Translations under genes and position numbers: made by a program
Shown here: positions 1-32,000 of the stretch, piece after piece
Position numbering within the stretch: the stretch's first letter is position 1
Layout of the letters: the number at the start of each line of letters is the position of its first letter
Notes under the pieces: model-generated
Database searches by the model: none
The model's input: only the letters and a program-made list of their open reading frames with translations
Told to the model about the DNA's origin: nothing
NCBI RefSeq assembly: GCF_000092105.1
Contig: NC_014148.1
Coordinates: 1,500,001 to 1,532,000 of the forward strand
Length of the DNA stretch: 32,000 nucleotides
DNA from: Planctopirus limnophila DSM 3776
GTDB lineage: Bacteria > Planctomycetota > Planctomycetia > Planctomycetales > Planctomycetaceae
Direction: 5' to 3'

Positions 1-1107
1 CCCAGTGTCGCTGCCGTCTTTACTTTCGTGGAGCCCATTAAAAAGAGCGACTTTCTCGAAAAGTACGGCGGTCAGCGCGATGACACGAATGGGTATCCGA
101 TCTATCTCACCGATAAATTAGGCTACCTGCTTTCCAGTGATGCCAAAACCATGGCCATTGCTCCGATTGAACTCGCCCCCGAGATGGCTCAGGCTTCGAC
201 CAATCCCAATCCGACGATTGGCGGAATTGAAGAATTGCTGCCATTACTCGATTCCAGTCGGCAGATGACAGTTGTGTTTGAACCTCTGGCTGTCCGGCTC
301 GATGCCGAATTTCTGGTCCCCGCTCCCGCCCGCCCGATGCTCGACAAAATGCTGGACTGGCTGGGTGATGATGTCGAAGCAGCCGCATGGAGCCTGCATT
401 TAAGTGAGAAAGGTTTGTTCTCGCACATGTGGCTGAGAAACTCGAATGTCATTCAGCCCAATCGCCTGGCCAAGCTGATCGATCAGAAGCTCGATGCGTT
501 GCCGCAGATTTTTCTGAGTGCCGTTCAGTCCATGTCACCGCGGGAGATGGGTAAGCGTCAGTTGATTGGCCGATTTCCAGCGATGGCCAGAGCCTTCAGT
601 ATGGCCAGTCGAACCAAAGTCGGCTCGCATCATGTCGAAGTCATTACACCATTACCCGAACGAGCGGCACCCAACCTGGCGCTAGCAGCACTGCTGGCGT
701 GGGATGAATCGACCCGCACTGATTTCTCGCGTAAGCCTGCAGCCCAGACCATGGCACAAACGAACGCTCCCGCAGCAGGCCCCAAACTTCCTGAGGCTTT
801 GAGTAAGGTCATTGATGTTGATTTCCGGCGAACGCCTCTCCAGGAAGCATTTGCCTATGTGGCCGATGAGTTGAAGATCACCATCGATATCGATGGTGAT
901 GCTCTCAAGCTTTCAGGTTACACCAAAAACATGCCTCAAGAGTTTCAGTTGACTCAGGTGAGTGCCAATAAAGCCCTGGCTGAAATTCTGAAAAAATACG
1001 ACAAAATGTGCCTGGTGATTGATCAGAAGCAGAATCGAGTCCTGGTAACGACCTATCCTGTCGCGGAAACGCAGAAGCTGACCCCTTATGTCTTCCCCAA
1101 GGAGTAA
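1..1107 (+). CDS. hypothetical protein, 5' end probably outside the window; C-terminal STN/secretin-N-like module
   Basis: The frame is open from base 1, with no stop before the GTG at 28, and ends at TAA 1105-1107. The C-terminal stretch VIDVDFRRTPLQEAFAYVADELKITIDID...LVIDQKQNRVLVTT resembles short STN-type domains. No catalytic motif recognised. Confidence 0.6.
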   Translation, partial: PSVAAVFTFVEPIKKSDFLEKYGGQRDDTNGYPIYLTDKLGYLLSSDAKTMAIAPIELAPEMAQASTNPNPTIGGIEELLPLLDSSRQMTVVFEPLAVRLDAEFLVPAPARPMLDKMLDWLGDDVEAAAWSLHLSEKGLFSHMWLRNSNVIQPNRLAKLIDQKLDALPQIFLSAVQSMSPREMGKRQLIGRFPAMARAFSMASRTKVGSHHVEVITPLPERAAPNLALAALLAWDESTRTDFSRKPAAQTMAQTNAPAAGPKLPEALSKVIDVDFRRTPLQEAFAYVADELKITIDIDGDALKLSGYTKNMPQEFQLTQVSANKALAEILKKYDKMCLVIDQKQNRVLVTTYPVAETQKLTPYVFPKE

Positions 1108-1217
1108 ATGACTCCTTGAACATGTCGTTAAGTAATTTTCACTCAAGGCGTTAGCGTCTCTTGTACTGAGCGTGTTGATTTTCGATCTGGCGAAACTTTG
1201 TTGATCTGGTGGGCTCA

Positions 1218-2978
1218 ATGCCATTTCCTGCCTGCCCTAAGTGCCTGGCTCCGATTCGTATTCGCGATCGGAAGTTTGTCGGTCGGGAGATTCCCTGCCC
1301 AAGCTGTGCTGCGCCCATTGTGCCGCTCGTGACTGGGCACGATGAATGGCAAGTCATCCTTCCAGAGGAGTACGCCCGACAATCCGCAGCGACAAGCCAT
1401 TCAGCGAAATCGAATCTGGAAAAGCAAACGATAGGGGTGCATGCGTCAACAGGCCCGGCAATCGTCAAACCACAGGGGGCTGGTACCCTGCGTGTGGGCG
1501 GCCGGCAGTTGAAAGCACCTTCGCCATTTGTCATGGCCTGGATCGGATCAGGAGTCATCACATTTTGTATCGTGATGGTCATCGTGCAGTCCTTTTCGCG
1601 TCGGGAACACCAGGCCCGCGGGTTAGTGACTCAGCAACCGAATGAAGACTCACAGAAACAGCCTGTCCAGCCAATTGAGAATTCCGATCCCGGTCAAACA
1701 ACGGGTGAAAAAGAACTCGTGCCGCAGCCACCTCCTGCCTCGCATGAAAAGCTCGCTGGCCTGGGACAGTGGCTCTCTGGCCAACTGGCCAGCCAGGGAG
1801 CATTTCCTGCTGCCACCACTGGTAAGAGTGAGAACCCGGAGGATGCCTGGGGTTGGCTGAACCGATACGTCGCTCAGACTCAGCCGACAATCGTGCCACC
1901 ACCTTTTGATGGTTCATGGCGCGGCCCGACTCACGATCGATTTGTGCGTCGTCGTATGAATTCCCTCCTGATCAATGAGCAGGAGGGCCTCATGGGCAGT
2001 GATGGATATCCAGCGACTCAACTGGTCGGTGTGGCGGGAGTCGGCATTGATGGCCCCCACTTACCTGCAAGTTCTGAGTATGCGGGGATATTTGCGTACG
2101 GTCGAACCACCCGTCAGCGCGACATTCTCGATGGATTGAGTCAGACGGCGATGGTCGCTTCCGTGAAAAAAGATCTTGCCTCCTGGGCCAGCGGAGGCAA
2201 GGGGAGTATTCGTTCGCTGACAGCGGCACCTGTGATTGACGGGCCGGATGGCTTTGGAATTGTCGGGCAATCGGGACAATTGCTCCTCATGGCGGATGGA
2301 AGTGTCAAAGAACTGAACCAGTTGACAGATCCAGTCATCATGAGGCGAATGTTCACAATGGCTGAGGGGATTGATCTCGCAGAGGCCGCCTCTCCAGATG
2401 CTCCACTTTTTCCCGCCAGCACCGCATCTCGTCGGACCGTGCCCATGGCAGATTCTCCCGGCGGCAGTGAATCTGTGGCCGACAGTCATTCTTCAGCTCC
2501 CACCGGGATCAGTCCAGAAAAGGATGATCCTGCTGCTGAAAAACCGCATGGCAATGGGGAAAAATCCTCAACGGCCGAAGTGATCGCTCCACCTGCGGCT
2601 CAGGCTCCCTTGCCCCCCGCGATGGTCGTACAGAAGCAGGATTTAAAGATTAATCTGGGATTGTCGCTCCTGAGATTTCGGACGGATGAACCTGTTGCTC
2701 GCCGACGATTGGTGAAGTCAGCCGCTGATCTTCTGGGGGCTCCAGTCGTTACTCCAGAGGGACCTCTCCCGGCAGAACTCGTGGAGATTCTTGATCAGAA
2801 GATCACCATCGATCTCGAAAAAGTTTCGATCGAGAATCTGCTCCATGAGATCTTTCGCGATTCTCAGGCCCGGTGGAGTCTTCAGGATGGTCAGTTACTG
2901 ATACAACTCAGCAGCGAGGTCGTCCCAGGCCAGCCCCCGGCAACAGGGGAAGAACCTCGCGAAGTGGCGGTTCCATAA
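1218..2978 (+). CDS. zinc-ribbon / single-TM protein with a DUF1559-like central region
   Basis: ATG at 1218 (GTG at 1209 is also possible). It has an N-terminal CxxC...CxxC zinc ribbon (CPKCLAPI...CPSCAAPI) and one hydrophobic segment (FVMAWIGSGVITFCIVMVIV). The central region (GIFAYGRTTRQRDILDGLSQTAMV and LLLMADGSVKEL) resembles the DUF1559 / H-X9-DG region of planctomycete pilin-like proteins. The C-terminal KITIDLEKVSIENLLHEI module is similar to the end of the preceding ORF. Confidence 0.7.
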   Translation: MPFPACPKCLAPIRIRDRKFVGREIPCPSCAAPIVPLVTGHDEWQVILPEEYARQSAATSHSAKSNLEKQTIGVHASTGPAIVKPQGAGTLRVGGRQLKAPSPFVMAWIGSGVITFCIVMVIVQSFSRREHQARGLVTQQPNEDSQKQPVQPIENSDPGQTTGEKELVPQPPPASHEKLAGLGQWLSGQLASQGAFPAATTGKSENPEDAWGWLNRYVAQTQPTIVPPPFDGSWRGPTHDRFVRRRMNSLLINEQEGLMGSDGYPATQLVGVAGVGIDGPHLPASSEYAGIFAYGRTTRQRDILDGLSQTAMVASVKKDLASWASGGKGSIRSLTAAPVIDGPDGFGIVGQSGQLLLMADGSVKELNQLTDPVIMRRMFTMAEGIDLAEAASPDAPLFPASTASRRTVPMADSPGGSESVADSHSSAPTGISPEKDDPAAEKPHGNGEKSSTAEVIAPPAAQAPLPPAMVVQKQDLKINLGLSLLRFRTDEPVARRRLVKSAADLLGAPVVTPEGPLPAELVEILDQKITIDLEKVSIENLLHEIFRDSQARWSLQDGQLLIQLSSEVVPGQPPATGEEPREVAVP

Positions 2979-3014
2979 GTTGACGGACTTTTTGCGATGG
3001 GTCCTCACTGATCA

Positions 3015-3440
3015 ATGGAGGATCCGCAGCACAGATTGAGTACTCAAAGGTTGATGATGGAACTGGACGATACGATCTGCTTTTGCTTCCATATCACTAA
3101 GCGGAAGGTGATGAACTTTATTCGTGTCCACCGCCCCCGTGTGGCCAGCCAGGTCAGTGAATGTGGAGGTGCAGGGACGGGTTGCGGCTGGTGTCGTAAG
3201 TATCTCAAAAGGTACTTTGAGGAGTCACAAGGGCGCATGCACTCGACATCGGGTGGACTGGATCCCCACGCAGAAGAAGCCCCGGAAATCACCCTCGAAG
3301 AGTATGCGACCTCTCGTGCGGCCTATATCCGGGCAGGTCACGGAAAACCAGCGGCAGGTGCCATCCCATTGCCAGGCGTCACCACAGAACCAACTCTTCA
3401 GCAGCCATCCGACCAGCAGTCGCTGGGTGGCCCCGGTTGA
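3015..3440 (+). CDS. BFD-like [2Fe-2S]-binding domain protein
   Basis: ICFCFHITKRKV...ECGGAGTGCGWCRKY gives the CxC...CxxC pattern of bacterioferritin-associated-ferredoxin-like domains. The start could instead be the MM at 3054. The last 21 nt overlap repeat copy A. Confidence 0.75.
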   Translation: MEDPQHRLSTQRLMMELDDTICFCFHITKRKVMNFIRVHRPRVASQVSECGGAGTGCGWCRKYLKRYFEESQGRMHSTSGGLDPHAEEAPEITLEEYATSRAAYIRAGHGKPAAGAIPLPGVTTEPTLQQPSDQQSLGGPG

Positions 3441-3590
3441 AATTCCGATTTCTACCCGGGTGGCGAAGCCACTGGCAGAGTCGCATCTGAGATCCTGAGA
3501 GACTCACATGGCAGTTCTTGCGCCAGCCAAAACTCTTATGCCTCCGGCACACAGGTACCTCGCAGACGAGCAACCTGTGCCACTCTGCGA
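3420..3590 (+). repeat. structured repeat element, copy A (candidate ~170 nt ncRNA)
   Basis: Direct repeat of 4203-4382. The ends pair (TCGCTGGGTGGC / GCCACTCTGCGA). Internal hairpins lie at 3431-3460, 3460-3472 (GTGGC-GAA-GCCAC), 3478-3505 and 3553-3576. Strand is assigned from G-U-compatible substitutions between the copies. Confidence 0.55.
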
Positions 3591-3760
3591 TTTGCAGTTT
3601 CTTATTGGGTATGATGGATTTATTGTTATTGCTGACCCACTTCGTGTTAGTCAACAACCGCCAAACAAAAGAATTTGATGATGTTTAAGGCGCTAGTTAC
3701 AGTGGTGGGAAACAATTGAGAATCATAGTGTAATATTGTGTGTAGATTGGAGCGTGCGTT

Positions 3761-4132
3761 GTGGAGCAAGTAGTTAAATTTCTTGACAGTCTTTGTGAGA
3801 AATTATTTACTGTTCATTTCGTCCTGTCTGTGCATGTCGAAAACTCAGACATCAATGTGACGCATATTAAGTCTTTTCTCACAACGGCGTCTAGTAGAGA
3901 TATGGCTTTTGAGAGAGCACGGGCTTCTGTTGAATCATTGAACGACAGCTATAGAAATAGGGAAGGATGTGTTGTTGTAGTTAATTGTGAGGGGGTTCAT
4001 GACGTTGAAGAGGTTCCTCTCATGGAGGTTGATGGTTACCTTGATGTAGCAAATTTTCAGTTTTCAGGTATGACTTCTGTTGAGGATCTCGTCAGTGATG
4101 GGATTCGCAAGGATCTGCCAGTTTTGAACTGA
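3761..4132 (+). CDS. hypothetical acidic protein in a low-GC insert
   Basis: 123-codon ORF with a GTG start and GGAG at 3749-3752, 8 nt upstream. It is the only sizeable ORF in a ~38-40% GC stretch. No motif recognised. Confidence 0.5.
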   Translation: MEQVVKFLDSLCEKLFTVHFVLSVHVENSDINVTHIKSFLTTASSRDMAFERARASVESLNDSYRNREGCVVVVNCEGVHDVEEVPLMEVDGYLDVANFQFSGMTSVEDLVSDGIRKDLPVLN

Positions 4133-4202
4133 GATACGTAAAGTCCGGGTCGCACCTGTTAAATGTTTATGTCATTACCCACAACTCAGAATTCAGGAAA
4201 TC

Positions 4203-4382
4203 TCGCAGGGTGGCCCCGGTGGAAATTCCGATTTCTACCGGGGTAGCCAAGCCACAAGAGGGCACTGGCAGAGTCGCATCTGAGATCTTCGGAGACTCAC
4301 ATGACAGTTCTTACGCCAGCCAAACCTCGTTTGCCTCCGGCCCACAGGTAGCTCGCAGACGGGCAACCTCTTCCACCCTGCG
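4203..4382 (+). repeat. structured repeat element, copy B (candidate ~180 nt ncRNA)
   Basis: Aligns along its whole length with 3420-3590, with about 20 substitutions and one 10-nt insertion by hand alignment. It has a closing helix (CGCAGGGTGG / CCACCCTGCG) and a 13-bp hairpin at 4214-4243 with a TCCG loop. Further hairpins lie at 4271-4298 and 4346-4369. Confidence 0.55.
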
Positions 4383-4435
4383 GAGCAGGCATGCGTAATC
4401 GACTCTTGACGCGCCGTTGATCTTCGGGATGAGTA

Positions 4436-4855
4436 TCAGTCGGTTTTGACTTCGATCTTCCTGGGGATGGCCTTCGTCGCGCGGGGGAGGAAAACCTCCA
4501 GCACGCCGTGGGCGAGTCTGGCTGTGATTTTCTCGTGGTCCACTTCGTCATTGAGAATAAATGATCTCAAAAAGTGCCCGATGGGATACTCCTGATGAAG
4601 AGTCTGGACCCCTTCCAGCCATTGAGTCTGAACACGACCGTAGAGTGTTAAACGGTTATCCTGAACCTGCAGCTCTAATGTTTCCAGCGTGACACCCGGC
4701 AGATCCGCCAGCAGAATGAGGCCATCCGGCCGCTCGAAAATATCAATCGGCGGTGTGAAGACCACTTGTTGTTCGACCGGCTGCTCAATAGCGGCATCTC
4801 CCGGGTGACGGAGTGATGCTCGACCGGACGGAATCTCAGGTTGTTCAGCTCTCAT
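4436..4855 (-). CDS. Hsp20/alpha-crystallin family small heat-shock protein
   Basis: PPIDIFERPDGLILLADLPGV...LTLYGRV...ITARLAHGVLEVFLPRA is a typical alpha-crystallin domain. Its ATG overlaps the stop of the upstream hsp20 by 11 nt. Confidence 0.9.
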   Translation of the reverse strand: MRAEQPEIPSGRASLRHPGDAAIEQPVEQQVVFTPPIDIFERPDGLILLADLPGVTLETLELQVQDNRLTLYGRVQTQWLEGVQTLHQEYPIGHFLRSFILNDEVDHEKITARLAHGVLEVFLPRATKAIPRKIEVKTD

Positions 4856-5402
4856 GAGATTCCCTTTCCTTGGGTTCGATCAATCCGGAGACCTGACCTG
4901 GCTCAGTCGCGATTCTCCGCGCCGGTGTGGGGATCGCTTCTGGGACCGACTCGACGGGAGGAGGATTTTCGGCAACAGCCGTAACCGTAATTTGCCTTGC
5001 GGGTTTGGGAGGCACTTTAGGCAGACGAATCAGGAGCACACCGTTGGAAAACTGTGCCGAGACCGCTTCTTCACGAATACCATCGGGCAGCTTGAGAGTA
5101 CGCTGCCATTTGCCGCGAGGTCGTTCCTGCCGGCGAAAGGCTTCGTCGGGAACACCTTCCGGGCCGAGGTGCCGCCCTTTAAGCGTGAGGGAACCTTCGT
5201 TGACGCTGATATCGAGTTCTTCGAGACGAATTCCGGGCAACTCTGCGGTTATCAGCAGTTGATCAGGAAGTTCATAGAGATTCACAGCAGGGTAATGTCT
5301 GACAACGCGCAGTCCTTGAAGAACACCAGCGAGCAGGGAATCGACCTCCTGCTCGAAGTTCTCCATGGCCTGCCAGGCATTTCCCCATCGAAAGATGGCC
5401 AT
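4845..5402 (-). CDS. Hsp20/alpha-crystallin family small heat-shock protein
   Basis: PAVNLYELPDQLLITAELPGI...LTLKGRH...VSAQFSNGVLLIRLPK matches the alpha-crystallin domain. AGGAG lies 9 nt upstream of the ATG at 5402. Confidence 0.9.
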   Translation of the reverse strand: MAIFRWGNAWQAMENFEQEVDSLLAGVLQGLRVVRHYPAVNLYELPDQLLITAELPGIRLEELDISVNEGSLTLKGRHLGPEGVPDEAFRRQERPRGKWQRTLKLPDGIREEAVSAQFSNGVLLIRLPKVPPKPARQITVTAVAENPPPVESVPEAIPTPARRIATEPGQVSGLIEPKERESHES

Positions 5403-5795
5403 ATTGCTTTACTCCTGAATCCACATCAAATCTCTGAAGACGCAACTGACATGCCAGTCAGGTGTGATTCATTGGGCGAATCTTTGATTCGACACAAAGG
5501 TATTCAGCAATTTGAGTTATAGAGCAAGACCAGAATCAGGGCGCAAATGCCGAGCGAGGCCTTTGGCGGTGGAAAAGGGAATTCCGCTCGAAATCATCTG
5601 CCACTATGGCAGGTTCAGAGTGATGCTGAATTTCGCCTGCTCACCGGCCTACTCCATGCCAGATTCGAGAGAAATAGCCCGCACTTAAACGAGGGAGATC
5701 TCCCCCTCTCGAAATCGTGCCGTCGGGTGAGCGACAAATTCACTCAACTTTTCAACGTGAGGCTCAAGCCAGGATTCATCAATGACGTTTGCTGA

Positions 5796-6431
5796 ATGGA
5801 AGCCTCACGGGGTAACATCTTTACTGTCATTGATATGATTCGCCGCAGGGGCTTGCGCCGTCGCCTTGAAAAAGTGCTGATGGATCGTGAGGCCCGGGCG
5901 ATCGTGACCTTTATCTCCAACTTACAGCCTGAGGATGACACCGTGAAACTGCTGCTTTGTGTCGATGCATCGGGATCATCAGACCGAGCGATCTCCCGCG
6001 TGACTGAACTTGGTTTAGGCCACTCCAAGTCAAACTCAGTGACACTTTTTACAGTTTGCGAATCACTTCCTGAGCATGTCTTCGAAATCAGCGAAAAAGT
6101 GGGCATGCACGCCAATGAGCTTGCTTCGGCATGGTCGCAAAAATCGCGTTCGGCCGGAGAAGAGGCGTTGGCTCAAGCCAAGGCCAAGCTGCTGGAGAGT
6201 GGTCTGCCGGAATCAGCCATTCATATCAAGCTGTACGTCGCTGATGCCACTCCTGAATCTCGCCAGGTGGCCGCCGCTGCCGGCCTGATCGAAGAGATGA
6301 CCAGTGGGAACTACGACCTGGTGGTCATTGGTCGCCGTGGTGCCAAACATCTCTCCGAAAACCTGATTGGCAGTGTCGCCGATAAGGTGATTCGAGCCGC
6401 TTCAGGTCGAAGTGTCCTGCTGGTTGATTAG
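5796..6431 (+). CDS. universal stress protein (UspA family)
   Basis: KLLLCVDASGSSDRA and YDLVVIGRRGAKHLSENLIGSVADKVIRAASGRSVLLV are present, giving the G-x2-G-x9-GS nucleotide-binding motif. Confidence 0.85.
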   Translation: MEASRGNIFTVIDMIRRRGLRRRLEKVLMDREARAIVTFISNLQPEDDTVKLLLCVDASGSSDRAISRVTELGLGHSKSNSVTLFTVCESLPEHVFEISEKVGMHANELASAWSQKSRSAGEEALAQAKAKLLESGLPESAIHIKLYVADATPESRQVAAAAGLIEEMTSGNYDLVVIGRRGAKHLSENLIGSVADKVIRAASGRSVLLVD

Positions 6432-6789
6432 ACTTCGTTGCCTCGAATGATTGGGTTTCGGCCATGCATGGTGTGTGCTTGCGTTGTGAGTTGTGTCCCA
6501 TTGGATTCAAGTGGAATCGATCGGACACAACGAACGCCATATCACCGGGTGCCAGCGGCGTCTCGTGGCGGCGGAACTGGTGAAATCGAGTCGATGATGT
6601 TGTTGTCTTCTCGCTTTCACAGGGTTCAAGGCATAAAATGAAGTTAAATCTGATTTAACAGGCGTACTGGTGTTGAAACTGTCGTCAAACCATCGTCTGG
6701 TTTCCAATCGCTGATCCTTTCCTGTATTGCGGATGATGTTCCGCATGGTACCTCTCAGGTACCAGGTCACCACGCTGAAAGATTCTGCT

Positions 6790-9378
6790 ATGGACTTCGC
6801 TGTCTGTCCCAGTTGCAAGCAGTCGGTCCTGGATGATGATGCCGTTGACTGCCCCTTTTGTGGTGCACCGATGAAAGGTGGCCCCAGACCTGGTGGCGCA
6901 CCGGCCAAACCGGCTGCATCCAAAGCTGCGCAGTCTCCAAAATCTGTTTCTGCCAGTGCCGCCAATACAGTAAGTGCCACCAACACAGTGAATCGTGGTG
7001 CTGTCAACAAGAGTTCCAGCAATTCAGCTTCTGCTGGTCAAACTTCGGGGGCAGATGATCTTCCGTTCGAAACGGATACGGGAGCCGCTACGACCGTTGC
7101 GGTGGCCACAGCGACCAAGCAGCGATCATTTCGGATCGTCTGCCCGATGTGTGAGACTGTCGGGTACATCTCACCAAAATCAGCGGGCACAAGAGTCAAG
7201 TGCGCGAATCCCAAATGTCTGGTTCCTGTTTTTGATGCCCCGCAATTGCCTCCACCCGAACCCGAAAAGCCGCCAGAACCTCCACGTAAGCCAAACTATA
7301 TTCTGCTGGGTGGAGGAACTGCCGCGATCTGCATCGTTGGCGGCATCGTAGCTTTCTTTGTGGCAGGCCAGCCAGCTGCGAGTCCTGTGGCAGTCAACCG
7401 GATGACTCCGGAGGAAGCTGCTCGCCTGCTGGCCGAAACCGCACCTGCCGCCAATAACACAAGTAATCAAACCAAGAATTCCGGCACACCCGACGGAAAC
7501 CAACAGACCACAACAGACACAAAACCCAACCCGGGCGATACGAAAACCGCGGCCAGCTCGACTGTTGATCTTGCAAAAGAGCTGCCCATTCTCATTGAGA
7601 AGACAGTCCTGATCAGGGGGAGCCAGAATCGCAGCTTGCCCTTTTCTCGGCAAATGGCTGCGGAAGCCTATGCGCTTCTCGGCAACATTGAAAAAGCACA
7701 AGAGCAGGCCGTGGCCTTTGATCGTGTGGGGCAGAATGTCCCTTTCTACAAGATCTCGATTCTCACAGAACTGGGCTGGGCACAACTTCGAGCGGGAAAC
7801 AGCGAAGCAGCCAAAGTTTCAGCACTGGCAGGCTACAATCTTGTCAATAAACTGCCTGGCAATGGTCGAGCCCGGCTGATTTTTGCATCGCGCTTGGGGA
7901 GCCTGCTGATTGCCACGGGGGAAGCCGATAAAGCTACCCAATTGGCGAATGACTACGCTTCCACATGGAAGCCGGGGCTGATTGATTCCAATCAGGTCGC
8001 CGAACGACTGGAACGCCAGGATGGTCAGGTCGCCAGTTTACTTCAGGCAGGTCTGGATGACTTCGCAGGCTCAATTGCACAGGTGACATCGACCAGACCC
8101 GGAGTTGTCTGGTTTGAGCCGCAGGCTGCAGCAATGGCTCGATCGGCTGCAGCGCATGGTTTCAGCGAGAAGGCCATCTCCTGGGCCATCAGCCAGCCCG
8201 AAGTTCGACAGCTGGAAACTCTGGGTGAAATCGCTGCTTTCGAAGGCGCAACCGCAGCACCAGACATCACTGCTGAAGCACTAAAGGCCAAAATCGAAAG
8301 CTGGGGTGCCAACGCTCCTGTCATGAAATTACCAGCTTCGAAAGCCTATATTCTCGCGCGGGGAGCAGCTGCCGCCGCTGCCGTTTCGAAGCCCGCAGCA
8401 CTGGGGCTCATCAAGGAGGCCCAGGCACTCCTTGAATCTGTGGAACTTCCGTCACCCGTCACCTGGCCCAATACCCAGGGGCTGATTAATCCACAGCTGC
8501 CAGCGATCGCGCCATTAGAACGCCTCTTCGTGGCCTGGGCAGAGGTTTCCATCGCCTGTCAGTTGGCGGGAGATGCCGCTGGTTGTGATGCAGCACTGAG
8601 TAAAGCTTTAGCGACACTGCAAGGAGTTGGCCCGGCATTGAACTACGTCGATCAATTTCTGGAACAGCTCAATGGCCCGGATGTGGCCAGTATTCGCGAT
8701 CGACTCAAAGATGAACTGGGAATTCGAACCGAAGATGCGGCCCGGCAAGCTTTCTCCAGCTATCGCCGGGGAACTTTGAATTATCGAGAACATGCCGCCA
8801 TTCGATATGATCTCGAACTCCAGGCTCTGGATCGATTAGCACAAGCCGGCGGTCAAGCGATCGTCTGGAAGAAGCTACAGGAGCTGGCATCTGACACAAA
8901 TGCTGTCCAGAAGCAGGTTCCCAGCGAAATCTCGATGAAACTGGTTTCTTCGTTGGCAACGGCATTCCAGTTAGCGAATGAACCGACACAGGCCCAGGCA
9001 GTGACCGACTGGTATTCCGGCATCACGAGAATTGGCGCGATTACACCCTCGGCAACATTATTGGCCGCTTCTCGGTTTGGGGCAAAAGATGGTTCTGGTG
9101 CTGCGACTGTGCTCAAAGAGGCTGATGCTCCCACACGAGCCTTGATGACCAGTCTTCTTGCCAGTCAACTAAAGGATGCAGGCATGGTTGAGCCCGCACT
9201 GGTCTTGGTCGGCCAGACGAGCGATTTGAGCGTGAGGGAAGAGGCCTCGATATTCGCGGCACATGCTGCCCATCATCTGGGAGAAGCCGCCAAAATCGTG
9301 ACTCACCTGCAAACACTTCCACAGGCCACCGAGCGGTTATCCTGGATTCGCGGCTTATCAATGCCCATCAAGAAATAA
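6790..9378 (+). CDS. zinc-ribbon / single-TM protein with a large helical (TPR-like) C-terminal region
   Basis: ATG at 6790 (MDFAVCPSCKQ...); the track ORF begins at TTG 6727. There are two CxxC...CxxC ribbons (CPSC..CPFC; CPMC..CANPKC). A Pro-rich linker is followed by the TM segment ILLGGGTAAICIVGGIVAFFVAG, then ~650 aa rich in Ala/Leu helices. Confidence 0.75.
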   Translation: MDFAVCPSCKQSVLDDDAVDCPFCGAPMKGGPRPGGAPAKPAASKAAQSPKSVSASAANTVSATNTVNRGAVNKSSSNSASAGQTSGADDLPFETDTGAATTVAVATATKQRSFRIVCPMCETVGYISPKSAGTRVKCANPKCLVPVFDAPQLPPPEPEKPPEPPRKPNYILLGGGTAAICIVGGIVAFFVAGQPAASPVAVNRMTPEEAARLLAETAPAANNTSNQTKNSGTPDGNQQTTTDTKPNPGDTKTAASSTVDLAKELPILIEKTVLIRGSQNRSLPFSRQMAAEAYALLGNIEKAQEQAVAFDRVGQNVPFYKISILTELGWAQLRAGNSEAAKVSALAGYNLVNKLPGNGRARLIFASRLGSLLIATGEADKATQLANDYASTWKPGLIDSNQVAERLERQDGQVASLLQAGLDDFAGSIAQVTSTRPGVVWFEPQAAAMARSAAAHGFSEKAISWAISQPEVRQLETLGEIAAFEGATAAPDITAEALKAKIESWGANAPVMKLPASKAYILARGAAAAAAVSKPAALGLIKEAQALLESVELPSPVTWPNTQGLINPQLPAIAPLERLFVAWAEVSIACQLAGDAAGCDAALSKALATLQGVGPALNYVDQFLEQLNGPDVASIRDRLKDELGIRTEDAARQAFSSYRRGTLNYREHAAIRYDLELQALDRLAQAGGQAIVWKKLQELASDTNAVQKQVPSEISMKLVSSLATAFQLANEPTQAQAVTDWYSGITRIGAITPSATLLAASRFGAKDGSGAATVLKEADAPTRALMTSLLASQLKDAGMVEPALVLVGQTSDLSVREEASIFAAHAAHHLGEAAKIVTHLQTLPQATERLSWIRGLSMPIKK

Positions 9379-9466
9379 TGACAGAGCCAAATTCATGGAT
9401 GATGCCGGTACTCATACGAATTGCAGTATTCATCTGCGCTCCTCGGTCTGGGGTGGCTGGGGTTGA

Positions 9467-9538
9467 GTCTTCGAACCCCCAGCAATTTTTGTCACGAACT
9501 GGGGGTTCGCGAAGACGCTCAACCCCAGGCACCCGCCG
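9467..9538. repeat. long imperfect inverted repeat (about 26-bp stem, 16-nt loop)
   Basis: CTGGGGTTGAGTCTTCGAACCCCCAG (9467-9492) pairs with CTGGGGGTTCGCGAAGACGCTCAACCCCAG (9509-9538), leaving two 2-nt bulges. Each arm is also self-complementary at its ends (CTGGGG/CCCCAG). Confidence 0.7.
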
Positions 9539-9636
9539 CGCAGTTGTTTATTGGAATCGGCATCAGATCCATGTTGAGCACACTGAGATTGAGTACTGAC
9601 AAAAGACGCTGTGTTTGCCAGTGACGAAGAGATGCC

Positions 9637-10125
9637 ATGCCGCGATTCGCACTGCTGGAACATGACTGGCCGGAAAATCATGGAGATTTTCTTCTCGAAG
9701 TCCCCGGGCTCAAGTCTCGCGATGGTCTTGAGCTGTGCTGGACGTGGCGATTTCCGGGCGATCGAAAGGCCTGGGAAACATTGTTCCGGCAGGGTGGCTT
9801 GTTTGAAGCCGAACGGAATACCGACCACAGGGCCCATTATCTCGATTATCAGGGGGCCGTGACTCCTGCCGCCGATGGCACATCTCGCGGCTTCGTGACG
9901 ATTGTCTTTCAAGGGGAATTTCAATGGACTGATCCATTCGAATTCTCGCCGCTGGAAGGGCCGCCTGTCTTACCAGATTTCCTGCAGATAGCCTTTCAAG
10001 ATCATCTGGGGAAGCAACAGATAGCCGGTCAGATGCAGCTCTTGAACTCTGCCTCAGGCTGGAAGATCACGATTCTGCCCGAGACGAATTCCAAGGCTTT
10101 CAAGGCAGATTCAGTGCATTCGTAA
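9637..10125 (+). CDS. LigD_N (DNA ligase D 3'-phosphoesterase)-like domain protein
   Basis: RFALLEHDWPENHGDFLLEV...DHRAHYLDYQGAV...GFVTIVFQGEFQW parallels the H-x-H..D, HP-x-x-Y-x-DFEG and G-x-V-x-x-D-x-G motifs of the LigD phosphoesterase fold. The match was made by eye only. Confidence 0.5.
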   Translation: MPRFALLEHDWPENHGDFLLEVPGLKSRDGLELCWTWRFPGDRKAWETLFRQGGLFEAERNTDHRAHYLDYQGAVTPAADGTSRGFVTIVFQGEFQWTDPFEFSPLEGPPVLPDFLQIAFQDHLGKQQIAGQMQLLNSASGWKITILPETNSKAFKADSVHS

Positions 10126-10228
10126 TACAATACTGCAAGATAAGCGTCGTGCTGCGTGACGAGTGGCATGCTCTCTCGATCGAAGCATTCTGTCCGCCAG
10201 TGAAATCTCATCAGGGTCTGTGAATCTT

Positions 10229-12352
10229 ATGAATCTTGTGAATCGCCTTGCGGCAGAGACCAGCCTGTATCTCAATCAGCATGCTCAGAATCCGGTCGCC
10301 TGGCAGCCGTGGGATGATGAAGCCTGGAGACTTGCGCGCGAGCTCGATCGACCAGTCTTTCTGTCGATTGGGTACAGTGCCTGCCACTGGTGTCATGTGA
10401 TGGAGCACGAAAGCTTTGAGAATCCACGCATTGCCGAACTGCTCAATCAGTGGTTTGTGAGTATCAAGGTGGATCGCGAAGAGCGGCCAGACCTCGATCA
10501 GATCTATATGGCAGCCGTGATTGCCATGACTCAGCAGGGTGGCTGGCCAATGTCGGTCTTTCTCACACCCCAGGGACATCCGTTTTACGGAGGAACCTAT
10601 TTTCCGCCGACCAGCCGATACGGACGACCGGGATTCGCTGAAGTCCTCGCCGCCATTCACGACGCCTGGGAGAACCGTCGTGAAGTGGTGACTGAGCAGG
10701 CCTCTCAATTAACCATGACTGTCCACGATCAACTTTCTGAACGACAGGAACCAACGACTCTCCATGAGAATCTGCTGGAGAAGGCTGGCCGCACGCTGGT
10801 GCGAGTTTGTGATCGTGTGAATGGTGGTTTTGGACATGCCCCCAAGTTTCCTCATGCGATGGATTTACGGCTCGCCATGCGCCTCGCGCATCGATTCGAT
10901 ACGACGGAAACAGCCGAAGTGGCTGAGTTGGGGCTGACGGCCATGGCCAAAGGCGGGATTCATGACCACCTGGGAGGCGGCTTCGCCCGCTACTCGACAG
11001 ACGAAATCTGGCTGGTGCCGCACTTCGAAAAAATGCTGTATGACAACGCGTTGTTGCTGCAGGCTTATCTCGATGGCTGGCAGTTTAACAAGACTGATTT
11101 TTATCGCCGGACGGCCCAGTCGATCGTGCATTATGTATTACGGGAAATGCAGGTTCCCAGAGCCGAACTACCTGGTGGATTCTGTGCGGCCCAGGATGCT
11201 GACAGCGAGGGTGAAGAGGGGCGATTTTTCGTCTGGTCACAGTCCGAAATTCGCGATGTCCTCTCAGGAAGTGAACTGGGGAATGACGATTCGAGGCTTT
11301 TTGAGCGGGCCTACGGTGTGACCTCGGGAGGGAACTGGGAAGGTCATAACATTTTGAATTTGCCGAAGACGATCGCCGCACTCGGACGCGAACTCGGCAT
11401 GGCGGAAACTGCCCTCGAGCAAAAGCTTTCTCTGCTGAGGACGAAGTTGTTTGAGCACAGAAAGAACCGGATTGCCCCAGGTCGTGATGAAAAATTGATC
11501 GTCGCCTGGAATGGTTTGATGATTTCTGCACTGGCCCGTGCCGGACTGGTGCTCGATGATCAAGAGGCACTTCAGGCCGCTCAACGGGCCGCCCGCGTGA
11601 TTCTCGACATGGCGGAGAGCCTGCCGTATGGCTTGCCTCATTCGATTCAAAAGGGGCAGCCCAAGCATGGTGCCTATCTGGATGATTATGGATGCTTTTT
11701 GGAAGCACTGATCGAATTGTTCCTGGCGGATGGTGATCCCTCCTGGTTATCACGGGCTGTTCCACTGATCGACCGCCTGGTGAATGAGTTTCATGATGAT
11801 GAACAGGGCGGTTTTTACTTTACGAGCAGTCAAGCCGAGAAACTGATCAGTCGCAGTCGAGATTTTCAGGATAACGTGACACCCTCTGGCAATGCGGCTG
11901 TGGCCAATGCACTGCTGAAGTTCGGTCGAATCACGGGAGACGCCCGCAGTGAAGAGTTGGCACATGAAGTTCTTCAGGCTGCCTCGGGCCTGATGCAGCA
12001 ATCCACAATGGCCACAGCCCACTCGCTGGCCGCTCTCGATTGGTGGCTGGGTCCCAGTTACGAATGTGTGTATGTACCCGCTGAGACGACATCAACAACG
12101 GATTCTGAGCCTTTGAAACAGGATGCGGTTCAGCGAGTGGCTCATGAGCTGTACCTGCCGAACGTCCTGTTTCTCACAGGAAGAGCGCAATGGGAGGGGA
12201 CACTGGCAGCCGGGCTGGTGCAGGGGCGCCTGGCTCCTGCCAGTGAACCGGTGCTCTATGTCTGTCAAAAGGGAGTCTGCCAGCTCCCCGTGGTCGGGGA
12301 AGCAGCAATCATCGCCCGACTCAAAGGGCTGGCACAAAGCATAGATGAGTAA
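10229..12352 (+). CDS. thioredoxin-domain protein (DUF255 / YyaL family)
   Basis: [24 protein letters not shown]...[22 protein letters not shown]...[14 protein letters not shown] is the conserved DUF255 N-terminus. A long alpha/alpha-toroid-like region follows. ATG at 10229; the track ORF starts at GTG 10163. Confidence 0.9.
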
Positions 12353-12390
12353 CTCAGCAGAAAAAGTATCTGGCATGAGTACCATCAGCA

Positions 12391-13620
12391 TCAATTGACC
12401 GGTACCAGGCTGTAGCCATCGGTCTGGCGGTTTATGAGAGTCGTCATGGCCGATGTCGTAATGATCACTCCTTCGCCGACCTGCATGTGAGCGATTTTCT
12501 TGCGGGCTAAGGTCTGGCCGCAGACCATGATTTCAACACCGGCCTGATTCAGCTTTTGGATCAGTTCAAGATTCGGGTTTGGAAGACTTGCTGCTGCACT
12601 TCCCTTGTCATTCGTCAGGATCGAAAGTGCTGCATCACCGTGCAGAATAATGGCAATGTTGACATCGGTCGCTTTGAGACCGGCTGCCCCATAAAGATTC
12701 AGCAGGCGGGCAGCACGTTCCAGTCCGGCGTTGACCTCACCCGCAGCTGAGGATGCCGTGACATCGAAGATCACTTTGGCGCCGGTTCGCGGCGCTTCCG
12801 GGGCACCAGTCAGTTCAGCCACACCGCCAATACCAGGAATGATGGACGACTTGAGATCTGGCACACCGGCAGGTTTCTGAAATTCGATCAGATAATTGTC
12901 GCGCAGTGAGCCTGAGCGTTCACCAACATAACGAAATCCCGTGGTGAGAATCTCCTGTGTGACGACATCCTGACCTGCGCGAACGTGACTGAGTGTCCAA
13001 TCCGAACTTTGTCCTTCAATACGGCGGAAATCGACCACAATCAGGCGTCCTCCGGGCTTAAGTGCGTTGAAAATCGAGGCCATCATTTTTTGAGGAAACT
13101 CGAAATGATGGTAGGTGTCGCAAATAAAAGCGAGGTCAATCGATCCTTCGGGCAGGTTGGCAGAAACGTCCTTGCCCAGCACTGTTTCCACATTCTGCTG
13201 TCGAAGTTTTTCACTGGTGGACTGGATGTGCTCGAGAAAGTTCTTCGAGATATCGACGGCAATCACACGTCCCTGTTCTCCCACAAGCGGTGAAAAGGCT
13301 CTGGTGAAGAGACCCGTCCCGGCACCAATATCAGCGACGACCGAACCTGGTGATATTCGACAGGCTTTGAGAATCTCCTCACGCTGGTGAAACACCTCGC
13401 GGCTTTCGATTTCGAACTTCTCGATGAACTCCTGCGGTTTAGCGTTTTCAAACGAGCGATTAATCCCGGGCTTGACGCTCGTCTCCTGAGCCACAGTGGC
13501 TGTTGAGAAGTTGATCAACAGACTCGCCACAAACAGGCCCGGAATCAGCAGCTTTTTCGCGAGTGAATATCGCAGTGAATTCATAGTCATACTTTCCAAC
13601 TGAGTATCTGCTTTGAGCAT
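12391..13620 (-). CDS. signal-peptide/TM-anchored class I SAM-dependent methyltransferase fused to a DsrE/DsrF-like domain
   Basis: The N-terminus KKLLIPGLFVASLLINFSTATVAQE looks like a signal peptide or anchor. VVADIGAGTGLFT...VIAVDIS...LKPGGRLIVVDF is a Rossmann methyltransferase. The C-terminal KVIFDVTAS...IAIILHGDA...VEIMVCGQTLARKKI is DsrE/TusD-like and keeps the conserved Cys. The start is ambiguous (ATG 13620 or 13590, TTG 13635). Confidence 0.8.
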   Translation of the reverse strand: MLKADTQLESMTMNSLRYSLAKKLLIPGLFVASLLINFSTATVAQETSVKPGINRSFENAKPQEFIEKFEIESREVFHQREEILKACRISPGSVVADIGAGTGLFTRAFSPLVGEQGRVIAVDISKNFLEHIQSTSEKLRQQNVETVLGKDVSANLPEGSIDLAFICDTYHHFEFPQKMMASIFNALKPGGRLIVVDFRRIEGQSSDWTLSHVRAGQDVVTQEILTTGFRYVGERSGSLRDNYLIEFQKPAGVPDLKSSIIPGIGGVAELTGAPEAPRTGAKVIFDVTASSAAGEVNAGLERAARLLNLYGAAGLKATDVNIAIILHGDAALSILTNDKGSAAASLPNPNLELIQKLNQAGVEIMVCGQTLARKKIAHMQVGEGVIITTSAMTTLINRQTDGYSLVPVN

Positions 13621-13644
13621 ATTTTCGAAGTTCAAGGAAATTCT

Positions 13645-14517
13645 TCAAGCTGTCAGATTGCGGACAATGACCATCGTCGCCACCAAAACAATCGCCACGA
13701 CAAACGTTTTTTGAAGTGCGGGGCCCGAGAGTCGCTTGGCGAAGGCCTGTCCGGCCACAACACCCGCCAGGCCGCCTAAGACAAATGGAAGAGTGATTTG
13801 CAGATCGACAGTTCGTCCGGCAACCGTTTGAGAGATCACTCCCGAGAGGCTCACCAGTGAAATCACAAACAGAGATGTCCCCACCGCTTTATGAATAGGC
13901 ATACCACTGAAAAGCACCAGGGCCGGGATAATGACAAAGCCCCCGCCGACACCAAACAGACCGGCAATCACACCTGTCAGCACACCGACCATCAATAGCA
14001 GTGCCGCGCATCGGGAAGTAAGTATCAATTGCCCCGATAGACTGCGCTGGCATGTCATCTGGTCATCAAGTTCTTCATGACCAGTCGGCTGGCAGAGTGA
14101 ATCTTTGACGAAAGGCTTTGTCGCTTTTTTCCACATTCTTTCGGCGACGATGAGCATCAGACCGGCAAAGGCCAGCATCAACACGGTCTCCGGAATCAGG
14201 TTGGCAATCCACGTTCCGGCTGGTGTCCCGATCATGCCCGAAAGGGCAAACAGGAATCCTGTCTTGAGATCCACCTCTCCCATCCGCCAGCGGGATAAAA
14301 ATCCGGTAAAAGAAGTTAATCCGACAGCGATCAGCGAAATCGTGATGGCCTCACGGGGATCCACACCCATCCCGTAAACAAGCAGTGGAACAGCAAAAAT
14401 CGCTCCACCACCTCCCGTCAGGCCCAGTGAAAGCCCTACCAGACTCCCGGCGATGATGGCCAGAACATGATTGAACTGCAGGCTGAACTCGATCCATTCA
14501 GGCCACGACATCAACAT
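13645..14517 (-). CDS. TauE/SafE family sulfite/anion exporter (DUF81)
   Basis: Polytopic membrane protein with duplicated GGGG(A/F)..P motifs (LTGGGGAIFAVPLLVY; FGVGGGFVIIPALV). Confidence 0.9.
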   Translation of the reverse strand: MLMSWPEWIEFSLQFNHVLAIIAGSLVGLSLGLTGGGGAIFAVPLLVYGMGVDPREAITISLIAVGLTSFTGFLSRWRMGEVDLKTGFLFALSGMIGTPAGTWIANLIPETVLMLAFAGLMLIVAERMWKKATKPFVKDSLCQPTGHEELDDQMTCQRSLSGQLILTSRCAALLLMVGVLTGVIAGLFGVGGGFVIIPALVLFSGMPIHKAVGTSLFVISLVSLSGVISQTVAGRTVDLQITLPFVLGGLAGVVAGQAFAKRLSGPALQKTFVVAIVLVATMVIVRNLTA

Positions 14518-14546
14518 GGCTTGGTCTCCTCATACGGGATTCCTCC

Positions 14547-15977
14547 CTAGGCACCAACAACGTGCTGGTCCACGCTCTGATGAACGACCGGGAGGTTGGC
14601 TCGCTTCCAGGCATTGAGGCCACCTGCCAGATTGATCACCTTCAGACCAGAGCGGCTCAGGAGGCTGGCCGCAATCGCTGAACGTCCCCCGGCTTGACAC
14701 TGCACGACGAAGGTTTCGTCTGGTGACAACTCTTTCGAGGACTTTCGGAGCCCACCCAGAAATGCGTGCGTGGCCCCTTCAATGTGTTCTTCTGCGAACT
14801 CGTGTGCCGAGCGGACATCGAGCAGTTCGATGGAGTGATTCTCCATGAGCTCTTTGAGTTCTGTCGGAGAAATCGACCGATAGGCTGCCGTTGCCAAATC
14901 ATTCTGTTCGAGATCGGAGCGATCGACGTAACCCTGGATATTGTCGACGCCGATAGATCGCAGAGCTTTCAGTTGAGCAGACAGACCTTCTGCGTTGGAG
15001 ATCAGCAGAACTGGTTCGCCATCGTCCACAAAGAATCCACTCCATTGGGCCAACTGGGTTGCCGGAATGTTGATGGTTTGAGGAATCGATTTCTGGGCGT
15101 AGAGCGCAGCCGGTGAAGTGTCGATGACCAGCCTGGTGCTTTGGGCATCGACCAGTTGTTCAATGTTCAGACGCGAAACCGCAGGAAGTTCACGAATCAG
15201 TTGAGGGCCCACTTTGTTCACACGCTTCATGACGGCGAAATAGGGAGGTGTTTCGGGCTGATCATCGAGAATGTAATCGACAAAGGCCTGTTCACTTCGA
15301 ATCTGCAGTGCCGGGTTAAAGAGCTTTTCGTAACCCACTGTGGAAGATGGGATGGCTCCTAACCCTTTGCCACAGGCACTTCCGGCACCATGGGCAGGCC
15401 AGACCTGCAGGAAGTCGGGTAACGACATGAATTTGCTGATGGAGTGAAAGAGTTGGCGAGCGCCGACTTCAGCACTTCCCACGACACCAGCGGCGGTTTC
15501 GAGAAGGTCCGGTCGACCAATTGAACCCACAAAGACAAAGTCTCCCGTAAAGATTCCCATGGGTTCGGTAGCACCACTGCCACCATCTGTGAGCACAAAG
15601 GAGATGTGTTCCGGGGTATGGCCCGGCGTGTGCATCACTTTAAGCTGCACGTTCCCGACGCCAAAAACATCACCATCGTGCAGCAGTTGCACCTGATGTT
15701 TTGAGATGTACTGATACTTCCAGTCGGCAGGGCCTTCGTCAGAGAGATACAGCGTCGCCCCAACTCGATCGGCTAGTTCGCGTGAACCGGAAACAAAGTC
15801 GGCGTGAATGTGTGTCTCTGCCGCCCCCACGATTTTCAGGCCCTGCTCCTGAGCCGTTGCAATATAGCCATCGACATCGCGACCAGGATCAATCACAAGG
15901 GCCTGACCCGTGCGCTGACAACCAACGAGATAGGAAGCATGGGCGAGTGCCGGGTCATAAAAATATTTCAGAAGCAT
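14547..15977 (-). CDS. MBL-fold persulfide dioxygenase fused to two rhodanese domains (Blh/CstB-like)
   Basis: MLLKYFYDPALAHASYLVGC...ETHIHADFVSG...HTPGHTPEH is the metallo-beta-lactamase part. The middle rhodanese-like domain has no active Cys (LLISNAEG). The C-terminal rhodanese has the CQAGGRS loop. AGGAG lies 7 nt upstream of the ATG at 15977; the track ORF extends to 16025. Confidence 0.9.
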   Translation of the reverse strand: MLLKYFYDPALAHASYLVGCQRTGQALVIDPGRDVDGYIATAQEQGLKIVGAAETHIHADFVSGSRELADRVGATLYLSDEGPADWKYQYISKHQVQLLHDGDVFGVGNVQLKVMHTPGHTPEHISFVLTDGGSGATEPMGIFTGDFVFVGSIGRPDLLETAAGVVGSAEVGARQLFHSISKFMSLPDFLQVWPAHGAGSACGKGLGAIPSSTVGYEKLFNPALQIRSEQAFVDYILDDQPETPPYFAVMKRVNKVGPQLIRELPAVSRLNIEQLVDAQSTRLVIDTSPAALYAQKSIPQTINIPATQLAQWSGFFVDDGEPVLLISNAEGLSAQLKALRSIGVDNIQGYVDRSDLEQNDLATAAYRSISPTELKELMENHSIELLDVRSAHEFAEEHIEGATHAFLGGLRKSSKELSPDETFVVQCQAGGRSAIAASLLSRSGLKVINLAGGLNAWKRANLPVVHQSVDQHVVGA

Positions 15978-16079
15978 GGTGAGTCTCCTGTTGAGATTTG
16001 GAAAGCGACTTCGAAATGGACGCACTTTCTCCGAGTTCCCGCTTCCAGCGGGATGAAAGACGCTAGGTCAGAAAGCTGT

Positions 16080-16664
16080 TTAATGAGAGGTGACCGGTGG
16101 GCTCGTGGGATTCAAACTGCATGAGGGCGTCGAGCGGGGAGTCGAATTCCAGGGCATGCGAGCGATGAGTAATCCCATGGCGCAGGTATCGGTCACACCG
16201 GCAAAGACCAGACCGGCTCCGACAAAGGCAGCCAGTCCGAAGGCGTAAGGAGTGACAAAAGCTCCCAGGGCACAGCCCAGAACGACCAGCGAACCAGCCG
16301 CGATGCGAACCTGTCGCTCCAGCGACATGACTTTTTTGCCACGATGAACCGGCAGGCCGGCTGCCTCCCAGGCCTGAGTTCCCCCCTCGATATTGATGGG
16401 CTGCCAAGGGCCTGTGGCCAAGAGTTTTTCGCAGGCTTTCTTGCCTCGACCTCCAGAACGGCAGATCAGGTAGACCGTCTTGCTCTCAGGATTCACAAAA
16501 CGGGAAAGCTTCTCCGCTTCGAGCTCATCCAAAGGAATGTTGACTGCACCTTCAGCATGCACTTCCTGAAATTCCAGGGGCGTGCGAACGTCAATAATGG
16601 TCACTGGTTCTGCAGCATCAAGGCGGGTTTTCAGTTCGATGGGCAGGATGGTGGGGATCGTCAT
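16080..16664 (-). CDS. rhodanese domain + DUF2892 membrane protein (YgaP-like sulfurtransferase)
   Basis: IIDVRTPLEFQEVHAEGAVNIP...LICRSGGRGKKA gives the CRSGGRG active-site loop. Two hydrophobic helices follow, ending in GVTDTCAMGLLIARMPWN, the DUF2892 signature. Confidence 0.85.
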   Translation of the reverse strand: MTIPTILPIELKTRLDAAEPVTIIDVRTPLEFQEVHAEGAVNIPLDELEAEKLSRFVNPESKTVYLICRSGGRGKKACEKLLATGPWQPINIEGGTQAWEAAGLPVHRGKKVMSLERQVRIAAGSLVVLGCALGAFVTPYAFGLAAFVGAGLVFAGVTDTCAMGLLIARMPWNSTPRSTPSCSLNPTSPPVTSH

Positions 16665-17043
16665 GGCAACCTCACTGTTTGAAATATAGGAACCTGTCGA
16701 ACTATGTTACTGGATCTGTGCAGTTCTCTTTCAGAAAATTGACGAAAGCGATCCCTTCTTTGAAGAAATCTTCCCCAGGGGCTGGTGTCGGCTGGCCCGA
16801 TCTCATTGATTCGCCAGATTGGTTACGACGTAAGGTGTTTTTAAGTAATAAGATGCGGCAATCATTTGTTCATTTCGGTGAATCCCCGCTTCCGGCTCGC
16901 AAACGAACAGTCAAAGTTTCGCTGATCGCTGAGCTCGCGCCGGCTTGGCAGAAATCGACCGGGAACTGTGCGGATGTGTCTCTTCTGAAAGTCTCTCTGG
17001 CCGATACTGACAGGAGGGAGCGACACTTTTTCGGGAGACCGCC

Positions 17044-17991
17044 ATGCCACCACGCTTCAAGCCAGTGCAGAATTCGGTCGCCAGTGCTCTACCAACGGCC
17101 TTGCCATCGACTCATGTCGAAGGGTTTGTGGCCTATCTTCAGGGGGAGTGCGGGCTCGCGCGGAACACGGTCATTTCCTACGAGCGCGATATCAAAAGAT
17201 TCAGCGACTGGTTCCATGAATCCGGTGTGGTGCGTGTGACAGACATCACGCTACAGGATCTCTCGGGTTACTTGAGATATCTGCACGAGTTGAAACTGGC
17301 GACCAGCACAATTGCCAGGCATCTGGTTTCGCTGAAGATGTTCTTTCGGTATCTCATGCTGGAAGGGATTCTCAAAGAGAGTGTCGCCGATCTGCTGAAC
17401 TCTCCCAAGCTTTGGGAGCATTTGCCAAAGGTGCTTTCAGAAGATGCGGTTAATCGTCTTCTCGATGCCCCGATGCATCAGGATTTGAATCCTTATCGCG
17501 ACCGTGCTTTGCTGGCGGTGTTGTATGCGACGGGTTGCCGGGCCAGTGAAGTCTGCAGTCTGAAAATGCGCGATCTGCAACTTGACGAAGGCTTTTGCCG
17601 CTGTGTGGGCAAAGGGAATAAGGAGCGTCTAGTCTCTTTGAATCCAGTCGCAGTCTCAGCACTGAAGACCTATCTGGCCAGAGAGCGCCCCGCTCGCGCG
17701 GGAACGAACCTCGACAGTCCGGTGTTTACCTCGAGATCTGGTCGATCCATCGACCGCATTCAGGTCTGGAAACTCGTCAAGAGGTATGCCTCACGGATTG
17801 GATTAAGCGATGCGGTCACGCCGCATACTTTGAGGCACAGTTTTGCCACCCATATGCTGGCCAATGGAGCCGAAATTCGTGCACTGCAGGAACTGCTGGG
17901 GCATGCCAGTATTCGCACAACTCAGATCTACACCCATGTCGAACATTCCCGGCTCAAGGCCATCCACAAACAATGCCACCCCCGCGGGTAA
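17044..17991 (+). CDS. xerD: site-specific tyrosine recombinase XerD
   Basis: ARNTVISYERDI, VLYATGCRASEV, GKGNKERLV, LRHSFATHML, LLGHASIRTTQIYTHV and the C-terminal LKAIHKQCHPRG all match XerD. The R..HxxR..Y catalytic residues are present. Confidence 0.9.
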   Translation: MPPRFKPVQNSVASALPTALPSTHVEGFVAYLQGECGLARNTVISYERDIKRFSDWFHESGVVRVTDITLQDLSGYLRYLHELKLATSTIARHLVSLKMFFRYLMLEGILKESVADLLNSPKLWEHLPKVLSEDAVNRLLDAPMHQDLNPYRDRALLAVLYATGCRASEVCSLKMRDLQLDEGFCRCVGKGNKERLVSLNPVAVSALKTYLARERPARAGTNLDSPVFTSRSGRSIDRIQVWKLVKRYASRIGLSDAVTPHTLRHSFATHMLANGAEIRALQELLGHASIRTTQIYTHVEHSRLKAIHKQCHPRG

Positions 17992-18031
17992 AAGAAAAAG
18001 ACCTGCACCAACGTGAGGTTGATGCAGGTCT
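17989..18031 (-). terminator. rho-independent terminator between convergent genes
   Basis: AGACCTGCA (17999-18007) and TGCAGGTCT (18023-18031) form a 9-bp stem. On the - strand it is followed by TTTTTCTTTT. On the + strand the tail is only TTGAAAA. Confidence 0.6.
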
Positions 18032-18061
18032 TGAAAAGTCATCGCTCAGTGGATACTTCGA

Positions 18062-19429
18062 CTACACGCCTGGTGCCGGAGCAGCAGGAGTTGTTTCCGG
18101 AATCGGAGCGATCGGTGGTTTGGCGGTATCGGTTGGTGTCGGCACACCAGCAGCCGGAGCAGAAACTCCGCCGCAGCTTCCATCAGCACAGCCGCCGGCA
18201 CAAGCTCCAGTTACGCAACTGTTGCAGGCGGTCGTTGGGCAGACAGTCTGTGGCACTAACCGACAGACTTCGTAGTTTTCGACGCGGGGAACGCAACGCG
18301 TCACATAGCGAGTACAGTTCACGTTCTCAGTGCGAGGAACGCAGCGTGCCACGCGACGAGTGACCGTAAATGGCTCCTGACGGGTGACGCAGAACGGAAC
18401 GCGGCAAGTCTTGGTCTCGGTAACCATCTTGCAGGTGCGAACAGGAATCTTGCGGACGCATTCTTCGCTCACCATCTTGCAGGTGCGAACGGGTACCTTC
18501 TGGCTGACAACCTGTTCCGTCCAGCGGCAAACCTGCACAGGCACCTGATCAACAACCGTTTCGCAGGTCATGCGGCAAACTCGCTGAGGAACCTTGGTCA
18601 CGACCACTTCGGGAACGAGGCGGCAGACTGTCACCGGGCAGGACTGACGAACCTGACGTGTCACGTAAGTGGTGCAGGGGATCTGGCGTTCCACAACTTG
18701 TGGGCACCAGACACGACGGCAAACCACGGGACCTGGTCTTTGAACCATCGTCAACCGTGGACATCCACAGGCATCTGGGACCAGTGTCGGGCAGCAGCGA
18801 CCAGGGAGTTGAACCTGCTGTGTCACCCAGCGGCCACAATCCTGGCGAACTGTGCGGAAGGTTGTCACTGGCTCGCAGACATTGAAGCAGCGTTCCTGGT
18901 TGACAGTCTCTGTCACCTGACGCATGACCGTCTGGCGGCACTCACGCTCGATGGTTTCAAAGACTGGGCGCTGCACGACGCGACGACACTCGCGCATCTG
19001 TGTTTCATAAACCGGGCGGCGAACCGTGTAACTGCAGTCGCGGAAGCTGGTCTCAAAGACTGGCTTCTGAACTGTGTAACGCTCTTCGCGGCAACTGGTT
19101 TCGTAGACGGGCCGACAGACCTGGTACGATTGTTCCCGATACTGGGTTTCAACTACGTTGCGGTAGCAAGTTTCCTGAACATCTTCGAATGTCTGGTCAT
19201 AGACGGTGCGTTGAACTGTAAACTGCTGTGGTTCTTGAACGGTGTCGTACACAGTTCGCTGACAGGTTTGCCGTTCAACGCGGCAGGTGGTGTAGCAGGC
19301 CGTCGGCTGGCACGCTGTGGTTGGACAACAGCTATAGCTGGCTGCCCCGCAATACCTGGCCGCTTCGGCAAACTGTCCACTCGCCATCGTGACCAGCGTG
19401 ATCGCTGCGCTGATCCAAAAATTCTTCAT
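18062..19429 (-). CDS. secreted Cys-rich repeat protein (YTV-type repeats)
   Basis: Signal peptide MKNFWISAAITLVTMASGQFAEA. Repeated units such as ERYTVQKPVFET, CSYTVRRPVYET and VVQRPVFET are followed by many VCR/TCK units. I count about 43 Cys in 455 aa. The tail is rich in Gly, Ala and Pro. Confidence 0.8.
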   Translation of the reverse strand: MKNFWISAAITLVTMASGQFAEAARYCGAASYSCCPTTACQPTACYTTCRVERQTCQRTVYDTVQEPQQFTVQRTVYDQTFEDVQETCYRNVVETQYREQSYQVCRPVYETSCREERYTVQKPVFETSFRDCSYTVRRPVYETQMRECRRVVQRPVFETIERECRQTVMRQVTETVNQERCFNVCEPVTTFRTVRQDCGRWVTQQVQLPGRCCPTLVPDACGCPRLTMVQRPGPVVCRRVWCPQVVERQIPCTTYVTRQVRQSCPVTVCRLVPEVVVTKVPQRVCRMTCETVVDQVPVQVCRWTEQVVSQKVPVRTCKMVSEECVRKIPVRTCKMVTETKTCRVPFCVTRQEPFTVTRRVARCVPRTENVNCTRYVTRCVPRVENYEVCRLVPQTVCPTTACNSCVTGACAGGCADGSCGGVSAPAAGVPTPTDTAKPPIAPIPETTPAAPAPGV

Positions 19430-20229
19430 TTCCGTTCCCCCTGGAGAATACTTACCGTCATGTTTGTTCAGTCGTCCCGCTCAATCCCGAAGTTCACTGA
19501 AGAACTCACAACCGGAAATGACTTGGAAAATCATGTTTCAGGTGTGCTTCAATGTCCGCATCACTTGGTAATGAGTGGGTGGGTGTGCAGTGACAGAAAC
19601 CGCGTTTACCCGACTTTAACCAATTTCCTCAATGCCGCCGAATCGCTGGATTCCCTAAAACTCCAACAGCCCGGCATTATGCGCATTCTGACACACCAGT
19701 TGCAAAGGAATAGTTCTGCAGGGAGGGGGCCGTCCGCAAAAACCGTATGCAAAGGCGATCAAGTTTACCCGAACACCACAGATGAGGTGCCGGGTCACTG
19801 CCAAAGGATAGATCGAATTCATGCCAGCAGAGCCACTTCTTTGCAGAAGACGATGCTCCACGTCATGTGGTCTTCAGATAATCGTCATCATGACGATCAT
19901 ATCGCCCAATCACAGGGTAACGTGCCGAGCCGAAAAAACATGGAAAAATTGTCGGGCTCTGCGGACTTTCGATTGGACGGTTTGAAATCGCCATGACCGT
20001 CATCGAAGATTTTTCAGGACTTTGTTGAGTCGAGGGCTCTCCTTAAGAGCTGTTTGAATCGGAGGTTATGGGGAAATACCGTGCCGCAAGCTCTCGATGC
20101 GGGGCAGGGAAAAAATGGTTTTTGCGCAGCAGCCATTCTGAAAAGATGCTCCTGGATAGTCTGTGAAGCCGGCAGAGACTATTGTCAGATATCCAACTTC
20201 TCCCATTAAAAAACCACTGGTTTCCGCGA

Positions 20230-21042
20230 ATGCACATTCTCTTAGTCAACGATGACGGCATCCACGCGCCCGGCCTCAATAGTTTGCATGCCGAACTGGT
20301 GAAGTTCGCCCAGGTGACCGTTGTGGCTCCGGCTGTCGAACAAAGTGGGGTCGGGCACTCGATCACTTATCTGCATCCACTTCTGGCCCATCGTGAGTAT
20401 CGGCAGGACGAGTTTTTTGGCTGGAAAGTCGAGGGGAGCCCGGCTGACTGCGTGAAACTCGGCATCATGGAACTGGCGCAGCCTCGGCCAGATCTGGTGG
20501 TGAGTGGCATCAATCACGGGGCGAATGTGGGTATCAACATTCTGTATTCAGGGACGGTGGCCGCTGCGATTGAAGGGGCTTTTTTCGGAGTGACCTCTTT
20601 CGCACTGTCGCAATGGCTGGGGAATAGTGCGCCGAGATTCCCCCAAGCTGCGCGCCTGGGGGCTCAACTCATCCAGCAGATTATGGCCCGAAATCCACCC
20701 ACAGGATCGCTCTGGAATATCAACTTTCCCACGTGGTCTACAAAAGACCAATCCTCAGATGAGCCTTGGCCCAGGGGAGTCCGGTTGACTTCGATGGGAG
20801 TCAGCAGGCAACGGGAGACTTTGGAAAAACGGATCGACCCCAGAGGACGCACTTATTACTGGACAGGTCTGGAACCTATTCATGGTCATGAGCTGGTTGA
20901 AGGGAGTGATGTGGCGGCCCTGGTCGATGGCTATGTGACTGTCACTCCATTGCACTTTGATCTGACCAGTCGAGCTCAGCTCATGCAAGCCGAGGCGAAC
21001 TGGTCACCGCTCGTCATCCCGCCGCAGCATGATCAGGAATGA
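20230..21042 (+). CDS. surE: 5'/3'-nucleotidase SurE
   Basis: MHILLVNDDGIHAPGL...VVAPAVEQSGVGHSIT...SGINHGANVGINILYSGTVAAAIEG are the SurE signatures. ATG at 20230; the track ORF starts at TTG 20182. Confidence 0.9.
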   Translation: MHILLVNDDGIHAPGLNSLHAELVKFAQVTVVAPAVEQSGVGHSITYLHPLLAHREYRQDEFFGWKVEGSPADCVKLGIMELAQPRPDLVVSGINHGANVGINILYSGTVAAAIEGAFFGVTSFALSQWLGNSAPRFPQAARLGAQLIQQIMARNPPTGSLWNINFPTWSTKDQSSDEPWPRGVRLTSMGVSRQRETLEKRIDPRGRTYYWTGLEPIHGHELVEGSDVAALVDGYVTVTPLHFDLTSRAQLMQAEANWSPLVIPPQHDQE

Positions 21043-22015
21043 GCCTTTGGAACAATTACCCGAAGTGCATCCTGAGGCATCAAAACCAACGTCGAATACC
21101 TTTCGGCAGTTGAGATATCGAGATGCGCTCTTTGGAGCCTGGCTGGGCCTGTGGATCAATCTGGCTTTAGGAATCATCAAGTTGATCGCCGGGATTATCG
21201 GTCAATCCTTTGCGCTGCTGGCCGATGCCTTCAATTCATTGAGTGACTGTGTCACTTCGTCGGCGGTGATCTTCGCACTCAACTATTCGCAAAGGCCTGC
21301 CAACTCAAACCATCCCTATGGTTTCTCGAAAGCCGAGGCTCTCGCGGGCTCGCATGTCGCTCTGGCAATTCTCATTTCGTGCTTTCTTCTCGGATGGGAA
21401 GCGATCGAAAGGCTCACAGTCCAGCACGGTTTGCCACCGTGGTGGACATTGGCGGTGGCGGCAGCGAATGCGGTCATTAAAGAGTCGCTTTACTGGTACA
21501 AATTGAAGATTGCCAAAAGCACTGGCAGCACCGCATTGCTCGCCCATGCCTGGGATCACCGCAACGATGCTCTCTGTTCTGTGGCCGTACTCATTGGCCT
21601 GAGTGTCGTGCGCATCGGCGGCGAGGCCTGGCGATCAGCAGATGAGGTCGCTTCGCTCGTGGTGGTATGTGTGGTCGGTTTTTCCGCAGCCAGCATCTTT
21701 CGGCAAAGTCTTCGCGAGATGCTGGATCTGCAAATCGATGAAACTGAAGTGGATGCCATGCGCGCCACTGTCCAGAAAGTTCCCGGAGTGCAGGGCATTG
21801 AAAAGTTTCGCGTTCGGAAATCAGGGATTGAACAGATTGCCGAACTGCACTTGCGGCTCCCTGCGGAAATCACCGTTTTCGCAGGACATGCTCTCGCTCA
21901 TCAGGTGAAAGCCGAACTGATGCAGCAGCATCCCATGCTGAGAGATGTGATCATTCACGTCGAACCGGCAAGCGAACCAGCCAGCCACAGTTCGCCGGAA
22001 GAATCAGCAAGATGA
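21029..22015 (+). CDS. cation diffusion facilitator (CDF) family transporter
   Basis: IIGQSFALLADAFNSLSDC...HPYGFSKAEALAG...HAWDHRNDAL plus a C-terminal cytoplasmic domain. It overlaps the surE end by 14 nt. Confidence 0.9.
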   Translation: MIRNEPLEQLPEVHPEASKPTSNTFRQLRYRDALFGAWLGLWINLALGIIKLIAGIIGQSFALLADAFNSLSDCVTSSAVIFALNYSQRPANSNHPYGFSKAEALAGSHVALAILISCFLLGWEAIERLTVQHGLPPWWTLAVAAANAVIKESLYWYKLKIAKSTGSTALLAHAWDHRNDALCSVAVLIGLSVVRIGGEAWRSADEVASLVVVCVVGFSAASIFRQSLREMLDLQIDETEVDAMRATVQKVPGVQGIEKFRVRKSGIEQIAELHLRLPAEITVFAGHALAHQVKAELMQQHPMLRDVIIHVEPASEPASHSSPEESAR

Positions 22016-22052
22016 CCACATGGACAATTCGGCAATGTCTCCACAGAAGTTG

Positions 22053-23348
22053 TCACGCCCAGATGGCACCTTCTGGAAATCGATAGGCCGCAATGGTCTC
22101 GGGAAGCATTTCGATGCTGTAACCCGGTGCCAAAGGAGCCTGGTAGCGCCCATTCTTCATCGATATCGGATGCATGAAATGTTCATGCAGATGACCGGCA
22201 TGTTCGCAGAAGCGATTCTCCCAGCTGCCGCTGATCGCAATGAAGTCAATCATCGAGAGATGCTGTACGTATTCGCATAACCCGACACCACCGGCGTGGG
22301 GGCAAACGGGGATCCCAAATTTTTCTGCCAGCAGCATGACCGCCAGAACTTCGTTCACACCTCCCAGGCGGCAGCTATCAATCTGACAGATGCCAATCGC
22401 CCCCGCCTGCAGAAACTGTTTGAACATCACTCGGTTGGCGCAATGCTCGCCAGTGGCGACGGCAATCGGATGCACCGCTTTGGCAATGGCCGCGTGACCA
22501 AGAATATCATCCGGGCTGGTGGGTTCTTCGATGAACCAAGGGTGGAATTTCGCGAGTTCACGTACCCAGTCGATTGCCGTCGAGACATCCCAGACCTGAT
22601 TCGCATCGATCATGAGGCGGCGCTCAGGGCCAATCTCTTCGCGAATGATCGTTAAGCGACGGAGATCGTCTTCGAGGTTTCGCCCCACTTTGACTTTGAA
22701 GACTTCCCAGCCTTGCGCCAGATTGGAGCGACACAACTGTCTCAGTTTCTCATCGGAGTATCCCAGCCAACCGGCACTGGTGGTGTAGGCGGGATAGCCT
22801 GTGGCCAGCAACTGCTCGACGCGCGCCGATTTGCCAGCCACTTTTCGTTCGAGACGTTCGATCGCTTCAGCGGGTGTCAGCGCATCGGTCAGGTATCGGA
22901 AGTCGATACAGTTGACCAATTGCGCCGGAGTGAAGTCCGTGACAAGTTTCCAGAGGGGCTTCTTTTCGATTTTCGCCCAGAGATCCCAGAGCGCATTGAC
23001 CAGAGCCGCCGTGGCGAGATGGATCACACCTTTCTCAGGGCCCAGCCAGCGTAACTGGCTGTCACCCGTCAGTTCGCGCCAGAATTGGCCGGGAGCTTCG
23101 GTGAACTCGCGCAGATCTCGACCAATGAGGAGTTTGCCCAGCGATTCAATGGCCGCCACACACAGTTCATTTCCTCGACCGATGGTAAATGTCATGCCAT
23201 GCCCCACAGGGAGCGAAGCATCATCAGTTTTGAGAATCACATACGCGGCTGAATAATCAGGATCCGGATTCATGGCATCGGAACCATCCAGCAGACGCGA
23301 GGTGGGAAAACGGAGATCAATGGCCTGAATCCCGGAGATTTTGGGCAT
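22053..23348 (-). CDS. fucD: L-fuconate dehydratase (enolase superfamily)
   Basis: DLRFPTSRLLDGSDAMNPDPDYSAAYVILKTDD, DSQLRWLGPEKGV, GYPAYTTSAGWLGYSDEKL and IEEPTSPDDILGHAAI closely follow the Xanthomonas FucD sequence as I recall it. Confidence 0.85.
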   Translation of the reverse strand: MPKISGIQAIDLRFPTSRLLDGSDAMNPDPDYSAAYVILKTDDASLPVGHGMTFTIGRGNELCVAAIESLGKLLIGRDLREFTEAPGQFWRELTGDSQLRWLGPEKGVIHLATAALVNALWDLWAKIEKKPLWKLVTDFTPAQLVNCIDFRYLTDALTPAEAIERLERKVAGKSARVEQLLATGYPAYTTSAGWLGYSDEKLRQLCRSNLAQGWEVFKVKVGRNLEDDLRRLTIIREEIGPERRLMIDANQVWDVSTAIDWVRELAKFHPWFIEEPTSPDDILGHAAIAKAVHPIAVATGEHCANRVMFKQFLQAGAIGICQIDSCRLGGVNEVLAVMLLAEKFGIPVCPHAGGVGLCEYVQHLSMIDFIAISGSWENRFCEHAGHLHEHFMHPISMKNGRYQAPLAPGYSIEMLPETIAAYRFPEGAIWA

Positions 23349-23400
23349 AAGGCAACTCCCGCAGCACGATCAAGTTGAAGAATATTGCCACAACCACCCA

Positions 23401-24771
23401 CTACCACTTGGTGCGACCGGAACGCTCAAGTGAGAGAACAGAGCTCCCATTGCGGAAGACGGTGACTGTCCCGGTGGATTGGCTGACTGTGATCGCCATC
23501 GCTTGTGTGTGAGCCGAGATGGCGGCTGCGGTTTGATGACGTGCCCCCAGCCCATGGGCCACACTTCCCGAAGCCGATTTGGGAGTGAGGTAGGTTCCCG
23601 CAGAAAGCACAGTTCCGTCGCCCTGAATGATAAAAGCCCCGTCGATGAGAGCGAACTCCTTCATCGTTTCTGCCAGGCTCGGATCGAGGACATTTCGCAG
23701 TTGCCGGGCATAACCATGAAAAGGGTTGAGCACGAGTTGCTGTGAGTGCCTTAGTACCTGACGGGAATCACCAATCACGAACAAGGCACCAATAGGGTGC
23801 GCTTCGCGACCTTCGGCGGCAATCTCGATCGCGAGAGTCAAGACGCGCAGCATGACGGCGGGACGGACGACATCGGCACCACGTCGATTTTTCTCTGAGA
23901 GCATCGCCCGAAAATGGACTTCCGGTTTTGTGACATTGATGCTGTCGAGCCGGCGACCATCGGGGCCTGTCACACAGACCACGCTGTTTTTTTCGGTGAG
24001 TAAACCGCTGGATGCAGCTAATAGCAAGCCCAGATTGGCGCGATCTGCACGGGAAAGCGATGCGTGTGCCACATCAAAAATATGCAGATCTTCTCGCTTG
24101 TGGTCGAACTCTTCAGAGTGTTGCGAAGTGACCAGGAGCAGGCGGCCCTTGTAGTTGGCCAGTGCCTCCCACGGAACGTTCTCCACTCGTTCGACCGCCA
24201 GAAGCAAAGCCTGGGCGGCGAGGCTTTCTGTCAGTTGAATGGCAGTCTTCACCATATTGACAGTCAGGCGGGGAATGCTCGGCCCACGGACGGGACGATT
24301 CTCGGGTTGAATGCCCGCTTGTGTCATCAGGAGCAGATCGATGGCCTTGATGTCTTTGGCGTCAATCAGGTTTTGTCGGAAGTCGGGACTTTTCAGCAGT
24401 TCGGCAAGAGCAGCGAGGACTTCCACATGTGTCTGTTGCAGTCGGCGCCCAATGACCAGGAGCACAATCAGTTGGACATTAACGCCCGCAGGCCCGCCAT
24501 AATCGACACGGGTTTTGCTGCGACCAAGCACGATGCGGAAGTCACCATCCCAGTCGATAAATGCATGTGGTAATGCAAAGTCATTAGCCACAAGAGTTTG
24601 TGCGGCGGCCTCACGTTCCTCGATGGCTTCGAGAACATTTTCGGGATTGATTCCATCATCATCCCAGTTGGCGGCCTGAACCAGAGCGCGGATCGCTCCC
24701 TGACGCGTTTTGGCAGTCAACTCGACAATCCGGATTCCACTGACCAGGTCTGCCAGATCCACGATGATCAC
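23401..24771 (-). CDS. PTS EIIA-2 domain / linker domain / diadenylate cyclase (DAC) domain fusion protein
   Basis: The N-terminus (IRIVELTAKTRQGAIRALV...ILEAIEEREAAAQTLVANDFALPHA) is PTS_EIIA_2-like. The C-terminus (IGALFVIGD...IDGAFIIQGDGTVLSAGTYL...GLGARHQTAAAIS...VSQSTGTVTVFRNG) parallels the CdaA/DisA DAC domain. GTG start at 24771. Confidence 0.8.
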   Translation of the reverse strand: MIIVDLADLVSGIRIVELTAKTRQGAIRALVQAANWDDDGINPENVLEAIEEREAAAQTLVANDFALPHAFIDWDGDFRIVLGRSKTRVDYGGPAGVNVQLIVLLVIGRRLQQTHVEVLAALAELLKSPDFRQNLIDAKDIKAIDLLLMTQAGIQPENRPVRGPSIPRLTVNMVKTAIQLTESLAAQALLLAVERVENVPWEALANYKGRLLLVTSQHSEEFDHKREDLHIFDVAHASLSRADRANLGLLLAASSGLLTEKNSVVCVTGPDGRRLDSINVTKPEVHFRAMLSEKNRRGADVVRPAVMLRVLTLAIEIAAEGREAHPIGALFVIGDSRQVLRHSQQLVLNPFHGYARQLRNVLDPSLAETMKEFALIDGAFIIQGDGTVLSAGTYLTPKSASGSVAHGLGARHQTAAAISAHTQAMAITVSQSTGTVTVFRNGSSVLSLERSGRTKW

Positions 24772-25117
24772 CCCCGGAAGCTGACTGTAACTGATTTCAT
24801 CAAATGTCCCAACTTCTGTGATTATCAGTAGTTATAAACATGAGATGATTTTGTGCCAACCCCACGAAATTCGCGAAGTTCACTTTCTCGGCAGTCGATC
24901 AAAAATCTCTGGAGAGGCAAGGTGCGTTAGTGGTGAGAGGAAACGAGCAGGTTGAGAAAGTGTTGAGAAATGCTGTTTTTTTCGTGAATTTTACTCTCAG
25001 TCAACTTTAAGTCGATTTCCGAACTTGTCTCGAATCGATAGATGGCGTAATAATTTATGGACATGGTGACTGTTGGTTCATGTAAGGGCTGGTGGTAAAT
25101 GGCTTGAAGGTGTACAG

Positions 25118-25480
25118 ATGGCGCAGTTTCATCCAGGTGACTATGTGGTTTTTCGAATCACCAAGTTCAGTACTGAGCCTGGGCCGCGTGCCCAGGATGT
25201 GCGCCCTGCCCCTTATGGCGAAACTTACAACTACTACGTTGATAAGTACTGGACAGTTCGCTCAGTCTCTCCTGATGGCACCTTGCAACTGGTGACTCGT
25301 CGAGGCAAGCAGCATCAAGTCGCCATGAATGATCCCAGACTTCGGCATGCGACTTTGTTTGAGAAGTGGTTCAAAGCAGATCGCTTTCCCACAAAAGACA
25401 CCTTTTCTCAGGTCTCGCAGAACGGCATGACTGGTCCGGATACCGGGCGGGTTCCACAGATTTCTGGTGGGATGCGCTGA
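25118..25480 (+). CDS. hypothetical protein
   Basis: ATG at 25118 with GAAGG upstream. The 120-aa ORF MAQFHPGDYVVFRITKF... has coding-like composition. No motif recognised. Confidence 0.5.
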   Translation: MAQFHPGDYVVFRITKFSTEPGPRAQDVRPAPYGETYNYYVDKYWTVRSVSPDGTLQLVTRRGKQHQVAMNDPRLRHATLFEKWFKADRFPTKDTFSQVSQNGMTGPDTGRVPQISGGMR

Positions 25481-25893
25481 GAATTCATCTCCAGATTCCA
25501 GCTTGGATGCTGCCGAAAAGACATTCGCAGAGAATTGTTCAATGCATGAACAGTGAATCCTTCTCTCCGCTTTCTCTGACTTAATATGGCGCAGTCCATC
25601 TCTGCACGTTGCGTCAAAACTCTCCGCTGACGTGCCAGGTTGTAGATCCTTGAGCGCGGAAGTAGACTTCCTTCGGACAGAGGAAGTTCCGAGGTGGCAG
25701 ATTTTTGCCTCCTTACAAGGTGAACATTCGACAGACAGGATTGTCCGTGTCAGGATTGTCAGTGTCAAAACTGGCAATTGAATGATTGCTGAGGCTTGGA
25801 CGGAATCTGGCCTCAGGATATGAGCGGGATTGAATGGTTTCAATTCGCCTCACGACGTCCTGTTTGAAGCGTATCAATGAAGAGATCAAGTCG

Positions 25894-26442
25894 ATGATGA
25901 AACATGTTTTGTCGGCCATGGTGATGAATCAGCCGGGTGTTCTCGCCCATATTTCCGGGATGCTGGCTTCCCGTGCATTCAATATTGAAAGTCTGGCTGT
26001 CGGAGAGACGGAACGGCCTGATTTTTCCCGGATCACGTTTGTTGTGGCAGGCGACAATAAGGTCGTCGATCAGGTCCGTAAGCAGTTGGAAAAGATTGTC
26101 ACCGTGGTCAAGGTGATGGATTACCGGGATCAGGACATTCTTGAGCGGGATCTCATGCTGTTGAAGGTCTCGACGGTTGAAAGTGGACTGTCCAAGGTTA
26201 AGGAACTGGCGGAAATCTTCCGCGCCAAGATCGTCGATGTGGGCCAAAGCCATGTCATGATCGAACTTTCGGGGCCGGAACGCAAAATCGACGCTTTTAT
26301 CGATCTGATGCGACCATTTGGCATCCTCGAACTGGTGCGTACCGGACGGATTGCACTGGCTCGCGAAGTATCACTTTCTGTCGAAGATGCTCTGAAGCCT
26401 CCGACCCCTTTCGACACTTCTGAAGTCGAAATCGAAGTCTAA
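25894..26442 (+). CDS. ilvN: acetolactate synthase small (regulatory) subunit
   Basis: MMKHVLSAMVMNQPGVLAHISGMLASRAFNIESLAVGETE...ITFVV...VDQVRKQLEKIVTVVKV is an ACT domain, followed by the AHAS small-subunit C-terminal domain. Confidence 0.9.
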   Translation: MMKHVLSAMVMNQPGVLAHISGMLASRAFNIESLAVGETERPDFSRITFVVAGDNKVVDQVRKQLEKIVTVVKVMDYRDQDILERDLMLLKVSTVESGLSKVKELAEIFRAKIVDVGQSHVMIELSGPERKIDAFIDLMRPFGILELVRTGRIALAREVSLSVEDALKPPTPFDTSEVEIEV

Positions 26443-26476
26443 GTCGCTTTCCAAGCAATGTGGGCGCTCTGTGTGC

Positions 26477-26506
26477 CATGCTTGCAGCTCTGGGCAAGCA
26501 TGTTTT
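26477..26506 (+). terminator. hairpin plus short T-tract after ilvN (terminator/attenuator candidate)
   Basis: CATGCTTGC (26477-26485) and GCAAGCATG (26494-26502) form a 9-bp stem with an 8-nt loop, followed by TTTT. Confidence 0.45.
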
Positions 26507-26826
26507 CGCAACCACCGGCGCGCTCTTATCTTCTGGGAATCGTCTAAGCCGAATCGATGCGGGTTCGCACTTTCTGATGGAATGACTCCTCTGACAGGAA
26601 TTCGACCGCGCGGGAATTGACGGCCATCTGCGAACTTATCGCACCTTTTCTTGCAATTGGTGCCCACTCGGCTGAAAATCTGCGGAAATTGATTAAACTC
26701 ACTTGCTCATAGTTGATGCCTAAGAAGGTTCGACCACTTTTGAGGGGCATCCTGGTTTGTTCTGTCTGTTAATCAACAGAGCGAGACTCGTTGCTTTTTG
26801 ACACTCTACGAAAGAATCACAGCACC

Positions 26827-27831
<1,005 letters not shown>

Positions 27832-27884
27832 GCCGTAAACATCGAGAGCGTCGATTCTCAGGAATCTCTCGCAATCTCATTCAC

Positions 27885-27924
27885 CGACCCCGGTTGTACT
27901 CGCTGCAATCGGGGTCGATTTTTT
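27885..27924 (+). terminator. rho-independent terminator after ilvC
   Basis: CGACCCCG (27885-27892) and CGGGGTCG (27910-27917) form an 8-bp GC-rich stem, followed by ATTTTTT. Confidence 0.7.
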
Positions 27925-27951
27925 ATCAGATGAGATGCCAGGCGGGTTGTC

Positions 27952-28443
27952 CTACTCCGCAAAACGCTCCATCGCAAGATCGAAGTGATGTCTGGCTGAG
28001 CGACCGCTGATGGTCGTACGGCTGACCAGTTCCCGGGCAATCTCCTCAACGGCCAGCCATGGGCCTGCCTGGGAAAGAATATGCTCGACCTTATTGAGCA
28101 ACCGCTGTTCCAGACGTTCCATCTGCTTGATGTTGGTAGCCCGCATACTCGAAAAATGTCTGACTTGTCTTAAATCACTCACGGCGCCTTCCCAGCGATA
28201 ATCGCCTCGATACCTGGCTTCAGCCGCGACACCCGCCAGGAGAATCAGTATTTCTCCTTCCAGCACATCTTTGCTGGGCTTGAAGTTTCCTTTGTTCAAT
28301 CGGCATTGACCCAGGCGCAAGCTGTTGGGCTCGATGGTCACTTCGTGAACGGGTCTACCCAAAAAAAGTGCGACCACCGCATGCCCCGCTTCGTGATAGG
28401 CAGTCGCAGTCAATTCGGTCTGTGGGAGCGGTGCGGAGTCCAT
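27952..28443 (-). CDS. stand-alone FtsH-type (peptidase M41-like) zinc metalloprotease domain protein
   Basis: TAYHEAGHAVVALFLGRPVHEVTI matches the FtsH HEAGH zinc site. LLAGVAAEARY...GAVSDL matches the region carrying the third ligand Asp. There is no AAA+ module and no TM segment. Confidence 0.75.
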   Translation of the reverse strand: MDSAPLPQTELTATAYHEAGHAVVALFLGRPVHEVTIEPNSLRLGQCRLNKGNFKPSKDVLEGEILILLAGVAAEARYRGDYRWEGAVSDLRQVRHFSSMRATNIKQMERLEQRLLNKVEHILSQAGPWLAVEEIARELVSRTTISGRSARHHFDLAMERFAE

Positions 28444-28475
28444 AAGGGGTTCAATAACCCGAGAAATGAATACGA

Positions 28476-29960
28476 TTAAAGATCGGCAACTGGTCCTGAA
28501 GAATCATCGGATTGTGAAACCATAGGCCTGGCAATCGCATAACCGTCGCTGAGAAAGTGTGGTTTTGCCAACGGATTCTGGATGGGTTGAGTGAACCGGC
28601 CCGGGATTTCCTGGACCTTGTGTTGTTCCATACTTGATTCTCCCGTCATGCGGAGGCTATCCGGCAGTGCTTCGGGATGGTCGGTTGTTCTTTGAATCTG
28701 TGCACCCAGTTGTCGCAGCTTTTCATCATGCTTTTCGTAGCCACGATCCAGATGATACACACGACGAATGACGGATTCGCCCTCTGCAGCGAGAGCAGCA
28801 ATCACGAGGGCAGCACTGGCTCTTAAGTCGGAAGCCATCACATTCGTACCACTCAAATGCGCGGGCCCGGCAATTATGGCACTCGCCCCTTCCCGGCGAA
28901 TTTGTGCCCCCATCCGTAACAATTCAGGCACATGCATAAACCGGTCGGGGAAGACCTTGTCAGTGATCACGCTGATCCCCGGGACCAGGCAAAGCAGAGC
29001 GGTGAGTTGTGCCTGAAGATCGGTGGGCACTCCCGGATAAGGTAATGCGGTGCAATCAGCCGGATTCAAGTGGGCGGCACCTGAAATATGCAGACCCATC
29101 CGGCCATCATTCGTTGATGAGGGTTCAATTGAGACTCCAATCTGACGCAGGATATCGATCACTGCCGAAAGGTGACGCGGCTGGGCATCTTCAATGAACA
29201 CATCGCCGCAAGTGGCTGCGGCAGCAATCATCATTGTGCCGGCTTCAATGCGATCGGGAATGACTTCATGCTCCACGCCATGCAACTCGTCAACACCTTC
29301 AATCTCGATGACGGGTGTGCCGTGCCCGGTGATGCGGGCCCCGGCAGCATTCAGATAGTTTCCCAAATCGACGATTTCTGGCTCACAGGCTGCCGCAGAA
29401 ATTCGGGTCATCCCTCGTGCCAGGCTGGCGGCTGTCATGATATTCGCCGTCCCCGTGACCGTGCTGCCAAATGGGCCACCCAGATAAATCTCTGCGCCAT
29501 GCAACCGTGTTGCTTCGGCGTGAACGTAGCCTCTTTCAATACGAATCCGAGCTCCCAGTGCCACCAATCCCTTGAGATGCAGGTCAATGGGCCTGTGACC
29601 AATATTGCACCCGCCGGGAAGTGAAACAACGGCTTTTCCCCAGCGTGCCAGAAGGGGGCCCAGGACGCAGACGCTGGCTCGCATGCGCCTGACCAGATCG
29701 TAATCGGCAATCCCGGTGGTTGCGTGGGGAGGGGAAATGGCAAGTTCGCCAGTCGAGAGATCTCGGGTGACGACCGCTCCTAATGATTCGAGCACTTGTG
29801 TTAGCGTCGAGACATCCGCCAGGTGAGGCACACGCCGCAATTGTGATAAGCCACTGACTGCAATCGATGCAGCCATAATCGGGAGAGAGGCGTTCTTGGC
29901 GCCAGCGAGGCGGACATTGCCGGCCAGTGGGATGCCTCCCCGAATAATCAGCATGTCCAT
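28476..29960 (-). CDS. murA: UDP-N-acetylglucosamine 1-carboxyvinyltransferase with a ~68-aa C-terminal extension
   Basis: [32 protein letters not shown]..., [16 protein letters not shown] (catalytic Cys present) and [21 protein letters not shown] match MurA. GAGGAG lies upstream of the ATG at 29960. Confidence 0.92.
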
Positions 29961-30114
29961 CCTTGGACTCCTCTGGATTTCAATCTGGTAAGTCAATGAC
30001 TTACCTTGCCCCACATGATCTTAATGTGAGTTCAACATGACAAACAATTGTTGACAATGTCAGTTTTCTTAAGACTGTTACCTTTGATCGAGACTTGAGT
30101 TCTGAGCTTCGAGA

Positions 30115-30936
30115 TTAATTGAAGCAAACCGAATCGCTGGTCGGCGTTGGATTTGGATTTGCTGGAAGTATTCCTTCGATAATCTGCGGGATCAAGCTGG
30201 CAAACCAGGTGACGTTTAACCCGAGTCGATCATCGTACATCGGGTCTCGATTGGAAACATCTAATGTGGCGGCATGAATCCCCAACAGGCACCAGCGCTC
30301 CTCAAATTGACCAGCGACCGGGGTGGGTCTGAGCAGTTTCGTCACCACAGGAGATCCACTGGTGCCGCGATGCGTCCGCGCATCGGTGACGAAGTAAGGG
30401 TTCCCCTTAAAGGGCCTCGAAAAGTCGCTCGCAACCACGGCCTGCCGGACAAGTGGCAAGTTGTTTAATGTATCGTGGAATCCGAGAGGAAATCCGGTGA
30501 TGAGCACTTGCTGGCCAGGTGGTAACGTTTCCTCAGGGCCCAGAATATCCGATGCTCCAAAACTGGAAATCACATAATTCTGTTTGAGCAGTTTACCAGG
30601 TAAAGGGACAGCCACGACATCGATATCGTTCTCACGACGGGGATAAGTCCTCCACAGTGGCATGCCCTGCTTGTAGAGCTGGATTTCCAGAGGCCCGCTT
30701 TTCGTGAGATCGTCCTGAACAGTGTGCAACTGAAGTTTAAGAGTATCGGGCCGATGCCCGGCCAGTTGATCGAAGCAAACATGTCGATTCGTGATGAGGT
30801 AAAGCTCGGATTGCCATTCGAAAAAGAAACCGCTGGCATTTGTCAATAATTGGCCTTGGCCATAGGTTTCGACTTTGGCAACCCGCAAGAACAGTTCAGG
30901 AACCAGCATCCAGTCTCCTTGGTAACTCATAGCCAT
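30115..30936 (-). CDS. trypsin-like (S1/chymotrypsin-fold) serine peptidase, no signal peptide seen
   Basis: The His, Asp and Ser triad contexts are LYLITNRHV, NDIDVVAV and HRGTSGSPVV. The N-terminus MAMSYQGDWMLVPELF is not hydrophobic. Confidence 0.8.
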   Translation of the reverse strand: MAMSYQGDWMLVPELFLRVAKVETYGQGQLLTNASGFFFEWQSELYLITNRHVCFDQLAGHRPDTLKLQLHTVQDDLTKSGPLEIQLYKQGMPLWRTYPRRENDIDVVAVPLPGKLLKQNYVISSFGASDILGPEETLPPGQQVLITGFPLGFHDTLNNLPLVRQAVVASDFSRPFKGNPYFVTDARTHRGTSGSPVVTKLLRPTPVAGQFEERWCLLGIHAATLDVSNRDPMYDDRLGLNVTWFASLIPQIIEGILPANPNPTPTSDSVCFN

Positions 30937-31272
30937 GAGTTCGAGTGATTTTGGCCATGGTTGACTTACGAGCAGACACTCAAAGTGTGCCCATTATGCA
31001 GGTTTGATTTAGTCGGCCAGAATAGCAACTGCTATCATGCCAGATTCCGAGTGTTTTCGCACCTCAGAAGTCATCAGATGGTGCCGCCACAGAAAAGCCT
31101 GGTGACGAATCGTCGCTCAAACAGGATGGTTACTCCGCGTGTCATCCCCAGGTGTTATCAGGCTGATCGACCCCACAGGAAAATCTGCTCGGAAAACCAT
31201 CGACTTTCTCGGGGAAATCGAACAACTTCCGCAACTCTGCTTGAGTTGCATCCTTGTGGATGCCGGATCAGC

Positions 31273-31755
31273 TCAGTCTTGGTTGAAACCCCAGTCGCCG
31301 CGCACCTTCATGACAATTTTGCGAACGGGACTGGGTTCATTGACCGCCAGTCCCGGAGCATGAATATCCTGCGGAAAGAAGACAAGAAACATCCCGGCTG
31401 ATGCGACAAATCGTTGTGTTCCCGGGCCGTAAAAGACGACATCTCGCTCATCCGAATAGGGTGTGCGAATGGCAAGATTGTCGGAAGTCCGTGCGAGCCC
31501 AAACGCTTCTTCTCCACGGACGATGTACTGGACATCGACATATTTTCGATGAGATTCCCAGACAGCATCCGTCGGCTGTTTCGTCTGATACTCCTCAACA
31601 ATGGCAATCAGAGCATCCGAATCGAGCCGATGTTTTCCCGTTGGTAACTCATGGGCCGCTGGCGAGGCGAGGAATTGCAAGGCTCTGGTAATGGCCGGGT
31701 GGCAATGAGAGTAAAAGTGCTGATTCGCGAGTTCGTCGATGATCACTGTTTGCAC
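31273..31755 (-). CDS. YhcH/YjgK/YiaL family (DUF386) protein
   Basis: GKHRLDSDALIAIVEEY...ESHRKYVDVQYIVRGEE...GMFLVFFPQDIHAPG parallels E. coli YhcH. Confidence 0.85.
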   Translation of the reverse strand: MQTVIIDELANQHFYSHCHPAITRALQFLASPAAHELPTGKHRLDSDALIAIVEEYQTKQPTDAVWESHRKYVDVQYIVRGEEAFGLARTSDNLAIRTPYSDERDVVFYGPGTQRFVASAGMFLVFFPQDIHAPGLAVNEPSPVRKIVMKVRGDWGFNQD

Positions 31756-31854
31756 TGGTCCCTATTTTACACTGATCCCTGAATGGGGGCCGTTAAGGCG
31801 GAAGAGATAATCCCTGTGAGAATTCGTCATTTCACGAAAGATCAAAGCCCTGCC

Positions 31855-32000
31855 TTAATCTTTCTGCTGGATACGGCTGCGCAGGGATTCTACAAACTCT
31901 TGAACTGTGCTTCGCAGAGCCGACTGCAGGCGATAGGTTTCACTGTTCCGAGTCATGCCACGATTTCTGGCGACGTCGATCAGCAGAGCACTCAAAAGCA
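31855..32000 (-). CDS. 3' end of an unidentified ORF running off the window
   Basis: The - strand frame is open from the window edge to TAA (complement of 31855-31857). It reads ...LLSALLIDVARNRGMTRNSETYRLQSALRSTVQEFVESLRSRIQQKD. Too short to classify. Confidence 0.3.
   Translation of the reverse strand, partial: LLSALLIDVARNRGMTRNSETYRLQSALRSTVQEFVESLRSRIQQKD

Follow-up and report, generated by a model that had tools for sequence, protein, structure and literature searches.

The bfd-hsp20 region of Planctopirus limnophila

A 32,000-nt stretch of contig NC_014148.1 from P. limnophila DSM 3776 (hereafter the window; all positions are counted from its first nucleotide) contains a BFD-like gene and an Hsp20 gene, with two copies of a repeat sequence and one small gene between them. 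The features of this region are as follows.

3015..3440, + strand: BFD-like [2Fe-2S] gene Plim_1171 (bfd), left flank
3438..3440, + strand: stop codon TGA of the BFD-like gene, inside the 5′ hairpin of the element
3420..3590, + strand: copy A, full-length element of 171 nt with a copy-specific 10-nt deletion
3420..3471, + strand: left unit of copy A; leader and tag TCGCTGGGTGG at 3420-3430
3431-3460, + strand: left hairpin of copy A, 13-bp stem with T-T mismatch and TCCG loop
3461-3471, + strand: left mini-hairpin of copy A, TGGC-GAA-GCCA
3470..3516, + strand: central hairpin of copy A, CACTG..GAGTC-GCA-TCTGA..loop..GACTC..CAGTT
3539..3590, − strand: right unit of copy A, an inverted and diverged left unit; read on the − strand, leader and tag TCGCAGAGTGG, then a 13-bp stem with TCTG loop (3550-3579)
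3539-3549, − strand: right mini-hairpin of copy A
3591..4202, + strand: low-GC cargo segment between A and B, 612 bp, GC 0.405
3761..4132, + strand: cargo gene Plim_1173, 123 aa, DUF4288 family
4203..4382, + strand: copy B, full-length element of 180 nt
4203..4254, + strand: left unit of copy B; leader and tag 4203-4213, hairpin 4214-4243, mini-hairpin 4244-4254
4263..4309, + strand: central hairpin of copy B
4332..4382, − strand: right unit of copy B, inverted; mini-hairpin 4332-4342, hairpin 4343-4373, tag and leader 4373-4382
4382..4395, + strand: GGAGCAGGCATGCG, right half of an ancestral terminator-like hairpin, forming the right insertion junction
4436..4855, − strand: Hsp20 gene Plim_1174, right flank

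Copies A and B are direct repeats with 87-88% identity, as measured with MAFFT and a repeat finder, and their alignment displays ~21 substitutions and one 10-nt indel. This re-measurement agrees with the coordinates and the ~20 substitutions plus 10-nt indel of the initial annotation. There is no third copy within the 32-kb window. In the family alignment described below, every other full copy carries the 10 nt that are missing from copy A; thus copy A alone has undergone a deletion at this point. A short hairpin was formerly thought to be remodelled at the indel, but copy B retains the family sequence TAGC-CAA-GCCA with one mismatch, and the indel position in copy B is just 3′ of this small hairpin, with no new hairpin having a 12-nt loop.

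As first described, the two copies bracket a low-GC insert with a single gene. This gene encodes a DUF4288 protein, and the GC content of the insert is below that of the window (0.538). Also confirmed is the overlap between copy A and the last 21 nt of the BFD-like open reading frame, i.e., the element starts 21 nt before the stop codon. A coding function was considered and rejected, as both strands of the element have open reading frames, the indels measure 10, 18 and 2 nt and one copy has an in-frame stop. A precomputed HopBF1_kinase label for a 56-aa open reading frame at 3508-3678 was not reproducible. The template and variable repeats of a diversity-generating retroelement (DGR) were rejected as well; the mismatches show no adenine specificity, and a reverse transcriptase is lacking.

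Architecture of the element

The basic unit is ~55 nt in length. A (T)CGCAG leader and a GTGG/GTAG tag come first; they are followed by a 13-bp stem, which contains a conserved T-T mismatch and is capped by a TCYG tetraloop, and then by a 4-bp mini-hairpin. Two inverted units around a central hairpin of ~50-80 nt, the best-conserved helix set of the family, make up the full element. Over ~55 nt the 5′ arm can be aligned with the reverse complement of the 3′ arm at 63% identity (hand count), and this inverted-doublet alignment is seen in all full copies and in a variant from contigs L035 and L018. Read each on its own strand, both arms keep the tag, the mismatch and the loop; the changes between the two inner stems are compensatory. 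In an alignment of 19 arms, 82.6% of cells are paired vs 67.6% in shuffles (0/500), and cells changed on both sides number 40 vs 14 in shuffles (0/500). In most arms the GTGG or GTAG tag immediately precedes the 13-bp stem on its 5′ side; a few arms have a degenerate tag (TCTC, TCGC, ATAG, GTGA).

The ends of the element are CGCAG...CTGCG and form imperfect inverted repeats, TCGCAGGGTGGCC...GGCCACCCTGCGA. Terminal inverted repeats are present in copy A as TCGCWGGGTGGC... and ...GCCACYCTGCGA, which match at 16/20 positions as read by eye. Mirror-image arms that share tag, mismatch and loop thus follow the logic of terminal inverted repeats in DNA and not that of one RNA strand.

The bfd-hsp20 locus in Planctopirus genomes

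A comparison of orthologous loci, suggested in the initial annotation, shows that the segment 3420-4382 as a whole is an insertion. In P. ephydatiae the bfd-hsp20 gap is 118 nt with no insert, and the ancestral terminator-like hairpin is intact at this empty site. The P. limnophila gap has one cargo gene, and that of P. hydrillae has two, in the order E1-ORF126-E2(truncated)-ORF230-E3, where E1 to E3 are elements. In the VFQR01 metagenome-assembled genome (MAG), mosaic repeats are followed by element-SUKH-1 gene-element. Elements are present at every cassette edge of the locus. The bfd-hsp20 intergenic region is a hotspot whose content varies from species to species.

P. limnophila and P. hydrillae have a common right junction, by which copy B is the positional orthologue of the hsp20-proximal element E3 of P. 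hydrillae; the hsp20-proximal element of the VFQR01 MAG is truncated and lies at the same position as copy B. The left junction in P. limnophila and a sister MAG directly follows bfd ...CAGCAGTCGC. A deletion joined the 3′ end of bfd to copy A; the element thereby supplies the last codons of the gene, and its 5′ hairpin the stop codon. Single elements show no clear target-site duplication, and (C)GGAGC is a possible duplication around the whole array of P. hydrillae and VFQR01 when compared with the empty site of P. ephydatiae.

Copies at other loci

Elements occur in several genomic contexts. A pattern scan of metagenome sequences revealed five + strand copies within 3.3 kb of a Planctopirus MAG contig (L036), which also has one − strand unit 9.5 kb from its + strand copies, and a ~140-nt long-hairpin variant in two metagenome contigs. 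In another MAG (L040) a full copy lies downstream of lpxB, and a protein search with the open frame of the element gave one match (P0121), which leads to this lpxB copy. A further copy is situated downstream of a transporter gene. Sequence L049 has a solo unit, and one P. hydrillae copy has its 5′ hairpin precisely deleted. Across genomes the element is thus found as full, truncated and solo-unit forms, and as chimeras with other repeat modules.

Read assemblies of P. limnophila break exactly at the first bases of the lpxB element and, in copy A, at positions 6-8. The breaks imply that P. limnophila probably has a third copy besides the two seen in the sequence. Six copies are found on one 14-kb MAG contig, and the 20 kb of P. 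ephydatiae that were examined have no copy. A scan of a contig collection with GGCAGAGTCGCATCTGAG gave nine chance matches from unrelated phyla, extending only 18-26 nt. Four patterns used on viral contigs gave none or one chance match each, and a BLAST search of plasmid and phage collections with copy B gave no match.

Cargo genes and cassette edges

The cargo gene of P. limnophila, Plim_1173, is one of a small family whose members are homologous over their full length. AlphaFold models the DUF4288 protein with confidence (pLDDT 93.4), and no solved structure resembling the model was found in the PDB (best fold match, E = 0.14). Cargo GC is 0.40-0.48 in all segments vs 0.52-0.55 for the host genomes. 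The VFQR01 MAG cargo encodes a SUKH-1/SMI1_KNR4 immunity-family protein and is the only cargo with a recognised immunity domain; scans of the cargo open reading frames for defence systems and with NCBIfam revealed nothing. One cargo still holds the 3′ end of an upstream partner gene, as an orphan module would. The open reading frame at 1-519 of L049 was considered as a toxin and rejected, with neither Pfam nor PDB support.

L044 and L049 share the ORF124/126 cassette at 93% identity, and the homology extends from directly after CTGCGA to the next element. L036 and L040 share the ORF146 segment at 91% identity, with the upstream elements only 80% identical. In three cassettes the stop codon is 0-18 nt from the next element, and 2/8 cargo open reading frames are antisense to the element. 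In the sequences compared, the elements lie at the boundaries of small low-GC accessory genes.

Structure at the RNA and DNA levels

All five helices named in the initial annotation are present in both copy A and copy B. Relative to dinucleotide shuffles, the + strand has fold z scores of −3.35 (A) and −4.78 (B), and the − strand has −2.21 (A) and −4.42 (B). The bias towards G-T pairs on the + strand, formerly taken as a sign of RNA, stands for copies A and B, which display 4-5 G-T and 0 A-C at paired positions, but it does not extend to the family, where + strand non-Watson-Crick pairs are 24 G-U vs 40 A-C.

Nine full copies were aligned. Paired cells are 79.0% vs 77.9% in shuffled alignments (23/500), pairs changed on both sides are 9 vs 6.1 (40/500), and the covariation score is 0.101 vs 0.086 (21/500). 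The central hairpin is 87-100% paired in the nine copies and shows some compensatory changes (G-C to C-G, C-G to U-A). In diverged copies the closing helix and the 3′ hairpin break down to 72-77% pairing. Structural RNAs are expected to show compensatory changes above background and a strand-specific tolerance of G-U pairs; in the family the former barely exceed the shuffles and the latter is lacking.

A search of the whole window with Rfam 15 at the gathering threshold gave no match. At E ≤ 10, positions 3300-4500 gave four chance matches of snoRNA type (E 4-10), none of which is on either copy. A consensus scan detected no promoter-like site in or beside either element, and terminator-like sites in or beside the elements are no more frequent than in shuffles; the sole terminator-like hairpin, at 3585-3597, joins the last six bases of copy A to the flank. 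An att duplication of the tRNA or tmRNA type, a retron, and an ωRNA or bridge RNA were each rejected, as there is no adjacent integrase, reverse transcriptase, TnpB or IS110 gene.

Mobilising enzyme and proposed mechanism

No transposase, RAYT or integrase adjoins the readable copies. A Pfam search for Y1_Tnp found none in the window, in L036 or in the scanned parts of L044, L045 and L049, and the arrays in the window, L044, L045 and L036 have no recombinase gene next to them. The only recombinase in the window, at 17044-17991, is a housekeeping XerD 13 kb away, with 345.5 bits to XerD (cut-off 329.6). Its assignment as an integron integrase was rejected, as it scores 126 bits vs a cut-off of 265 and is above the XerD equivalog cut-off.

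The dispersed copies, their position at cassette edges and the species-variable site make it most likely that A and B are mobile DNA, or DNA prone to recombination, rather than a new RNA gene. They are probably members of a previously undescribed Planctopirus family of palindromic, non-coding DNA repeats, dispersed and modular, that acts at the DNA level. Each arm would form a hairpin when the DNA is single-stranded, or the ends would serve as terminal inverted repeats, and an enzyme encoded elsewhere in the genome would recognise the folded arms or the ends. As a first guess this enzyme may be a Y1 HuH transposase (RAYT or class-3 TnpA_Y1-like), with a DDE transposase as the alternative; the (C)GGAGC duplication, if real, fits a DDE transposase better than a HuH enzyme. 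Class-3 Y1 HuH genes in Planctomycetes have unusual secondary structures in their flanks (PMC6006769). Once several copies are present, they could double as portable homology or recombination sites, whereby cassettes between two direct copies may be inserted, deleted or exchanged.

Alternative explanations

As direct repeats around foreign DNA, A and B could be taken for a simple local duplication, or for the attL and attR scars of a single integration, with no wider family. This is scarcely credible and is already refuted by homologous copies at unrelated loci and in other genomes. Moreover, A and B are 88% identical to each other and no less similar, again at 88%, to the lpxB copy from another genome, B has a positional orthologue in P. 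hydrillae, and the junction of A is a secondary deletion. A second alternative is a functional structured RNA from the + strand, in the form of a cis-acting UTR structure or of a small RNA that moves along with the cassettes and regulates how they are expressed or how stable they are. Copies A and B fold well below shuffles on the + strand, every non-Watson-Crick pair in these two copies alone is G-U on that strand, the central hairpin is maintained with compensatory exchanges, and most elements are co-oriented with the flanking open reading frames. Since the central hairpin is well kept and most cargo genes are co-oriented, a role at the RNA level is conceivable, but it is very unlikely. The − strand folds about equally well, covariation in the family is near the shuffle level with A-C exceeding G-U on the + strand, and two of the helices weaken in diverged copies. 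A mirror-image conservation of arms is unexpected for one RNA strand, one unit is antisense and lies between two + strand genes, there is no Rfam family match at any threshold, and promoter and terminator scans are at background level. The proposal of a + strand structured RNA rather than a DNA repeat is thus not retained, given the lack of an Rfam match, the dispersed copies, the near-shuffle covariation and the excess of A-C over G-U. The initial annotation had itself named REP- or MITE-type copies and helices that weaken with more homologues as evidence against an RNA, and this is largely what is found. RNA from the elements would then be a by-product, or may have a secondary 3′-UTR hairpin effect like that of classical REPs.

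The elements might also be attC-like sites of an integron-like or rAID-like platform, in which folded hairpins are recombined by a tyrosine recombinase encoded elsewhere. The conserved mismatch would be a recognition mark, and leader-ORF-element units would be captured singly at a few hotspots, many of them immunity-type orphans. Cargo at one locus varies in four genomes (0, 1, 2, or a mosaic plus 1), cassette homology is bounded by the element termini, and the short distance from stop codon to next element in three cassettes matches an order of ORF, then attC. Cargo GC is skewed low, one cargo is of the SUKH-1/SMI1_KNR4 family and another is like an orphan module; rAID-1 arrays combine low GC, intergenic repeats and immunity genes (10.1101/471110). 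However no integron integrase or dedicated recombinase is found beside any array, the nearby one being XerD. The elements lack the RYYYAAC/GTTRRRY boxes and have the opposite GTT/AAC polarity, copies in solo, truncated or chimeric form are found away from arrays, and cargo orientation is mixed. An immunity role of DUF4288 is putative, and its model has no similar solved structure. It is thus considered unlikely that the elements are recombination sites of an unrecognised Planctomycetes cassette platform, comparable in function to integrons or rAID arrays but with a different site (a mirrored, tagged double-hairpin), a recombinase or HuH enzyme elsewhere and small immunity-type cargo captured at a few hotspots such as bfd-hsp20.

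Significance

Mobile and repeated DNA is poorly catalogued in Planctomycetes. The palindromic DNA repeat family described here explains breaks in Planctopirus assemblies, the altered C-terminus and stop codon of bfd, and the differences between sister species at bfd-hsp20. If the elements delimit exchangeable cassettes, one of them with a SUKH-1 immunity-type gene, they offer a simple and testable model of how one lineage outside the proteobacteria gathers small accessory genes without a classical integron. There is also a caution for structure-based RNA discovery, as palindromic doublets can mimic multi-hairpin RNAs, and a G-U strand bias drawn from two copies can disappear with more copies.

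Comparison with known repeat and cassette systems

REPINs and BIMEs are inverted doublets of REPs and are mobilised by RAYT Y1 HuH transposases. The architecture of the Planctopirus element is that of an extragenic palindrome of the REPIN/BIME type or of a MITE. As in REPs, a GTGG/GTAG tetranucleotide is directly 5′ of an imperfect palindrome, and as in REPINs and BIMEs, the units are paired in an inverted doublet. The elements are extragenic and often just past stop codons, with occasional overlap of gene ends, and they also resemble these repeats in clustering, in forming mosaics with other repeat modules and in the similarity of copies within a genome. GTAG-tagged REPs, including a GTGG variant and members from Planctomycetes, have been documented (PMC3733652). 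There are also differences. With its conserved leader and two hairpins, the Planctopirus unit reaches ~55 nt, whereas REPs are 20-40 nt; the arms of the doublet are only ~63% alike with different inner stems, and the spacer is a conserved hairpin of ~50-80 nt. Copy number may be low, judging from the sequences covered, and classical REPs number in the hundreds. In addition, the Planctopirus elements mark the edges of variable cassettes, and no RAYT is linked to them in the sequences scanned.

The resemblance to MITEs lies in a length of 140-200 nt, the lack of coding capacity, imperfect terminal inverted repeats, strong folding and dispersal, as well as in the breaks caused in assemblies and the presence of two copies flanking a passenger gene. 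It differs in that the flanking copies are direct and not inverted, solo half-units exist, and no autonomous IS with the element's ends is found among the sequences retrieved.

Integron attC sites and CALINs likewise have structured imperfect palindromes between small, often orphan, low-GC open reading frames, an array content that varies among close relatives and a conserved unpaired base in the stem. Known attC sites are 57-141 nt; the Planctopirus element is longer and multi-hairpin, occurs as single copies at other loci too and has no IntI. Its ends lack RYYYAAC/GTTRRRY, and an internal GGTTG...CAACC has the opposite polarity on both strands. The rAID-1 arrays of Bacteroidales, with their low GC, intergenic repeats and immunity genes, are by definition sets of co-oriented genes with a 5′ XerD-like recombinase gene (10.1101/471110). 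Although the Planctopirus arrays are short (1-2 genes) and have no adjoining recombinase, they share with rAID-1 the low-GC arrays of small genes, an immunity-family cargo, repetitive intergenic DNA and evidence of active gene acquisition.

Copies A and B and their flanks

The block and the genes around it are arranged in the window as follows.

3015-3440, + strand, BFD-like ferredoxin gene Plim_1171, flanking the block
3420-3590, copy A, 171 nt, direct repeat with copy B
3761-4132, cargo gene Plim_1173, the one real gene between the copies
4203-4382, copy B, 180 nt, direct repeat with copy A
4436-4855, - strand, Hsp20 gene Plim_1174, flanking the block
4845-5402, - strand, second Hsp20 gene, flank

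Locus tags are from exact protein look-ups. Copies A and B are 87-88% identical, with ~21 substitutions and one 10-nt indel, and the segment between them is 612 bp with a GC of 0.405, versus 0.538 for the window. The initial annotation, which described two direct repeats with about 20 substitutions and a 10-nt indel around a low-GC single-gene insert, is thus borne out, and all five helices it named are present in both copies. BLAST and a repeat profile revealed no further copies in the 32-kb window.

A small terminator-like hairpin, CTGCGATTTGCAG, spans the end of copy A and its flank (3585-3597), with TTTCTTATTG after it; short palindromes of a similar kind come after the element in two Planctopirus MAGs, L036 and L040. 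A 56-aa ORF (3508-3678) runs from the 3′ part of copy A into the beginning of the insert. A read assembly annotates it as a gene with the precomputed Pfam label HopBF1_kinase, for which our own Pfam scan gave no match at E≤1. Its insert-derived in-frame tail, LQFLIGYDGFIVIADPLRVSQQPPNKRI-stop, may be what remains of a partner gene upstream, as in another cassette.

A mirrored double-hairpin unit

The 5′ end of the element was compared with the reverse complement of its own 3′ end. The two halves of each element are homologous, and the common unit of ~55 nt is composed as follows.

leader, (T)CGCAG
tag, GTGG, or GTAG in some copies
13-bp stem with a T-T mismatch at a constant position
TCYG loop
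4-bp mini-hairpin, TGGC-NAA-GCCA

The 5′ and 3′ arms are about 63% identical (hand count). The inner four stem pairs are wholly different between arms yet complementary, GAAAT/ATTTC versus GCTCG/CGAGC. In an alignment of 19 arms the two hairpins are 82.6% paired, versus 67.6% in shuffles (0/500), and slid controls give 35-45%. Changes on both sides of a pair are found in 40 cells versus 14 expected (0/500), a signal owed mostly to the division into 5′ and 3′ arms and hence representing few events. Both arms keep the same features, each read on its own strand. Since the halves are homologous as reverse complements with features kept per strand, the full element is an inverted doublet of the tagged stem-loop unit around a central hairpin of ~50-80 nt. 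The “closing helix” of the initial annotation is the pairing of the leader-and-tag segments, i.e., a terminal inverted repeat.

RNA or DNA level

The initial annotation proposed a + strand structured RNA. No known family was matched on either copy: Rfam 15 at gathering thresholds gave no match in the whole window, and at E≤10 over 3300-4500 only four chance snoRNA-type matches, none on copies A or B. On the + strand, the folds of both copies are more stable than those of dinucleotide shuffles (z -3.35 for A, -4.78 for B), and the - strand is nearly as good (z -2.21 and -4.42). In five full copies 81.3% of cells are paired, the same as in shuffles, with two compensatory pairs. Nine full copies show 79.0% paired cells versus 77.9% in shuffles (23/500), 9 pairs changed on both sides versus 6.1 (40/500) and a covariation score of 0.101 versus 0.086 (21/500), margins no greater than related unconstrained sequences can yield. 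The central hairpin is the best-kept helix in these nine copies (87-100% paired); the closing helix and the 3′ hairpin with its adjoining mini-hairpin are just 72-77% paired.

The proposal had also relied on G-T pairs as a mark of the + strand. This holds for A and B alone (4-5 G-T, no A-C), but the bias is gone in five copies (14 G-T versus 13 A-C) and reversed in nine (24 G-U versus 40 A-C). One unit lies antisense, between two + strand genes. We conclude that the copies do not demonstrate selection for one + strand RNA fold. Conservation of the arms as mirror images argues instead for recognition of the element at the DNA level.

Other copies and forms

A metagenome scan with an 18-mer of the 5′ hairpin gave three true relatives (L036, L035 and L018) amid chance matches. 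L036 (VFQR01001914.1, a Planctopirus-like MAG) has five + strand copies within 3.3 kb, plus a single - strand unit at a distance of 9.5 kb. Two of the five are full-length; in the other three the 5′ ~60 nt are joined to a different continuation of ~190 nt, which contains the recurrent hairpin CATGCTTGC..GCAAGCATG and another repeated module. In contigs L035 and L018 the repeat takes the form of a ~140-nt long-hairpin variant that has perfect-type terminal inverted repeats of 18 nt. When the translated element was used as a protein query, the single match was a spurious ORF, through which a full copy was located downstream of lpxB in L040, a MAG close to P. limnophila. Because P. limnophila read assemblies stop exactly at the first bases of the lpxB element, and also start at positions 6-8 of copy A, a third copy in this genome is probable, on the strength of assembly ends and with its own sequence unseen. 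Altered forms are the following.

L049 (VFQR01 MAG) 965-1002, solo tagged hairpin, 38 nt
L044 (P. hydrillae) 11262-11412, 5′ hairpin precisely deleted
L036 13098-13298, 18-nt insertion

With copies at other loci and in other genomes, the element is a dispersed, modular repeat. Synteny between L040 (1-400) and L036 (1977-1560) is lost precisely at a solo unit's left end (..AACCGC/AGGGTGG), beyond which the two MAGs carry different genes; this is a further rearrangement boundary at an element end.

The bfd-hsp20 hotspot

Orthologous loci, obtained via cluster members of the BFD protein, show the following bfd-hsp20 gaps.

P. ephydatiae (L041): 118 nt, no element, intact terminator-like hairpin CATGCTTGCGGCTCGGAGCAAGCATG
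P. limnophila (window): A, DUF4288 gene, B
P. hydrillae (L044): 2.1 kb, left half of the CATGCTTGCGGCTCGGAGCAAGCATG hairpin, E1 (variant 5′ arm), ORF126, E2 (5′-deleted), ORF230, E3, right half of the hairpin
VFQR01 MAG (L045): left junction as in P. hydrillae, ~0.9 kb of other mosaic repeats, element, SMI1_KNR4/SUKH-1 gene (Pfam E 4.8e-7), right-truncated second element

Thus the locus is a hotspot that varies by species. Since P. limnophila and P. hydrillae have the right junction CCACCCTGCG/GAGCARGCATG in common, copy B is the positional orthologue of E3. A target duplication of 4-6 bp may be reflected in the left junction of P. hydrillae and the VFQR01 MAG, ...CTCGGAGC/, together with the right junction of P. 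hydrillae, /GGAGCAAGC; this putative duplication overlaps terminal bases of the element itself. The P. limnophila left junction, shared with the sister MAG L003, is bfd ...CAGCAGTCGC/, a point at which relatives continue with CTGAGTAG (stop). Evidently bfd was fused to the element by a deletion with TCGC microhomology, which accounts for the start of copy A inside bfd and for the element supplying the last bfd codons and the TGA. The C-terminus of the BFD-like protein (3015-3440) is species-dependent as the 3′ end of its gene is fused to the repeat: ...QQSLGGPG-stop from element codons in P. limnophila, ...SPE-stop in P. ephydatiae and P. hydrillae.

Cargo and cassette boundaries

All element-enclosed segments have a GC of 0.40-0.48, versus 0.52-0.55 for their own genomes, and are mutually unrelated. 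Two cargoes are found again at other loci, and their edges coincide with element ends. P. hydrillae shares the ORF124/126 segment, at 93% identity over ~545 nt, with another locus of the VFQR01 MAG (L049); homology begins right after the terminal CTGCGA of E1 and stops ~18 nt past the stop codon, where E2 starts. In L049 the matching sequence comprises the 3′ end of a longer ORF upstream, then ORF124, and is followed by a solo unit. The ORF146 segment is 91% identical between different loci of L036 and L040, with upstream elements only ~80% identical. The spacing between the ORF stop and the following element is 0-18 nt in three cassettes. The low-GC cargo, shared cassette edges and stop-element spacing fit elements that would act as recombination or transposition boundaries.

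In L049 (1-909) the longer ORF is followed, after 16 nt, by ORF124/126 in a toxin-immunity-like layout; no family match was found for the pair. P. hydrillae (L044 10725-11258) has just the last ~150 nt of the upstream ORF and the small gene between two elements, as in an orphan module.

The Plim_1173 product (123 aa) has 23 representative homologues among 1.84 billion cluster representatives, nearly all ~125 aa, most aligned over almost the full length and 22 with a DUF4288 match. Its AlphaFold model is confident (pLDDT 93.4) with no significant PDB neighbour, and the protein has no NCBIfam or PADLOC match. Analogy to the SUKH-1 cargo alone suggests a possible immunity role.

Other repeats

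A second recurrent hairpin, CATGCTTGC-NGCTCNGN-GCAAGCATG, is found at 26473-26510 of the window, followed by TTTT and just past the acetolactate synthase small-subunit gene. There are eight in the Planctopirus loci read; the others are as follows.

L041 10426-10451
L036 11165, 12111, 14221
L045 6199, 6746
L047 4-29

This is also the ancestral bfd/hsp20 intergenic hairpin that is split by the element array, and contig breaks fall inside it. It seems to form a repeat family of its own, REP-like or of terminator type. A further conserved module of ~55-80 nt (..AAAAACGAGCCGGAAGCGTAAGCGACGGAAC..CCCATACGATTGGCTATA), not found in the window, lies ahead of the element in 4 of 5 cases in L036 (11025-11079, 11275, 12221, 13033, 14082). 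The bfd-hsp20 gap of L045 (6010-6943) holds a mosaic of repeats, with three copies of a ~75-150 nt module with hairpin CCCTCGCCCACGTCTTCGTGGGAGAGGG and two of a GGGTGG-tagged hairpin, CCCGGCCA..TGGCCGGG; the 198-aa ORF called there is probably spurious. Direct repeats of 48-nt period at 18417-19072 lie within a - strand gene (18062-19429) for a YTV-repeat protein (PF07639); these are coding and have no relation to the A/B elements.

Comparison with known systems

Neither the window nor the loci scanned with Pfam contain a transposase, Y1 HuH protein or integron integrase. At 17044-17991, 13 kb away from the elements, lies a gene for a tyrosine recombinase that is XerD above the NCBIfam equivalog cut-off; this score and its conserved position in P. 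ephydatiae indicate that it is probably housekeeping. Cargo bounded by elements may recall an integron-like capture platform with the elements as its sites, a reading that we consider unlikely; the element differs from attC in having no attC core sites, and no integrase at the loci scanned. The Bacteroidales rAID-1 arrays (10.1101/471110) are similar in their low-GC cargo, intergenic repeats and immunity-family gene, but differ in that no recombinase adjoins the Planctopirus arrays.

Palindromes with a GTAG tag or its GTGG variant, some of them from Planctomycetes, have been described together with long-terminus inverted repeats beside Y1 transposases (PMC3733652), as has a class-3 Y1 HuH family, mainly of Planctomycetes, flanked by atypical secondary structures (PMC6006769). 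The closest kinds are REP/REPIN/BIME elements and MITEs. Like REP/REPIN/BIME elements, the Planctopirus unit is a tagged palindrome that forms doublets, is extragenic and occurs in mosaics; it exceeds a REP in length and has no linked RAYT at the loci read. The finding is real yet not a new structured RNA gene: the element is a new extragenic palindromic or miniature mobile repeat, with a distinctive mirrored double-hairpin unit, at a cassette-like hotspot.
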